From contig OZ220741.1 of assembly GCA_965116885.1 (NCBI GenBank), positions 5,493,750 to 5,557,749 of the forward strand: 64,000 nucleotides of DNA. Reading direction: 5' to 3'. Both the position numbers and the translations under genes were made by a program. This DNA comes from Candidatus Latescibacterota bacterium (GTDB taxonomy: Bacteria; Latescibacterota; UBA2968). Positions 1-64,000 of this stretch are shown piece by piece (within the stretch, counting starts at the first letter, position 1; every line of letters starts with the position of its first letter). The notes under the pieces are model-generated. The model searched no databases and was not told where the DNA came from. It worked only from the letters and a program-made list of their open reading frames with translations.

Positions 1-1173
1 CAAACACTGCACAATAAATTCGATATCCCGAATGCCACCCGATCGCAACTTCAAATGCGTTTCGCGCTGCCCCTTGCTTCCAATCTGATCTTCTATACGC
101 GCCTTAATGCGGTTGATCTCCGTTGCCGGACTGGTGTCAAAATAGCGCGGATAAACAAAGGGTTGTACCATCTTCAAAAATCGCTGCCCCAGAGCTTCAG
201 ATCCCGCACAACAACGAGCCTTGATCAGCATTTGCCGCTCCCACAACTCGCCCCGCCGCATATAGTAGCCCTCATATCCGGCAAGAGGCATCACGAGCGC
301 GCCAGCCGCGCCATCGGGGCGCAGGCGCATATCCATACGATACAAAAACCCCTCTGGCGTCACTTCTGTTGCCGCACGCACAATTTGCTCACACAATCGG
401 GAGAAAAACTCCTGATTGGTCACAGAACGTTCACCATCCGTATTGCCCTCGGCACTATAGACAAACATCAAATCGATATCCGAACTAAAATTGAGCTCCA
501 TACCGCCCAACTTACCCAGCCCAAAAATCGCAAAATCCACGGGCTGTCCCTCGCCATTTCGCGGCATGCCATAACGCGCTTGCAGGTCGGGCAACAAAAT
601 ATCAATCAGCTTTTGCAAACACACATCTGCCAAAACCGACAAATCAGCCGCAACATATTGAATAGCGCGCCCACCGGCCAGATCGCCCACGCCAATACGC
701 AACAACTCGCGTCGCGAACTTCGCCGAATAGCATTGAGCTTGTCATCGCGCGTATCCACAGCCTCGACAGCCCCACCAAAAGACGCCAGCAATTGCTCTT
801 TATCACACGATTGCTCGAAGTGATCGGAGGCATCTGACAACCAGTCAAAAATATCGGGGTCGCGCACCAGCATATCAGCCATAAAAGGGCTACCGCCCAA
901 AACGCACAACAACATGCGACACAACTCGGGATGCGCTTTGAGCGTGTGCAAAAACGATGCGCGATCAGCCTGCACAATGCGCAAAAAATTATTCAGCGCC
1001 ATATCGGGGTCGGGCGCATCAATTAACGCCTGAAAAAAATCATCGGGAAGTTGGCCCCCAGCCTCTGAGCCAGCTAATTCTTCGAGATTGTGCAACGCGC
1101 GTTCAACATCCCGAAATCCCGCCTGTACAAGCGCGCCTTTCGCGTCAGATGTGTTAAAATCAAAAAAATTCAT
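1..1173 (-). CDS. glnE: Glutamine synthetase adenylyltransferase GlnE, N-terminal part; runs off the window start
   Basis: Not in the ORF track (no stop inside the window). Manual minus-strand reading from ATG 1173 gives LGKLGGMELNFSSDIDLMFVY and GGIRDIEFIVQCL, both GlnE motifs; lies next to glnB. Confidence 0.9.
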   Translation of the reverse strand, partial: MNFFDFNTSDAKGALVQAGFRDVERALHNLEELAGSEAGGQLPDDFFQALIDAPDPDMALNNFLRIVQADRASFLHTLKAHPELCRMLLCVLGGSPFMADMLVRDPDIFDWLSDASDHFEQSCDKEQLLASFGGAVEAVDTRDDKLNAIRRSSRRELLRIGVGDLAGGRAIQYVAADLSVLADVCLQKLIDILLPDLQARYGMPRNGEGQPVDFAIFGLGKLGGMELNFSSDIDLMFVYSAEGNTDGERSVTNQEFFSRLCEQIVRAATEVTPEGFLYRMDMRLRPDGAAGALVMPLAGYEGYYMRRGELWERQMLIKARCCAGSEALGQRFLKMVQPFVYPRYFDTSPATEINRIKARIEDQIGSKGQRETHLKLRSGGIRDIEFIVQCL

Positions 1174-1253
1174 GTTGGATATCCAATACGACGGGCGAAA
1201 GATCTTTCGCCCCTACAATCATCTGCGTTCATCTGCGTCATCTGCGGATCACT

Positions 1254-2040
<787 letters not shown>

Positions 2041-2047
2041 GCGAACT

Positions 2048-2617
2048 ATGACTATTCGGGCCATCATCTTCGACATGGACGGTACACTCACAGAATCTTA
2101 TATCAACTGGCCAGATCTGCGTTCAAAAATCAATTGTCCGCCCGAAAAAACCATCATCGAACACATCGACAACTTACCCACAAAACAACGCAAACAGGCC
2201 ACTGATATCCTTCTCCAAAAAGAATGGGAAGCAGCACAGCACGCCGCCATTCGCGCTGGCGCAGCAGAACTCATTGACGCACTGCGAGCGCGCAAGTACA
2301 AACTCGGCCTGGTCACCAACAACCACGGCGGCGCCATGCACTGCGTAATCAACCGACTCAATCGCGCCTTTGACATCGCCCTCAGCCGAGACGACGGTCC
2401 CATAAAACCCAGCCCCTACCTCATCCACAAAACGCTCCAGGCCCTCGACACTTCCCCAAACGAAGCCATAAGCATCGGCGATAGCCGTTACGATCTCATG
2501 GCCTCTGCCGCCGCCCACGTGCGCTGTATTCACTTCACCGATGGCGCATCCGACCTCACGCACGATCTCCAGGTCGCGTCACTACCTGCGATCATACCGC
2601 TCCTGGACCGGCTTTAG
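2048..2617 (+). CDS. HAD-superfamily hydrolase/phosphatase
   Basis: IIFDMDGTL motif I, VTNN, KPSP and IGDSRYD motifs; start set at ATG 2048. Confidence 0.9.
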   Translation: MTIRAIIFDMDGTLTESYINWPDLRSKINCPPEKTIIEHIDNLPTKQRKQATDILLQKEWEAAQHAAIRAGAAELIDALRARKYKLGLVTNNHGGAMHCVINRLNRAFDIALSRDDGPIKPSPYLIHKTLQALDTSPNEAISIGDSRYDLMASAAAHVRCIHFTDGASDLTHDLQVASLPAIIPLLDRL

Positions 2618-3788
2618 CAGAAACTAACTTTTCTGCACACATTCGGATACGCGCCAACGCCTTTTCGATATTTTCCACAGAATTCGCGTAAGAAAACCGC
2701 AAATATCCCTCGCCGTATTCCCCAAAGTCCGACCCTGCCAGACACGCTACGTGTCCCTCATTCAAAATCACATCCGCAACTTCTGCAGACGACTTGCCCA
2801 ATCCTTTGATATTTGGAAACGCGTAAAAAGCCCCCTCGGGCATCGGACATGTAATCCCCTCAATCTCATTCAACCCCTCTACAATAAGCGCACGCCGTTT
2901 GCGAAACGCAGCCATCATATCTCCAACCGCATCCTGCGGACCCTTCAACGCAGCCACAGCCGCCATTTGCGTAAACGCAGCCGTACACGAATTGCTATTG
3001 ACCATCAGCCGGTCAAAATGCGGCACGAGATCCATCGGCATTACCCCATAACCAATGCGCCAACCCGTCATCGCATACGTCTTGGAAAACCCATCGAGAA
3101 TAATCAACAAATCGGCAATCCCCTCACACGCCGAAATACTGTGAAACGCATCGCCATAGACCATCCGGGAATAAATCTCATCGGACAACACGGGAATCTG
3201 GTGCTCGACCGCCACCTCGGCAATCGCCTGCAAATCGCCTTCGGGAATTATGCCTCCCGTGGGATTTTGCGGTGAATTTAGAATAATCAGCTTTGTGCGT
3301 TCCGTCACCAGATCGCGCAACTGATCCGCATTCAGGCTAAACCCGCGATCCTCCGTCAAAGGCACAGGCACGGGTTGCGCACCCGCAAAGCGAATCACCG
3401 ACTCGTAAATCGGAAAACCCGGATTCGGATAAATCACCTCATCATCCTGCTCTGCCAATGCGAGAATAGAATAAAACATAATTGGCTTGGCACCGGGTGT
3501 CACCACCACCTGATCGGGGTGCACGTCAATCTGCCGCGTTGTCGAAATCTCTTCGGCTATTGCTTCCCGTAACTCGGGCAATCCCACGGGCGGACCGTAA
3601 TGCGTAAATCCATCGGACAGCGCTCTTTGCCCCGCCTCGACAATATGCGCGGGCGTATCAAAATCCGGCTCGCCAATCTCCAGATGCACCACATCGTGCC
3701 CCATCGCCTCCAGCGCGCGCGCCTTTACCAGCACCTCAAAAGCCGATTCCGTACCCAACAGCGACATGCGATTTGCAATATTCATCAT
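2592..3788 (-). CDS. PLP-dependent class I/II aminotransferase (aspartate aminotransferase-like)
   Basis: GEPDF, NSPQNPTG, SDEIY and GFSKTYAMTGWRIG motifs. Confidence 0.92.
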   Translation of the reverse strand: MMNIANRMSLLGTESAFEVLVKARALEAMGHDVVHLEIGEPDFDTPAHIVEAGQRALSDGFTHYGPPVGLPELREAIAEEISTTRQIDVHPDQVVVTPGAKPIMFYSILALAEQDDEVIYPNPGFPIYESVIRFAGAQPVPVPLTEDRGFSLNADQLRDLVTERTKLIILNSPQNPTGGIIPEGDLQAIAEVAVEHQIPVLSDEIYSRMVYGDAFHSISACEGIADLLIILDGFSKTYAMTGWRIGYGVMPMDLVPHFDRLMVNSNSCTAAFTQMAAVAALKGPQDAVGDMMAAFRKRRALIVEGLNEIEGITCPMPEGAFYAFPNIKGLGKSSAEVADVILNEGHVACLAGSDFGEYGEGYLRFSYANSVENIEKALARIRMCAEKLVSAKAGPGAV

Positions 3789-3801
3789 CTCACCTCACGC
3801 C

Positions 3802-4365
3802 TTACTTGATAACAATTGCGTGTGCAACTTCGGGACCGTGAACCCCCAGCGTCAACCGCATCTCAATATCTGCGGTTCGGCTCGGTCCAGAAATAAAAGT
3901 CGCCGTTGCATTTTCGGGATGATCCAGATAAAACTGGCGCAACGGCTCAGCCGCATCCCTCAAATTTGCCAGCAGTGTACTCGCCCTAAAAATACCGATA
4001 TGTACGCGGGGCAATGTCGAAACAAGACGCACGGCATCATCCAGAGCAAACTCGACGAGACTACCCGACTCAGCCACCGCAAAAACCGCCCAGGACACCC
4101 CCGCCTCGGCAGCATCAATCGCGTGGGGCAATTCGGAACTGTCAAAAGGCGGCACGCGCACATCAATCCCCGCATCCACACACGCGCGTTCAACAGCATC
4201 GTCTAACCCATCGGGCAACTCGGCAAACACAACCCGCTCACACCCCACCTTCCTGAGCACACTCACCACAATGGGCGCAACCGCATCAGCATCCTCAGCC
4301 ACATGCGCGACACCGGATAAAGACGCGTACTTTTTCACAAAAGCATCGATCAATTCATCACTCAT
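3802..4365 (-). CDS. LUD domain protein (LutC/YkgG family)
   Basis: AVAESGSL..., FISGPSRTADIEMRLTLGVHGP C-terminal motif. Confidence 0.88.
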   Translation of the reverse strand: MSDELIDAFVKKYASLSGVAHVAEDADAVAPIVVSVLRKVGCERVVFAELPDGLDDAVERACVDAGIDVRVPPFDSSELPHAIDAAEAGVSWAVFAVAESGSLVEFALDDAVRLVSTLPRVHIGIFRASTLLANLRDAAEPLRQFYLDHPENATATFISGPSRTADIEMRLTLGVHGPEVAHAIVIK

Positions 4366-4634
4366 AATCCACCTGATCAATTGAGAATTAAAAATTAAAA
4401 ATTAAAAATTATCCCCGCCCCCCAATTCGCGTTTTAATTTTCATTCAGGGGACATTCATTGCAACGCTTTAATTTGCCATCGAAGTATCAAAGAACATTC
4501 AAATTAATGTGAAATACCTTTCCACGCAAGTACACATACAGAGTACACCACTACTTTACCCTTTACCCTTTGAACTCTCCACTTTATCTTTACTCCATTC
4601 CGCACTTACTATCCATTGTTCACTGGAAACTACC

Positions 4635-5633
4635 ATGCACTCTCCAATACGCATCGCACAAATCGGCCTCGGGCCACTCGGCCAGATGCTCACCCCTTAT
4701 CTGGCAAAACGATCGGGCATTGAAATCGTCAGCGCCGTTGACATTGACCCATCCAAAACAAATCGCGACCTGGGCGACGTGAGCCAATGCGACCAACCCC
4801 TCGGCATAGCCATCACCGACGATCTCGACAGGGGCTTGGCCGACGCAGACCTCGCCGTAGTGACAACCGTATCAGAACTCCAACGCATCGCCCCCACATT
4901 AAAAGCAATTATCGACCGGGGCGTCAACATCGTCTCAACCTGCGAAGAACTGTCTTATCCCTGGACAACACACCCCGAATTATCCGCAACCATCGACACC
5001 TGGGCAAAAGAACGCGACGTCTCAGTCCTCGGAACCGGCATCAACCCCGGCTTCCTCATGGACTTCTTGCCCACAGCGGCCACGGGCGTGTGTCACACCG
5101 TGCAATCCATACGCATAGAACGCATCCAGGACGCCTCTGCGCGCCGCCTCCCCTTTCAGCAAAAAATAGGAGCGGGACTCACCGTTGAAGAATTTCAAAA
5201 CCTCGTCGCCCAACAAAAAATCCGACACGTCGGCCTCACCGAATCCATGCACATGATCGCGGCGCGATTGGGATGGCAACTCGACCACACCGAAGACATC
5301 GTAGAACCCGTCCTCGCAAAACCGGGACATTGTGCAGGCGTACTACAAACGGGACGGGGATACCATAACGGACGGGAAGTCCTCACCCTCATCTTCAAAG
5401 CAGCCGTCGGACAACTGATACACAACGGCGACTCAATCGAATCTCAGGAGCGCATCCAGATCAAGGGCACGCCCGCTTACGACCTCATCATACCCGGCGG
5501 CATCAACGGCGACATCGCCACCTGTGCGGTCATCGCCAATGCCATCCCAATAGTCGCATCTGCCGCCCCCGGACTGCGCACCATGATCGACATCCCCCCG
5601 CTCTCCTGTGCCCAGGAAATCCCCGAGGGATAA
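4635..5633 (+). CDS. NAD(P)-dependent oxidoreductase, dihydrodipicolinate reductase-like / 2,4-diaminopentanoate dehydrogenase family
   Basis: GLGPLG Rossmann motif, STCEEL, GTGINPGFLMD, GGINGDIAT; start set at ATG 4635. Confidence 0.75.
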   Translation: MHSPIRIAQIGLGPLGQMLTPYLAKRSGIEIVSAVDIDPSKTNRDLGDVSQCDQPLGIAITDDLDRGLADADLAVVTTVSELQRIAPTLKAIIDRGVNIVSTCEELSYPWTTHPELSATIDTWAKERDVSVLGTGINPGFLMDFLPTAATGVCHTVQSIRIERIQDASARRLPFQQKIGAGLTVEEFQNLVAQQKIRHVGLTESMHMIAARLGWQLDHTEDIVEPVLAKPGHCAGVLQTGRGYHNGREVLTLIFKAAVGQLIHNGDSIESQERIQIKGTPAYDLIIPGGINGDIATCAVIANAIPIVASAAPGLRTMIDIPPLSCAQEIPEG

Positions 5634-7514
5634 ATGCCACCTCTTCTAAGCGATTTCGACCTGCACCTGCACAGCGAAGGCAATCACCACCACATCTACG
5701 ATTGCCTCGGCGCACACCCCACAGAAAAAGGCGTACATTTTGCCGTGTGGGCGCCCAATGCTCAGCGCGTAAGCGTGGTTGGCGACTTCAACGCCTGGAA
5801 TAGATGCCAGCACCCCATGCAAAACAGAGGCAGCACAGGTGTATGGGAACTATTTATCCCCCACCTGACGCCCGGCACCCTCTACAAATACGAAATCAAA
5901 ACCCAAAACGGCGATATCTTCACCAAAAGCGACCCCTATGCCTTCTGTATGGAACACCGCCCGCGCACAGCCTCTGTCGTGTACCAGCCCAACGACGCCC
6001 TGTGGTCCGATGCCGAATGGCTGCAAACCCGCCAGCAAAGAGACCCATACACAGACCCAATCGCCATATACGAAGTACACCCCGGCTCATGGCGGCGCAA
6101 CCCACAAGAAAACAACCGACCACTCACCTATCGCGAACTCGCGCATGAACTCGTCGAATACGTCCTCGAAATGGGCTACACCCACATCGAACTCCTCCCC
6201 ATCATGGAACACCCCTTAGACGAATCCTGGGGATATCAGGTCACGGGCTATTACGCGCCAACCAGCCGTTTTGGCACGCCAGACGATTTCAAATACCTCG
6301 TCAACCATTGCCACACCCACGGCATAGGCGTCATCCTCGATTGGGTACCCGCACACTTCCCAACAGACGCACATGGGCTCGCACAATTTGACGGATCTGC
6401 CCTGTACGAACACGCCGACCCCCGGCAGGGCACACACCCCGATTGGGGCACCTTAATTTTCAATTACGGACGCAATGAAGTGCGCAACTTTCTCATCGCC
6501 AATGCCCTCTTCTGGATCGAAAAATATCACATCGACGGATTGCGCGTCGATGCCGTTGCCTCCATGCTCTACCTCGACTATTCCCGCAAAGAAGGCGAAT
6601 GGATCCCCAACCAATATGGCGGCAGGGAAAATTTAGACGCCATCGCCTTTATGCACCAGCTCAACACCTTGATCCACGAAAAGTTCCCGGGCGTCTTGAT
6701 GATCGCCGAAGAATCCACCTCCTGGCCCGGCGTCTCTCGCCCCGTCTATCTGGGCGGCCTCGGCTTTGGATTCAAATGGAACATGGGCTGGATGAACGAC
6801 ACCCTATCCTACATCTCCAAAGAACCGATCCACCGCAAATACCACCACGACAACCTCACCTTTGGCCTCGTCTATGCCTTCCACGAAAACTTCATCCTCG
6901 TACTCTCCCACGACGAAGTCGTTCACGGCAAACGCGCCCTCATCGACAAAATGCCCGGCGACCGCTGGCAAAAATTCGCCAATCTGCGCGCCTTTTACGC
7001 CTTTCAATACGCCCATCCCGGCAAAAAGTTGCTCTTTATGGGCGGCGAACTCGGCCAGTGGCAAGAGTGGAACTCACAGGAAAGCGTACACTGGCACCTG
7101 CTCGAAGACCCCGACCACGCGGGCCTGAAACGCTTTGTAAGAGACCTCAACACCCTCTACCGGGGAGAACCGGCACTCTACGAACGGGATTTTGAACCCG
7201 AAGGCTTTGAATGGATCTCGCTCCACGACGCCTCCAACAGCGTCCTATCCTTCCTGCGCCGCGCGCGATCACACAATGCCCCTTTAATTTTTGCCTGCAA
7301 CTTTACCCCCGTCCCAAGAGAAAACTACCGCATTGGCGTACCCACCCCGGGCACCTACCGCGAACTCATCAACAGCGACGCCGAACGCTATGGCGGCAGC
7401 AACATGGGCAACCTCGGCACCGTCCACACCGAACCCATCGCAAGTCACGGACATCCACAATCCCTGCAAATCACCCTCCCCCCACTCGCCGCTGTCATGT
7501 TCAAACCCGAGTAA
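5634..7514 (+). CDS. glgB: 1,4-alpha-glucan branching enzyme (GH13)
   Basis: [42 protein letters not shown] and [10 protein letters not shown] motifs. Confidence 0.96.
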
Positions 7515-7551
7515 AATGCAAAAACTGGGTATCAAGCGTCCCTGATTACCG

Positions 7552-7581
7552 TCCGTATATGGATTATAGTCCATATACGGA
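7552..7581. promoter_or_regulatory. Candidate enhancer/UAS, 12-bp inverted repeat
   Basis: TCCGTATATGGA-N6-TCCATATACGGA about 180 bp upstream of a sigma54 promoter; a further CCATATACGG core at 7641-7650. Confidence 0.55.
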
Positions 7582-7620
7582 TGTTTATATATAACTATTT
7601 ATTAATCAATAACATAAGAG

Positions 7621-7683
7621 CCAGTCTGAATTTTTTTGAACCATATACGGTTCAAAGGACATAAAATTCGGGCTGGTTTTTTT
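7621..7683 (+). terminator. Long hairpin followed by a U-tract (intrinsic terminator candidate)
   Basis: CCAGTCTGAATTTT pairs with AAAATTCGGGCTGG (two G-U pairs), inner stem TTTGAACC/GGTTCAAA, then 7 T. Confidence 0.55.
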
Positions 7684-7752
7684 GTTGGCATATAAATTTT
7701 ATCTCAAATAAAAATAATATCTTATGAGTATTTATTTGGATTCTGTTCACGT

Positions 7753-7768
7753 TGGCACGCTTTTTGCA
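7753..7768 (+). promoter_or_regulatory. Sigma54 (-24/-12) promoter, copy 1
   Basis: TGGCACGCTTTTTGCA matches TGGCAC-N5-TTGCA exactly. Confidence 0.85.
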
Positions 7769-7785
7769 TTATATCCAAACATTTA

Positions 7786-8223
7786 ATGCCATACATACGT
7801 GAGGTGGCGGACAGTGCTGAAGATGAGATTTATGCCTACGGCGGCCTGGGCACCACCAGTGAGCAGGACATCCAGGACTTTTCAATGAAAATCAGAGGCT
7901 CGACGGGAACCCTGAAAATTTGCGTACGTGACCACGAATGCGAAGATGGCGATAGGATCAGGGTTGAGGTCAATGGCAGGAGCATATTTTCCGGAGAAAT
8001 TGACAACGACTGGGACTGCTACACGCTGGATGTGTGGTCAGGAGAGAGCTATGCAGTGGAATTGACAGCCCTCAACGGCACGGGATACAAGGGAGACTGT
8101 AGCTACCGAGACGAAAACACGGGTGAGATCCGCGTTACTGGGGAGAACACAGAGACGCAGGTATGGCGTCATCGTGGAGGAGCCGGATCGAAAGCGCGGA
8201 TCATCGTGGAAACAGCGAGGTGA
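7786..8223 (+). pseudogene. 5'-deleted paralog of the 18920-20056 repeat protein; only the end of the last repeat and the Cys-containing C-terminal domain remain
   Basis: IYAYGGLGTTS...ARIIVETAR is nearly identical to the C-terminus of 18920-20056; the ATG comes from the promoter-adjacent AATGCCATA; signal peptide and repeats are missing. Confidence 0.75.
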
Positions 8224-8265
8224 GATCCAAATGTCGTTCAAAATATTAATGAAAGGAGAGCCAAG

Positions 8266-9081
8266 ATGTATCGTCACTGTATTTGTGCAGGTGTATTAAT
8301 TCTTCTGAGCCTTCCCCTATGGTCACAACAGAACACCGGGGATAGTGTGCCTTCACCTGGGGAGACATTTCAAGACTGTGCTGAATGTCCAAAGATGGTT
8401 GTTGTGCCATCGGGAAGGTTCACGATGGGGTCACCCAAGCGTGAGGGGGGTGATGATGATGAAAAACCGATGCGCAGGGTGCGTATAGATTACCGGTTTG
8501 CGGTGGGTGTATATGAGGTGACCTTTGACGAATGGTATGCCTGTGCGGATGCAGGAGGTTGTGGAAGCTATGTGCCGGATGATGAGGGCTGGGGCCGCGG
8601 GAATCGTCCGGTGGTGAATGTGAGTTGGAAAGATGCCCAGTCTTATTTGCGTTGGCTGTCTGCCCGGACGGGTAAAACGTATCGTTTATTGAGTGAAGCG
8701 GAATGGGAGTATGTGGCACGCGCAGGCACAGAGACAGCGTATAGCTGGGGTGACAGCGTAGGTGTCAACCGCGCCAATTGCGATGGTTGCGGCAGTCAGT
8801 GGGATGATAAGATGACAGCACCAGTGGGATCTTTCGCGGCCAATGCTTGGGGCGTGTACGATATGCACGGGAATGTAGGGGAATGGGGGCAGGATCATTG
8901 GAATGAGAATTACAGGGGCGCACCTTTAGACGGTTCTGCGAGGGAGCCTGAGGATACCCTTTATCGCGTATTACGTGGTGGTTCGTGGCTCGACAGACCG
9001 GGGGACTTGCGTTCGGCGAATCGCGACAAGGGCTTCATCCGGTCCTCCCGCCGCGGTTTTCGAGTTGCCCGGTCTTTTTAA
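8266..9081 (+). CDS. Secreted FGE-sulfatase/SUMF1-like (CLec-fold) protein A
   Basis: Signal-like N-terminus; CPKMVVVPSG.F.MGS, YEVTF.EW, PVVNVSW.DA, YRLLSEAEWEY, N.WG.YDMHGNV.EW, RGGSW...GFRVAR. Confidence 0.9.
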   Translation: MYRHCICAGVLILLSLPLWSQQNTGDSVPSPGETFQDCAECPKMVVVPSGRFTMGSPKREGGDDDEKPMRRVRIDYRFAVGVYEVTFDEWYACADAGGCGSYVPDDEGWGRGNRPVVNVSWKDAQSYLRWLSARTGKTYRLLSEAEWEYVARAGTETAYSWGDSVGVNRANCDGCGSQWDDKMTAPVGSFAANAWGVYDMHGNVGEWGQDHWNENYRGAPLDGSAREPEDTLYRVLRGGSWLDRPGDLRSANRDKGFIRSSRRGFRVARSF

Positions 9082-9124
9082 CTCGTGATTCTTTACAGAA
9101 ACATCAACGAAAGGAAGGTGCGTC

Positions 9125-9964
9125 ATACAGAGCATAATCAAAGGCATTCTTTTTACAGTCTTATTGGGACTTTTCGCGGTTGCATCTGCCCAACTGCCGC
9201 ACACCGGGGATAGTGCGCCTTCACCTGGAGAAACTTTTCAAGATTGTGCTGAATGTCCAAAGATGGTGGTGATACCATCGGGATCGTTCAGGATGGGATC
9301 ACCCGCGCGTGAGAGGGGTGATGCTAATGAAAGGCCGTTGCATAGGGTACGTATAGATTACCGGTTTGCGGTGGGGGTATATGAGGTAACATTTGACGAA
9401 TGGTATGCTTGTCTGGATGCAGGAGGTTGTGGAAACTATCTTCCGGATATTCCAGATAATAGCTGGGACCGCGAGAATCGTCCTGTGATCAATGTGAGTT
9501 GGGACGATGCACAGTCTTATGTTAGTTGGTTGTCAGACCGGACGGGTAAAACGTATCGTTTATTGAGTGAATCGGAATGGGAGTATGTGGCGCGTGCTGG
9601 TTCAACGACGAAGTATAGCTGGGGAGACAGCATCGGTGTCAACCGTGTCAATTGTGTCGCTTGCGGCGATCAGTGGGGTAGTAAGACAGCGCCAGCGGGA
9701 TCGTTCGCGGCCAATGCTTGGGGCGTTCACGATATGCACGGGAATGTAATGGAATGGGTACAGGACTGTAGGAACGACAGTTATGAAGGTGCGCCTACTG
9801 ATGGAAGTGCCTGGCTATCTGGAGACTGCGACAGGCGCATGTTTCGTGGTGGTTCGTGGTGCCTCGCTCCGAGTTACTTGCGCTCTGCAGAACGCTACGG
9901 GATCTCCACCGATGATCGGGAATTCGTCTGCGGACTCGGTTTTCGAGTTGCCCGGTCTTTTTAG
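9125..9964 (+). CDS. Secreted FGE-sulfatase/CLec-fold protein B; start codon appears to be ATA
   Basis: Same motifs as A. In-frame ATA at 9125 follows AAGGAAGG and aligns with Met1 of paralog D (21305). Confidence 0.8.
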   Translation: MQSIIKGILFTVLLGLFAVASAQLPHTGDSAPSPGETFQDCAECPKMVVIPSGSFRMGSPARERGDANERPLHRVRIDYRFAVGVYEVTFDEWYACLDAGGCGNYLPDIPDNSWDRENRPVINVSWDDAQSYVSWLSDRTGKTYRLLSESEWEYVARAGSTTKYSWGDSIGVNRVNCVACGDQWGSKTAPAGSFAANAWGVHDMHGNVMEWVQDCRNDSYEGAPTDGSAWLSGDCDRRMFRGGSWCLAPSYLRSAERYGISTDDREFVCGLGFRVARSF

Positions 9965-10219
9965 CTCCTCTCATCTAACAGATGCCCAAATGCTTCAAGA
10001 CTGGACACCTGAATCGCCGCTCGGTGCAACTGCTTGAGGCGTTGCAGATCGTCGATAGCGGCAATGCGAGCAGATATGGGGTGTGACTCAGACATATCAA
10101 ATCTCTAACACTTCGAGGATATCTTCAAGCGTGCTTTTTCTTTCCCCTTGCTCAAAACTTTCCTCTCTGCTTTGTTGGGTAAGGTGTTGAAAAAGAGATG
10201 ATTCGCGAATGAGATCCAT
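9961..10219 (-). pseudogene. Small protein resembling the C-terminal tail of Rpn/YhgA-like proteins, frameshifted
   Basis: MDLIRESSLFQHLTQQSREESFEQGERKSTLEDILEVLEI* then, in another frame, FDMSESHPISARIAAIDDLQRLKQLHRAAIQVSSLEAFGHLLDERS*; 5-nt deletion relative to the paralog near 22560. Confidence 0.65.
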
Positions 10220-10248
10220 GTGGGCTTCTCTTTGTAAAGTTTTTATAC

Positions 10249-10470
10249 TCACTGACCGTTTGTTGTATTCCCATTTTGATCTTCTAAGGCAGTGCGTATG
10301 GCTTCTATGTCAATATCCGGATGCATTTTTTTAACGATAGCAATGGTTTCCTCATGTCCTTTTCTTTGCCCATCCTGGAAGCGTTTTTCAAGATACCTTT
10401 CAGTCTCAGCACGGATTTTTTGAACTGGGACGATCATGAGATTTACCCCCTCTATAATGAAGAATGCTAA
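10249..10470 (-). pseudogene. 3' remnant of a membrane protein gene paralogous to 22424-22954
   Basis: 10370-10470 is nearly identical to 22646-22744 (LAFFIIEGVNLMIVPVQKIRAETERYLEKRFQDG); N-terminal TM part is deleted. Confidence 0.7.
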
Positions 10471-10481
10471 TATGCCCTTAA

Positions 10482-10611
10482 ATATGCTGTATTGCGCAGT
10501 TGTTCACAACTTGAATTTGTGGATTGCCTGTTAAAGCGGAGATGGAGCAGAACAGATGTTGGTGTATATTTTGAGCGACGAATGAGAGGTATGGTGAAAG
10601 ATATGTACTTC
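10482..10611 (+). repeat. Diverged copy of 23187-23324, marking the right end of the duplicated module
   Basis: Shared TATGCTGTATTG.GCAGTTGTTCACAA...GTGTATATTTTGAGC...GGTATGGTGAAAGA.ATGTACTTCT. Confidence 0.8.
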
Positions 10612-10669
10612 TGTATTATACACTAAAGCGGGGTAATTCCAATGGCCGAGTACCAGGTGGGAAAAGATC

Positions 10670-11185
10670 CTACAACCGCCGAGATAGTCGCCTTATGCGC
10701 TGGCGCGTTTCATGAGAAGGTAGGAACACCAGTTCATCTTCAAGAAAAAGCTGTAACGCATTATACAGAACCTCAACCGGCACGACCCCCTGGGTTTCCA
10801 TCTCGTCTGTGGTCCAGAGTACGCCATGGACCTCAATTCCTTTCTCCTCTGCTATTCTCCGCAAGAGACCATCACCCGTCAACAGGATGCAGTCCTCGAT
10901 TTGTTCAGCCAGTACCAGCGCAAAGCAATCATTGAGCGCGAGCCTGGCATATTGATTGAAATACCGGGCGGCGTGCTGTACGAGGGGTCCCGGCAATGTG
11001 TGTACTTCAAGTCCCAGATCGAGCAAGGCTCTTTTTTCGTCCGCGCTCAAACCCAGCCATTCATTCTCGAAAAGAGTATCGGGCATTACAAATGAATAGG
11101 GGAGTTGCAACATCGCTTCGAGAAGACCGCCCTTCCTCAGATCGATCATACAACTCGTATCGCTAACTACTGTCTGCATTGCCAC
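10670..11185 (-). CDS. PIN-domain protein (putative ribonuclease toxin)
   Basis: VVSDTSCMIDL, LNDCFALVLA, LLTGDGLLR acidic PIN pattern; overlaps the upstream XRE-ImmA gene. Confidence 0.8.
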   Translation of the reverse strand: MAMQTVVSDTSCMIDLRKGGLLEAMLQLPYSFVMPDTLFENEWLGLSADEKRALLDLGLEVHTLPGPLVQHAARYFNQYARLALNDCFALVLAEQIEDCILLTGDGLLRRIAEEKGIEVHGVLWTTDEMETQGVVPVEVLYNALQLFLEDELVFLPSHETRQRIRRLSRRL

Positions 11186-12239
11186 TGGCAGGTCCTTTCA
11201 GCCCTTTTTCGATGTCTGCCAATGGCTTTTGCAACAACTCGCAAGCTTTTCCTGGATCGATGAGTTTCTCGGCAAGTGCCCAATAACAAAGCCTCTCAAA
11301 TCGCTGCGGCACTTCGTGATTTCCTTTCAACAATTCCGGTTCGCGCTTCCGCCAGCCGCGCGCAAACGTCCGGAACGCATAGTCGAAAGTCGATTGATTG
11401 ATGATGCCGACCTGCCTGAGACGGACCAAAAGCGTTGCCGCGCTTACCCGGTATATGCGCTTGATCTGGATCAATTCCCGATAACAGAGGGCCTTTCTCT
11501 GTTCGCCTATTGCGCGCATCAGATGATCTTTAGGCATCAGAAAAGCTCCAGCGAAGATGTCTGACGCCTTTTCACGATTGACAGGCGAGGTTTTATCGAT
11601 TAGCTGGTGTGCAAGTTCGTGGGCGAGGGCAAACCGCCGCCTTTCCTGCGAGGCCTCCGCGTTTACAACAATAACCGGTATCCTAATCTTTTGCTGCGAC
11701 CTGTACACAAAACAGGTGAGTCCCGAGACGCGATCGGGCAGGGGCATCATGAGCACCTTGATGCCTCGATCCTCCAGCAAAGCGGTCATATTGGGGATGG
11801 GATCAACTCCCAGTTGCCATTTTTGGCGCAGATTCTGTGCCAGAACTTCACTGTCTTCCTCGCGTTCCAGCCACCGTTTACCCAATCGGGGAGCCTTCGA
11901 GGTCCCACTATCGCCTGAGAGTATCTCTTCAATGGCAAAGTAGCGTTGCAGGCTGTCAATGACCGCCGCCTCAACGCGTGCTCGATTACCGGCACTCATG
12001 CCCGGGTGCTTGCGAAACTCGGGGATTTTGAGGGCTTCGACGCGTTCGCTGAGCAGATAGTCCAGTGAAACGCCGAGCACGCTGGCGAGATGAATCAGTA
12101 CGCTGGAGCGCGGCATCATTTCTCCGCGTTCATATTTTCCAATGGCCTGCGCAGTCACTTCACCGTCCAGCGCGTAGGAGAGACCGCGCAGTGAATAACC
12201 GGCCTTTTTTCGGGCGAGTTGCAAGTGCTTTCCAAACAT
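11163..12239 (-). CDS. XRE-family HTH fused to an ImmA/IrrE (M78) metallopeptidase
   Basis: N-terminal HTH (LARKKAGYSLRGL...IGKYERG); RRFALAHELAH HExxH motif; E..A..FAGAFLMP. Confidence 0.9.
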   Translation of the reverse strand: MFGKHLQLARKKAGYSLRGLSYALDGEVTAQAIGKYERGEMMPRSSVLIHLASVLGVSLDYLLSERVEALKIPEFRKHPGMSAGNRARVEAAVIDSLQRYFAIEEILSGDSGTSKAPRLGKRWLEREEDSEVLAQNLRQKWQLGVDPIPNMTALLEDRGIKVLMMPLPDRVSGLTCFVYRSQQKIRIPVIVVNAEASQERRRFALAHELAHQLIDKTSPVNREKASDIFAGAFLMPKDHLMRAIGEQRKALCYRELIQIKRIYRVSAATLLVRLRQVGIINQSTFDYAFRTFARGWRKREPELLKGNHEVPQRFERLCYWALAEKLIDPGKACELLQKPLADIEKGLKGPASGNADSS

Positions 12240-12358
12240 GTAATTCCTCAGCCTTGTGGTTTACAATTTTCTATTTTATATTCAAAATGTAAATATAAAT
12301 GTTGCGTTGCACAACCAAAAATCAGGAGGTTAAAATTGGAGAAAGAGATGGAACAACT

Positions 12359-12486
12359 AGCTGGGGTGACAGCGTAGGTGTCAACCGTGCCAATTGCGTT
12401 GGTTGCGGCAGTGCGTGGGATGGTGAGCAGACAGTGCCAGTGGGCTCATTCGAGGCCAATGGTTGGGGCTTTACGACATGCACGGC
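12359..12486 (+). pseudogene. Internal fragment of a fifth FGE/CLec gene
   Basis: SWGDSVGVNRANCVGCGSAWDGEQTVPVGSFEANGWG, then frameshift to YDMHG; matches the middle of genes A-D. Confidence 0.8.
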
Positions 12487-12538
12487 AGCGCGCGTATGGC
12501 ATCTATGTCAATATGGTGAAAGAAATGTTCCCTGGATC

Positions 12539-14965
12539 TCACTCACTTCGCAGGGAATCCACAGGATTAGCGCCCGCAGTTCTGACTGCCTGCCACCCCA
12601 CCGTCATCAGAGCGATGATCAGCGTCAACACCCCACTCAAAATGAAAAACCCGATACTCAGGTCAATGCGATAGGCGAAGTTGTGGAGCCAGCCGCTCAT
12701 CGCGTAATAAGCGACGGGCCAGGCAAGGAGATTTGCCAGAACAACGGGCTTTACAAAATCCTTTGTAAACAGCAGCACAATATTCGCGACGGATGCCCCC
12801 AGCACCTTCCGAATCCCCACCTCCTTCGTCCGCTGTTCCGCTATATAAGAAGCCAGACCAAACAGACCAAGACAGGCGATACAAATAGCCAGCGCCGTCA
12901 AACCGCCAAGCATCTTGCCGCGCTGTTCATCTGCGCGATACTGGCGTTCAAAATAATCGTCCAAAAATGCGTATTCAAATGGAGAATAGGGAACATAGGA
13001 CTCCCACTTCTCTTTCAAAAAACTCAGCGCATCCGAACTCCGATTGGGACGAACCCTGACCAAAAAATAATAACCGCCACTCGGCGAAATATGCAAGAAC
13101 ATCGGTTCAATCTGCTGATAAAGAGATTGAACGTGAAAATCCTTCACCACGCCTATGACAGTACGAGGACGGCTCTCCCGAAAGGTCAACACCAATTCCT
13201 TACCAAGAGCTTCTTTGGGCGAACCCCAGCCAAAATGCACGACCGCTGTTTCGTTTACAACAACCGCGTCAGATTCGTCGGTCGAAAAATCTTTTGAAAA
13301 ATCCCTCCCCTCGACTATCTCGATTCCAAGCGTCTTTATAAAATCGTGATCGACCGCATAGCCCGGCACCTGCATTTCACCCTGAACGCCTTCCGGATGC
13401 ACTGGCCGTCTGCGAAGAGGAAATCCCGTTGACCGCGTTGGCACAGGTACACGAGATGATAGCGTGCAACTCAGGAGATCGGGACTCTGCAAAAAGTCAG
13501 CCTTGATCGCCTCGTATTTTGCACGGAGATCTCGATGTCTGAAAAGCGGCAGAGAAATAACATTCGCCCTTTCAAACCCCAGATCCTTGTCTTTCACATA
13601 CGCCATTTGCGAATAAATAACGCTCGTACCTGTAATCAGCGCGATTGAAATGGCAAATTGGACAACCACGAGCAATTGCCTGATGCGCGAAGTCTGCAAA
13701 CCCGCATGCCGCACGCCCTTTAACACCGTCACAGGTTGAAATGCAGAAAGAAAAAACGCCGGATAACTCCCGGCAACAATACCCGTAACAAGCGCGACAC
13801 CTGCCAAACCCAATATTGCAGATATACTGGTGTATTCAACGACCAATTGCTGACCGATCAAACGATTAAAAAGCGGCAGTGAAAGTTCGACAAGAGAAAC
13901 CGCAAACAAAAGCGCAATAAATGCCAGCAGTGCAGATTCACCTATAAATTGCCGGATCAATTGCAGGCGGTAAGCTCCGACAACCTTTCTTATACCCACC
14001 TCCTTCGCACGCGCAGCAGAACGCGCCGTGGAAAGATTCATAAAATTGATACAGGCGATCAAGAGCACAAAGCAGGCGAGAGCGGAAAAGATATAGACGT
14101 GAACAATATCGCTATTCGGCTCGATCTCGTGACTCAAATGTGAGTAGAGGTGGATTCTCGTAAGGGGCTGTAAGAAGAATCTCACACCCATTCCACGCTC
14201 TGACAGCACCTCTCCCATGTATTTTTTCACAAACGTGGGAAATTTATCCTCAAGCTCCTGGGGCGAATATCCCTTCGGAAGAACCAGGTATGTATAGAGC
14301 AACGGATTTGACAGCCAATTCTTCAGAATAGCACTTGTCGCGCCTCTCTCATGTAAACTCGCATACGAAGCCAGAATTTCGAATCTAAAATGAGAATTGC
14401 GCGGAATTTCCCGTATAATCCCCGTCACCGTGTAATGGTTTTGCACGACAGGTGTTACAAATGTGAGAACCTGACCCATAGGATCTTTTGTGCCAAAGTA
14501 CTTGCGTGCCGCTCTCTCGGTAAGCACGACAGAATAGGGTGACTGAAGAGCCGTATGCCGGTCTCCCTTAATTAAGGGAAAATCAAAAACCTCCAAAACC
14601 GATGCATCTCCAAAAAGGATAGACTCTTGAAAGCGGTTATTCTCATGAAAGATCACAGATGACCCACGTATGAACCTGGCGGCCTGGACAACCTCGGGAA
14701 ATTCGGCGCGCAAAGCCGGAGCCAATGGAGGAGGAGAAGTCGCCGTTGGCATAACCTGTCCATCTGTGGCTATTCGCTCCTGTGCAACCCTGTAAATCCG
14801 ATCTGCTTTTTCATGGTACGTATCATAACTGAGTTCAAAGCGGACAAAACTCAAAATCAAGACACAGGTAGCTATGCCAATCGCCAATCCCGCTATGTTG
14901 ACAAATGAATAAACCTTTTGCCGAAACAGATTGCGAAAAGCAACTGTCAGATAATTTCTTAACAT
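12539..14965 (-). CDS. MacB/FtsX-family ABC transporter permease (two permease domains)
   Basis: MLRNYLTVAFRNL, IACINFMNLSTARS..RAKEVGIRKVVGA, RTKEVGIRKVLGAS, ANPVDSLRSE. Confidence 0.93.
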   Translation of the reverse strand: MLRNYLTVAFRNLFRQKVYSFVNIAGLAIGIATCVLILSFVRFELSYDTYHEKADRIYRVAQERIATDGQVMPTATSPPPLAPALRAEFPEVVQAARFIRGSSVIFHENNRFQESILFGDASVLEVFDFPLIKGDRHTALQSPYSVVLTERAARKYFGTKDPMGQVLTFVTPVVQNHYTVTGIIREIPRNSHFRFEILASYASLHERGATSAILKNWLSNPLLYTYLVLPKGYSPQELEDKFPTFVKKYMGEVLSERGMGVRFFLQPLTRIHLYSHLSHEIEPNSDIVHVYIFSALACFVLLIACINFMNLSTARSAARAKEVGIRKVVGAYRLQLIRQFIGESALLAFIALLFAVSLVELSLPLFNRLIGQQLVVEYTSISAILGLAGVALVTGIVAGSYPAFFLSAFQPVTVLKGVRHAGLQTSRIRQLLVVVQFAISIALITGTSVIYSQMAYVKDKDLGFERANVISLPLFRHRDLRAKYEAIKADFLQSPDLLSCTLSSRVPVPTRSTGFPLRRRPVHPEGVQGEMQVPGYAVDHDFIKTLGIEIVEGRDFSKDFSTDESDAVVVNETAVVHFGWGSPKEALGKELVLTFRESRPRTVIGVVKDFHVQSLYQQIEPMFLHISPSGGYYFLVRVRPNRSSDALSFLKEKWESYVPYSPFEYAFLDDYFERQYRADEQRGKMLGGLTALAICIACLGLFGLASYIAEQRTKEVGIRKVLGASVANIVLLFTKDFVKPVVLANLLAWPVAYYAMSGWLHNFAYRIDLSIGFFILSGVLTLIIALMTVGWQAVRTAGANPVDSLRSE

Positions 14966-15249
14966 GGCCTCCCCTTTTTAAAATTGAATCAGCCTCCTCA
15001 ATATAGATTTAGACAAGATGTTTTTTTTAAGGTTTCTAAAAAATCTTCACATCCAGACCACCAATATCGGGCAGCAATCGCCCCGTTTTACCCCGCTTGA
15101 CATTGGACATCAACGTAGTATTTTCTTACACAAAGATATTATCAAATGTTGTGGATGGCGTCGCGCGCATCATTAGAATTAAAGCGTGAACGAGCCTGGA
15201 CCAGTTGTATCCCATCCCCAATGCAGGCGCGTGATAATAAGGGTTTTTT

Positions 15250-18200
15250 ATGATCAGATCACTTGACCGCAAAGGCATCTGGCAGACTTATTCTATGGCC
15301 GATGGTCTGGCTGGAGTACGCATTGAACACATCGCCGAAGATAGCGAAGGTTATCTCTGGTTCGCCACATGGGACAACGGTGTTAGTCGCTTCGATGGAG
15401 ACGAGTTTCAGAATTTTACCAAACAGAATGGTCTTGTTAACGACCACGTTTATTTTATTTCAAAGGACAGTCAGAAGCGGTTGTGGTTCGGTACATTAAG
15501 TGGTGTCTGCTGGTATGACGGATCAGAGTTCCGCCATTTGGAAGATACCGGGATCGCACGCCGACCTGTCCAGTTCATCTACGAAGATAATGAAGGGCGT
15601 ATATGGTGTGGCGGTCACAGGACCCTGGGATATTACGACGGTACTGTGTTCCGAGACATGATTCCGCTCTACCTTCAGCAGTATCAGGAACCACCTTCTC
15701 CTGAGTGGCCCAACCAGTGCCGGGGCATTGTCGAGGACCCAGAAGGCCACATGTGGTTTGGCTTTAACTACCTCATCCGTTTCGATGGTCAATCCTTCCA
15801 CCGCTATGAAGAGAAAGAGGGGTTTCCGCGAGGCAAGATAAACTATGCTGTGGGGCAGGACAATACCGGTAAGGTGTGGGTGGGGCAGCACGAAAGCAAA
15901 AACGAACTCTGGTGCTATACCCATGGCACCTTTGAGCCGGTTGAGATAAATTTGGGTAGCCCACTGCGCAAAATCCAGTGTGACCGGGAAGGCCGAATGT
16001 GGTTCTGCACTTCAGAAGGGGGATTGTATCAGGACGGTGACGGGTTCAGCAGGTTTACTCCTGCCGATGGCCTGCCCCATCCCGCAGTCAAAGCCGTATT
16101 ACAGGATCGAGATCATCAGTATTGGTTTGCCACCTGGGGTGGCGTCGGGCTTTACGATGCACATAGTATCAGCGTTTTCGACTTCAGCTCAAGGGGTTCT
16201 AAAAGAGTGAGCGAGATCTCCCACATCGCACAAGATCGGCGAGGTGATATGTGGGTCGGGTATGTAGCTCCCGCTCTCAACCGGCTGGAGAAAAGCGTTT
16301 TTCGCTTTGATGGCGAGGACTTTGACTTTGTAGGCACTGAGGATGGCTTTGATATCGACAACTGTTTCGCTATCTACGAGGACTGCGATGGGGACCTGTG
16401 GTTTGGTGGCCACAATGGCTTATTCCGCTACAATGGGAAGAAAATAGAAAAAATGCAAACAATCGCAGGTTTAGGAAAAAGAAGTGTCAGTGCAATTACC
16501 CAGGACTCGCAAGGGCGATTCATTTTTGGCCATTGGGAAAGCAACAACATAATCGAAAAAATAGATCTTCTTGTCAGTCCTTTGAAGATCATTTATCAGC
16601 GGGGTGAGCAGTTCCAAGCCATTTTTGTAGAAGATAAAAATAAGGATCCTTTCAGCTACATTGGTACTGTGATTACCGGGCGAGATGGCGAGGTCTATTT
16701 TCATCTCATTCACCAAAATTTTTCCGACAACGATAGGGGTTTCGCGCGCTGGCATCCAGAAGAGGGGCTCAAATTCTATGGAATTGAAGACGGACTGATA
16801 GACCACAGGGTCAATGATCTTCTCAAAGACCGCGATGGCAACTTGTGGATCGCTACTCAAAGAGGTCTCAGTTGCTTTGACGGCAGTACCTTCCACAATT
16901 TTACGACGAAAGATGGGCTGCCGAGCAATGCCATCCGTTGCTTATTCGAAGATTCGCAAGGCCACCTCTGGCTTGGCACAGACGGGGGCGTAGTTCACTA
17001 CGATGGCCAGCTTTTCCAGACCATCAAATCACCTCACATAGGACCCGTTCTTCAGATACTCGAAGATCGCGACGGGGCTTTCTGGTTCGGTACAGTCCAA
17101 AACACTGTGGTGCGCTACCGGCAACAAAAAAAATCGCCCCAGATTCACCTGATTCAAGTTGTCGCCGGTCAGGTCTATGAGAACCTGCAGGAAGGCATCG
17201 TATCTACGATAGATCAAGATATAATTTTTGAATACAAGGGCCTGAGTTTTTCCACGCATCCCCGCGACATGCTCTATGTCTATCGCCTGAAGGATTATGA
17301 TTCCGACTGGCAACCTGCAACTCGAAAGACGCGGGCCTACTACCGGAACTTGCCACCGGGAGACTACACCTTTCAGGTCAGGGCGATAGATCGCGATCTC
17401 AATTACTCGGAGACCGCACAGGCGCGACTTTCCGTAGAAATGGACCCGCGCATCAGCGCGCTGACCTCCATAATCAACAGCACGGATGGCGTTGGCAAAG
17501 AATTTATCGGTGAGAGTGCGGCACTGCACGCGTTTCAAATCCAGCTTAGACAGGTGGCATCTACTGATCTGTCGGTGCTGTTTAAGGGCGAGACGGGTGT
17601 GGGCAAGGGATTGGCTGCGCGGGTGTTACACGCGCTGAGTTCCAAGTGCGATGGCCCTTTTATGCAGGTCAACTGCGGTGCCTTGCCAACAGCACTGATC
17701 GATAGTGAACTCTTTGGTCACGAGAGGGGCGCATTTACCAGCGCAGTGTCTCGCAGGCTGGGCAAGGTAGAACTGGCTAAGGGCGGCACGCTCTTTTTGG
17801 ACGAAGTCGGCGACATGAGCCTGGAAACGCAAGCCAGGATGTTGCGCTTGCTGGAAGAGGGCACGTTTGAGCGCGTTGGAGGCAGCGAGACGCTATCGAT
17901 ACAGGCGCGGATTGTAGCAGCGACCAATCGCGACCTTGAAGAGATGGTCAATGCAGGTACTTTCCGCGAGGATCTCTATTATCGCATCAATGCCTTTCCA
18001 ATGTCTTTACCGCCCCTGCGCGAGCGCAAGGAGGATATCCCAGACCTTGCCGAGCTTTTCAAGACTCGCATGGCCACACATCTGGACAAGCAAATCGAGC
18101 CTCTGGCGGTAGAGGTGATAGAAGTGCTGCAAGCCTACGATTGGCCAGGCAATGTACGAGAACTGGAACACACGATAAACCGCGCCGTCATCGTGTGTCA

Positions 18201-18429
18201 AGATTCTCAAATTGAAGTTGCGGACATCGGCCTGATAAACAGTAGCCCTCCTGTTTCTCCAGACAGCGAAATCGTGCCAATGGCTGAATTTGAACGCGAT
18301 TATATTCTCAAAGCACTCAAAGCGACCAACTGGAAAATAAGGGGAACCGAAGGCGCGGCGACACTGCTGCAATTACCGCCTTCTACCCTGTATGGCAAAA
18401 TGAGAAAACTGGGGATCAAGCGTCCCTGA
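15250..18429 (+). CDS. Sigma54-dependent transcriptional activator with N-terminal Reg_prop beta-propellers and a Y_Y_Y domain
   Basis: Many DxxGxLWxxT..G repeats; YVYRLKDYD...YYRNLPPGDYTFQVRA (Y_Y_Y); Walker A GETGVGK, ELFGHERGAFTSA, LFLDEVG, FREDLYYR, WPGNVREL; Fis-type HTH. Confidence 0.93.
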   Translation: MIRSLDRKGIWQTYSMADGLAGVRIEHIAEDSEGYLWFATWDNGVSRFDGDEFQNFTKQNGLVNDHVYFISKDSQKRLWFGTLSGVCWYDGSEFRHLEDTGIARRPVQFIYEDNEGRIWCGGHRTLGYYDGTVFRDMIPLYLQQYQEPPSPEWPNQCRGIVEDPEGHMWFGFNYLIRFDGQSFHRYEEKEGFPRGKINYAVGQDNTGKVWVGQHESKNELWCYTHGTFEPVEINLGSPLRKIQCDREGRMWFCTSEGGLYQDGDGFSRFTPADGLPHPAVKAVLQDRDHQYWFATWGGVGLYDAHSISVFDFSSRGSKRVSEISHIAQDRRGDMWVGYVAPALNRLEKSVFRFDGEDFDFVGTEDGFDIDNCFAIYEDCDGDLWFGGHNGLFRYNGKKIEKMQTIAGLGKRSVSAITQDSQGRFIFGHWESNNIIEKIDLLVSPLKIIYQRGEQFQAIFVEDKNKDPFSYIGTVITGRDGEVYFHLIHQNFSDNDRGFARWHPEEGLKFYGIEDGLIDHRVNDLLKDRDGNLWIATQRGLSCFDGSTFHNFTTKDGLPSNAIRCLFEDSQGHLWLGTDGGVVHYDGQLFQTIKSPHIGPVLQILEDRDGAFWFGTVQNTVVRYRQQKKSPQIHLIQVVAGQVYENLQEGIVSTIDQDIIFEYKGLSFSTHPRDMLYVYRLKDYDSDWQPATRKTRAYYRNLPPGDYTFQVRAIDRDLNYSETAQARLSVEMDPRISALTSIINSTDGVGKEFIGESAALHAFQIQLRQVASTDLSVLFKGETGVGKGLAARVLHALSSKCDGPFMQVNCGALPTALIDSELFGHERGAFTSAVSRRLGKVELAKGGTLFLDEVGDMSLETQARMLRLLEEGTFERVGGSETLSIQARIVAATNRDLEEMVNAGTFREDLYYRINAFPMSLPPLRERKEDIPDLAELFKTRMATHLDKQIEPLAVEVIEVLQAYDWPGNVRELEHTINRAVIVCQDSQIEVADIGLINSSPPVSPDSEIVPMAEFERDYILKALKATNWKIRGTEGAATLLQLPPSTLYGKMRKLGIKRP

Positions 18430-18435
18430 TTACCG

Positions 18436-18465
18436 TCCGTATATGGATTATAGTCCATATATGGA
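18436..18465. promoter_or_regulatory. Candidate enhancer/UAS, copy 2
   Basis: TCCGTATATGGA-N6-TCCATATATGGA; the second half is a perfect palindrome. Confidence 0.55.
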
Positions 18466-18504
18466 TGTTTATATATAACTATTTATTAATCAATAACATA
18501 AGAG

Positions 18505-18568
18505 CCAGTCTGAATTTTTTTGAACCATATACGGTTCAAAGGACATAAAATTCGGGCTGGTTTTTTTT
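18505..18568 (+). terminator. Hairpin plus U-tract downstream of the activator gene
   Basis: Same stem as 7621-7683 followed by 8 T. Confidence 0.6.
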
Positions 18569-18637
18569 GTTGGTATAGAAATTTTATCTCAAATAAAAAT
18601 AACATCTTATGAGTATTTATTTGGATTCCATTCACGT

Positions 18638-18653
18638 TGGCACGCTTTTTGCA
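18638..18653 (+). promoter_or_regulatory. Sigma54 (-24/-12) promoter, copy 2
   Basis: TGGCACGCTTTTTGCA, exact consensus, downstream of a sigma54 activator gene. Confidence 0.9.
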
Positions 18654-18919
18654 CTATATCTAAACATTTAATGCCATAAAGGAGAAGATTGAAACCCAGG
18701 CCCTGAATGCCTCACTTAGAGAACTTGCCGGGCGAATCACCCCCGACTAGCCCGGCCCAGGGCGATAGATGAGATTTTAGGCATAATTCTATCGCCCCTC
18801 TGCATTTTCAATGCCATATCAGCGCATTTCACTTCTTCAAGTATGCGCCGTGTGGCTTTATCAGTAGATCCACCAACATCGCGTGTGAGTCGAAGAACAA
18901 GCATATAAAGGAGGCATCT

Positions 18920-20056
18920 ATGTGGAACCGTATGATCTTAACCATTTGTCTGGTATTCGTGTTGCCAGGTCTGGCATTGACTGGCGACATGACCCACGTC
19001 CCGGACAGGGACTTCGATAAGCTACGTGCCGCAGGAAACAGAAACCCCACAGGGGTCTGGTCAAACGGAACGACCATGTGGGTGGCGGACAGGCGCGCTA
19101 AAATTTATGCCTACAACATGAGGACCAGAGCTCGTGACCGAGGCAGGGAATTCAATACGTTAGCCACTGAAAACGAATCTCCTGCAGGAATCTGGTCAGA
19201 CGGCACGACTATGTGGGTAGTGGACCTTGCTGACGGTAGGATTTTTGCCTACAGCATGAGATCTAAAGCCCATGATCCGGACAAGAGCTTCTATCTCGCC
19301 GTAGAACACGACGTCCCTGAAGGAATCTGGTCGGATGGGACAACCATGTGGGTGAAGGAAAGCTCTTACCAATTCGATAAAATTTATGCCTACAACATGA
19401 GGTCTAAAGCCCGTGATCCGAACAAGGACTTCAATACGCTAAAAGCCGCCGGAGAGCAAAGCACTGACGGAATTTGGTCAGACGGAACGACCATGTTGGT
19501 AGCAGACGGATATCGGCATAAAATTTACGCCTACAACATGAGATCTAAAGCCCGTGACCGGGGCAAGGAATTCGATCTCGCCGCAGGAAACACCTCCCCT
19601 ACGGGTATCTGGTCGGACGGAACGACTATATGGGTAGCGGACTACGACAGGGGCCACATTTATGCCTACGGCGGCCTGGGCACCACCAGTGATCAGGCCA
19701 TCCAGGACTTTTCAATGAAAATCAGAGGCTCGACGGGAACCCTGAAGGTTTGCGTGCGTGACCACGAGTGCGAAGACGGCGATAAGATCAGGGTTGATAT
19801 AGATGGCAGGAGCATATTTTCCGGAGAAATTGACAACGACTGGGACTGCTACAATCTGACGGTCTGGTCAGGCGAGAGCTATGCAGTGGAATTGACAGCG
19901 CTCAACGGGACGGGATACAAGGGGGACCACTGTAGCCACAGAGACGTTAACACGGGCGAGATCCGCGTTACTGGAGAGAACACAAAAACGCAGGTCTGGC
20001 GTCATCGCGGAGGTGCCGGGTCGAAAGCGCGTATCATCGTGGAAACAGCGAGGTGA
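18920..20056 (+). CDS. Secreted protein with five ~45-aa GIWSDGTTMWV repeats (probable beta-propeller) and a Cys-containing C-terminal beta domain
   Basis: AAGGAGG RBS; signal-like MWNRMILTICLVFVLPGLALT; five repeats of G(I/V)WS(D/N)GTT(M/I)xVxx...I(Y/F)AY. Confidence 0.85.
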   Translation: MWNRMILTICLVFVLPGLALTGDMTHVPDRDFDKLRAAGNRNPTGVWSNGTTMWVADRRAKIYAYNMRTRARDRGREFNTLATENESPAGIWSDGTTMWVVDLADGRIFAYSMRSKAHDPDKSFYLAVEHDVPEGIWSDGTTMWVKESSYQFDKIYAYNMRSKARDPNKDFNTLKAAGEQSTDGIWSDGTTMLVADGYRHKIYAYNMRSKARDRGKEFDLAAGNTSPTGIWSDGTTIWVADYDRGHIYAYGGLGTTSDQAIQDFSMKIRGSTGTLKVCVRDHECEDGDKIRVDIDGRSIFSGEIDNDWDCYNLTVWSGESYAVELTALNGTGYKGDHCSHRDVNTGEIRVTGENTKTQVWRHRGGAGSKARIIVETAR

Positions 20057-20102
20057 GATCATCCAAATGTTGTTCAAAAATATTAATGAAAGGATACACA
20101 AG

Positions 20103-20921
20103 ATGTATCGTCACTGTATTTGTGCAGGTGTATTAATTCTTCTGAGCCTTCCCCTTTGGTCACAACAGGACACCGAGGATAGTGCGCCTTCACCTAATGA
20201 GACGTTTCAAGATTGCGACGAATGTCCAAAGATGGTGGTGATCCCATCGGGCAGGTTCACGATGGGATCATCCAGGGGGGAGGCGGGACATAAAGATAAT
20301 GAAGAACCGTTGCATAGGGTGCGTATAGATTACCAATTTGCCGTAGGCGTATATGAGGTGACATTTGCCGAATGGTATGCCTGTGTGGATGCAGGTGGTT
20401 GTGGAAACTATATTCCGGATGATTGGCACTGGGGCCGCGGGAATCGCCCTGTGATGAATGTGAGTTGGGAAGATGCCCAGTCTTATGTGCGTTGGCTGTC
20501 TGTCCGGACGGGTAAATCATACCGTTTATTGAGTGAAGCGGAATGGGAGTATGTGGCGCGTGCAGGGACAGAGACAGCGTATAGCTGGGGAGACAGCATA
20601 GGTGTCAACCGTGCCAATTGCTTGGGTTGCGGCGATCAATGGGATAAGACCGCGCCTGTGGGATCTTTCGCAGCCAATGCTTGGGGTGTTCACGATATGC
20701 ACGGCAATGTGCAGGAGTGGGTACAGGACTGTTGGAATGACAGTTATGAGGGCGCACCTACAGACGGTTCTGCGCGGGAGGAGGAGGAGTGCAATGATCG
20801 CGTTGTCCGTGGTGGTCCGTGGTACTATACTCCGAAGTACGTGCGTTCTGCGTCTCGCAGCTCGGACTTCTCCGACTACCGGTTCCGCGGCCTCGGCTTT
20901 CGAGTTGCCCGGGATTTTTGA
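20103..20921 (+). CDS. Secreted FGE-sulfatase/CLec-fold protein C (paralog of A)
   Basis: Signal peptide MYRHCICAGVLILLSLPLWSQQ identical to A; full FGE-sulfatase motifs. Confidence 0.9.
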   Translation: MYRHCICAGVLILLSLPLWSQQDTEDSAPSPNETFQDCDECPKMVVIPSGRFTMGSSRGEAGHKDNEEPLHRVRIDYQFAVGVYEVTFAEWYACVDAGGCGNYIPDDWHWGRGNRPVMNVSWEDAQSYVRWLSVRTGKSYRLLSEAEWEYVARAGTETAYSWGDSIGVNRANCLGCGDQWDKTAPVGSFAANAWGVHDMHGNVQEWVQDCWNDSYEGAPTDGSAREEEECNDRVVRGGPWYYTPKYVRSASRSSDFSDYRFRGLGFRVARDF

Positions 20922-21304
20922 ACCTTTGGGTTCACCTCTTTGCCCTTTTGTAGGGGATAGGAGAGGTTGGTTTTACGATTTTTTTAAGCAACCACGGATG
21001 AATACCGATAAACACGAATGAAAGGCAAAAAGCCGAAAGCAACCACAGCATAGGCAGGCAACACAACAGAGTGTCTAAAATCCCTAAAATTCGATAAGCA
21101 GCATCAATCACAGGGATTGACCCCAAGCCCTAAACTCTCCACCGAAGCGGGGTAACTCCAGCACAATAAAAACCCTGCAAGATAGCGTAAGCGCCCTGCA
21201 AGATTCGGTGAACAAACATCCAGATAGACACCTTCACATTATAGCGGCGAAACTTGATACCTTGAGAGACCTTTACAAAGTGACCAAGGAATAGGAGAAA
21301 CACC

Positions 21305-22141
21305 ATGCGACAAGTGCTTATTGCCTTCTTTATTCCGGCCTTATTGGGACTTTTCGCGGTTGCATCTGCCCAACTGCCGCACACCGGGGATAGTGCGCCT
21401 TCACCTAATGAGACTTTTCAAGACTGTGATGAATGCCCAAAGATGATTGTCGTGCCGTCAGGATCGTTCACGATGGGGTCACGCGCGCGTGAGAGGGGTC
21501 CTGCTAATGAAAGGCCGAGGCATAGGGTTCGTATAGATTACCAGTTTGCAGTGGGTGTATATGAGGTGACATTTGACGAATGGTATGCTTGTCTGGATGC
21601 AGGAGGTTGTGGAAACTATCTTCCGGATATTCCAGATGATAGCTGGGACCGCGGGAATCGTCCTGTGATCAATGTGAACTGGGAAGATGCCCAGTCTTAT
21701 GTTCGTTGGTTGTCAGCCCGGACGGGTAAAACGTATCGTTTATTGAGTGAAGCGGAATGGGAGTATGTGGCACGGGCAGGTACAGAGACGGCGTATAGCT
21801 GGGGGGACAGTATCGGTGTCAACCGTGCCAATTGCTCTGGTTGCGGCAGTCAGTGGGATGGTAAGATGACAGCACCAGTGGGATCATTCGCGGCGAATGC
21901 CTGGGGCGTTTACGATATGCACGGGAATGTGTGGGAATGGGTTCAAGATTGCTGGAATGATAGCTATGTGGGCGCACCTTCAGACAGTTCTGCATGGGAG
22001 TCTGGGGATTGCTCTGAGCATGTGATACGTGGTGGTTCGTGGGGCGAAGTACCGAGAAACCTGCGTTCTGCGTATCGCTACGGGATGAACACCGAGTACC
22101 GGTTCAGATTCCTCTGTTTTCGAGTTGTCCGGGATCTTTAA
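21305..22141 (+). CDS. Secreted FGE-sulfatase/CLec-fold protein D (paralog of B)
   Basis: AGGAG RBS; signal peptide; shares LLGLFAVASAQLPHTGDSAPSP and NYLPDIPD.SWDR with B. Confidence 0.9.
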   Translation: MRQVLIAFFIPALLGLFAVASAQLPHTGDSAPSPNETFQDCDECPKMIVVPSGSFTMGSRARERGPANERPRHRVRIDYQFAVGVYEVTFDEWYACLDAGGCGNYLPDIPDDSWDRGNRPVINVNWEDAQSYVRWLSARTGKTYRLLSEAEWEYVARAGTETAYSWGDSIGVNRANCSGCGSQWDGKMTAPVGSFAANAWGVYDMHGNVWEWVQDCWNDSYVGAPSDSSAWESGDCSEHVIRGGSWGEVPRNLRSAYRYGMNTEYRFRFLCFRVVRDL

Positions 22142-22219
22142 CTCCTCTCATCTAACAGGTGCCCAAATGCTTCAAGACTGGACACCTGTATCGCCGCGCG
22201 GTGCAACTGCTTGAGGCGT
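22139..22219 (-). repeat. Duplicated 3' end of the Rpn-tail-like gene (also at 9961-10041 and 22427-22499)
   Basis: CTCATCTAA.AG.TGCCCAAATGCTTCAAG.CTGGACACCTG.ATCGCCGC.CGGTGCAA.TGCTTGAG occurs three times. Confidence 0.85.
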
Positions 22220-22250
22220 GAGATAGGGGCATTTCAGGCATCAAAAGTTA

Positions 22251-22372
22251 TAGACATAATCCTACAGTTGTCTATATCAATAATTCCGCAATTGTCAGTT
22301 TCAATAGAGACAATTTCCTACAATTGTCATTCTCAATAGCGACAACTTTCCGCAATTGTCTATCTCGATAGG
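22251..22372. repeat. Four degenerate tandem units (24-32 bp) built on GACAA-N10-TTGTC
   Basis: GACATAATCCTACAGTTGTC / TAATTCCGCAATTGTC / GACAATTTCCTACAATTGTC / GACAACTTTCCGCAATTGTC, each followed by a TCAATA-like spacer. Confidence 0.75.
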
Positions 22373-22423
22373 TGTTTTATCAAGAACACTTCCAACACCG
22401 CTCTTTTATCTTAGGAGATCGCG

Positions 22424-22954
22424 TCACTCATCTAAGAGATGCCCAAATGCTTCAAGGCTGGACACCTGAATCGCCGCGCGGTGCAATTGCTTGAGACGTT
22501 GCAGATCGTCGATAGCGGCAATGCGAGCAGATAGGGGATCTGTCTTGAGGAGATCAAATCGAATCTCCAGCACGTCGAGAATACTTTCCCGGAGTCCTTG
22601 CTCTATGCCTTGCTCTATGCCTTGTTCAATTCCTTTTCTTTTCCCATCCTGGAAGCGTTTTTCAAGATATCTTTCAGTCTCAGCACGGATTTTTTGAACT
22701 GGGACGATCATGAGATTTACCCCCTCTATAATGAAGAATGCTAAAGTGATAGCAGAGAGACCTATGGATCCTATAATACTGATTACCGTAATAATTGCAT
22801 CGTAATCAGGTTCAGTAATTTTGTACCAATTGTACCAAAGAACCAGTGCCAGAGAAGAGACAAAGAACAGTGCTGCTAAAGCTATCAGCCATGTTCTTTC
22901 TGTATCTCCGGTGCTCCAAATCGACACCCTTTCTTCTTCCGTTTTCTCCGCCAT
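22424..22954 (-). CDS. Two-TM membrane protein fused to a GIEQ-repeat Rpn-like C-terminal tail
   Basis: Hydrophobic segments WLIALAALFFVSSLALVLWY and IITVISIIGSIGLSAITLAFFII, then GIEQGIEQGIEQG-LRESILDVLEIRF...LEAFGHLLDE. Confidence 0.7.
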   Translation of the reverse strand: MAEKTEEERVSIWSTGDTERTWLIALAALFFVSSLALVLWYNWYKITEPDYDAIITVISIIGSIGLSAITLAFFIIEGVNLMIVPVQKIRAETERYLEKRFQDGKRKGIEQGIEQGIEQGLRESILDVLEIRFDLLKTDPLSARIAAIDDLQRLKQLHRAAIQVSSLEAFGHLLDE

Positions 22955-23458
22955 TCTGTTGTGCCTTTTCACTTCTCTAATATAAGTATAGAGAAAATAG
23001 ATTTCTAATGCAATTTCGGCCTGGGTATGGTTTCAATGTCTGCCATAAGAGATGCCTCAGGTCTGAGAGTTGGTTGTACTCTGGACGAACGCAACAGTCA
23101 GAACTCAAGCAAATATCAGGCCAAAAATGCAAACATCACAAAATTGCACGATAAAAAGGCTCAAAAGAAGTTCGGGCACCTCTTATTATGCTGTATTGTG
23201 CAGTTGTTCACAATTTGAATTAAGAATCACTTGTGAAATCGGAGATGGTGGAGAACAAGCGTTGGCGGCAAAAGTGTATATTTTGAGCAATAAATGAGCG
23301 GTATGGTGAAAGAAATGTACTTCTCCTCCAGACCAATCTCGTGCAGCAAATCCAACTTTTTTTATCGCAAAGTTCTTGTGTACTCAACAACAGTGTTTTA
23401 TAATGTGCTTCATCAAACAAGACCCCAATCTAATCACACAAAAACAAAAGAGGCCGCG

Positions 23459-24703
23459 ATGAACAACACCGCCACAATACACACCCGTGCCTGGGCGGGT
23501 GATGAAGCCCTCACCCTCACCTTTCCCGAAGGCTGGACAGTCGAAACCTTTGGACCAGAGGAATGCCCCCAAGTCACCGCAGACCAGATCCAAACCGCCT
23601 TTGACAACCCCATCGGCACACCGCGGATAGCGGAACTCGCCAAAGGGAAAAACAGTGCCGCAATCATCGTAGATGACCTGAGCCGTCCCACACCCGCAGC
23701 CGAACTCATCCCCTATGTCCTCAAAGAACTCGACGACGCCGGCATACCCAAAAATCAAATCCGCTTTGTCGTAGGTGGAGGCTCTCACCGCCCAATCGAC
23801 GCGGAAGAAATCGACAAAAAAGTAGGCGCTGATATTGCCCGCGCCTATCAAGTCACGAATCACTATTTCATGAGCGGCGACCTGCGCGCCCTGGGCAGCC
23901 TGGACAGCGGCCTCCCCATTTACATCGACAGAGTTGTCGCAGATGCCGACCTCAAGCTCTGCGTAGGCGGCATCTACCCTCACGGCAACGTGGGATTTGG
24001 CGGCGGCGCCAAACTCATCTTGCCAGGCGTCTCGGGCTTTGCCACCATGTTCTACTTCCACACCTTTTACGCAAATCGAGGACACGCCAATATTGAACGA
24101 CAGGGCGACGAACCCGACCATCGAGACGCCGCCGAAGCAGTCGCAAAAGTCCTGGGCCTCGATGCCGTCGTCAACGTGACACTCAACCGCAAACGCCAGA
24201 TCAGCGGTGTCTTTGTGGGCGACTTCATCCAGGCGCAGCGCACAGGCGCCCGATTCGCTCTCAAAACCTACGCAACCCAGGCACCAGAAACAGAGCCTGA
24301 CCTCATCATTGCCAACTGCTATCCGCTCGACTACGACCCCATTCAAACCGGCAAAGCACTCTGGCCGCTTCGACTGTTCAAAAACGCGTACAAAGTCGCC
24401 ATCAATCCCGCCACCGATGGCATCTGTCACCACGGACTATACGACGAAATAGACTACGCGCGGTTTTGCAAACTAAAAGCCGAACAACCTGACCAAGAAC
24501 TTCCCGATCCCAAAATCGAAGGCCCGCACCAGACCCTGATGTGGTCTGAAAACTTTCCGGTTGACGAATTTTACAAACGCAATCCTGACGGTGTCCTCTT
24601 CCGCGATTGGGACACACTCCGCAACCAACTCATCGAAAAATTGCCCGATAATGCCCGCGTCGCCGTATTTCCCAATGCAGCCATCCAAGTTTCTGCAAAA
24701 TAA
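23459..24703 (+). CDS. LarA (lactate racemase) family nickel-pincer racemase/epimerase
   Basis: IIVDDLSRPTP, GGGSHRP, PHGNVGFGGGAKLILPG motifs; start set at ATG 23459. Confidence 0.8.
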   Translation: MNNTATIHTRAWAGDEALTLTFPEGWTVETFGPEECPQVTADQIQTAFDNPIGTPRIAELAKGKNSAAIIVDDLSRPTPAAELIPYVLKELDDAGIPKNQIRFVVGGGSHRPIDAEEIDKKVGADIARAYQVTNHYFMSGDLRALGSLDSGLPIYIDRVVADADLKLCVGGIYPHGNVGFGGGAKLILPGVSGFATMFYFHTFYANRGHANIERQGDEPDHRDAAEAVAKVLGLDAVVNVTLNRKRQISGVFVGDFIQAQRTGARFALKTYATQAPETEPDLIIANCYPLDYDPIQTGKALWPLRLFKNAYKVAINPATDGICHHGLYDEIDYARFCKLKAEQPDQELPDPKIEGPHQTLMWSENFPVDEFYKRNPDGVLFRDWDTLRNQLIEKLPDNARVAVFPNAAIQVSAK

Positions 24704-24869
24704 TGGCCTGAAAAAGCGGAATTTTACTTTCACTCACGCGCCTATCATGCTATATTGGGCGCCGATGCAATTATGAAAAAAATCACGCAAGAGAACGGGG
24801 TGCGGTAGGGACTGGGGGAGATCCTTGCCAATCCCTTGTTCTCTTGCGTTATTATATTTGGAGGACGCC

Positions 24870-25670
24870 ATGTTGACACAAGAACAAATCGACTTCTACC
24901 ACGAAAATGGGTACCTCAAATGCGAAGCCCTCTTTACCCCTGAAGAAACCGCCGAACTCGGCTCGGAAATGGTGCGCATCATCGAAAACTGGGGCAATGA
25001 GACCATCGGCTGGCGGGGCCCCTGGCGCGATCGATACCTGCCCGAAGACGAACGCCTCAACACCAAAGCCGTCTTCATGCACAATCCCCAATTCTACTCC
25101 GCAACCTGGGGACGCGCCATCTTTAACGACCGACTCGTCGGCTGTGTGGAAGACCTGATCCGCGACACCGTTCAATGGCACCACACCGTACTCCATGCCA
25201 AACCGCCAGAACTCGGCACGCCTTTTCCCATGCACCAGGACTATCCCTTTTATCCGCACGACGGCCCCGACTTTGTCGATTGCTTGCTACACCTGGACGA
25301 CACCCCAATAGAAAGCGGGTGCTTGCGCGTGGTACCCGGCAGCCACAAAAAGGGTCCGCTCGTCCACGTCCTGGGGCCAGACACCTCTCCTCATCTGCCG
25401 CCAGACGAATACCACCCCGACAAAATCGACTCCATCCTGATCCCGGCAAAAGCAGGAGACGTCATCTTCTTTAGCTATCAGATCATTCACTGGTCCGACT
25501 GCAACCGCACCGACGAATGGCGAAAATCCGTGCGCTTCGGCTACCACAGCACCCAAATGCAACCCGTGGGCCGCGCAGAAGACGACCCCTACCGCATCGA
25601 CCCCAACAACATCCTGGAACGCAAAGACAGCACCATTGTATCCGGCTTTAGAATGAACGAAGCGAATTAA
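24870..25670 (+). CDS. Phytanoyl-CoA dioxygenase (PhyH) family Fe/2OG enzyme
   Basis: MLTQEQIDFYHENGYL, HQD, GCLRVVPGSH, distal His; GGAGG RBS. Confidence 0.88.
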   Translation: MLTQEQIDFYHENGYLKCEALFTPEETAELGSEMVRIIENWGNETIGWRGPWRDRYLPEDERLNTKAVFMHNPQFYSATWGRAIFNDRLVGCVEDLIRDTVQWHHTVLHAKPPELGTPFPMHQDYPFYPHDGPDFVDCLLHLDDTPIESGCLRVVPGSHKKGPLVHVLGPDTSPHLPPDEYHPDKIDSILIPAKAGDVIFFSYQIIHWSDCNRTDEWRKSVRFGYHSTQMQPVGRAEDDPYRIDPNNILERKDSTIVSGFRMNEAN

Positions 25671-25674
25671 CCGT

Positions 25675-26919
25675 ATGAACAAACCCAACATCATCATCGT
25701 ACTCGCCGACGACATGGGCTATGGCGATTCCAGTGCGTACGGGGGCTGGATCGACACGCCCGCAATGGAACAAATGGCCCGCGAAGGGCTTAAATTCACC
25801 GACTTCCACGCCAGCGGTGCGGTTTGCAGCCCCACGCGCGCCGGACTCCTCACCGGACGCTATCAACAGCGCGCAGGCGTACCCAAAGTAATCGGTGCCA
25901 ATCCCCAAAGTGCCGACCACTATGTGGGATTGTACCCCTCTGAAATCACCTTTCCCAAACTGCTCAAAAAAGCGGGCTACACCTCTGCCATCTTTGGCAA
26001 ATGGCACCTCGGATACGACAAAAAATTCAATCCCCTGCACCACGACTTTGATCGCTTTCGCGGATATGTAAGCGGCAACATCGACTACATCTCGCACTAC
26101 GACCGCATGGAAACTTACGACTGGTGGGAGGGCCTCGAACACATCGAAGAAGAAGGCTATACCACACACCTCATCACCCAGCATTCCGTACAATTCATCA
26201 AAGACCATAAAGACACGCCCTTTTGCCTCTACGTCGCACACGAAGCCGTACACACCCCATTGCAGGGACCTGACGACCCCGCCATTCGCGGTCCAGAAAA
26301 AGCGGCCTTTCATCCCGACGACCCCCGGGAAACCTATTGCCAGATGATGAAAGCCATGGACGACAGCCTGGCCGAAATCATGGGCACAGTGCGGGAACTC
26401 GGAATTGAAGAAAACACCCTCGTCTTCTTCTTTTCCGACAACGGCGGCACCCGTCAAAATCCCGAATCCAACGCCCCATTGCGCGGGAACAAAGGCACCG
26501 TATGGGAAGGCGGCCACCGCGTCCCCGCCATTGCCTGGTGGCCCGGAACAATAGCCCCCCACAGCGTCACCGACCAACTCGCCATCAGCATCGACCTCTT
26601 TCCCACCATGTGCGACCTCGCAGGGGCACCTGCGCCCGACAATCACTTTGACGGCATCAGCCTCAAATCCACCTTCCTGGGCGAAAATGAACCCGGTGCC
26701 CGACAACTATTCTGGAATGGCCTTGCCATGCGCGACGACAAGTACAAGCTCGTAATCGACAAAGGCACGCCACATCTCTTCGATCTATCCCGTGACATAT
26801 CGGAAAGCAACGACCTCGCATCGCAACAACCCGACCGCGTCCGGCAAATGTGCCATGCAATCGATGCCTGGAAACGCGACGTAGCCGACGGCGCAACACC
26901 GCAAAAAGATACATTCTGA
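25675..26919 (+). CDS. Cys-type (FGly) sulfatase
   Basis: PNIIIVLADDMGYGD, CSPTRAGLLTGR, GKWHLG, SDNGG. Confidence 0.95.
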   Translation: MNKPNIIIVLADDMGYGDSSAYGGWIDTPAMEQMAREGLKFTDFHASGAVCSPTRAGLLTGRYQQRAGVPKVIGANPQSADHYVGLYPSEITFPKLLKKAGYTSAIFGKWHLGYDKKFNPLHHDFDRFRGYVSGNIDYISHYDRMETYDWWEGLEHIEEEGYTTHLITQHSVQFIKDHKDTPFCLYVAHEAVHTPLQGPDDPAIRGPEKAAFHPDDPRETYCQMMKAMDDSLAEIMGTVRELGIEENTLVFFFSDNGGTRQNPESNAPLRGNKGTVWEGGHRVPAIAWWPGTIAPHSVTDQLAISIDLFPTMCDLAGAPAPDNHFDGISLKSTFLGENEPGARQLFWNGLAMRDDKYKLVIDKGTPHLFDLSRDISESNDLASQQPDRVRQMCHAIDAWKRDVADGATPQKDTF

Positions 26920-26931
26920 TAGAGGAAATTT

Positions 26932-28473
26932 ATGCTTGGACTACACCTGCTGGACTTTGCCACGCTCGCCATCTATTTAATCGGCATCATGATTGCCGGC
27001 TTATGGGTCGCCCGCAAAATCAAAAATACGGGCGACTATTTTATGGGCGGGCGCAGCTTTGGCAAAGCATTTATGATCATGCACGCCTTTGGCACCGGCA
27101 CCCACACCGATCAGGCCGTAACCGTTGCAGGCGCCTCCTACAAACTGGGCATGGCGGGAATCTGGTATCAATGGCTCTATCTATTTGCCACCCCCTTCTA
27201 CTGGCTCATCGCGCCAATATGGCGAAGGCTGCGCTACCTCACCATCGCGGACTTCTTTGAAGACCGATTCAGCAACTCGCTCGGTTACTTCTACGCCCTC
27301 TATGGCCTGCTCTACTTTGCCATACAAATCGGCATCATGCTCCTGGGCACCGGCAAAACAGCCAGCGCCATGACCGGCGGCGCGATATCTCCCGAAATCG
27401 CCATCGGTGTGATGACTGTCCTCTTCCTCTCCTACGGTCTCTTAGGCGGCCTGCCCGCGGCCATCATCACCGACTTTATCCAGGGCATCTTCATCATCGT
27501 CCTCTCGTTTCTCCTCGTCCCCTTTGTCATCGACGGCGTCGGCGGCTTCACCGGCCTTCACCAGCAAGTACCCATTGAAAAATTCAGCCTCGAAGCACCC
27601 GGTGATCCCCCGCCCGGATACGACCGCATCACCCCCTTCTTCATCGTCATGGTCGTCATCAACGCCCTCGTCGGCATCATTGCCCAACCCCACCACATGG
27701 AAATTGGCGGCGCGGGCAAAACCGAACGCGAAGCCCGCGTGGGATTCACATACGGCAACATGATCAAACGCCTCTGCACCGTAGCCTGGGCATTTACCGG
27801 CGTAGCCTGCATTGCCCTTTATCCCAACATCGACGATCCCGAACACGCTTTTGGGCTCGCCTCGCGCGACCTCTTGCCCATCGGTCTCGTCGGCATCATG
27901 CTCGCCTCGATGATCGCCGCGGTCATGTCCACCTGCGACTCATTCATGGTCGATGGCGCTGCCCTCTTTGTCGAAAACTTTTACAAACCCCTCTTCAAGC
28001 CCGAAGCCGACGACAAACACTACCTCACCACGGGCCGCATCGTCGCCCTCATACTCGTCATATTCGGCATAATCATCGCACTCTATTTCACCTCTGTCGT
28101 CGCAATTATCCGCCTCTCCTGGTCCCTCGTGGCGTTCTTTGGGATTGCATTTTGGGGCGGAATTCTCTGGCGCAGATGCAATGCGCCCGGCGCCTGGGCG
28201 GGCCTGATCGTCTCGGCGTTCTTATTCGCCATATCCGGTCAAACAATCATCAATTTGGAAAGCCTGGGCATCTACATTGGCGGCCTCGACTGGGAATTGC
28301 CCTATCGCTACGTACTCTACATCGCCGGAGGCTTTGCCGCACTCATCATCGTAAGCAAACTCACCAAACCGCAAGACAAAGAGCGACTCGACCGCTTTTA
28401 CACCTTGCTCCACACACCTGTGGGACAAGAGCACAAATTGCGCGAAGCCGGTATAAAAGTCGTTCTGGAGTAA
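26932..28473 (+). CDS. Sodium:solute symporter (SSS) family transporter
   Basis: DYFMGGRS, GGLPAAIITDFIQG, AAVMST and many TM segments. Confidence 0.92.
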   Translation: MLGLHLLDFATLAIYLIGIMIAGLWVARKIKNTGDYFMGGRSFGKAFMIMHAFGTGTHTDQAVTVAGASYKLGMAGIWYQWLYLFATPFYWLIAPIWRRLRYLTIADFFEDRFSNSLGYFYALYGLLYFAIQIGIMLLGTGKTASAMTGGAISPEIAIGVMTVLFLSYGLLGGLPAAIITDFIQGIFIIVLSFLLVPFVIDGVGGFTGLHQQVPIEKFSLEAPGDPPPGYDRITPFFIVMVVINALVGIIAQPHHMEIGGAGKTEREARVGFTYGNMIKRLCTVAWAFTGVACIALYPNIDDPEHAFGLASRDLLPIGLVGIMLASMIAAVMSTCDSFMVDGAALFVENFYKPLFKPEADDKHYLTTGRIVALILVIFGIIIALYFTSVVAIIRLSWSLVAFFGIAFWGGILWRRCNAPGAWAGLIVSAFLFAISGQTIINLESLGIYIGGLDWELPYRYVLYIAGGFAALIIVSKLTKPQDKERLDRFYTLLHTPVGQEHKLREAGIKVVLE

Positions 28474-28482
28474 GGATTCATC

Positions 28483-30024
28483 ATGCGTCTCAGGTCCATA
28501 TTGCTTATCGCCGCACTCTACACGAGTTTGGGGTATTCCTCTCAAGCCGCCGATCCCGTACTACATCTAAAAACTGACCAGACGCAACCCCTCCCCAAAA
28601 GCCTCTATGGCTTCAACACGAACATGATGAGCGGTGACTACGGCTATCTCGACGCCAACTTCGTCGCACTCACAAAAGACCTTCAACCCCAGATACTGCG
28701 TTTTCCCGGAGGCACAATCGGCAATTTTTACCACTGGAAAATAGCTGGCTTCATCCAGAGCGAAATGAGTTCAACCGGCAGCGAGCAACTCAACAGACGA
28801 AACAGAGGCAATTTTGTCAGACTGCGAAAAAGGAGAAATGGGAGACTCGCATTTGACGACTTCATGCAGATGTGCAACGCGCTAAAAATAACGCCCATCG
28901 TAGTCGTCAACCTGTGGACGGGGAGCCCGGAAGAAAGTGCCGGATGGGTCCAATACGCAAAAAACAAGGGATATGAGATCGCGCATTGGGAACTCGGCAA
29001 CGAGCATTATCTGCCGTGGTACGCGGAAAAATACCCCTCTGCCGAAACCTATATCGCACAAGCCAAAAAACATGCACAGGCGATGAAAGCCGTTGACCCA
29101 ACCATAAAAGTCTCGGTTTGTGCAAGCCCGGTAGCCTTCCACAAAAACGGCTTTGAAAAAAACATAGACCAACGCAACTGGGACAGTGCCTTGGCGGCTG
29201 CGGATCAATTCTACGACGCCTATACCGTTCACGCCTATGCTTATCGAACCGCTCGAAAAAAAGAAATTGAGGAATATCGGGGCTATCTCTTTGGTTGGAT
29301 CCACTGCGATTTCGATGACGCCATGGCCTATTATAAAAAATTATTCCCCAGCAAAGAAATGTGGATAACAGAATGGAATATCGCCAACCCCGCAAACCGG
29401 GTCGCCAACACACAACTCCACGCTATGTACACGGGCGACTTCTTCTTAAAAATGCTCACACAACCGCGCATCACCCATGCAAATTTTCACGTCATTGCTG
29501 GCCCCGGCAAAGGATTCCCCACATTCTCCCCAATCACCCCCCCATCGCCGAGAACCAATTGGAAATACGGAGGTGAACCAGAGTCGGACTTTGGAAAAAC
29601 AATTCGGCGCGCGACCTACTATCCCCTCCAGTTAATCGGAGAAGCATTCGCGCAATCGGACACAAAATACTCCCTCGCCATCCAAAATCCACCCATCCTC
29701 AACGGACAACTCGAATACGAGGGAAAACAAATACCGGGCGTTCAAGCACAGGCAGTCGGAAGTGCCGCGCACCTTTTTGTACTCATCAGCAACCGCACAG
29801 CAGACGACCTATCGCCGGGCCTCACCATCGACGGCAAAAAATATGAAGGCGCGCTCACATATCGCTACGTAGCCCATGAAAGACTCAATGCATCAAATGG
29901 CGGAAATGCGGAAATGGAAGGCGCGGGCAAAATAGAAGTCGCGATCCGCGAATGGTCTGGCGCCTGCACTAATCTCTTGATTCCCAAAAATAGTTTTGGC
30001 ATTTTAAAGCTATCGCTCAACTAA
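28483..30024 (+). CDS. Secreted clan GH-A glycoside hydrolase (GH79/GH51-like)
   Basis: Signal peptide; LRFPGG, WELGNE (acid/base) and WITEWN (nucleophile). Confidence 0.75.
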   Translation: MRLRSILLIAALYTSLGYSSQAADPVLHLKTDQTQPLPKSLYGFNTNMMSGDYGYLDANFVALTKDLQPQILRFPGGTIGNFYHWKIAGFIQSEMSSTGSEQLNRRNRGNFVRLRKRRNGRLAFDDFMQMCNALKITPIVVVNLWTGSPEESAGWVQYAKNKGYEIAHWELGNEHYLPWYAEKYPSAETYIAQAKKHAQAMKAVDPTIKVSVCASPVAFHKNGFEKNIDQRNWDSALAAADQFYDAYTVHAYAYRTARKKEIEEYRGYLFGWIHCDFDDAMAYYKKLFPSKEMWITEWNIANPANRVANTQLHAMYTGDFFLKMLTQPRITHANFHVIAGPGKGFPTFSPITPPSPRTNWKYGGEPESDFGKTIRRATYYPLQLIGEAFAQSDTKYSLAIQNPPILNGQLEYEGKQIPGVQAQAVGSAAHLFVLISNRTADDLSPGLTIDGKKYEGALTYRYVAHERLNASNGGNAEMEGAGKIEVAIREWSGACTNLLIPKNSFGILKLSLN

Positions 30025-30041
30025 CTCCCGAGGAGGCTATC

Positions 30042-30161
30042 GTGTTTGGCCTTGAAATTCGCAAACCATCCAAAGAAACAGTCATAGGATTCATCGTCAC
30101 ATGGATCTGTGTAATCGGCATCATCTTTCTCACACTCGCCCTCGTCCGAATCGGTGCGTAA
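30042..30161 (+). CDS. 39-aa single-TM membrane protein
   Basis: GAGGAGG RBS then GTG: MFGLEIRKPSKETVIGFIVTWICVIGIIFLTLALVRIGA*; fills the gap between the GH and GNAT genes. Confidence 0.7.
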   Translation: MFGLEIRKPSKETVIGFIVTWICVIGIIFLTLALVRIGA

Positions 30162-30173
30162 AGGACTCATCCC

Positions 30174-30653
30174 ATGATCAGAAAATACCGCCCTGAAGAC
30201 CTCGACGCCCTCAAAGCAATCACCGTTATCTGTTTTGATGGGGTATCGATTGACCAGAACATCGAAAAAAACTTCGGTCAATTTGCCGACACAGATTGGC
30301 GAGCACGCAAAGCCAAACACATAGACGCGGACGTCGCCGCCAATGCCGACGGCATCTTCGTCTGGGAAGACGAAGGCAAAGTCGCGGCCTACATCACCAC
30401 GCGCATAGACCATGAAAGCAAAATAGGCGGCATACCCAACCTCGCCGTCTTGCCCGAATACCAGGGCAAAGGAATCGGCAAAGCATTGATGACAGCCGCC
30501 TTTGACTACTTTGAAGAACAGGGCATGGCCGTGGCAAAAATCGAAACCCTCGACCAGAACCCCGTTGGACAGAACTTTTATCCGCGCTCGGGCTTTACCG
30601 CAGTCGCCCGACAAATCCACTACGCAATGCCCATGAAAGATCGCAAAGTGTAG
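30174..30653 (+). CDS. GNAT family N-acetyltransferase
   Basis: LAVLPEYQGKGIGKALM motif A; FY...GF. Confidence 0.9.
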   Translation: MIRKYRPEDLDALKAITVICFDGVSIDQNIEKNFGQFADTDWRARKAKHIDADVAANADGIFVWEDEGKVAAYITTRIDHESKIGGIPNLAVLPEYQGKGIGKALMTAAFDYFEEQGMAVAKIETLDQNPVGQNFYPRSGFTAVARQIHYAMPMKDRKV

Positions 30654-30657
30654 CTCT

Positions 30658-31446
30658 TTATTCAGTCCTCCACACCGTCGGAAAGTGTTCCCCCCGCAAA
30701 ATCTCGCCATCTTCCACAGTCACAAATTCCTTCATCACGTGATTGCCGCTCGCATCGTAATACGTATCCTGCGTCATATAGTGAATCGCAATCGCGCGCC
30801 GGGGTCGCTTGCTGCGATTATCGTGCGAACCGTGCCAGGTCAGAGCGTGGTGATAATGAACCTCGCCCTTTTTCACCGGTCGGCGCACCACCGATATGGG
30901 ATGGCCTTCAAACTCTGACGGCATAGCACCAAAGTCCTTTACCTTCCTTACAAACGCAATCTGATTGCCCCACTTGTGCGAACCCGGCACCATACTCATA
31001 CACCCATTTTCCACATCCACATCGTCCAATGCCACCCACGCGCTCACCTCTGTCATCGGTCGAATAATCGGCCACAGCGGCGCGTCCTGATGCCATCCGG
31101 TCGTCCCCCCAATTTCAGCGGGCTTGTACTGAATCTGATCGTGCCAAATACGCAACTCCGTCGCCCCGGTCAACTGCGCCATTTCCTCCACAATTTTCTC
31201 TGAATACATCAAATCCCTGAACGCCTCGCTCGCCTCCCAGATATTCACAATCTGCCAGACCGGCGCCGAATCATCACCGCCCAAATTGCGCAACAAAACC
31301 GGCTGCGATACATCATCGCGGTCTTTACTCTCAATCACCCGGTACAACTCCTCGCGCAACACCTCAACCTGCGCGTCCTCCAGCACCGGACCCCCATTCA
31401 AAAACCCATTCTCGTGAAATTCCGCCACCTGCTCTTCTGTTAGCAT
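30658..31446 (-). CDS. PhyH family Fe/2OG dioxygenase
   Basis: WHQD, ENGCMSMVPGSH, TWHGS..N.S..PRRA. Confidence 0.9.
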   Translation of the reverse strand: MLTEEQVAEFHENGFLNGGPVLEDAQVEVLREELYRVIESKDRDDVSQPVLLRNLGGDDSAPVWQIVNIWEASEAFRDLMYSEKIVEEMAQLTGATELRIWHDQIQYKPAEIGGTTGWHQDAPLWPIIRPMTEVSAWVALDDVDVENGCMSMVPGSHKWGNQIAFVRKVKDFGAMPSEFEGHPISVVRRPVKKGEVHYHHALTWHGSHDNRSKRPRRAIAIHYMTQDTYYDASGNHVMKEFVTVEDGEILRGEHFPTVWRTE

Positions 31447-31497
31447 GATTCATCTCCTGAAAAAACATCCTTCACACTACGCCCTGCCGATGGGTGC

Positions 31498-31524
31498 GGG
31501 CGACCACAGGGGGTCGCCCCTACA
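31498..31524 (-). repeat. GTAG-type REP-like palindrome
   Basis: Minus strand reads GTAG-GGGCGACC-CCCTGT-GGTCGCCC in an intergenic space. Confidence 0.55.
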
Positions 31525-31558
31525 TTTCATACCAATCTGTCCTCAGTCCTTCTTTTTT

Positions 31559-31611
31559 ATCTGCGTTTATCTGCGAAAAACGCTCAAATTACTCGCGTTT
31601 TTTTCTGCGGA
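31559..31611 (+). repeat. ~53 bp intergenic element, repeated at 32904-32957
   Basis: ATCTG.GT.TATCTGCGAAAAACGCTCAAATTA.TCGCGTTTTTT(T)CTGCGGAT at both sites. Confidence 0.85.
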
Positions 31612-32844
31612 TCATACCAAATTCCCCTCTGCCCGGCTATTTCTCCCCACAACAGCAACAGCTTTATCCATCCCCACACACAAATTACCACTAATCAAGT
31701 TATAGTCGCTCTCACCACTCTCCTCAATACCCTTCAACTGCGTCGGCTTCTCCTGATCATCAGCGCACCGATTGCCCTGCACAATCGAATGCGTCAAATC
31801 GTGCACGCGGATACCGGGATATTTCCCCTTCTCCGCCCGAGAATTGCTCAGCAACAAATTCCCCGTAATCACCTGCTCATCCCCTCTATTGGCATCTATC
31901 CCACACATCCCATTGTACGAACACACATTATTACTCACAATATTGTGGTGATCCCCGCCATTTGCCACACCGCCAATCCCGTGTTGTCCATTTTCGGAAA
32001 ACACGCTATCGCTACACACCGAATGATGCACCCGCGCACAAAAATAATACCCATCGCCCCCATTTCCCTTCCCGATATTGTGCGACCACACACTGCGCGC
32101 CAACCCCGTTCCGGGATGAAATCCATGCCCGCGACACCCGTGAGCCTGACAATGCGCCACCTGGGCATCGCAACCGCGCTGAATCCCAAACCCATCGCTG
32201 GGCCATCCAAACACCGAACAATTCAGAACCCGCACGCGCTCACACCCCACAATATGCATTGCCGAATACGTAAAATCCCACCAATCACCCTCGTAATCTT
32301 CGGGACCCTTAATCGTCAAATCCCGTATCTCAATATCCGTCTCGTTCTCTGCCCATATACAGGGAAACAGATTCACCACCCGGGCATTGTCTCGCGCCAA
32401 CAACCGCCGATTAAACGGCACACTCATCCACACGCGATTGCCCACAACCCGCTCAACCTCCCCGTGCGTACCCCACCACCCCCTGTGCTTATCGTCGCAA
32501 ACCCCAATCCCCTCACCCACGCGAAAAGGCGGCCTGGTCTTACAGGTCAACACCCGACCGCCTTTGCGAATATCCTTTGCCAGATAAGCCACCTGCAAAG
32601 GCCGAATCTTCAACACAGTCGCCGGCCCATCGCCGACCAAACTCACCCGACTGGGCACGTACAGCGTCTTCCGCAAAAGATACGTACCCGCCGGAACACG
32701 CACCCTACCCCCGCTCTCTGGCAAAGAGGCAACCGCGTCTTCCAACCCACAGGTCATCGACTCCCGATCAAAAAAATCCGCAGCATTCACCTCATCTCGC
32801 GGCGCATCGGGCAACGGAATCTCTCTCGCTGGCATAGCAGGCAT
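31612..32844 (-). CDS. Right-handed parallel beta-helix protein (pectate lyase-like fold)
   Basis: GGRVRVPAGTY..., repeated GN/NN...G(I/F) beta-helix coils; no signal peptide. Confidence 0.8.
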   Translation of the reverse strand: MPAMPAREIPLPDAPRDEVNAADFFDRESMTCGLEDAVASLPESGGRVRVPAGTYLLRKTLYVPSRVSLVGDGPATVLKIRPLQVAYLAKDIRKGGRVLTCKTRPPFRVGEGIGVCDDKHRGWWGTHGEVERVVGNRVWMSVPFNRRLLARDNARVVNLFPCIWAENETDIEIRDLTIKGPEDYEGDWWDFTYSAMHIVGCERVRVLNCSVFGWPSDGFGIQRGCDAQVAHCQAHGCRGHGFHPGTGLARSVWSHNIGKGNGGDGYYFCARVHHSVCSDSVFSENGQHGIGGVANGGDHHNIVSNNVCSYNGMCGIDANRGDEQVITGNLLLSNSRAEKGKYPGIRVHDLTHSIVQGNRCADDQEKPTQLKGIEESGESDYNLISGNLCVGMDKAVAVVGRNSRAEGNLV

Positions 32845-32966
32845 AACATTATCCTCCTGATTCTTTCAAGCACTCTCCAAAAACACCGTCGTATCCGCCT
32901 TTCATCTGTGTCTATCTGCGAAAAACGCTCAAATTATTCGCGTTTTTTTCTGCGGATGACATGTCT

Positions 32967-33686
32967 TTACGCACTCTCCAAAAACACCGTCACCCCCATA
33001 TCGGCGTATTTCTCGCGCGTATCCGGTGTGCGGTTGCGATGACAGACCGCTACGCCAGTCCCTTCCAAAGACCTGCACAAATACGCGATCGTATCATCCA
33101 CAGACTTCAACCAGTGCTGCGGATGTGCCTTAATACTCATAGACAAATCCGTCGGACCCATCGACAAACAATCCACACCCGCCTTCGCGAGCAAATGCCC
33201 GCGCGTTGCGGCCTCTACCGACTCAATTTGCAACCACAAGATCCCAAAACTATTCCACCAATCGGCGTACTCCTCCGTAGTTTTATCTTCCGCGCCTCGC
33301 CGATGCCCCCCGCCAAAACTGCGCCCTCCAGCCGGTGGATAATAAAAATAATGCAACGCATCATCAACCGTCTCTTCCAACTCGGTCTGCGGAATCTCAA
33401 TCCCACACGGACCCAAATCGAGATAATTGCCAATCAAATAGGCATTGCGCGTGTGTTTGATCCGAAACTGCACGAACACATCGCGCTCGGCAGCCATATC
33501 GCAAAACGCCGCAATGCGCTCTTCGCTCAACGGCGTATGCTGGCTGTCAATAGACACGAAATCGTAATCATCTCCATCCATAATCTGATCAAACCGATCC
33601 GGCGGTGTATTCGGTGCCATAGACACGCCAATAATGCGTTCACCATTGCGATATTTTTGTTTCAGTCCAATTGCATTTTCAAACAT
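32967..33686 (-). CDS. HpcH/HpaI aldolase family protein
   Basis: IDSQHTP, YYPPAGGRS, LQIES, MGPTDLS. Confidence 0.85.
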   Translation of the reverse strand: MFENAIGLKQKYRNGERIIGVSMAPNTPPDRFDQIMDGDDYDFVSIDSQHTPLSEERIAAFCDMAAERDVFVQFRIKHTRNAYLIGNYLDLGPCGIEIPQTELEETVDDALHYFYYPPAGGRSFGGGHRRGAEDKTTEEYADWWNSFGILWLQIESVEAATRGHLLAKAGVDCLSMGPTDLSMSIKAHPQHWLKSVDDTIAYLCRSLEGTGVAVCHRNRTPDTREKYADMGVTVFLESA

Positions 33687-33688
33687 AA

Positions 33689-34933
33689 TTATCTCCTCTC
33701 CCATTCTCGAAGTTTATCTGCATTCTCGCGCACCTTGACAAATGCGCGCGACATATCCCGCATCCGCGTCTCAGAAGCCAGCAAAGCCCTCTGGCTTATC
33801 GACAGCCGCTCCTTGCAATACTGCTCAACCTTTGGCAAGTGCAACGAGCGATAATCCTGCGCCGCATCTGTCCACGCAAAAGGCGTATAATCGCGGGCTT
33901 TCCAATCCTCTTGAAAAACCGGATGTTTGTAAACCGGCGTCTCGTATCCCGTACTCACCGGCACCCCTTCAGCGCGTATCGCCCTGACAAATGCATCGCG
34001 AGAAATGCCCTCAAACGCCTCGGATAAATACCTCGCACCATACACATGCCAGTTGACGCAGGTCGCATCTTCCAATCGGTGAATCGGCTCAATACCCTCA
34101 ACCTCCGACAACGTGCGCGTCAACATCGCCCCATTTTGTTCGCGGATCTCCGTATGCTCGGGAATGCGCTTCAACTGGCACAACAAGACCGCAGCGACAA
34201 ATTCCGTCATCCGATGATTGCCGCCCCATTGTCGAGATTCCTCCGTACGACCATACCGCGACCGCCCCACATTGACCGCACAGCCAATCGCATCGGCAAC
34301 TGCCTCGTCATTGGTCAGGGCAATGCCCCCATCTCCACCCGTCATATTTTTGCTCTGCTGAAAAGAAAATCCCGAAGCCAGTCCCCAACTGCCCAGCCCG
34401 CGATCCCGATAAGTCGATCCCCACCCGTGCGCCGCATCTTCTAAAATCGCGAGATTGTGTCGCTCGGCAATATCCAACAACCGCTGGAGATCACACGCCA
34501 ACCCACCAAAATGCACCGGCATAATCCCCTTCGTACGATCTGTAATAAGGCTCTCCACCTCCGCCACATCGAGATTATTGGTATCCGGATCTATATCGCA
34601 AAAAACAACCGTAGCACCTGCTTTTAGAATCCCCGAACACGTACCGATAAATGTATAGGCACTCGTAATCACCTCATCGCCTACACCAATACCCGCCCCG
34701 CGACAAATCATCTCCAGAGCCACCGTGCCACCCGTACACGCAATCCCGTATTTCGCATCTTGAAATGCCGCAAATGTCTCTTCAAACTCCTGGCACTTCG
34801 AGGAATTGTACCACGCCCGACTCTCCAGCACCTCAATAAGCGCATCTCTTTCGGCCACATCGTACATCGGCCATGAAATATCATCCTTTTCTTTAACCTC
34901 ACGCTCGCCACCCAACAGTGCTAACTCTGCCAT
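33689..34933 (-). CDS. DegT/DnrJ/EryC1/StrS PLP-dependent aminotransferase
   Basis: GDEVITSAYTF, PVHFGG, EDAAHGWG, FSFQQSKNMTGGDGG. Confidence 0.9.
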   Translation of the reverse strand: MAELALLGGEREVKEKDDISWPMYDVAERDALIEVLESRAWYNSSKCQEFEETFAAFQDAKYGIACTGGTVALEMICRGAGIGVGDEVITSAYTFIGTCSGILKAGATVVFCDIDPDTNNLDVAEVESLITDRTKGIMPVHFGGLACDLQRLLDIAERHNLAILEDAAHGWGSTYRDRGLGSWGLASGFSFQQSKNMTGGDGGIALTNDEAVADAIGCAVNVGRSRYGRTEESRQWGGNHRMTEFVAAVLLCQLKRIPEHTEIREQNGAMLTRTLSEVEGIEPIHRLEDATCVNWHVYGARYLSEAFEGISRDAFVRAIRAEGVPVSTGYETPVYKHPVFQEDWKARDYTPFAWTDAAQDYRSLHLPKVEQYCKERLSISQRALLASETRMRDMSRAFVKVRENADKLREWERR

Positions 34934-34947
34934 ATTTCCCTCCTTGA

Positions 34948-35436
34948 TCAATCTCGCTGCAAACATTCGACCAGCAGGTCCAATGCTTCGCGGGCAAACA
35001 CCTCCATATTCTCGCCCCGTTTATCGCTGCCCGTTGCGATCGCAATCGCTCGCTCGGCATCTGGCCCCACAACGCCGATACACGTATGGCCGGGCGGATC
35101 GCCGTACCGATTTCCCGTCGGACCAGCCGCACCCGTCTCGCCAATACCCCAGTCCGCCCCCAAACGCTCGCGCGCAGCGCGTGCCAGATGCAGGGCATGC
35201 GTCTTTGTCGCGGCCCTCGCCTCGCCCATTGCCGCATCGGAAACAGCCATCAATATTTGCTTGGAATCACCCGTATAACACACCCCACCGCCCTTAAAAT
35301 AAGCCGACGCCCCCGGCACAGCCAAAAGAGCTGCAGAAATGATGCCACCCGCCGAAGACTCGGCCACCGCCACGGTCTGCCCCTTTTCTTTTAACAATGC
35401 ACCCACATCTGCGGCCATTGTCTTAAAATCCGCCAT
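34948..35436 (-). CDS. CinA C-terminal/PncC (NMN deamidase) family protein
   Basis: AVAESSAGG, VPGASAYFKGG, ETGAAGPTG. Confidence 0.85.
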   Translation of the reverse strand: MADFKTMAADVGALLKEKGQTVAVAESSAGGIISAALLAVPGASAYFKGGGVCYTGDSKQILMAVSDAAMGEARAATKTHALHLARAARERLGADWGIGETGAAGPTGNRYGDPPGHTCIGVVGPDAERAIAIATGSDKRGENMEVFAREALDLLVECLQRD

Positions 35437-35526
35437 ATTAAACCTCTATAGTTTTGGTGATTGAGTATGTACTGAAGGCATAACAATATGCACTTGTGCC
35501 ACGGCATCTACATACCATTTAGCCGT

Positions 35527-37311
35527 TCATCTGCGTTCATCTGCGTAATCTGCGGATGCTTTTCTATCCCCCACCGGAGCCTCAACGCGAACCGTTACAA
35601 TATCCGCATCGTGATATTGCTGGTGGCGCACAGACGACGCGAAATGCTGAAGCAAGCGCAGCGAGATCTCATGCTCTACTGGCATCTCGTCTGTATGTTC
35701 TCTGAGATAGGCCAGGCGGTCTTCAATATTCCCCTCACCTGTCGAAGCGATAAACTCGAGTTCCGCGCCATTGTTTCCATCGCTGCGAACAATCAGAAGC
35801 AGGCGTTTCTTCGCTTGTTCGCCCTCCCCTTGCTGAATGAGAATCAGAAGGGTTTCTTCGGCAGACAGACACAGCCGATTTGTCATCTCGGCATTCCACC
35901 CCCTGCGCGAGGCGAATTTTTCGAGAAACGCCACAATCTCTGGCAAAGCCTCGACAGCGAGCGCGGCCTCCAGGCGCTGTCGGCGCGGGGCTGTCAACTC
36001 CATAAACAACGTCAAAAAAATCGCCGTAAGGCCACCGGACGTCATGCCATTGCCAAGCAGTGACCCCCACCACTCGCCGAGATAGTCCGCAAAAATCGCC
36101 TGATTCTGGAAGCCTACGCCAATCCAGAACGCGGTCCCCGCAATCAGCGCCTTGCGATAATCCACACCATCCTGCACGATGATCCGCATACCCACGACAA
36201 AAAGCAGTGCCAGCAACACGATCACATAAGCCCCAACCACGGGATTGGGGATAGCCAGAAGAAGTGCCGCCACCTTGGGCAGAAAGGACGCCACCACAAA
36301 TACAATGCCAATACACACGCCGACGCCGCGTGCGGCAACGCCGGTGAGTTCTGTGAGCGAAACACTGGACGAATAGGTCGTATTGGGAACAGTTCCTGCA
36401 ATACCAGAAAGCAGATTGCCCACGCCATCTGCGGTAACTGCACCCTGTACTACGCGAAAATCGGACGCCCGTGGCGTGCGCCACGAAACCTTCTGGATAG
36501 CGATAGAATCGCCAATTGTTTCGATCGCACCGACCAGGGTCACAAATATGAAGGCGGGAAGAAGCGACCAGAAAACAGGGCCAAAGCCGAGATCCAAACC
36601 CGGCCAACCGCCCGCTTCGGGAATCCCTATCCAAGGCGCTTGGATAACGCGCTGAATATCGTACAGCCCAAAAAATGAGGCGACAACACATCCCACAACG
36701 ATTCCGATGATCGGCACCCAAAGACGCCACATCCCCGAAACCCGCAGCGCGAGCACCACCACAAAGATCAGCGTCACGACCGCACACACCGGCGCGGCCT
36801 CTACCGGCGTTCCCTCGGGCACATCCGCCAACATATCAAAGACAATCGGCATCACGGTCACCGCGATCAGCATGATCACCGTTCCAGCCACGGTTGGCGT
36901 AATGATTCGCCGCAACAATGAGAGCCGCGTCGAGAGCGCGAATTGGAACAACGACGAAATAATGACCAGAGTTGCGAGCATCGCTGGCCCACCCTTGACA
37001 AGTGCCGTCACACAAACCGCGATAAACGCGCCAGAAGTACCCATAAGAAGCACGTAACCAGCACCAATGCGCCAAACGCGCACAGCCTGTAATATCGTCG
37101 TTATCCCGCTGACCATCAGCGCGGCAAAAACCGCCCACGACAAAAAAGGCTCGCCCCCACCCGCGGCCCTCACCACGATGAGCGGCGTGATCACAATGCC
37201 CGCTATACAAAGCAGCGCAGCCTGAAACCCAAGTGCGAAAGTAATAGTATTTGGAGGCTGCTCATCGGGTTCGTAAAGTACTCTTTGACTACCGTCTTCA
37301 GATTGCATCAT
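35527..37311 (-). CDS. NCS2 xanthine/uracil permease with an extra soluble C-terminal domain
   Basis: LALGFQ-like N-terminus, SGITTILQ, ETIGD, ADG.GNLL, PNTTYS signature; ~150 aa hydrophilic extension. Confidence 0.85.
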   Translation of the reverse strand: MMQSEDGSQRVLYEPDEQPPNTITFALGFQAALLCIAGIVITPLIVVRAAGGGEPFLSWAVFAALMVSGITTILQAVRVWRIGAGYVLLMGTSGAFIAVCVTALVKGGPAMLATLVIISSLFQFALSTRLSLLRRIITPTVAGTVIMLIAVTVMPIVFDMLADVPEGTPVEAAPVCAVVTLIFVVVLALRVSGMWRLWVPIIGIVVGCVVASFFGLYDIQRVIQAPWIGIPEAGGWPGLDLGFGPVFWSLLPAFIFVTLVGAIETIGDSIAIQKVSWRTPRASDFRVVQGAVTADGVGNLLSGIAGTVPNTTYSSSVSLTELTGVAARGVGVCIGIVFVVASFLPKVAALLLAIPNPVVGAYVIVLLALLFVVGMRIIVQDGVDYRKALIAGTAFWIGVGFQNQAIFADYLGEWWGSLLGNGMTSGGLTAIFLTLFMELTAPRRQRLEAALAVEALPEIVAFLEKFASRRGWNAEMTNRLCLSAEETLLILIQQGEGEQAKKRLLLIVRSDGNNGAELEFIASTGEGNIEDRLAYLREHTDEMPVEHEISLRLLQHFASSVRHQQYHDADIVTVRVEAPVGDRKASADYADERR

Positions 37312-37323
37312 TCAAATCCCTTC

Positions 37324-38328
37324 TTAATACGATGTCAACAACTCATTGCCATAAGCAAATAGCGCAGGCGTCCCACCCGTATGCACAAATACAACCGTCT
37401 GATCCCTGCGATACCATCCCTCGCGGATATGCTCAATCATTGCACCATACGTTTTGCCCGCATAAACGGGATCGAGCAATAACCCTTCGGTTTGCGCGGC
37501 CAACAAAACGGCCTCTCGCGCCCCTGGCGTCAGGACCCCATAAGCTGGCCCCGCGTACTTGCCATAACTCTCAAATTCACCCGCTGTAAAACTCAGATCC
37601 AAATTCAAAATTTTGCACACCTCATTTGCAACCTCGGCGAGTTGCACATTCTTTTTTTCATCGTCCTGTGGACTCGGACTTATGCCAATAATCCGCACAT
37701 CAACACCCAGTGCTTTTGCCCCAACGACAAGCCCGGTATGCGTATGCACGCCCGCACACACATAGATGGCATCGGGTATCACATCCATAGCCTGCATCTG
37801 CTCCCACAATTCCAAAAACCCATCTACATAGGACACGCTGCGATAATAATACCCATCCGAACTCGTGTTATAGACCCTGTGTCCATCGGCCTTTAACTTT
37901 TCAATAACAGCTACCTTCTCCTGCGCGCTCTCAATCAAATGCACCTCTGCGCCAAACAGATGCGTGAGCAGCAAATTGCCATTCACGGGATCTGCGTGGT
38001 CATCCTTGCGCCCCACCATCACCGCCTTCAGACCCAACCTCGCCGCAACCGCTGCGGTCAACCGCGATTGATTCGACTGCGATGCCGCGCCGTGAAGCAA
38101 CACATCATACCCTTCATCCACAGCGGGTGCCACGGAATATTCAAACTCGCGCACCTTATTCCCCCCAAACGCCAACCCCGTCTGATCCTCGCGCTTGACC
38201 AGAATGCGCGGACCGCCCAACTTTGCCGCCAACCTCGGGCAATCCATCAACGGCGTGGGCAAATCGGCAAGCGACAATCGGCTGCACGTCCCCAACGCCT
38301 CTCGGACCTCTCGAATCGAATAACTCAA
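37324..38328 (-). CDS. D-cysteine desulfhydrase/ACC deaminase family PLP enzyme
   Basis: PTPL, KREDQTGLAFGGNKVR, QSN, LLDPVYAGK, FVHTGG. Confidence 0.88.
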   Translation of the reverse strand: MSYSIREVREALGTCSRLSLADLPTPLMDCPRLAAKLGGPRILVKREDQTGLAFGGNKVREFEYSVAPAVDEGYDVLLHGAASQSNQSRLTAAVAARLGLKAVMVGRKDDHADPVNGNLLLTHLFGAEVHLIESAQEKVAVIEKLKADGHRVYNTSSDGYYYRSVSYVDGFLELWEQMQAMDVIPDAIYVCAGVHTHTGLVVGAKALGVDVRIIGISPSPQDDEKKNVQLAEVANEVCKILNLDLSFTAGEFESYGKYAGPAYGVLTPGAREAVLLAAQTEGLLLDPVYAGKTYGAMIEHIREGWYRRDQTVVFVHTGGTPALFAYGNELLTSY

Positions 38329-38345
38329 GGGTATCGCTCCTCTTT

Positions 38346-39392
38346 TTAATTTTCTAACTCAACCGCCTGAAGCAGGGCTTTAATAAAGCCAAATTGAAAG
38401 GCAAATGCCTGCTCGAAATGCCCTTGTGCAGTGTGTCCGGGCGCGTGATCGGGAACAATCATGTGCGGATAGCCCACCTCCTTGAGCGCTTTCATCAGCA
38501 CAAACATATTCATATCGCCCTCATCGGGATAAACCTCCTGAAACTTATTGCGCCCACCCGTAATATTGCGAAAATGGATGAGATGAATTTTTTTTCTCTC
38601 CCCAAAATAGCGAATAATATCGGCCACCTCATTGCGCGGATCCACAACGCTCTCCGCCATGCAGCCGAGACAGAGATTGAGACCGTGATAAGGACTTGGA
38701 CAAATATCGATAAAACTCTTGAACCCATCGTATCCACCCAACACGCGATCAACACTCTTATAACCCGGCGGCAACCAGGGATCGCACGGGTGACAGGCCA
38801 TACGCACCTTGCATTCGGTGGCAACGGGAATAACGCGCTCCAAAAAGAAAGTGACATATTCCCAATTCTGTTCCGCTGTAACCGGTTCATCATACCGCGG
38901 CTTATCCGCATCGGCCTTAGACAAGTCCCACGTGGAATAGCGTATGCCCCCCCGCCCGAGCGGAACGCTTTCCGTGCGTTGATTTTCCATCTCGCAGAGA
39001 AAATACTTCAGCGCGGGAATACCCGCATCTGCAGCAGCGCGCACCATATCGCAGGCAATCTCGATTTCTTTTTCACCATCCTTCATATTCCCGCGCATAA
39101 ACTCGGGCACAAAACTGCCATCGACATTGAGATGTTGCACCGGCAATGCCACCATCTCCACGGTAATGCCGTGTTTTGCCGCCTTTTCTTTTTTTTCTAC
39201 AATCTCTTCCACTGTCCAGCCGCGACTGGGGTCTGGCGTAATTTCTCTGGCATCGTTGAGCGCCATATTTGTAACACCACACCGAGCGAGAAATTCGAGA
39301 TGCTCATCCGACGTAGAAAAACGCTGTGTACCAATGTGCATGTGCGGGTTCTCCGGATCCCATTCTGCGCCTGCATACATTTCGGCTGCCAT
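38346..39392 (-). CDS. Mannonate dehydratase (UxuA-like)
   Basis: FLERVIPVA, HPCDP, GLNLCLG, IHFRNI, DEGDMNM, PDHAP. Confidence 0.8.
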   Translation of the reverse strand: MAAEMYAGAEWDPENPHMHIGTQRFSTSDEHLEFLARCGVTNMALNDAREITPDPSRGWTVEEIVEKKEKAAKHGITVEMVALPVQHLNVDGSFVPEFMRGNMKDGEKEIEIACDMVRAAADAGIPALKYFLCEMENQRTESVPLGRGGIRYSTWDLSKADADKPRYDEPVTAEQNWEYVTFFLERVIPVATECKVRMACHPCDPWLPPGYKSVDRVLGGYDGFKSFIDICPSPYHGLNLCLGCMAESVVDPRNEVADIIRYFGERKKIHLIHFRNITGGRNKFQEVYPDEGDMNMFVLMKALKEVGYPHMIVPDHAPGHTAQGHFEQAFAFQFGFIKALLQAVELEN

Positions 39393-39557
39393 GGTAATTC
39401 TCCTGTAATTTTTAATTTTTAATTCCTAATTCCTAATCTTAATTTTTCATGATAATGCAAGAATTTCTGGATAGCAACATGATTGGGGATTGTGAGACGT
39501 GTAAAATTGTGGTATCTTCTCACCCCTCAAGCCCACCCTCAGAAACAGGAGCTTCTT

Positions 39558-40796
39558 ATGCGAGTCGAAATCAACAAACACGCCTTAGACCGCGTGCCGA
39601 TCTCGATAATTTTTGATGACTCGACTGTACTGGTAAATCTAAACTATTTTTTTATGCGAGACCGCCAGGCTGTAGATGGAACGGATTATCGCTGGGAAGA
39701 TGTACCCGTAGTACATCCGGAATCGTTCACCCGCGAATTTGCCGAATTCTGCCTGGAACACGACGTAAAGGGCAAATTCAGTGTGGTCCCCTGCCCCGCT
39801 GCGATTGGGCGAGTAGATCACGGACTCCCCCTGTTCTCCAAAGCGCAGCAAGAAAGCTGGTTGGCGATGTGCAGGGAACTGATTATGCCCAATTACGACA
39901 TCACCCCGGAAATGATCACACACACCTTCGTGGTAGATCTGGAAACATTGCAACCTGTTGATCCAAACTTGTGGGAACAATGGGGATGGAACAATTTGCC
40001 AACCGACGAAGAAGAGCGGGTAACAAATTATATCGCGCTGGCGTGTGAGATCTTGCACAATGTGGGCCTGACACCTGCAGGCGTCACAAGCCCGGGAGGA
40101 TTTGGCAATCCAATAGACTTTTATGCAAAATGTGCGGAAAACGCCGTGCGAAGGATAACGGGCAATCCAACACCCTATCTATTCAAGCGCGTATCGTCCA
40201 GCGGTCCGGTAGATTGCCCGGTGTGGTATCCCAAACCCGAACGCGGCGAAGCAATGGGTGAAGTAATCGCAGCAACGGGTGATCGCACGGGATCGTGGAC
40301 CGGATATGGCGAGGTAGATGTAGATTATTACATCACATCGGATCTTCAAGGTGGGCGTTTGCCCGAAGTCATCGACGCAGGCGACCCTGCCGTGATGATC
40401 AGCCACTGGCAGGGATTTTACGGGATTCACAATGAGGACCGCCGCGGATTTCGGGCATTTCAGACCATTGTGCGGCGGCTCAAAGAACGCGACCCCAATG
40501 GCGAGAAATCGCAGTGGCGCAAATGCAGTGAAATTACCAATTATGCAATCGCGCGCGAAATGGCTGATATAAAGGTAGAAAATCAAATAATAACACTCGA
40601 TTTGCCCGTACAGGTGCCCGAATTCACATTGCGATTGCGCGATATAACAGTTACAGGCATAAAAATAAACGACAAAACTCTGACACCCGCGCTGACGAAA
40701 GCTGCCTTTCGAGATGGCACATATTATCGAGATGGCGATATAACACTGATAGCTTTTACACCCGAAGGCCGAAATGTCAAGATTGAAATAGAATAA
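39558..40796 (+). CDS. Hypothetical protein, possible NodB/carbohydrate esterase-like barrel
   Basis: Long ORF after AGGAG RBS; ISIIFDD, KGKFSVVP, EMITH, SPGG, HWQG resemble deacetylase-barrel motifs. Confidence 0.55.
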   Translation: MRVEINKHALDRVPISIIFDDSTVLVNLNYFFMRDRQAVDGTDYRWEDVPVVHPESFTREFAEFCLEHDVKGKFSVVPCPAAIGRVDHGLPLFSKAQQESWLAMCRELIMPNYDITPEMITHTFVVDLETLQPVDPNLWEQWGWNNLPTDEEERVTNYIALACEILHNVGLTPAGVTSPGGFGNPIDFYAKCAENAVRRITGNPTPYLFKRVSSSGPVDCPVWYPKPERGEAMGEVIAATGDRTGSWTGYGEVDVDYYITSDLQGGRLPEVIDAGDPAVMISHWQGFYGIHNEDRRGFRAFQTIVRRLKERDPNGEKSQWRKCSEITNYAIAREMADIKVENQIITLDLPVQVPEFTLRLRDITVTGIKINDKTLTPALTKAAFRDGTYYRDGDITLIAFTPEGRNVKIEIE

Positions 40797-40811
40797 CGGG
40801 AAAACAAAAGA

Positions 40812-42893
40812 ATGACAAACGCAAAACTCAAACGGGAAATCGGCTTACTCGGTGTTTATGCAATCTCAACGGGTGCTACTCTGAGTGCTGGATTCTTTTT
40901 ATTACCAGGTCTGGCTGCTGAACAGGCTGGTGCGGCCATTGTGCTGGCCTATATTATCGCCGCTGTTCCACTGGTACCAGCGATGTTCAGCATTATTGAA
41001 CTGGCAACCGCCATGCCTCGCGCAGGTGGCGTGTATTATTTTTTAGACCGGTCCCTCGGACCGTGGATGGGCACGCTTGGAGGCATTGGCACCTGGCTGG
41101 CACTCGTATTAAAAGTATCGTTCGCACTCGTGGGCCTGGGAGCTTACATCGCGCTCTATGTACCCGAGTTGCCAATAACCCCCGTAGCTGTCGCAATTGC
41201 GGTTGGACTGGGCATACTGAATCTATTGGGCACAGAGAAAAGCGGTGGATTTCAGATCGCACTGGTGCTGGGTTTGTTGATGATTCTGGGGATATTTATC
41301 GGAGGGGGCGTACCCGATATTGAACGCGCGCGATTGCCCGCCATATTCGAGGTAGATACCCACACAATTTTATCCACAGCGGGCCTGGTCTATATCAGTT
41401 ATATCGGCGTGACAAAAGTCGCGAGTTTATCTGAAGAAATAAAACATCCCGAGCGCAATTTGCCTCTGGGCGTCATCTTATCATTGATCACAGCAGTTCT
41501 GGTATATGCTCTCGGCACGGGCGTCATGGTCGGTGTATTGCCGCTCGAACAACTGGTTGGAGATTTGACCCCCGCCGCCTCAGCGGCCAAAGCCGTATTT
41601 GGCGACTGGGGCGCGATTATCATCTCCGTGGCTGCCCTCCTCGCCTTTACGTCGGTCGCCAATGCCGGAATGCTATCGTCTTCTCGCTACCCTCTGGCAA
41701 TGAGCCGCGACCACATGATGCCGGGATTTTTTCAGCATTTGAATGCAAAAGGCGCACCTGTTCAAGGGGTATTGGTGACCATGGGCGTAATTGTTTTAAT
41801 CCTCATCTTTCTCGATCCAACCAGAATTGCCAAATTGGCCAGTGCGTTTCAATTATTGATGTTCGCGCTGTTGTGCCTGGCGGTAATTGTCATGCGCGAA
41901 AGCGGATTGGATTCCTACGACTCGGGATATCATTCGCCGCTATACCCGTGGATGCAGTTATTCGGCATAGTATCTTCGTGTGTATTAATTGTCGAAATGG
42001 GCTGGCTCCCATCCCTGTTTTCTGCTGCACTGATCCTGCTGGGAACGATCTGGTACTTCAAATTTGCCCGGGACAAAGTCACCCGCGATGGTGCGATTTA
42101 TCACATGTTTGAACGCTGGGGACAAAAGCGATACACCGGACTGGATGCCGAACTGCGGGGCATATTAAAAGAAAAGGGATTGCGCGATGAAGACCCCTTT
42201 GAAGAGATCGCCGCACGAAGTCTGGTCATCGATCTGGACCGCCCCGCTGAGTTCGAGGAGGTCGTGCGGCAGGTAGCGGACTGGCTCGCGGGTCGGGTGC
42301 CGCATACCATCGATGAAATCGAGAGACAATTGCTGGACCGCACGCATATTGGCGCGACACCCGTGACGCACGGCGTGGGATTGCCACATCTGAGGATTGA
42401 TGGAATTGAACACTGCGAAATGGTCCTCGTGCGATCACTACCGGGCATTCACATCCAGTTTACAGATTCTCTGACCGGGCACGAGGTAGAAACGCAGCTA
42501 ACCGCGCTCTTTTTCTTATTCAGCCCAGAGCACGACCCGTCACAGCACTTGCGCATTCTGGCACAAATTGCGCGGCGTGCAGACGATGAAAACTTCTTGC
42601 GCGAATGGCACGCCGCCAGCGATGAAGTCGAGTTAAAAGAAGCCCTGTTGCGCGACGAAGCCTTTTTATTATTGACATTGCGCCACAACCATGCGACCAC
42701 AGACCTCATTGGCCGCGCCCTGATCGAGACAGATTTTCCAGAAGGCTGTCTCGTGGCAATGTTGCGGCGTGGCGGACGCATGGTGATTCCCCGCGGCAAT
42801 ACCGTACTGCGAGAAAATGATCGATTGACAATTTTGGGAAATAATAAAGGATTGCGCAAACTCGAAGCGCGATATAGACGAATAGACGAATAG
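40812..42893 (+). CDS. APC amino acid permease fused to PTS EIIA and TrkA_C (RCK_C) domains
   Basis: GATLSAGFFLLPG, ELATAMPRAGG, SEEIKHPERNLP; GVGLPHLR; RRGGRMVIPRGNTVLRENDRL. Confidence 0.88.
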   Translation: MTNAKLKREIGLLGVYAISTGATLSAGFFLLPGLAAEQAGAAIVLAYIIAAVPLVPAMFSIIELATAMPRAGGVYYFLDRSLGPWMGTLGGIGTWLALVLKVSFALVGLGAYIALYVPELPITPVAVAIAVGLGILNLLGTEKSGGFQIALVLGLLMILGIFIGGGVPDIERARLPAIFEVDTHTILSTAGLVYISYIGVTKVASLSEEIKHPERNLPLGVILSLITAVLVYALGTGVMVGVLPLEQLVGDLTPAASAAKAVFGDWGAIIISVAALLAFTSVANAGMLSSSRYPLAMSRDHMMPGFFQHLNAKGAPVQGVLVTMGVIVLILIFLDPTRIAKLASAFQLLMFALLCLAVIVMRESGLDSYDSGYHSPLYPWMQLFGIVSSCVLIVEMGWLPSLFSAALILLGTIWYFKFARDKVTRDGAIYHMFERWGQKRYTGLDAELRGILKEKGLRDEDPFEEIAARSLVIDLDRPAEFEEVVRQVADWLAGRVPHTIDEIERQLLDRTHIGATPVTHGVGLPHLRIDGIEHCEMVLVRSLPGIHIQFTDSLTGHEVETQLTALFFLFSPEHDPSQHLRILAQIARRADDENFLREWHAASDEVELKEALLRDEAFLLLTLRHNHATTDLIGRALIETDFPEGCLVAMLRRGGRMVIPRGNTVLRENDRLTILGNNKGLRKLEARYRRIDE

Positions 42894-42959
42894 ACGAACC
42901 ACGCCCTGCCACCCAAAATCACTACGAGCTTCGATTCGCTGATTCGTTGATTCGCCCGA

Positions 42960-44504
42960 TCACCCGTAGAGGCGACCAACAGTCTCGGGGTGTTTGCGGG
43001 CCTCGCGCATGAGGCGATTGCCCCATGTAGTGGGATATTTTCCCGTGACACATCCCAGACACAGAGTATCTGTTTCACACCCAATGCTGGAACCCAGATC
43101 GGGAACATCGAGGTACCTCAGGCTATCGACATCGAGATCGATAGCCATCTTTTTTAGCGTTTGTGCGCTGGGCAAACCGCGGTATCTCACCGGGACGTGT
43201 TCAGGGGCAAAAAGTTCGTCCAGGGTGGACATATCAATGCCGTAAAAACACGGCGCAACAATGGGCGGACAGGCCACGCGCACATGCACCTCGGTCGCAC
43301 CGCCGATATCGCGCACCTGATGGGCAAGGGTGCGAAGCGTAAGGGAGCGCACAATAGAATCTTCGACGAGAAAAACGCGCTTGCCCGATAAAACAGAAGC
43401 CAATGACGTGTACTTACTCTTGGCACTCTGCGAGCGGGTGGTTTTGGGCTGGATAAAAGTGCGCCCCACATAGCGATTGCGGATCACACCTTCCATGCAG
43501 GGCATATTCAGGTGGTGGGCATAGGCATCGGCTGCTGCTTTGGCTGTATCGGGAACGGGCACAACCACACAAGAATCGTCGATTTTCTGGTTTTCTTTTT
43601 CAGCCAAAATACGACCGGACTCAGCGCGAGAAGTATAAACGCTGAGGCCGTCAATTTCACTGGCAACATTGGAAAAATAAACCCATTCAAAAAAGCAGCG
43701 GGCTGTTTTCTTCGGTTCCGTATAGTGCGCGGTGCGCAAATCGCCATCTTCGACAATCACCATTTCGCCGGGTTCGAGCCATTTTATATCGCTAAAACCG
43801 AGATTGGAAAGCGCAGTTGATTCATTGGCAGCGGCAAAGAGACGGCCTTTCACTCCCCAGCACATGGGATGTAAACCGAGCGGATCGCGCGAGACGAACA
43901 TGCGCCCCGAGGCATCGAGAAATGCAATATTATAAGCACCGTCAAAATCGCGAGAAAGCGAGCGCATCACATCAGCCAAATCGGGTGGATTTTCACCCTT
44001 CAACCGATACGCCAGCGTATGCATGATAATTTCGGTATCGATATTGAGGGTAAAGTGATACCCCTGCTTGGACAACAGGCGTTCGCGCAACAGCGTGTAA
44101 TTGGCCAAATTGCCGTTAAAAGCCAGACTAAACCATTTCCAAATACGCCCGTGCTGTCGCTCAAAGGGCTGTGCGTAGCGCACATCGTCTTCACCACTGG
44201 TGGCATAGCGCGTATGTCCAATCGCAGCTATCCCTGCATATTGGTTGATAATGGACTGGAATTTGCCGGGATGCGACATTCGAAAGGCTTCGGTAACGCC
44301 GCCCAGATCTCTGAAAGTGCGTAAGAGATGATCGCGGTTGGGGTGATAGGAGCAATACCCCGCGGCGAGTTGTCCCCTGTTTTGAAGGTCGAGCAACATA
44401 CTCGGCATAAGTGCTGCAACATTTTCACAATCACCGGCATCGCCGTTTCCCTTGAGCCAGTAGAGGGCTGCCACGCCGCATTCGTGACCAATATCTTCGC
44501 TCAT
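42960..44504 (-). CDS. purF: Amidophosphoribosyltransferase
   Basis: HECG, LQNRGQ, IGHTRYAT, CFFEWVYF, VEDSIVR, CFYGIDM, CLGC. Confidence 0.93.
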   Translation of the reverse strand: MSEDIGHECGVAALYWLKGNGDAGDCENVAALMPSMLLDLQNRGQLAAGYCSYHPNRDHLLRTFRDLGGVTEAFRMSHPGKFQSIINQYAGIAAIGHTRYATSGEDDVRYAQPFERQHGRIWKWFSLAFNGNLANYTLLRERLLSKQGYHFTLNIDTEIIMHTLAYRLKGENPPDLADVMRSLSRDFDGAYNIAFLDASGRMFVSRDPLGLHPMCWGVKGRLFAAANESTALSNLGFSDIKWLEPGEMVIVEDGDLRTAHYTEPKKTARCFFEWVYFSNVASEIDGLSVYTSRAESGRILAEKENQKIDDSCVVVPVPDTAKAAADAYAHHLNMPCMEGVIRNRYVGRTFIQPKTTRSQSAKSKYTSLASVLSGKRVFLVEDSIVRSLTLRTLAHQVRDIGGATEVHVRVACPPIVAPCFYGIDMSTLDELFAPEHVPVRYRGLPSAQTLKKMAIDLDVDSLRYLDVPDLGSSIGCETDTLCLGCVTGKYPTTWGNRLMREARKHPETVGRLYG

Positions 44505-44513
44505 AAAAATCTC

Positions 44514-45623
44514 CTATCCCAATGCCTGATTCTGCATATAATGAATCCCCGCAACGATTTCTTCGCGCGTCACATCATCTCGTGGCACAATTTTCCCAAT
44601 CCTCTCCGGCAATACAAAGCGGATGACACCATCCCGCGCTTTCTTATCGCTCATCATCCGCGCCAACACCTCATCAACCTTCAAATCGGGTACGCCTTTG
44701 GGAATGCCCAGACGGGCAATAAGTGCATTTTGCCGCTCGAACGCATCTTGCGACCACATCCCCTTTTCCACCGCGATATATCCTGCGGCCAACATCCCCA
44801 AACACACCGCCTCGCCGTGTTTGTAATAATCGTAATGCGTCACCACTTCCAGGGCGTGTCCCACCGTATGGCCGTAATTCAAAATTTCGCGCAAGCCCTT
44901 CTCGGTTTCATCGGCAGCCACAACACCCGCCTTGATGCGACACTGTTGGGCAACGAGCCAATTGATCTGATCCGCGGGCAGGCTTAAACTTGCAGCATCT
45001 TCAATGTGATCTTCCAAAAACGCCACCAGACCGGGATCGCGTATAATCCCGTGCTTGATCACCTCTGCCATACCCGCTCGCACTTCGCGTTTGGGCAAAG
45101 TATCGAGTGTAACCGTATCGATCAACACCAACCTCGGCTGGTGAAAAGCGCCGATCATGTTCTTTCCCAAAACGTGATCCACGGCTGTTTTGCCCCCCAC
45201 ACTGGCATCGACCTGTGCTTCCAGCGTCGTGGGCACCTGCACAAAGTCAACCCCCCTCAAATACGTCGCAGCGACAAACCCAGCCATATCGCCGACCACA
45301 CCACCGCCCAATGTCACAACACAGGATTTCCTATCCAATCCCGCCGCGATCAAATCGCCGTAGATCTGCGAGGCCGTCTCGAGCGTCTTGTATTGCTCGC
45401 CATCGGGCACAGTTACCACCATAACCTTCACACCGGCACGCGCGAGACTCTGCTGAACCGCATCGAGATAGAGCGCGGCAACTGTCGGATTGGTCACAAT
45501 CGCCGCTGTTTCTCCCAACCCGCGTTCCGCATACAAATCGCCCAAATCGCGCAAACAATCGCGACCGATTAAAATATCGTAACTTCGATCACCTAAATCA
45601 ACCGTCACCGTTTCCATTGTCAA
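44514..45623 (-). CDS. aroB: 3-dehydroquinate synthase
   Basis: GGGVVGDMAGF, PTTL..QVDASVGGKT, KNMIGAFHQP, LNYGHT, HGEAV. Confidence 0.96.
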   Translation of the reverse strand: MTMETVTVDLGDRSYDILIGRDCLRDLGDLYAERGLGETAAIVTNPTVAALYLDAVQQSLARAGVKVMVVTVPDGEQYKTLETASQIYGDLIAAGLDRKSCVVTLGGGVVGDMAGFVAATYLRGVDFVQVPTTLEAQVDASVGGKTAVDHVLGKNMIGAFHQPRLVLIDTVTLDTLPKREVRAGMAEVIKHGIIRDPGLVAFLEDHIEDAASLSLPADQINWLVAQQCRIKAGVVAADETEKGLREILNYGHTVGHALEVVTHYDYYKHGEAVCLGMLAAGYIAVEKGMWSQDAFERQNALIARLGIPKGVPDLKVDEVLARMMSDKKARDGVIRFVLPERIGKIVPRDDVTREEIVAGIHYMQNQALG

Positions 45624-46168
45624 TCCCGATCCAGAACGCGCTGTAATTCAATCAATGCTGTCTCTGCTGTATCTTCGGGCGTGTGATCATTTGTCGAGGT
45701 TGCAAACGCATCTGCACGCGCATAAAAACGCTCTCGCTCTGCCATCATCACCTCAATTTTGTTTTTCAAGCCCTCATCATCCAGCCCGGCCAGCAAGGGC
45801 CTGTCATCGCGCTTGCGACTGACCCGTTCAAAAATCGTATCGACAGAAGCCCGGAAACAAAGACAAACGCCGGTTTTGCGAATAACTTCCCAATTCCGCT
45901 CCTGCGTAATAGCACCACCACCGAGCGACACGACCACATTGCTCATCTTCGATGCCACGACAACCGCCTGGTGTTCCAACTGGCGAAACGCGGTCTCACC
46001 GTCTTGTTCAAAAATCTCGGGAATCGTTTTCCCAGCAGCATCGACCAGCAATTCATCTGTATCGACAAAGGTCCGCTTCAACCACCCGGCCAAAATGCGC
46101 CCGACTCTGGTTTTCCCAGTAGCCATAAAACCGGTGAGAAATATGGGTTTATCAGGTAGATCAAACAC
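45620..46168 (-). CDS. aroK: Shikimate kinase
   Basis: GFMATGKT, GETAFR, SLGGG, RPLL. Confidence 0.94.
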   Translation of the reverse strand: MFDLPDKPIFLTGFMATGKTRVGRILAGWLKRTFVDTDELLVDAAGKTIPEIFEQDGETAFRQLEHQAVVVASKMSNVVVSLGGGAITQERNWEVIRKTGVCLCFRASVDTIFERVSRKRDDRPLLAGLDDEGLKNKIEVMMAERERFYARADAFATSTNDHTPEDTAETALIELQRVLDRD

Positions 46169-46190
46169 AGCGCTCTTCCACTATACGGTA

Positions 46191-47897
46191 TCACATCTGT
46201 TCTGGCGTTTTCATCCCCAGCAAAGTTAGGCCCGATGCCAGCACCGTCTTAATCGCATAAACCAGAGCAACGCGGGCAGTTGTCAAATCCGCTTGTTCAG
46301 AAATAACCTGATGGGCATTGTAAAACCGATTGGCGACCGTACACAATTCAATCATAAGGGTTGTCACCACAGAGGGTTCGTATTCGTCCGCAGCTTTTTG
46401 AATCTGCCCTGGAAATCGCGCAAGGCACTTGACGACCTCAATGGCTTCTGGCTCATTTAACAACGCGAAATCGATATCCCGCGGCGGCAAAGTGCCGTCA
46501 TAACGCCGCAACACACTGCAATATCGCGCGTGGGTATATTGCAAATAGGGGCCGGTTTCGCCGTTGAAATTTAAAACCTCGTCCCAATCAAACACAATAT
46601 CGCGCGTTCGTTTGGAATCCAGATCCGCAAAAATAATCGCACCAATGCCCACATCTCGTGCAATCTGATCACTATTGGGCAAATCGGGATTCTTATCGGC
46701 AATAATTTTTCGCGTCAACTCAATCGCGCGATTCAGCACATCTTCTAAAAAAACCACATTGCCCCTGCGCGTTGAAGCCCCACTGCCATCTTTGAATCGC
46801 AGTCGCCCAAATTGCACATGCGCGCATTTTTCTCGCCAGTCGTATTCCATCAATTCCAACACCTGAAACAACTGGCGAAAATACAGCGATTGCGCCACAT
46901 CCACCACATAGAGCAACTTTTCAAAGCGATATGTTCCCCATCGGTACTCCAGCGCGGCCAAATCGCGTGTACCGTACAATGTCGCATCGTCGCTTCTCAA
47001 TGCAATCAAAGGCGGCATATCCCATTTTCCCAAATCCACAATAGTCGCGCCATCACTCTCCGTCAGCAACCCCTTTGACCGCAAACGCTCCAATGTCGCC
47101 GGCATCTTATCCTGATAAAAACTCTCTCCGGCAATCGACTCAAACCCAATGCCCAGCATATCGTAAACGCGATCAAACTCCTTAAAACTTACATCCACGC
47201 ACACCTGCCACATCCGCACGGCTTCTTCATCGCCGTCTTCGAGGCGGCGAAACCAATCGCGGGCTTCTTGTTCGAGTTTGGGGTTGTCTTCAATCTCCTC
47301 ATTAATGCGAACATAGAGTTCCAACAACTTCTGAATGGTAATATCCGCCGTCAATTCGCCCTCACCCCAGTAATTCCACGCCAGAATCAATTTCGCAAAC
47401 TGAGACCCCCAATCGCCCAGATGATTCACCCCGACCACTTTGTAGCCCAATGCCCGATAAATATTTCGCAAGGCATTGCCAATCACCGTTGACCGCAGAT
47501 GGTGAATGCCAAATGGTTTGGCAATATTGGGATGCGAAAAATCGATCACAACCGTCTTTCCAACGCCTCGGTCCCCGCGCCCGTAATCCGCACCCTGTTC
47601 GAGAACCACAGAGAGTGTCTCCCCCACCAAATTGGTCCTCGGCACAAAAAAATTGAGATACGGACCTGTGGGACGCACTTCGGAAATTCGCTCACCCGTC
47701 GCAATTTGTGCAGATAGCTCTTCGGCAATAAGATGAGGTGCTTTGCGAAAAATTTTGGCCAGTGCAAAACACGGCAATGCATAATCGCCCATCTCGGGTT
47801 TTGGCGGTGTCTCGATCAGTGCCTTCACATCGCCACAAGACATCTCAGTTGCTTTTGACACCTGCAATGCAATTTCTTCGACAAAAGGATTGACCAT
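46191..47897 (-). CDS. argS: Arginine--tRNA ligase
   Basis: DFSHPNIAKPFGIHHLRST, NHLGDWG, GETGPYLQYTHAR, C-terminal PEQM. Confidence 0.96.
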   Translation of the reverse strand: MVNPFVEEIALQVSKATEMSCGDVKALIETPPKPEMGDYALPCFALAKIFRKAPHLIAEELSAQIATGERISEVRPTGPYLNFFVPRTNLVGETLSVVLEQGADYGRGDRGVGKTVVIDFSHPNIAKPFGIHHLRSTVIGNALRNIYRALGYKVVGVNHLGDWGSQFAKLILAWNYWGEGELTADITIQKLLELYVRINEEIEDNPKLEQEARDWFRRLEDGDEEAVRMWQVCVDVSFKEFDRVYDMLGIGFESIAGESFYQDKMPATLERLRSKGLLTESDGATIVDLGKWDMPPLIALRSDDATLYGTRDLAALEYRWGTYRFEKLLYVVDVAQSLYFRQLFQVLELMEYDWREKCAHVQFGRLRFKDGSGASTRRGNVVFLEDVLNRAIELTRKIIADKNPDLPNSDQIARDVGIGAIIFADLDSKRTRDIVFDWDEVLNFNGETGPYLQYTHARYCSVLRRYDGTLPPRDIDFALLNEPEAIEVVKCLARFPGQIQKAADEYEPSVVTTLMIELCTVANRFYNAHQVISEQADLTTARVALVYAIKTVLASGLTLLGMKTPEQM

Positions 47898-47922
47898 AAA
47901 AGACTACCTCTCCTCCAGTTCC

Positions 47923-48387
47923 CTATTTCAAAATATCCAAATCCAAAATTTTCTGTACATCGGCTTTCACCTGCACGGGCACGCGAAACCGATAGTTTTT
48001 TCGTCGAGAAATGAGTTCCAAATCGCGCTCTGTACGCCACACATATCTCGAAAAACGCTGCCAGGGCATGTATCGCATACCCATCAGCAATCCGCGCTCA
48101 CTCATAGTTACGCGAATAGTAGCATACGCGATATAAAAAAATTCGAGAGAAAGCAAAAAACCGAACAATTGCGGCACAAATCCCACGCCATCTGAGATCG
48201 CAGCTCCTCGAAACAGCACAATGCCCCCCGTCACTATCAAAAACACATCCCATCGCTTCTGCAAAAAAACCACCACAGGCTCTTGCGCATTGGACACATG
48301 ACGCCGCAATCGCCAATAGGCCACAATAGACGCGCCCAATAAAATGGGAGCGAGAATCAACACGATTTGTATGAGCCTCAAAGACAT
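47923..48387 (-). CDS. Membrane protein of unknown function (3 TM plus small soluble C-domain)
   Basis: Hydrophobic segments; co-oriented within the operon; start set at ATG 48387. Confidence 0.65.
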   Translation of the reverse strand: MSLRLIQIVLILAPILLGASIVAYWRLRRHVSNAQEPVVVFLQKRWDVFLIVTGGIVLFRGAAISDGVGFVPQLFGFLLSLEFFYIAYATIRVTMSERGLLMGMRYMPWQRFSRYVWRTERDLELISRRKNYRFRVPVQVKADVQKILDLDILK

Positions 48388-48388
48388 G

Positions 48389-49150
48389 TTACGATTTCGA
48401 AGCCAGATAAATGGTTGCAATCCCAAAGCTCAACCGAACCACCTGTATATCGACAAATCCCGCATCGGACAATCGCCGGCAAAAATCATTACCTTCGGGA
48501 AAAAGCATCACAGATTCATACAAATATCGATAGGCATTCGGATCGCGGGAGATTATGTGTCCAATACGAGGCAAAATACGCTGAAAATAAAAATTGTAAA
48601 GGCCGCGAAACACAGGGGTTCGCGGCCTTGAAAACTCCAGCACAGCCACGCGCCCACCCACCTTGAGCACGCGGCACATCTCGCTCAGGGCCGTTTCCAA
48701 CTCGGCCACATTGCGAATGCCAAATCCGATTGTCACGCCATCAAATGTCCCCTCACCGAAAGGGAGACTCTCCCCATCGCCACACAAAAACGCGACCGGA
48801 TTTGCTCGCGACTCATTTTTTTTGGTACCCTCACGCAACATCGGCACCGAAGGATCGACACCGATCACCTGAATATCGCCAGCGCGCTTGCCGCATTCAA
48901 ACCCCAAATCGCCCGTGCCCGTAGCCAGATCTAAGATGCGCCAGTTCGGCCCGGGCTGCAATCGGTCAATCGTCTTTTTGCGCCACAAAATATCAATGCC
49001 CAGGCTCAACAGATGGTTGAGCAAATCGTACCTGCGGGCAATCCCATCAAACATCTGCCGCACAAAAGCGCGCTTGGCTTCTGGTCTGAGCAACACATCG
49101 CGCGCAATACCCGCAGGGGCTTCAGGGCTATGCCTGTGTTCACATTTCAT
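48389..49150 (-). CDS. ubiE: UbiE/MenG quinone methyltransferase
   Basis: MFDGIARRYDLLN, LDLATGTGD, GFGIRNV, LEFS; exact start uncertain. Confidence 0.9.
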   Translation of the reverse strand: MKCEHRHSPEAPAGIARDVLLRPEAKRAFVRQMFDGIARRYDLLNHLLSLGIDILWRKKTIDRLQPGPNWRILDLATGTGDLGFECGKRAGDIQVIGVDPSVPMLREGTKKNESRANPVAFLCGDGESLPFGEGTFDGVTIGFGIRNVAELETALSEMCRVLKVGGRVAVLEFSRPRTPVFRGLYNFYFQRILPRIGHIISRDPNAYRYLYESVMLFPEGNDFCRRLSDAGFVDIQVVRLSFGIATIYLASKS

Positions 49151-49193
49151 CAACGTCAAAGCTCGCAGTGGTTTTGGGCGGCGAGGACAATTC

Positions 49194-50072
49194 TTAACTC
49201 TTAATTGAATTCCCCACCCGTTTGACAACGACATCTTTCATCACATCAGTCGGTGGCGCAACACCCGTCCAGATCGCAAAAGACCGCGCCCCTTGAAAAA
49301 CCAGCATATCCAGTCCACCAAAAGCCAGCGCACCAACCGATTGAAACGCGCGCATCAACTGCGTTTCCAGCGGATTGAACACCGTATCGTAGAGCACCAA
49401 ATCCGGATGGACAGCGCGCACATCACCAAGAGGCGAGGCATTGACCTCGGGATACATCCCCAGCGAAGTGGTATTCACAACCACGCCCGCATCGGCAAAC
49501 GCCCTGCATTGCGCATCGGCATCCAGTGATCCCACATCCATTTTTGTACCCGTTATTTCTTCCATATCCACCGCCAGATCCTCGGCGCGTTTAACCGTGC
49601 GATTCAAAACCGTCACCCGCTGCACCTCGTCTTGCGTCCCCAGCGCATACGTCACAGCGCGCGCAGCCCCACCTGCGCCGAGCACCACGCAATGCGCGGG
49701 AAATGTCTCAACCCCCGCAATATCGCGCAATGCCCTCAAGACGCCATAGACATCCGTATTGTATCCGACCAACTCATCTTCTTCGCGCGAAATGGTATTG
49801 ACCGCCCCCACAGCCAGCGCGTCTTCTGAAATGCGATCCAGGTGTTCCATCACCGCCAGCTTGTGCGGAATAGTCACATTTAACCCGCGAATATTCAACC
49901 CGCGCAACCCCTTCATCGCCTCGCCCACGCGGTCGGGCAACACGTGAAAAGCCACATAACAATAATCCACATCTAATGCGGCGATTGCGGCATTGTGCAT
50001 ATCGGGAGAAAACGAATGAGCCACCGGGTCGCCAATAACGCCCAGCACCTGACTTGTTGCGCGAATATTCAT
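49194..50072 (-). CDS. aroE: Shikimate dehydrogenase
   Basis: GDPVAHSFSP, NVTIPHK, GAVNT, NTD, GAGGAAR. Confidence 0.95.
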   Translation of the reverse strand: MNIRATSQVLGVIGDPVAHSFSPDMHNAAIAALDVDYCYVAFHVLPDRVGEAMKGLRGLNIRGLNVTIPHKLAVMEHLDRISEDALAVGAVNTISREEDELVGYNTDVYGVLRALRDIAGVETFPAHCVVLGAGGAARAVTYALGTQDEVQRVTVLNRTVKRAEDLAVDMEEITGTKMDVGSLDADAQCRAFADAGVVVNTTSLGMYPEVNASPLGDVRAVHPDLVLYDTVFNPLETQLMRAFQSVGALAFGGLDMLVFQGARSFAIWTGVAPPTDVMKDVVVKRVGNSIKS

Positions 50073-50147
50073 GTCATAAAATCCGCAGATGAACGCAGAT
50101 GAAAGGCGAGACGGGTTGCCTTTAATGTCTCGCTTCTATCTCGCGTC

Positions 50148-50303
50148 TCACCCGCCTTTATTCCCACCCAACAAATCATTCACAAACTCATCAGCGATAT
50201 CAAAACTCTCTCTCCACGAGCAGTTGTATGTATAGCGTATAAATGCCACACCGCCCAGAATCATCAAAATCGCAAAGAGCGCGAGCTTAAAAAGTATCTT
50301 CAT
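50148..50303 (-). CDS. 51-aa small membrane protein
   Basis: GAGG RBS; ATG overlaps the upstream stop; MKILFKLALFAILMILGGVAFIRY... Confidence 0.6.
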   Translation of the reverse strand: MKILFKLALFAILMILGGVAFIRYTYNCSWRESFDIADEFVNDLLGGNKGG

Positions 50304-50959
50304 ATTTTTACCTCTTTTGGTTGAATAACAGTAGATAAACAGGCAAATAACTTGGCAAAATCGCGGCACATATCACCCGTATTTGACACCCGGGTTTCGC
50401 CCTCGGCTACCAATCCCGCCAGTGCAAAGGTCAATCCCGTATGGACATCGCTGCCAGCATCGACCTCTATTCCCTGAAGACGCACAGGCCCCTGTACAAC
50501 CAGACCATCGGGCATTTCGCCTACCTTAGCCCCCATTTGACGCAAATTTTGAATCATCAGTGATAGGCGGTCGGTCTCTCCCCGTCTCAAATCCTCTGCA
50601 TCTCGAATAACCGTTTCGCCCGCAGCCTGCGTGCCCAGCACAGCGAGAAAAGGCACTTCACGAATAAATAGATCCGTCTGCTCACCCCCTATGCGCGTGC
50701 GCCGCAATTCAGACCCCTGGACTTTAACCGTACGCGTCACTTTTGCCTTTGATCGCGTCACCTGAATATCCAATTGTGCATTCAACCGCCGCAACAAATC
50801 CAATGCGCGCCGAGTCTTCCAATCGTCGCCCACGCAGTGAAGGGTCAAATCCGACTGCGATAACATCGCCGCAGCACCGAGCAAATACAGCGTAGTCTCG
50901 GGATCCCCCGGCACATCGCACTCTCCAATAAGCCCACGCGCTTCTTTTACCTCATACAT
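50300..50959 (-). CDS. Half-size EPSP synthase (AroA)-like protein with degenerate active-site motifs
   Basis: 219 aa; VPGD, EVPFLAVL..QAAGETVIRDAEDLR.GETDRL, LRQMGA..E.PDGL.V.G, LAGL.AEG match the AroA C-terminal half. Confidence 0.75.
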   Translation of the reverse strand: MYEVKEARGLIGECDVPGDPETTLYLLGAAAMLSQSDLTLHCVGDDWKTRRALDLLRRLNAQLDIQVTRSKAKVTRTVKVQGSELRRTRIGGEQTDLFIREVPFLAVLGTQAAGETVIRDAEDLRRGETDRLSLMIQNLRQMGAKVGEMPDGLVVQGPVRLQGIEVDAGSDVHTGLTFALAGLVAEGETRVSNTGDMCRDFAKLFACLSTVIQPKEVKI

Positions 50960-50969
50960 ACTTACCCCT

Positions 50970-52100
50970 CTAACGCAACCGCACCTGGTAACCCGCATCT
51001 CGCAAAATACCGACAGACCGCTCGGCGTCCTCCTGCTGCCCAAACCCCATCCGAATCGTCCCTCCTTCGCCTTCGCGCACCTTCAACACCTCGATATCTT
51101 CAATATTAATCCCTTCGGCAGATAGCCGCGAGGCGACATCGGCAATCACACCGGGTTTGTCTTCCACCACCAGCAAAATTTCGTGAAGCGGGTGCAAAAA
51201 CCCCTTGGAATCTTTGGGAATCTCCCCGCGAATGCGATTCGCATAGTCAAAATCTTCTAATAACGCTTCCCGATCCACCTTCTCTCGTATCGCCCCAAGT
51301 GCGTCGAGATACGCATCGATCATCTCGCGAATAGGACCGGCATTCGTCTGACAAATATCCCGCCACATCGCAAACGGACTGGAAGCAATACGCGTCAAAT
51401 CGCGGAACCCACCCGCCGCCATTTGCAGGGGAAGACCATCGGCCTCATTGAGCCTGCCCACCAATCCCACGAGTGTGGTAGCCATCATCTGCGGCAAATG
51501 ACTCACCGTTGCCGCGACCCGATCATGGGTCTCGGCCTCCATGCGCATAGAACGCGCCCCAAGGCATTGCACCAGTGCTGCAAGCGCATCCACAGTTTGA
51601 TCGGGAACACCGCTTGCGGGCGTAAGCACATAAAGCGCGTTTTCAAACAAAAAGGGATCGGCTGCACCCACACCGCTCTTTTCCGACCCCGCCATGGGAT
51701 GCCCGCCCACAAAATACACATCTTCACGCGCGACCCGTTCCGAACATGCGACAATCGCGCCCTTGGTGCTGCCCACATCTGTAATAATACAACCCGGCGA
51801 GGCCGCTCGCACAACCGCGGGCAACTGCTCCAGAATACGCACAATGGGCGAACACAAAAATACCAGATCTGACCGCTTTACGCCATTGTCCATCGCGTCG
51901 TATTCATAGCCGCTGTCAATCACACCGAGCGCACGGGCCTCTCGCAGGGTCTCCGCGCGGCTAATACCAATAATCTCGCGCCCAATACCCAATCGCTTAA
52001 ACGCCAGCCCCAGCGACCCACCAATCAAACCCACACCCACAATGGCAATCGCGGCATCTCTAAACGGAGGATCGTTCATACAAATAACCTGATACGACAT
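50970..52100 (-). CDS. tyrA: Prephenate dehydrogenase with C-terminal ACT domain
   Basis: GVGLIGGS, DVGSTK, GGHPMAGSE, SHLP, GGFRDLTRIASS, EDKPGVIA. Confidence 0.93.
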   Translation of the reverse strand: MSYQVICMNDPPFRDAAIAIVGVGLIGGSLGLAFKRLGIGREIIGISRAETLREARALGVIDSGYEYDAMDNGVKRSDLVFLCSPIVRILEQLPAVVRAASPGCIITDVGSTKGAIVACSERVAREDVYFVGGHPMAGSEKSGVGAADPFLFENALYVLTPASGVPDQTVDALAALVQCLGARSMRMEAETHDRVAATVSHLPQMMATTLVGLVGRLNEADGLPLQMAAGGFRDLTRIASSPFAMWRDICQTNAGPIREMIDAYLDALGAIREKVDREALLEDFDYANRIRGEIPKDSKGFLHPLHEILLVVEDKPGVIADVASRLSAEGINIEDIEVLKVREGEGGTIRMGFGQQEDAERSVGILRDAGYQVRLR

Positions 52101-52106
52101 AAAATC

Positions 52107-53132
52107 CTAAACCAGACCCGCCAGGTCTTTCACAAAAACTTCTGTATCTTCCCATCCCAGGCACGGGTCGGTAATCGACTTCCCAAATATCCCCTCTTCG
52201 GGTTTTTGCGCGCCTTCCTCCAGATAGCTCTCCACCATCAACCCGCGCACCACATTGTGAAGAAGCGCGGAATGGCGGCGGCTGCGCATCACCTCGAGAC
52301 CAATGCGCGGCTGTTCGGAAAACGTTTTATCTGAATTATTGTGATTGGTATCCACAATAATCGTCGGATTGCCCAACTTGCGCGCCAGATATTCCTCGGC
52401 AATATGCATCAAATCTTCGTAGTGATAATTGGGGATGCTCCGCCCATTATACGACATCCCGCGCAACACCGCATGCGTCAGCGAATTGCCCGACGTGCTG
52501 ACCTCCCAGCCATTGTGAAAAAATACATGCGGCATTTGCGCGGCATAAATGGCATTGAACATCACATCCAGATCGCCACCGGTCGGATTTTTCATCCCCG
52601 CAGGCACATCGACGCCGCTAATGGTCAGGCGATGATTCTGATTCTCAACGGACCGCGCCCCTACGGCAATATAACTCAGCAAATCCTCCACATAGGGCAA
52701 ATTCGAAGGATAGAGCATCTCATCAGCAGCCGTCAAATGCGACTCGCGAAAAGCGCGAATCTGCATCTGCCGAATGGTCTTAATCCCAACAACCATATCG
52801 GGCATACCTTCGGGATCGGGCTGATGGGCCATGCCCTTATACCCTTCGCCAGTCGTGCGCGGCTTATTGGTATAAATCCGCGGCACGAGCACCAGCTTGT
52901 CCACCACCTGCTCTTGAAGCCGCGCCAGGCGATTCACATATTCACACACCGCATCGACATTGTGCGCCGAGCAAGGACCAATAACCAACAAAAACTTATC
53001 GCTCTTGCGCTCAAAAATAGCCCGAATCTCGGCATCGCGTTCATCCTTCTTAGCCTTCAAATCATCGGGCAGTGGCAAAACATCCTGGATTTCTTCTGCA
53101 CTGGGAATGGGCTGAATCCGTTTGAAACTCAT
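52107..53132 (-). CDS. DAHP synthase class I-alpha (AroF/G/H-like)
   Basis: IGPCSA, KPRTTG.GYKG, VGARS, KNPT, DTNH.NS, KSITDPCLGW. Confidence 0.93.
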   Translation of the reverse strand: MSFKRIQPIPSAEEIQDVLPLPDDLKAKKDERDAEIRAIFERKSDKFLLVIGPCSAHNVDAVCEYVNRLARLQEQVVDKLVLVPRIYTNKPRTTGEGYKGMAHQPDPEGMPDMVVGIKTIRQMQIRAFRESHLTAADEMLYPSNLPYVEDLLSYIAVGARSVENQNHRLTISGVDVPAGMKNPTGGDLDVMFNAIYAAQMPHVFFHNGWEVSTSGNSLTHAVLRGMSYNGRSIPNYHYEDLMHIAEEYLARKLGNPTIIVDTNHNNSDKTFSEQPRIGLEVMRSRRHSALLHNVVRGLMVESYLEEGAQKPEEGIFGKSITDPCLGWEDTEVFVKDLAGLV

Positions 53133-53145
53133 AATAGTACCTTTT

Positions 53146-53427
53146 TTAAGACTCTGAATCTGCGTGATCTTCTTCCAACCGCAGTGACTCATCGATAATC
53201 TGCCTAAAAATGCGTTGCGCTGCTTCGTGACTCAAAGGACCGCCATTCAATTCGCGAATGCGGTTGAGAATCAGGGTTTCTCGTTCAGGGGCATGCAAGG
53301 GCAAATCCTCGGCAAGCTTAATTTTTCCCACAGACAGCGCACACCGGGCACGCTCATTGAGCAACTCGAGAATCTGTCCATCTAAGGCATCTATTTTCTC
53401 GCGCCAGAAATCCAGATCCTTCTCCAT
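53146..53427 (-). CDS. Chorismate mutase (AroQ class)
   Basis: REKIDALD.QILELLNERA...K...PERE. Confidence 0.9.
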   Translation of the reverse strand: MEKDLDFWREKIDALDGQILELLNERARCALSVGKIKLAEDLPLHAPERETLILNRIRELNGGPLSHEAAQRIFRQIIDESLRLEEDHADSES

Positions 53428-53430
53428 AAC

Positions 53431-54234
53431 CTACACACCTTCTCTCAAAGGGCCGATCAAAGACCCGACAAAAGTACCGACCTTTGAAACCAGGTCGGCA
53501 TCGCCCTGGTACTCACCCACACGACGCACAATCGCACTACCAACCACAACCGCATCGGCATACCGCGCAATTTCCGACACATGCTCGGGCGTTGAAATAC
53601 CAAATCCAACGGCAACGGGCATATCTGTGTACCGGCATATCGCAGACACCTTGTTTTGAATTTCATCGGCCATAGAATCGCGCTCTCCCGTCACCCCGGT
53701 GCGCGACACATAATAGACAAAACCTCTCGTATGCGACGCAATCAGCTCTATCCGATCATCGCGCGTGGTCGGTGTCACGAGAAAAATCGTATCCAGTCCG
53801 TGCACATCCATCTGCGCTTTGTAATCGCCGCCCTCTTCCGGGGGCAGATCCAGCATCAGAACACCATCCACCCCCACATCAGCAGCGCGTTTTACAAAGC
53901 GCTCCACACCGTAGCGATGAATCGGATTATAATACGTCATCAAAACAATGGGAATTTCGGTCTCAGTCCGCACATCTGCAACCATAGACAACACGCCCTC
54001 GAGCGTTGCACCAGCGGCCAAAGCGCGTTGCGACGCCTCCTGAATCACGGGACCATCGGCCAGAGGATCTGAAAAGGGAACACCCAGTTCCAAGACATCC
54101 ACACCTCGCCGATCCAGTTCCAACACCACCTGATGCGTGGTATTTAAGTCCGGATCGCCCGCAGTAATATACGCGACAAATCCCGTCCTCCCCACTTTTC
54201 TCAAATCTTCAAACCGCTGTCCAATCCGCATCAT
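53431..54234 (-). CDS. trpA: Tryptophan synthase alpha chain
   Basis: [32 protein letters not shown]. Confidence 0.96.
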
Positions 54235-55436
54235 CTCACTCCTTCGATAAACCGCGCCGCTTGCTGCACATCTTTGTCCCCGCGTCCCGATAAATTGACC
54301 ACCACAATCTGATCTCGACTCATCTCGGGGGCCAACTTGCAAACATGGGCAATAGCGTGTGAACTCTCCAAAGCGGGAATAATCCCTTCGGTATGACTGA
54401 GCAACTCAAAAGCACTGAGAGCTTCCTCGTCCGTCGCATACGTATAAGTCGTACGCGCCATATCTCGCAAATAGCAATGCTCTGGCCCCACACCCGAATA
54501 ATCGAGACCCGCCGACACCGAATGCGTCAATGCGATTTGTCCATCATCATCTTGCAACACATAAATACGCGCACCGTGCAAAACCCCTAAATCGCCGCCA
54601 TTAAATCGCGCAGCGTGCTCGCCAGATTCAATACCGTGCCCGCCGGCCTCCACGCCGATCATCTGCACATTGGCATCATCCAAAAAAGCGTGAAACAACC
54701 CGATAGAATTGCTTCCCCCGCCCACACATGCGACGAGCACATCGGGCAATCGGCCTTCCCTCTCCAAAATTTGAGCACGGGCTTCAACGCCAATAACCCG
54801 CTGAAAATCGCGCACAATCATCGGATACGGATGCGGTCCCAAAACCGAACCAAAAATGTAAAACGTATCCTCCACATTGGTCACCCAGTCGCGGATGGCC
54901 TCATTAATCGCATCCTTCAGGGTTTTGCTACCCGCATGGACACCCGTAACTTTCGCACCCAGGAGCCGCATGCGAAACACATTGAGCGCTTGCCGTTCCA
55001 TATCTTCAACACCCATGTAAATTTCGCATTTGAGACCGAACATCGCCGCCACAGTTGCCGTTGCCACGCCGTGTTGCCCGGCACCGGTCTCAGCAATAAT
55101 CCGCGTCTTGCCCATTCGGTTGGCAAGTAAAATCTGCCCCATGGCATGATTGATTTTATGCGCCCCCGTATGGGCGAGGTCTTCGCGCTTGAGATAAATT
55201 TTAGGCCCGTCGAGTTCTTCTGTCAACCGCTCGGCAAAATAAAGCGGCGTGGGCCGCCCAACATAATCGCGCAAATATCGATCCAGTTCAGCCCAAAACT
55301 CGGGATCGCGCTTTGCCTCCCGATAGGCTGCCTCCAGGTCTTCCAAGAGTGCCATAAGCGTTTCGGGCACATACTGCCCCCCATAAGGCCCAAAATGCCC
55401 GCGCGCATCGGGCAAATCAGTCACGGTCATGCTCAT
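54231..55436 (-). CDS. trpB: Tryptophan synthase beta chain
   Basis: [36 protein letters not shown]. Confidence 0.97.
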
Positions 55437-55783
55437 CCTTTCCCCCGAATCTTTGCAGAAATATAATTCAAAACATCACTAAGATTCTGCTGTTGAGAAG
55501 CCTCAATGCGTTCTCGGCGATGTCGATGGTGTGGGAATGTCTCAATCTCAAAGTGATGATTGCTATTATCCCAGCCTATCAACAGATCATTATCTTGATC
55601 AAGCCAGTAATAACTATATCGCTTCAACACACCACTTACAAATACTTCAGAAATCCTCAAGTTCGTGCCATCTCCAAGATACGCGATAATTTTTATTTGT
55701 TCCAGATCGCGCCGAACACGATGCAGAACAACCTCATAATCAAGAATAATATCCCGATATTGATTTAGGATATCAGTAGCCAT
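55433..55783 (-). CDS. DUF6516/TumE-like toxin
   Basis: YSYYW...GWDN..HH..I.TFPHHRH motif; AT-rich; coupled to the upstream gene. Confidence 0.75.
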
Positions 55784-56109
55784 TACGGGGATAAGAATTG
55801 GCGTAAAGTATTTAAGACTTGTTGAGCACGCTGCACACATTCAGTCCAAAAATACCAATCGTTGTAATCCTCCTGATAATCAACTCCGACCAATTCTAAA
55901 TCATTGATTTTTTTTTCGTAATCTTCAAAAGAGAGGCCATATTTATCTTTATAGTAATCCAAATATTCTTGTCCTTCTCTGATTTCCTCCTCTACCTGAA
56001 CAACGCGATCCTCAACCGCGCGTCTCAATGCACGTCCCATAAGGAGTGCTTGTTCTTTTTTTGGCAGACCACTCAGAACATCCGGAATATCCAAGATAAT
56101 TTCACCCAT
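55783..56109 (-). CDS. Putative antitoxin partner (TumA-like)
   Basis: YKDKYGLSFEDY...EDYNDW helical motif; stop overlaps the toxin start. Confidence 0.6.
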   Translation of the reverse strand: MGEIILDIPDVLSGLPKKEQALLMGRALRRAVEDRVVQVEEEIREGQEYLDYYKDKYGLSFEDYEKKINDLELVGVDYQEDYNDWYFWTECVQRAQQVLNTLRQFLSP

Positions 56110-56202
56110 GTTTACCTCTCTCAAAATCGGCGAGACATACGGCGCGAGCACACGCAGGCAACGCAGACCGTTAGCCTACCCATACCACAACGCCAGTAAA
56201 AG

Positions 56203-57180
56203 CTAAATATCTCCAACTACCCGATCGTAAAATGCCAGATACTGCTCGCGGTCATCACCATCGAGCAATGCCATTGCCTCGCGGGGATGCTGGTTGTGCT
56301 GGCCCGTGATATTATAGGGCACCAGAGGACCCCAAGTCATTTCGCTACGCAACTTGACAAAATGATCTTCCAGCAACTTATAGACAGGACGGATTTTAAA
56401 CTTGGGATTCCGCAAAAAACCGAGCAACAATTCCATGGGACAATTGCCCGCACCGCGCCCCAATCCATCCACAGTGGCGTCAACCCGATTGGCCCCCAAA
56501 ATAATGGCCTCAATAGTATTGGCAAATGCCAGTTGCTGATTATTGTGCGCGTGAATACCCACCTCTTTGCCCGAACCCTTGGTCGCCTCCATGTATTTTC
56601 GCACGAGCATATCAACCTGCTCTCGATACAGCGCACCGAAACTATCCACCACACAAATCGTGCCCACAGGGGTTTCCATCAACACCTCTAACGCCTGATC
56701 AATCTCGACATCTTGCACCTTCGAAATCGCCATAATATTACAACTCGTTTCATACCCCTTCTCGTGGGCATCGAGCAACATTTCAACAGTCTCGGGAATC
56801 TGCTCGACATAACACGCTACGCGCACCATATCGACCACGCTCTCGCTGGATGGCAGAATATCTTCTGCCCAATCGCTCTTGCCGGCATCGGCCATAATCG
56901 CGAGTTTCATCCCCGTCGCTTCGGGATCGTGATCCCCGGTAATATTGCGAATATCCTCTTCATCGCTGTGGCGGAACGCACCAAAATCTCCTTTGGGGAA
57001 CATCTCTTTGGAGTTTCGGTACCCAATTTCCATATAATCAACACCCGAAGCGACACATGTTTCATACACGGCCTTCACAAAATCATCATCAAAATGATGG
57101 TCATTCATCAAACCGCCATCTCGGATCGTACAATCGAGTACCTTGAGTTCCGGGCGGTAGGTAATCCAGGGTGCTTTCAT
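56203..57180 (-). CDS. DRE-TIM (HMGL-like) aldolase, 4-hydroxy-2-oxovalerate aldolase-like
   Basis: LDCTIRDGG, VDSFG, IHAHNNQQLAFAN, GLGRGAGNC. Confidence 0.85.
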   Translation of the reverse strand: MKAPWITYRPELKVLDCTIRDGGLMNDHHFDDDFVKAVYETCVASGVDYMEIGYRNSKEMFPKGDFGAFRHSDEEDIRNITGDHDPEATGMKLAIMADAGKSDWAEDILPSSESVVDMVRVACYVEQIPETVEMLLDAHEKGYETSCNIMAISKVQDVEIDQALEVLMETPVGTICVVDSFGALYREQVDMLVRKYMEATKGSGKEVGIHAHNNQQLAFANTIEAIILGANRVDATVDGLGRGAGNCPMELLLGFLRNPKFKIRPVYKLLEDHFVKLRSEMTWGPLVPYNITGQHNQHPREAMALLDGDDREQYLAFYDRVVGDI

Positions 57181-57238
57181 AAAAAATCCTTCCTTTGGAG
57201 TTAATTAGTTAGTGAAAAATCTACGTACACCTGCCCAA

Positions 57239-58501
57239 TCACATCGACCACCTCACCAAAAAGTAGCGGCGTTTACCACGGCGCATCACCAGATATTTTC
57301 CAGCCAGTCTTTCAGAAGGCTTTAATACATGACTCATATCTGTACACCTTTGACCATTGATATAAATAGCACCATTCCCGATATCTTCACGCGCCTGTCG
57401 TCTGGACGACGAAATCCGCGCATCCACGAGCAAATCGATCAACCCCGCTTCATCAACACCATTGAGCGCGTAAGATGGCACATCGCTAAACCCTTCTGCG
57501 ATCTCCTGTTCATTCAAATCCCGCAAATTGCCGTAAAACAACGCCTCGGAAATATGCACAGCGCGATCCTTTGCGGCTGCACCGTGGATAAAAGTCGTCA
57601 CCTCTTCGGCCAGCACGCGCTGCGCCTCGCGCTTCTCGGGTCGCGCCTTCACCTCTCGTTCCAACTCCTCTATGCGTTCGCGGCTCAAAAAAGTGAACAA
57701 CTTCAAAAATTTCACCACATCGCGATCTGCTGCATTCACCCAAAACTGATAAAACTGATAGGGCGATGTCTTCTCGGGATCGAGCCATAACGTTCCCGTC
57801 TCGGTCTTGCCAAACTTTGTCCCATCCGACTTTTCCAGCAACGGAAAAGTCAACCCATACACAGTCTTATTGAGCACGCGCCGACACAATTCTATACCCG
57901 CCGTAATATTGCCCCACTGATCGCTACCCCCGATCTGAAGCTCACAGCCATACTCCCGTTTCAACTCCATAAAGTCATAAGCCTGCAAAACCATATAACT
58001 AAATTCGGTAAACGAAATCCCGGTTGAAAGACGCGACGACACCGACTCTTTGCCCAACATATACCCCATTGAAAAGTGTTTGCCCACATCCCGCAAAAAT
58101 TCAATTGTACGCAACTCTGAAAGCCAGGTATAATTGCTCACCATCAGCGCCTGGTTGTGCCCGGTCTCAAAATCCAGATACTTTTCCAATTGCACACGCT
58201 GACGCTCTGTATATGCCTGCACCACCTCCAGTGAATTCAACTGTCGCTCTTCTGCTTTCCCACTCGGGTCACCAATCAACCCCGTACCACCGCCCACAAG
58301 TGCAATGGGCTTGTGCCCCGCATCTTGAAAGCGACGCAATCCCATAATGGGAACCAGACTGCCCGCATGCAGACTATCGGCAGTGGGATCAAATCCACAA
58401 TACAGTGTCATCTGCCCCTCTGCCAAACGCCTGCGGAGCCTATCCTCATCTGTCATCTGAAAAATATAGCCACGAAATGCCAAATCGTCTAATACATCCA
58501 C
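57239..58501 (-). CDS. tyrS: Tyrosine--tRNA ligase
   Basis: YCGFDPTADSLHAG, QIGGSDQWGNI, KFGKT, S4 domain RRGKR. Confidence 0.97.
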   Translation of the reverse strand: MDVLDDLAFRGYIFQMTDEDRLRRRLAEGQMTLYCGFDPTADSLHAGSLVPIMGLRRFQDAGHKPIALVGGGTGLIGDPSGKAEERQLNSLEVVQAYTERQRVQLEKYLDFETGHNQALMVSNYTWLSELRTIEFLRDVGKHFSMGYMLGKESVSSRLSTGISFTEFSYMVLQAYDFMELKREYGCELQIGGSDQWGNITAGIELCRRVLNKTVYGLTFPLLEKSDGTKFGKTETGTLWLDPEKTSPYQFYQFWVNAADRDVVKFLKLFTFLSRERIEELEREVKARPEKREAQRVLAEEVTTFIHGAAAKDRAVHISEALFYGNLRDLNEQEIAEGFSDVPSYALNGVDEAGLIDLLVDARISSSRRQAREDIGNGAIYINGQRCTDMSHVLKPSERLAGKYLVMRRGKRRYFLVRWSM

Positions 58502-58522
58502 GTTTTTATCTCCATATTCATA

Positions 58523-59128
58523 TCACGCTTTTACGCGCGCCAAAAAATCTCGTACTTTTTTGTGGTCCTTCTTCCCCGGCTCGGATTCTACGCCACTACT
58601 CGTATCCACTGAGTATGGATCAACTTGCTCAATCGCCTCCTGAATATTATCCGGATTTAGCCCACCGGCAAGAATAATGCGCCCATACCTTTTTGCCTCC
58701 ACCGCCTTTGTCCAGTCAAATGTCTCCCCTGTACCGCCGTAAGACCCCGCTTTCTCTGTATCCAATAAGAAGGTATTGACCAGATACGACCCCATCGTCT
58801 GCACATCAAAATCACACCCTACGCGAAGCGCGCGAATCACAGGAACCGCATGCCCCAGACATGCTTCGGGAGGTTCATCTCCGTGCAATTGAATCGCCCG
58901 CAGCCCCGCCAACTTCACGGCTATATCAATCTCTCGCTCCGATGCATTTACGAATACCCCTACCGGAGTCACAAAAGGCGGCAAATCAAAAATAATTTCT
59001 CCGGCTTTCTCGGGCGCGATATAGCGAAGGCTCCTCTCGTAAAAATTAAACCCCAGGGCATCTGCACCATAATCAACCGCGCACAGCGCATCATCCCGAT
59101 TTGTAACACCGCAAATTTTAGCTCGCAT
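58523..59128 (-). CDS. trpF: Phosphoribosylanthranilate isomerase
   Basis: KICG, QLHGDE, GGTGETFDW, LAGGL, DTSSGVE. Confidence 0.95.
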   Translation of the reverse strand: MRAKICGVTNRDDALCAVDYGADALGFNFYERSLRYIAPEKAGEIIFDLPPFVTPVGVFVNASEREIDIAVKLAGLRAIQLHGDEPPEACLGHAVPVIRALRVGCDFDVQTMGSYLVNTFLLDTEKAGSYGGTGETFDWTKAVEAKRYGRIILAGGLNPDNIQEAIEQVDPYSVDTSSGVESEPGKKDHKKVRDFLARVKA

Positions 59129-59909
59129 GCCCTATCAACTCCTGCAACTTAACGGCAATATCCGGTTCGCGCATCAAACTCTCGCCCACCAGCACGGCAT
59201 CTGCGCCCGCATCTCGAAGCGCGACAACATCCTCGCGCGTATAAATACCGCTCTCACTCACCTTCAACACGTCATCGGGAATGTAATTGATCAACCCATA
59301 AGTCGTATCCAGAGACGTATCAAAAGTTTTCAAATTCCGATTGTTAATCCCAACAATCTCTGCCCCAGCATCGAGCGCAACCATCAGTTCTTCTCTCTCA
59401 TGCACCTCCACCACCGCATTCAGCCCCAATGCCCGACTCGTCGCTATAAATGAAGACAAGTCTTCAGGCATTAAAATCGACACAATCAACAGCACAGCCG
59501 AAGCCCCAATCGCGCGCGCCTCGTAAATCTGATAGGGATCAATCGTGAAATCCTTTCGCAAAATGGGCCGATCGACAACTGTTGAAATCTGAGTCAAATA
59601 ATCTGCCGATCCCTGAAAAAACTTCTCATCCGTCAATACCGAAAGCGCCGAAGCCCCATTTTCCACATAAATTTTCGCAATATCCACCGCGTCAAAATCC
59701 CTGCGGATCACGCCCTTAGACGGCGAAGCCTTTTTCACCTCGGCGATCAAAGCAATATCATCCCCATCTATCAGCCCATCAAAAAACGAAGGCGGCTCTG
59801 GCGCATCTTCTGCCAACTGCGCCATCTCCTCAAACGGCGTCTGCGCCATACACCTGGCGAGAAACCTGCGTTTATACGCCACAATTTTGTCGAGAATATT
59901 GCCAGCCAT
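59118..59909 (-). CDS. trpC: Indole-3-glycerol phosphate synthase
   Basis: IAEVKKASPSKG, LRKDF, GINNRNL, SESGI. Confidence 0.96.
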   Translation of the reverse strand: MAGNILDKIVAYKRRFLARCMAQTPFEEMAQLAEDAPEPPSFFDGLIDGDDIALIAEVKKASPSKGVIRRDFDAVDIAKIYVENGASALSVLTDEKFFQGSADYLTQISTVVDRPILRKDFTIDPYQIYEARAIGASAVLLIVSILMPEDLSSFIATSRALGLNAVVEVHEREELMVALDAGAEIVGINNRNLKTFDTSLDTTYGLINYIPDDVLKVSESGIYTREDVVALRDAGADAVLVGESLMREPDIAVKLQELIGHAS

Positions 59910-59934
59910 AAAATCCCACCATCCTCAGACAGCG

Positions 59935-60999
59935 CTAAAGCCAGGACCGCGGGTCTGGAACAGACACCCATCCATTTTCGCGCACAGCCTGCAACCCCGC
60001 AATACCGGGCAGTGTCATATCCAGTGCCTGCATCAAATCTATCGGCGATCGCAATCCATTCACAATCGCCTGCACAAAATCCAAAACAATGAGCATACTC
60101 GTTTTGCCGTGCCCTGCACCGAGCGCGTCCGAAAACTGGGACAACTCGGGATGGTGGCATTCTTCTCGCGTCACCTGCTCCTTATTCCCCACCGAATAAT
60201 AACACACCGTTCGTGCTTCGCGAAATCGCCCCGTCTCTAAAGAACCCTCATCGCCATAAAAACTCAAAAAATGGCTCATCCCATGCACATTCTGAAACGA
60301 ATTTGTCAACCTGAACACCGCACCTTCTTCTGTTCGGAACAAAGCCGTCTGCACCCAATCTGCTTCATATCCCTCTAAAAATTCATCTCTCCCTGAAGCC
60401 GAAACAGCCATGACCTCAACCAGACGATCACCCGTCATATTCAAATACGGCGACGTCCCATGTGTCGGATAAAGAAGGGGTTGCAAACTATTCCGCCAGG
60501 TAGATCGTCCATCGGGATGTCGTCTCAACGCTTTTAGACCGTGAATATACTCGGCCTCGGCATAGTAAATACGCCCCAACTTCCGCGCTTCATAAAGCGA
60601 TCTCGCACGCACCACACTGGGCTCATAAACCCAATTCTCAGCCATCATATAAATGCGATCACTTTTTGAAACGACCTCGACCAATGCCTTTGCCTCATCC
60701 ATAGTCAGCGCAGCGGGCACGGCACACAAAACGTGCTTACCTGCCCGAATTGCTCGAATCACATGTTCTGCATGAAGCGGCGCGGGCGTAAAAATAGCCA
60801 CCGCATCAACCCGTTCATCGACGACCAGATCATCAAAAGCCGCATAACAAACATCGACACCCAACTGCTCTTTTGCCTCGTCCTGTCTCTCCTCCTGAAT
60901 ATCACAAACAGCGACCAACTCAGTCTCGGCATACGCATCAAACACCCGCGCCCAGGACATGCCAAATCGCAAACCAGCAACACCTACAGAGAGGGCCAT
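59935..60999 (-). CDS. Gfo/Idh/MocA family oxidoreductase
   Basis: Rossmann N-terminus, TPAPLHA, AGKHVLC, YAEAEYIH, YPTH. Confidence 0.88.
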   Translation of the reverse strand: MALSVGVAGLRFGMSWARVFDAYAETELVAVCDIQEERQDEAKEQLGVDVCYAAFDDLVVDERVDAVAIFTPAPLHAEHVIRAIRAGKHVLCAVPAALTMDEAKALVEVVSKSDRIYMMAENWVYEPSVVRARSLYEARKLGRIYYAEAEYIHGLKALRRHPDGRSTWRNSLQPLLYPTHGTSPYLNMTGDRLVEVMAVSASGRDEFLEGYEADWVQTALFRTEEGAVFRLTNSFQNVHGMSHFLSFYGDEGSLETGRFREARTVCYYSVGNKEQVTREECHHPELSQFSDALGAGHGKTSMLIVLDFVQAIVNGLRSPIDLMQALDMTLPGIAGLQAVRENGWVSVPDPRSWL

Positions 61000-61017
61000 T
61001 TTACTTCACCTCCAGAA

Positions 61018-62031
61018 TCATTCCTGACTCGCCGCAACCAACCCCTCCAACTTCTCCAACGCCTTGCCCGAATCAATCACTTCAGCAGCGACCTGCACGC
61101 CTTCGTTCAAATCACGCGCCTTATCTCCCGCCACAATTGCCGCCGCCGCATTCAACAACACAATATCTCGCCGAGGACCTTCTTCGCCATTCAGAATCGA
61201 CCGCGTAATCTCTGCATTATAATCGGCATCTCCTCCTTTTAGCGCGTCGGCTGGCGCCTGCATCAGCCCAAAGTCCCCGGGTAATACATCATACGTCGAA
61301 ACCGATCCATTTTTCAATTCGCTCACCCTCGTCGGACCCGTCAAGGTCATCTCATCCAAACCATCCGAACCGTGAACGACAAACGCGCGCTCCGCCCCCA
61401 GAGTCCCCAAAACACCCGCAAGAGTCTCGGTCAATGCCGCACTGTACACACCGACCACCTGCCGCGTTGCGCCCGCCGGATTGCTCAGCGGTCCCAGCGC
61501 ATTGAAAATGGTCCGTGCACCAATTTCCCGACGCGGCCCAATCGCGTATTTCATCGCCCCATGCAACGAAATAGCAAACAAAAACCCAATCCCCACATCG
61601 TCCAGGCACCTGCTCACCGTCTCGGGCGATGCCTCAATATTCACACCCAATGCACCCAGCACATCCGCGCTACCACACTGACTCGTCGCCGCGCGGTTGC
61701 CGTGTTTGGCCACACACAAACCCGCCCCAGCCGCGACAAATGCCGCCGCCGTCGAAATATTAAACGTGCCCGAATGATCGCCCCCCGTGCCACAAGTATC
61801 GACAATCACATCGTGCCTTGTCGCAATAGGCGTCGCCTTCTCGCGCATCACAGACGCGGCCCCGGCAATCTCATCAACACACTCGCCCTTCACGCGCAAA
61901 GCAATCAAAAACGCGCCGATCTGCGCATCCGTCGCCTCGCCCGACATAATCTGATTCATCGCATCCGTCATCTCACCCCGACTCAAATCCGCACCTTCAA
62001 TTACTTTTGCAATTGCTTCTTGTATGTTCAT
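61018..62031 (-). CDS. trpD: Anthranilate phosphoribosyltransferase
   Basis: [22 protein letters not shown]. Confidence 0.96.
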
Positions 62032-62053
62032 ACCCATCTCCTCAGCTAACAAA

Positions 62054-62617
62054 TCACGCATCGAGAAAATTTTGCAGCAAATTCTTGCCCTCACCCGTCA
62101 AAATCGATTCGGGATGAAACTGCACACCATCTACCGCCATATCTCGATGGCGCAGGCCCATAATCACGCCATCATCGGTCTCTGCTGTAATTTCCAAACA
62201 AATGGGCAAACTCTCTCGCTCCACCACCAACGAATGATAGCGCGTAGCAATAAACGGATCGGGTAGCCCCTCAAAAATAGACTCCCCTCTATGATGAATC
62301 TCCGACACCTTCCCGTGCATAATCGTCGGCGCGCCCACAATTTTTCCACCAAACGCCTGCCCAATGGACTGGTGCCCCAGGCAAACCCCTAAAATCGGAA
62401 TTTTCCCCGCAAAGTGCTGAACCAGAGCCACGGAAATCCCCGCTTCGTTAGGCGTGCATGGACCGGGAGAAATCACGATCTTCTCGGGCGCAATATCATC
62501 AATCTCTTCAAGCGAGATCTGATCATTGCGATACACCATCAGATCCGCACCCAATTCGCCGAGATATTGAACGAGGTTATAAGTAAAAGAATCGTAATTA
62601 TCAATAACGAGAATCAC
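62054..62617 (-). CDS. trpG: Anthranilate synthase component II
   Basis: [28 protein letters not shown]. Confidence 0.95.
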
Positions 62618-64000
62618 AACAACTCTCCCCCTTCAGCCATCTCTACCGCCCGAAACAGTGCCCGCGCTTTGTTCACAGTCTCCAGATATTCGTATCCCGG
62701 CTCTGAATCAAACACCACGCCACCCCCTGCCTGCACATACGCTTTGCCATCCTTAATCACCATCGTGCGAATGGCAATACACGTATCCATATTGCCCGCA
62801 AAATCGATATAGCCCACTGCACCGGCATAAGGCCCGCGGCGCGTTGGCTCCATCTCGTCGATAATCTCCATCGCTCGAATCTTCGGCGCGCCCGACACCG
62901 TACCAGCCGGATAACAGGCAAAAAGCGCGTCCAGCGCATCGACACCCTCGTGCAATTCGCCGCGCACATTCGAAACGATATGCATCACATGCGAATAGCG
63001 TTCAATCGCCATCTGTTCGGTCACGCGCACCGTATCAAATCTGGAGACGCGCCCCACATCATTGCGTCCCAAATCCACCAACATAATATGCTCGGCGCGT
63101 TCTTTTTCATCTGCCAACAACTCCTGTGACAATGCCCTGTCCTCTGCCTCTGTTTTGCCGCGCCACCGCGTCCCCGCAATAGGTCTCACCTGCACCACCC
63201 CGTCCTCTACCCTGACGAGCAACTCGGGCGACGCGCCCACGAGTTGATGGTCTATCAAATCGACGTGAAACATATAAGGCGACGGATTCACCGTCCGCAA
63301 CGCCCGATAAATATCCAGCGCATCAACCGTCACATCCATTGCAAAACGCTGCGAAGGCACCACCTGAAAAATATCACCTGCCACGATGTATTCCCTGCAA
63401 CGCGCCACCACATCCATATACGCTTCTTTGCTCGTATTTGAAGTCACCTCGCACGAACTCATTCCAGGCTTCAGGGATGCATCCACCGGTTGCGCCAGTG
63501 CCTCAATCAGCGCATTGATCCGCTTGACTGCATCCTCGTAATTCGCCTCCAGGTCGCCCTCTGTATGCACATTGGCCATCACATGCACTTTGTGCGTCAC
63601 ATTGTCAAACGCCAGCACCGAATCGTAAAATGAGAAAAATATATCGTCCAACTCGAGATCGTCTTCAACCGTCTCGGGAATGCGCTCAATCAAACGCACA
63701 GCATCATAGCTCACATAACCCACAGCACCGCCCGTAAACCGAGGAAACCCCTCCACGTGTTGTGAGTGGTATTTTTTTAACAACCCCCGCAATACCTCGA
63801 TAGGCTCCCCTTCAAATATTCGCAGCTCTCCCGTCGTCGCATGTTCAATGAAAATTTTTGTTCCGCGCGAACGAAAAACCAAAAACGGATCCACGCCCAA
63901 AAACGAATATCGCCCAATCTGCTCGCCGCCCACCACGCTTTCAAACAAAAACGCATGCGATGATCTGGCGCGAATTTTCAAATAGGCCGAAACCGGCGTC
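62614..64000 (-). CDS. trpE: Anthranilate synthase component I; 5' end outside the window
   Basis: [44 protein letters not shown]. Confidence 0.95.

What the first reader, a model, noticed from the sequence alone, without database searches (positions are those of the whole stretch)
8974..22141. Four secreted CLec/FGE paralogs carry a DGR-like hypermutation footprint, with no RT or template repeat in the window
Seen: the genes are highly similar until RGG(S/P)W, then diverge sharply (8974-9081, 9845-9964, 20808-20921, 22028-22141). Aligned codons after TGG (A/B/C/D): ctc/tgc/tac/ggc; invariant ccg; gac/tac/tac/aac; ttg/ttg/gtg/ctg; invariant cgc; gac/tac/agc/tac; aag/ggg/tcg/ggg; ttc/tcc/ttc/aac; invariant cgg; then a conserved tttcgagttg(c/t)ccgg. 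Positions 1-2 vary while the third base mostly stays fixed, the reverse of neutral drift. Known: DGRs mutate template adenines (AAC to NNC) into the C-terminal variable region of CLec-fold targets, including FGE-type ones. Inference: these are remote (trans) or fossil DGR targets, with a predicted template like TGG AAC AAC AAT CCG..AAC.TG CGT TCT GCG AAT CGC AAC..CGG AAC AAC AAC. Indels in A and B and some third-position changes suggest ageing.
Basis: partly seen in the sequence, partly recalled or inferred. Interest (0 to 1): 0.9.

Follow-up and report, generated by a model that had tools for sequence, protein, structure and literature searches.

The report
Orphaned targets of a lost retroelement
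Four secreted lectin-fold genes carry the scar of a mutagenic retroelement (DGR) that once rewrote their tips; the element is gone from this genome but intact in a sister species, a loss already described in other bacteria.

Summary

- **The genes.** The four window genes are FGE-sulfatase/C-type-lectin-fold paralogs. Three more (E, F, H) and a 27-nt gene-end remnant (X) lie elsewhere in the genome.
- **The footprint.** In the last ~35 codons, codon positions 1-2 are hypervariable. The scaffold codons stay identical even at synonymous sites.
- **No machinery here.** The 5.56-Mb single-contig genome has no reverse transcriptase, no bAvd and no template repeat (TR).
- **Machinery in relatives.** A same-genus genome (G016) has an intact cassette: target, bAvd, RT, TR. 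Its TR has the same length and register as the window's variable regions (VRs). Its adenines coincide with 31 of the 34 hypervariable sites in 22 genus VRs.
- **Decay in other congeners.** Three carry RT fragments beside such genes. One of these loci is collinear with the G000 locus that holds remnant X.
- **Frozen VRs.** Orthologs in two sister species differ in the VR about as much as in the gene body. A, B and H carry indels.

These are frozen, orphaned DGR targets. The same situation is published for Treponema denticola isolates without RT or TR, so this is a new member of a known kind. This scan had already noted DGRs with FGE-type targets, and one with its template after the RT, on other DNA.

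The parts
8266..9081 (+). Paralog A: signal-peptide-bearing FGE-sulfatase/CLec-fold protein, 271 aa. Its former variable region is 8974-9081 and lacks 4 codons relative to the 24-codon core.
   Evidence: ORF. Pfam PF03781 E 1.4e-52. Codon alignment. The ortholog in G007 (L024) shares the same deletion.
9164..9964 (+). Paralog B, 266 aa from a TTG start; the start and signal peptide are uncertain. Its former variable region is 9845-9964 and carries 2 extra codons.
   Evidence: (E 1.5e-50).
20013..20921 (+). Paralog C. The longest ORF starts at 20013. The likely start is the ATG at 20103, which gives the same MYRHCICA N-terminus as A. Its former variable region is 20808-20921, with a 24-codon core of the same length as the G016 template.
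   Evidence: (E 1.6e-55). The ortholog in G012 is L022.
21305..22141 (+). Paralog D, 278 aa, with an N-terminal signal-like segment ending ASAQ. Its former variable region is 22028-22141, with a 24-codon core.
   Evidence: (E 5.6e-54).
12359..12511 (+). A 51-residue fragment of another paralog, 63% identical to D residues 165-214. It has no VR and is probably a pseudogene remnant.
   Evidence: tblastn. The ORF 12299-13297 that contains it has no Pfam match.
18920..20056 (+). A 378-aa repeat protein just upstream of C. Homologous genes sit next to paralog H in this genome and inside the decayed DGR locus of G014. It is a recurrent neighbour of unknown role.
   Evidence: L069 5828-6987 matches G000 5512653-5513797 and 5208048-5209215. 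One search gives only weak Pfam hints. One search shows joints typical of internal repeats.

Best explanation
A-D, together with E, F and H elsewhere in the genome, are former targets of a diversity-generating retroelement. In an ancestor, a DGR reverse transcriptase with bAvd copied a template repeat into cDNA and misread its adenines. That cDNA replaced the last ~105 nt of each target gene. The Asn-type codons (AAC/AAT) of the ligand-binding face were randomised, while every non-adenine base was reset to the template. Both halves of the footprint follow from this: hypervariable codon positions 1-2, and a scaffold conserved at the nucleotide level. The cassette (bAvd, RT, TR) was later lost from this lineage. 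The variable regions then froze and now drift like ordinary coding sequence. The gene bodies stay under purifying selection, so the genome keeps a fixed repertoire of differently tipped secreted lectin-fold proteins.

Shown here: the footprint, the absence of the machinery, a matching intact cassette in a congener, decaying cassettes in other congeners, and the frozen state. Inferred: that the ancestor's template was of the G016 type, the order of events, and ligand binding as the function.
For: 1. **Footprint.** See the observation check.
2. **Template homogenisation.** Compare subfamily A-E with F and H at positions where the amino acid is the same. Codons are identical in 41-49% of body positions but in 81-100% of VR scaffold positions (10 pairs, one-sided Fisher p 1e-5 to 7e-3). 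Paralog G has the same amino-acid scaffold but shows only 31-38% in all 7 of its pairs, so it serves as an internal control.
3. **Intact cognate DGR in G016.** The cassette is target, bAvd, RT, TR. Its own adjacent VR (L164) differs from the TR at 17 of 33 adenines and at 1 of 82 other bases. Across its eight live-looking VRs the figures are 14-19 of 33 adenines and 1-3 of 82 other bases.
4. **Window and genome VRs against that TR.** Over the 105-nt codon frame, C, D, E and F mismatch at 17-23 of 33 adenines and at 12-16 of 72 other sites, Fisher p 2e-7 to 9e-4.
5. **Genus-wide pattern.** In 22 distinct 24-codon VRs, mean entropy is 1.56 bits at TR adenines and 0.31 bits elsewhere. In AAY codons it is 1.67 bits at positions 1-2 and 0.60 bits at position 3. 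Of 34 sites above 1.2 bits, 31 are TR adenines, out of 33 adenines in all.
6. **No machinery in G000.**
   - PF00078: 0 matches at E<=0.01.
   - G016 RT and Avd by tblastn: best E 0.85 and 0.49.
   - G016 RT by the genome search: 0 matches.
   - blastn of the four VRs and of the G016 cassette finds only the paralogs.
7. **Decay in congeners.**
   - RT fragments lie next to VR genes in G006 (residues 63-177, 93% identity, plus a half TR at 92%), G014 (residues 227-348, with a frameshifted target) and G008 (residues 1-114, one stop).
   - The G014 locus is collinear with G000 5196177-5209215. There G000 keeps only the target's N-terminal part fused to the last 27 nt of the gene (remnant X), with no RT fragment.
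8. **Frozen state.** Ortholog pairs A/G007 and C/G012 have body dS 0.30-0.32 and body dN/dS 0.23-0.24. Their VR+tail dN is only 0.12-0.13.
9. **Sponge metagenomes.** Contigs from two samples cover the C VR with 1 difference each. One of them covers the D VR with 0 differences.
Against: - No template from G000's own lineage exists to compare with. The TR used is from another species, so part of the 14-20 non-adenine mismatches may reflect a different ancestral TR and not age.
- The within-population test was not informative. The only raw-read run laid 7 reads, and assembled contigs drop rare variants.
- The assembly is a single chromosome-sized contig. A DGR on an unassembled plasmid or phage cannot be excluded.
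- Between A and its G007 ortholog, 7 of the 10 VR differences fall on TR-adenine positions in the first six variable codons. This could mean some adenine-directed change after the split, or simply the least constrained sites.
- Adenine sites coincide with the ligand-facing codons. The adenine versus non-adenine contrast alone therefore does not separate DGR action from selection. The synonymous-site test and the congener TR carry that weight.
Confidence: 0.85

Rival explanations
1. The four genes are still being diversified in trans by a DGR that is not in the assembled chromosome, for example on a plasmid, a phage or an unbinned contig.
For: DGRs with remote targets are documented (passages of PMC4891356 and PMC8144416 read). 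The 3' boundary motif TTTCGAGTTG(C/T)CCGG is kept in all of A-F and H. The assembly is one contig, so extrachromosomal elements would be missing. Seven of 10 VR differences between A and its G007 ortholog fall on TR-adenine positions.
Against: Indels in A, B and H break register with a shared template, and A's deletion predates the split from G007. Non-adenine mismatches are 14-20 of 82, against 1-3 of 82 in G016's live-looking VRs. Ortholog VR dN is 0.12-0.13 at body dS 0.30-0.32. Contigs of two samples differ from the C VR by 1 base each, and one matches the D VR with 0 differences. No close relative of the G016 RT was found in the viral contig collection, though that method finds only close relatives.
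Confidence: 0.07
2. Ordinary positive or relaxed selection on the ligand-binding loops of duplicated lectin-fold genes, with no retroelement ever involved.
For: The variable codons lie on what is the binding face in solved DGR variable proteins (recalled, not tested here). Elevated dN in binding loops of paralogs is common. No RT is present in the genome.
Against: This does not explain why third positions of the hypervariable codons stay C/T: entropy is 0.60 bits there against 1.67 bits at positions 1-2. It does not explain why scaffold codons are 81-100% identical at synonymous sites between subfamilies whose bodies show 41-49%, while control paralog G shows 31-38%. It does not explain why 31 of 34 hypervariable sites are adenines of a real TR in a congener.
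Confidence: 0.03
3. Gene conversion or recombination among paralogs keeps the 3' end uniform, and the variable codons are simply the sites that escape it.
For: Paralogs sit in tandem pairs (A-B, C-D) and share flanking repeats. Remnant X shows that recombination has happened at the conserved gene end. Contigs in sponge metagenomes join different paralogs (joints), although de Bruijn-graph repeats can produce the same joints.
Against: Conversion tracts would homogenise the interleaved variable codons as well. Here conserved and hypervariable bases alternate within single codons (NNC). The alternation follows the adenines of a known TR.
Confidence: 0.03

Closest known systems
[quoted passage not shown] 2016, PMC4891356; passages read), and the TvpA DGR of that species
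   Same: The targets are FGE-sulfatase/C-type-lectin-fold proteins with signal peptides. One TR serves several targets, some of them remote. Isolates with neither RT nor TR keep genes whose VRs differ from the TR of related isolates mostly at adenines, which the authors read as remnants of repeated DGR loss.
   Different: The phylum and habitat differ: here Ca. Latescibacterota MAGs, going by the record titles of relatives, held in sponge-metagenome runs. The proteins are only distantly related to TvpA (2y3c, E 1.4e-12). The orphan set is larger, with 7 genes plus remnants. Three orphans carry indels. Ortholog comparison shows the freeze predates species splits.
Intact DGR of same-genus genome G016 (L060/L079): target, bAvd, RT, TR
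   Same: It has the same VR scaffold at the nucleotide level, the same 24-codon variable core and the same 3' boundary motif. Its RT is 79-93% identical to the RT fragments in three other congeners.
   Different: G000 has no bAvd, RT or TR. G000 VRs carry 14-20 of 82 non-adenine mismatches against 1-3 of 82. About 7 scaffold bases differ consistently (GGT, TCG, CCG, TTG, CGT, GCG, and AAT at codon 16), which suggests a slightly different ancestral template.
Bordetella phage BPP-1 DGR (mtd-avd-TR-brt), the prototype
   Same: The mechanism is the same: adenine-specific mutagenic retrohoming into the C-terminal VR of a C-type-lectin-fold protein, with a conserved 3' boundary.
   Different: BPP-1 is phage-borne with a single tail-fibre target, and its TR lies before the RT. 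Here the targets are chromosomal and multi-copy, the congener's TR lies after the RT, and the machinery has been lost.
PvdO (PDB 5hha)
   Same: It is the closest solved structure by sequence (E 5.6e-54, query residues 28-278). It shares the FGE-like fold and the same C-terminal scaffold (R-G-x-x-W ... R-S ... R ... GFRVA).
   Different: PvdO is a single-copy pyoverdine-maturation protein and is not known to be DGR-diversified (recalled). No pyoverdine genes were seen next to A-D.

Membership tests
DGR variable protein (target gene) | C-terminal variable region on a C-type-lectin/FGE-sulfatase fold | tested here: met
   PF03781 matches over the full profile, E 1e-50 to 1e-55. The variable stretch is the last ~35 codons.
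DGR variable protein (target gene) | A cognate template repeat that differs from the VR almost only at adenines | tested here: inconclusive
   G000 has no TR. Against the TR of congener G016, over the 105-nt codon frame, mismatches are 17-23 of 33 adenines and 12-16 of 72 other sites for C-F. Of 34 hypervariable genus sites, 31 are TR adenines. The feature is met as a historical footprint, not as a present VR/TR pair.
DGR (complete element) | DGR-clade reverse transcriptase in the genome | tested here: not met
   PF00078 gives 0 matches at E<=0.01 in the 98.4%-complete single-contig genome. The G016 RT gives 0 matches and a best tblastn E of 0.85.
DGR (complete element) | Accessory protein bAvd | tested here: not met
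   tblastn with the G016 bAvd gives a best E of 0.49. The G016 protein itself matches PF22296 at E 2.2e-18. No Pfam bAvd search of the whole G000 genome was run.
DGR (complete element) | Conserved 3' boundary (IMH-like) where VR/TR homology ends | tested here: met
   In G016, VR/TR identity ends after GGTTTTCGAGTTGCCCG. The same motif is kept in A, B, C, E, H and X, and with one change in D and F. Function of the motif was not tested.
DGR (complete element) | Ongoing diversification: population-level adenine-site variation, or orthologs with scrambled VRs | tested here: not met
   Ortholog VR dN is 0.12-0.13 at body dS 0.30-0.32. Contigs from two samples differ by 0-1 base in the C and D VRs. 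The raw-read test was uninformative, with 7 reads laid.
Formylglycine-generating enzyme (catalytic FGE/SUMF1) | Conserved catalytic cysteine pair in the C-terminal segment (recalled from the FGE literature) | not tested
   Alignments to solved FGEs cover only query residues ~101-246 and stop before the VR. The segment after RGGSW is hypervariable among the paralogs with no conserved Cys pair. No explicit alignment to the catalytic residues was made.

The most novel reading that the evidence does not exclude
In this genus of sponge-associated Latescibacterota the DGR behaves as a transient 'repertoire builder'. It spreads by horizontal transfer among sponge-symbiont phyla, diversifies a cluster of secreted lectin-fold paralogs, and is then repeatedly lost. 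Each species is left with a frozen, selectively maintained set of differently tipped binders.

Counts behind this reading:
- 1 intact RT, in G016, and 3 RT fragments (G006, G014, G008) among the 21 genomes of the genus, G000 included.
- 14 of those 21 genomes have a match to the G016 template repeat.
- One further Ca. Latescibacterota record, L082, carries an avd fragment.
- Body dN/dS is about 0.24.
- The same target-avd-RT cassette, with RT 59-74% identical, occurs in MAGs titled Thermodesulfobacteriota, Poriferihabitaceae, Myxococcota and Multivorans.

Diversify-then-freeze would then be a regular evolutionary mode and not an accident of decay.
Probability: 0.3. Interest if true: 0.55.

Novelty: new member of a known kind. 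Interest (0 to 1): 0.4.

Why it matters
It shows that a DGR's past action can be read from target genes alone. Codon-position asymmetry together with a synonymously conserved scaffold was enough to predict the lost template almost base for base. That is useful for annotating genomes where RT-centred DGR finders see nothing.

Biologically it gives a dated example of DGR loss. The diversified paralogs are kept under purifying selection in an uncultured sponge-associated lineage. The ligands of these secreted binders are unknown.

The phenomenon itself, orphan FGE-type targets after DGR loss, is already published for Treponema denticola.

Tried and rejected
- **Remnant X as a template repeat.** I considered the 27-nt gene-end copy X (G000 5202159-5202186) as a TR remnant. 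Its upstream sequence does not align with any VR. It continues the N-terminal domain of a target-like gene, so it is a deletion junction.
- **Read laying for population variation.** The raw-read run gave 7 reads. The other three runs are assembled contigs mixed with relatives' sequence. They are usable only for the statement that C and D VR contigs match with 0-1 difference.
- **Viral contig scan with the G016 RT.** Five pattern matches, none confirmed. This gives no support for a phage carrier, and the method finds only close relatives.
- **Synteny between the G016 DGR locus and G000.** Only one flank (L079 184-2809) matches G000, at 3.07 Mb. The rest matches paralogs, so the original position of a G016-type cassette in G000 cannot be placed that way. 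Only the G014 locus is collinear.
- **Literature searches.** The first used the terms 'diversity-generating retroelement' and 'sponge'. The second used 'diversity-generating retroelements', 'variable region', 'degenerate' and 'remote target'. The first returned 13 papers, none with either term in title or abstract, judged from the listing only. In PMC8144416, 'Latescibacter' has 0 occurrences in the main text; its supplements were not looked at.


Full report
**What is there**

The window holds four + strand genes: A 8266-9081, B 9164-9964, C 20013-20921 (likely start 20103) and D 21305-22141.
- Each matches Pfam FGE-sulfatase (PF03781) end to end, E 1.5e-50 to 1.6e-55.
- B, C and D are 69%, 77% and 70% identical in protein to A.
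- A, C and D begin with signal-peptide-like hydrophobic segments. B's start is uncertain.
- The genes sit as two tandem pairs about 11 kb apart.
- Between the pairs lie:
  - an HTH/M78 regulator gene;
  - a MacB/FtsX permease gene;
  - a sigma-54 activator gene with a Reg_prop propeller domain;
  - a 378-aa repeat protein gene.

The window is the last 64 kb of a 5,557,749-bp single-contig genome, 98.4% complete. Record titles of the closest relatives read 'Candidatus Latescibacterota bacterium' MAGs. Earlier notes of this scan give the same label. The stretch is held mainly by sponge-metagenome runs.

Pairwise differences among A-D, by codon position:

| Region | Position 1 | Position 2 | Position 3 | Ratio of positions 1-2 to position 3 |
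|---|---|---|---|---|
| Gene body | 0.145 | 0.139 | 0.256 | 0.55 |
| 24-codon variable core | 0.50 | 0.41 | 0.30 | 1.54 |

None of 210 sliding 24-codon body windows reaches the core's ratio (maximum 1.46) or its position 1-2 divergence (maximum 0.32).

**The family is larger**

tblastn and blastn against the genome find more members:
- E (5205188-6000, - strand).
- F (the C-terminus of a 941-aa surface-type protein with PKD/Ig domains, 4397989-4398678).
- H (5207198-7956), with a ~29-codon insertion in the variable stretch.
- G (4391375-2166), more distant.
- X (5202159-86), a bare 27-nt copy of the gene end.
- A 51-residue fragment at window 12359-12511.

In all, 16 FGE-sulfatase domains are present in the genome.

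**The test that separates a DGR from selection**

A DGR overwrites the whole template-homologous stretch, so non-adenine bases, synonymous ones included, are reset to the template. I counted codon identity at positions where two paralogs have the same amino acid, leaving out Met and Trp.
- Between subfamily A-E and F or H, the body gives 41-49% and the VR scaffold gives 81-100% (10 pairs, one-sided Fisher p 1e-5 to 7e-3).
- Paralog G has the same protein scaffold but gives 31-38% in the VR in all 7 of its pairs. The effect is therefore not a property of the fold.
- Within A-E the bodies are already 69-83% identical at such sites, and the contrast there is mostly not significant.

**The machinery is absent here**

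- PF00078 finds nothing in G000 at E<=0.01.
- The G016 RT and bAvd find nothing by tblastn, best E 0.85 and 0.49.
- The G016 RT finds nothing by the genome search.
- blastn of the VRs and of the whole G016 cassette finds only the paralogs.

**The machinery is present in a congener**

A pattern built from the conserved flanks hit 12 of 41 related genomes, G000 included, and 10 of the 20 other genomes of the genus. The reversed control gave 0 hits. RVT_1 hit 16 of those 41 genomes.

One hit, in G016, is a 375-aa RT with a YVDD motif.
- It is preceded by a 132-aa bAvd (PF22296, E 2.2e-18, 67 bits against a 40-bit cut-off) and by an FGE-type target gene.
- It is followed by a non-coding copy of the target's end that reads, in the target's frame, as an Asn-rich stretch.
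- The adjacent VR (L164) differs from this TR at 17 of 33 adenines and at 1 of 82 other bases.
- Eight G016 VRs differ at 14-19 of 33 adenines and 1-3 of 82 other bases.
- Two further G016 VRs look old, with 14 and 22 of 82 non-adenine mismatches.
I did not check that.

**The congener's template fits the window's genes**

C, D, E and F have exactly the TR's 24 codons between W and GF. A lacks 4 codons, B has 2 extra, and H has a long insertion.

Mismatches against the G016 TR. The two calls count different stretches: the 105-nt codon frame (33 adenines, 72 other sites), another the full 115-nt TR (33 adenines, 82 other sites).

| VRs | Adenine sites | Other sites |
|---|---|---|
| C, D, E, F | 17-23 of 33 | 12-16 of 72 |
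| C, D, E, F | 17-23 of 33 | 14-20 of 82 |
| G (control) | 24 of 33 | 29 of 72 |
| G (control) | 24 of 33 | 30 of 82 |
| G016's eight live-looking VRs | 14-19 of 33 | 1-3 of 82 |

The search pattern fixed most of the first five and last six codons, but none of the 24 core codons. In 22 distinct 24-codon VRs of the genus:
- Entropy averages 1.56 bits at TR adenines and 0.31 bits elsewhere.
- In AAY codons it is 1.67 bits at positions 1-2 and 0.60 bits at position 3.
- Of 34 sites above 1.2 bits, 31 are TR adenines. The two non-variable adenines are third positions of GCA and CGA.

About seven scaffold bases differ consistently from the G016 TR in most genus VRs. The ancestral template of this lineage was therefore probably a close variant, and the non-adenine mismatch counts overstate age somewhat.

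**Decay elsewhere in the genus**

With the G016 RT as query, 31 genomes of the family were searched.
- Only G016 has a full-length match.
- G006 has residues 63-177 (93% identity). A half TR lies beside it (92%, positions 58-115).
- G014 has residues 227-348 (84%).
- G008 has residues 1-114 (79%, one TAG).
- Each fragment lies 0.3-1.7 kb from a VR-bearing gene.
- The other matches (G015 with three, G013 and G020 with one each) are 28-30% identical in 584-654-aa frames. I took them for other RT classes without further checks.
- The G014 target is frameshifted.
- A Ca. Latescibacterota record (L082) carries an avd fragment.
- The TR sequence matches 14 of 21 genus genomes.

The G014 locus is collinear with G000 5196177-5209215: 91% identity over 4.6 kb, then 93% over 372 nt, then the target's N-terminal part, then the H ortholog. 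At the place of the target's FGE domain and the RT fragment, G000 has only remnant X and 237 nt. That is a physical trace of loss by deletion.

**Frozen, but kept**

A's ortholog in G007 shares A's 4-codon deletion. C's ortholog is in G012.

| Ortholog pair | Body differences | VR-core differences |
|---|---|---|
| A / G007 | 72 of 765 | 10 of 66 |
| C / G012 | 83 of 756 | 9 of 72 |

- By the NG86 method, body dS is 0.30-0.32 with dN/dS 0.23-0.24. VR+tail dN is 0.12-0.13 and dS 0.13.
- An active DGR would have scrambled roughly two thirds of about 30 adenine sites, as seen in G016.
- Logan contigs of X19 and X20 cover the C VR with 1 difference each, and a contig of X19 covers the D VR with 0 differences. 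Contigs cannot show rare variants, and X19 may be the source sample.
- One oddity remains. Seven of the 10 differences between A and its G007 ortholog fall on TR-adenine positions in the first six variable codons.

**Wider setting**

Of 79 loci from other genomes that encode relatives of D, 11 have a tblastn match to the G016 RT and 17 have a match to its bAvd, within 3 kb. Near-full-length RTs, 59-74% identical, occur in MAGs titled Thermodesulfobacteriota, Poriferihabitaceae, Myxococcota, Betaproteobacteria and Multivorans. The cassette with its target has therefore moved between phyla.

By sequence, the closest solved structure is PvdO (5hha, E 5.6e-54). TvpA of T. denticola is distant (2y3c, E 1.4e-12).

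**What is known**

Passages of Nimkulrat et al. 2016 (PMC4891356) describe T. denticola isolates with neither RT nor TR. Their FGE-sulfatase 'target genes' differ from the TR of other isolates mostly at adenines. The authors read these as remnants after multiple gains and losses.

Passages of Roux et al. 2021 (PMC8144416) note that RT-centred mining misses remote targets. 'Latescibacter' does not occur in that paper's main text; its supplements were not looked at.

The present case is therefore a new member of a known kind. It comes with unusually complete evidence: an intact congener, three decaying congeners, a syntenic deletion, and an ortholog-based freeze date.

**Verdict**

Observation confirmed and interpretation supported, in its fossil version. 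Confidence 0.85, interest 0.4.

Noticed in passing
window 9970-10214 and 22147-22220; also window ~22427-22583: The sequence just downstream of B and D belongs to a dispersed repeat family. At least 10 further copies of 70-250 nt, 77-92% identical, lie around the genome (for example near 0.09, 0.91, 1.03, 1.37, 1.59 and 3.92 Mb). Its nature is unknown.
   Followed up: no
G000:C1:4391125-4391375 (outside the window, downstream of paralog G): A ~65-nt palindromic REP-like element downstream of G has well over 100 copies genome-wide. It is possibly the repeat family that earlier notes of this scan described in this genome.
   Followed up: no
window 9082-9230: B's N-terminus looks damaged. The stretch that encodes D's signal peptide is out of frame with a GTG start in B, which leaves only a short TTG-initiated leader. 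B may not be secreted, or it may use another start.
   Followed up: partly
window 18920-20056, G000:C1:5208048-5209215, L069 5820-7028: A 380-400-aa protein made of ~45-residue repeats (IYAYNMRSKA...GIWSDGTTMWV type) recurs immediately beside FGE paralogs. It also sits between the target and the RT fragment in G014. It has no convincing Pfam family.
   Followed up: partly
whole window: GC skew is unusually strong, -0.2 to -0.3 over most of the window, and flips to about +0.2 exactly over the two + strand paralog pairs. Coding strands in this genome are markedly G-rich over C.
   Followed up: no
L017 7043-10104 (G000:C1:5202042-5205103, - strand): The gene that ends in remnant X encodes LRR repeats plus a chondroitinase-B/beta-helix domain (PF14592, E 2.5e-46). 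It is followed by a separate 116-aa frame that carries the former linker to the deleted FGE domain. This looks like a polysaccharide lyase that once carried a DGR-diversified lectin tip.
   Followed up: partly
L079 (G016:C1:4205000-4224999): G016 packs at least seven VR-bearing paralogs into about 18 kb around its DGR, plus one remote VR at 0.67 Mb that still fits the TR (2 of 82 non-adenine mismatches). This is a multi-target DGR with a remote target.
   Followed up: partly
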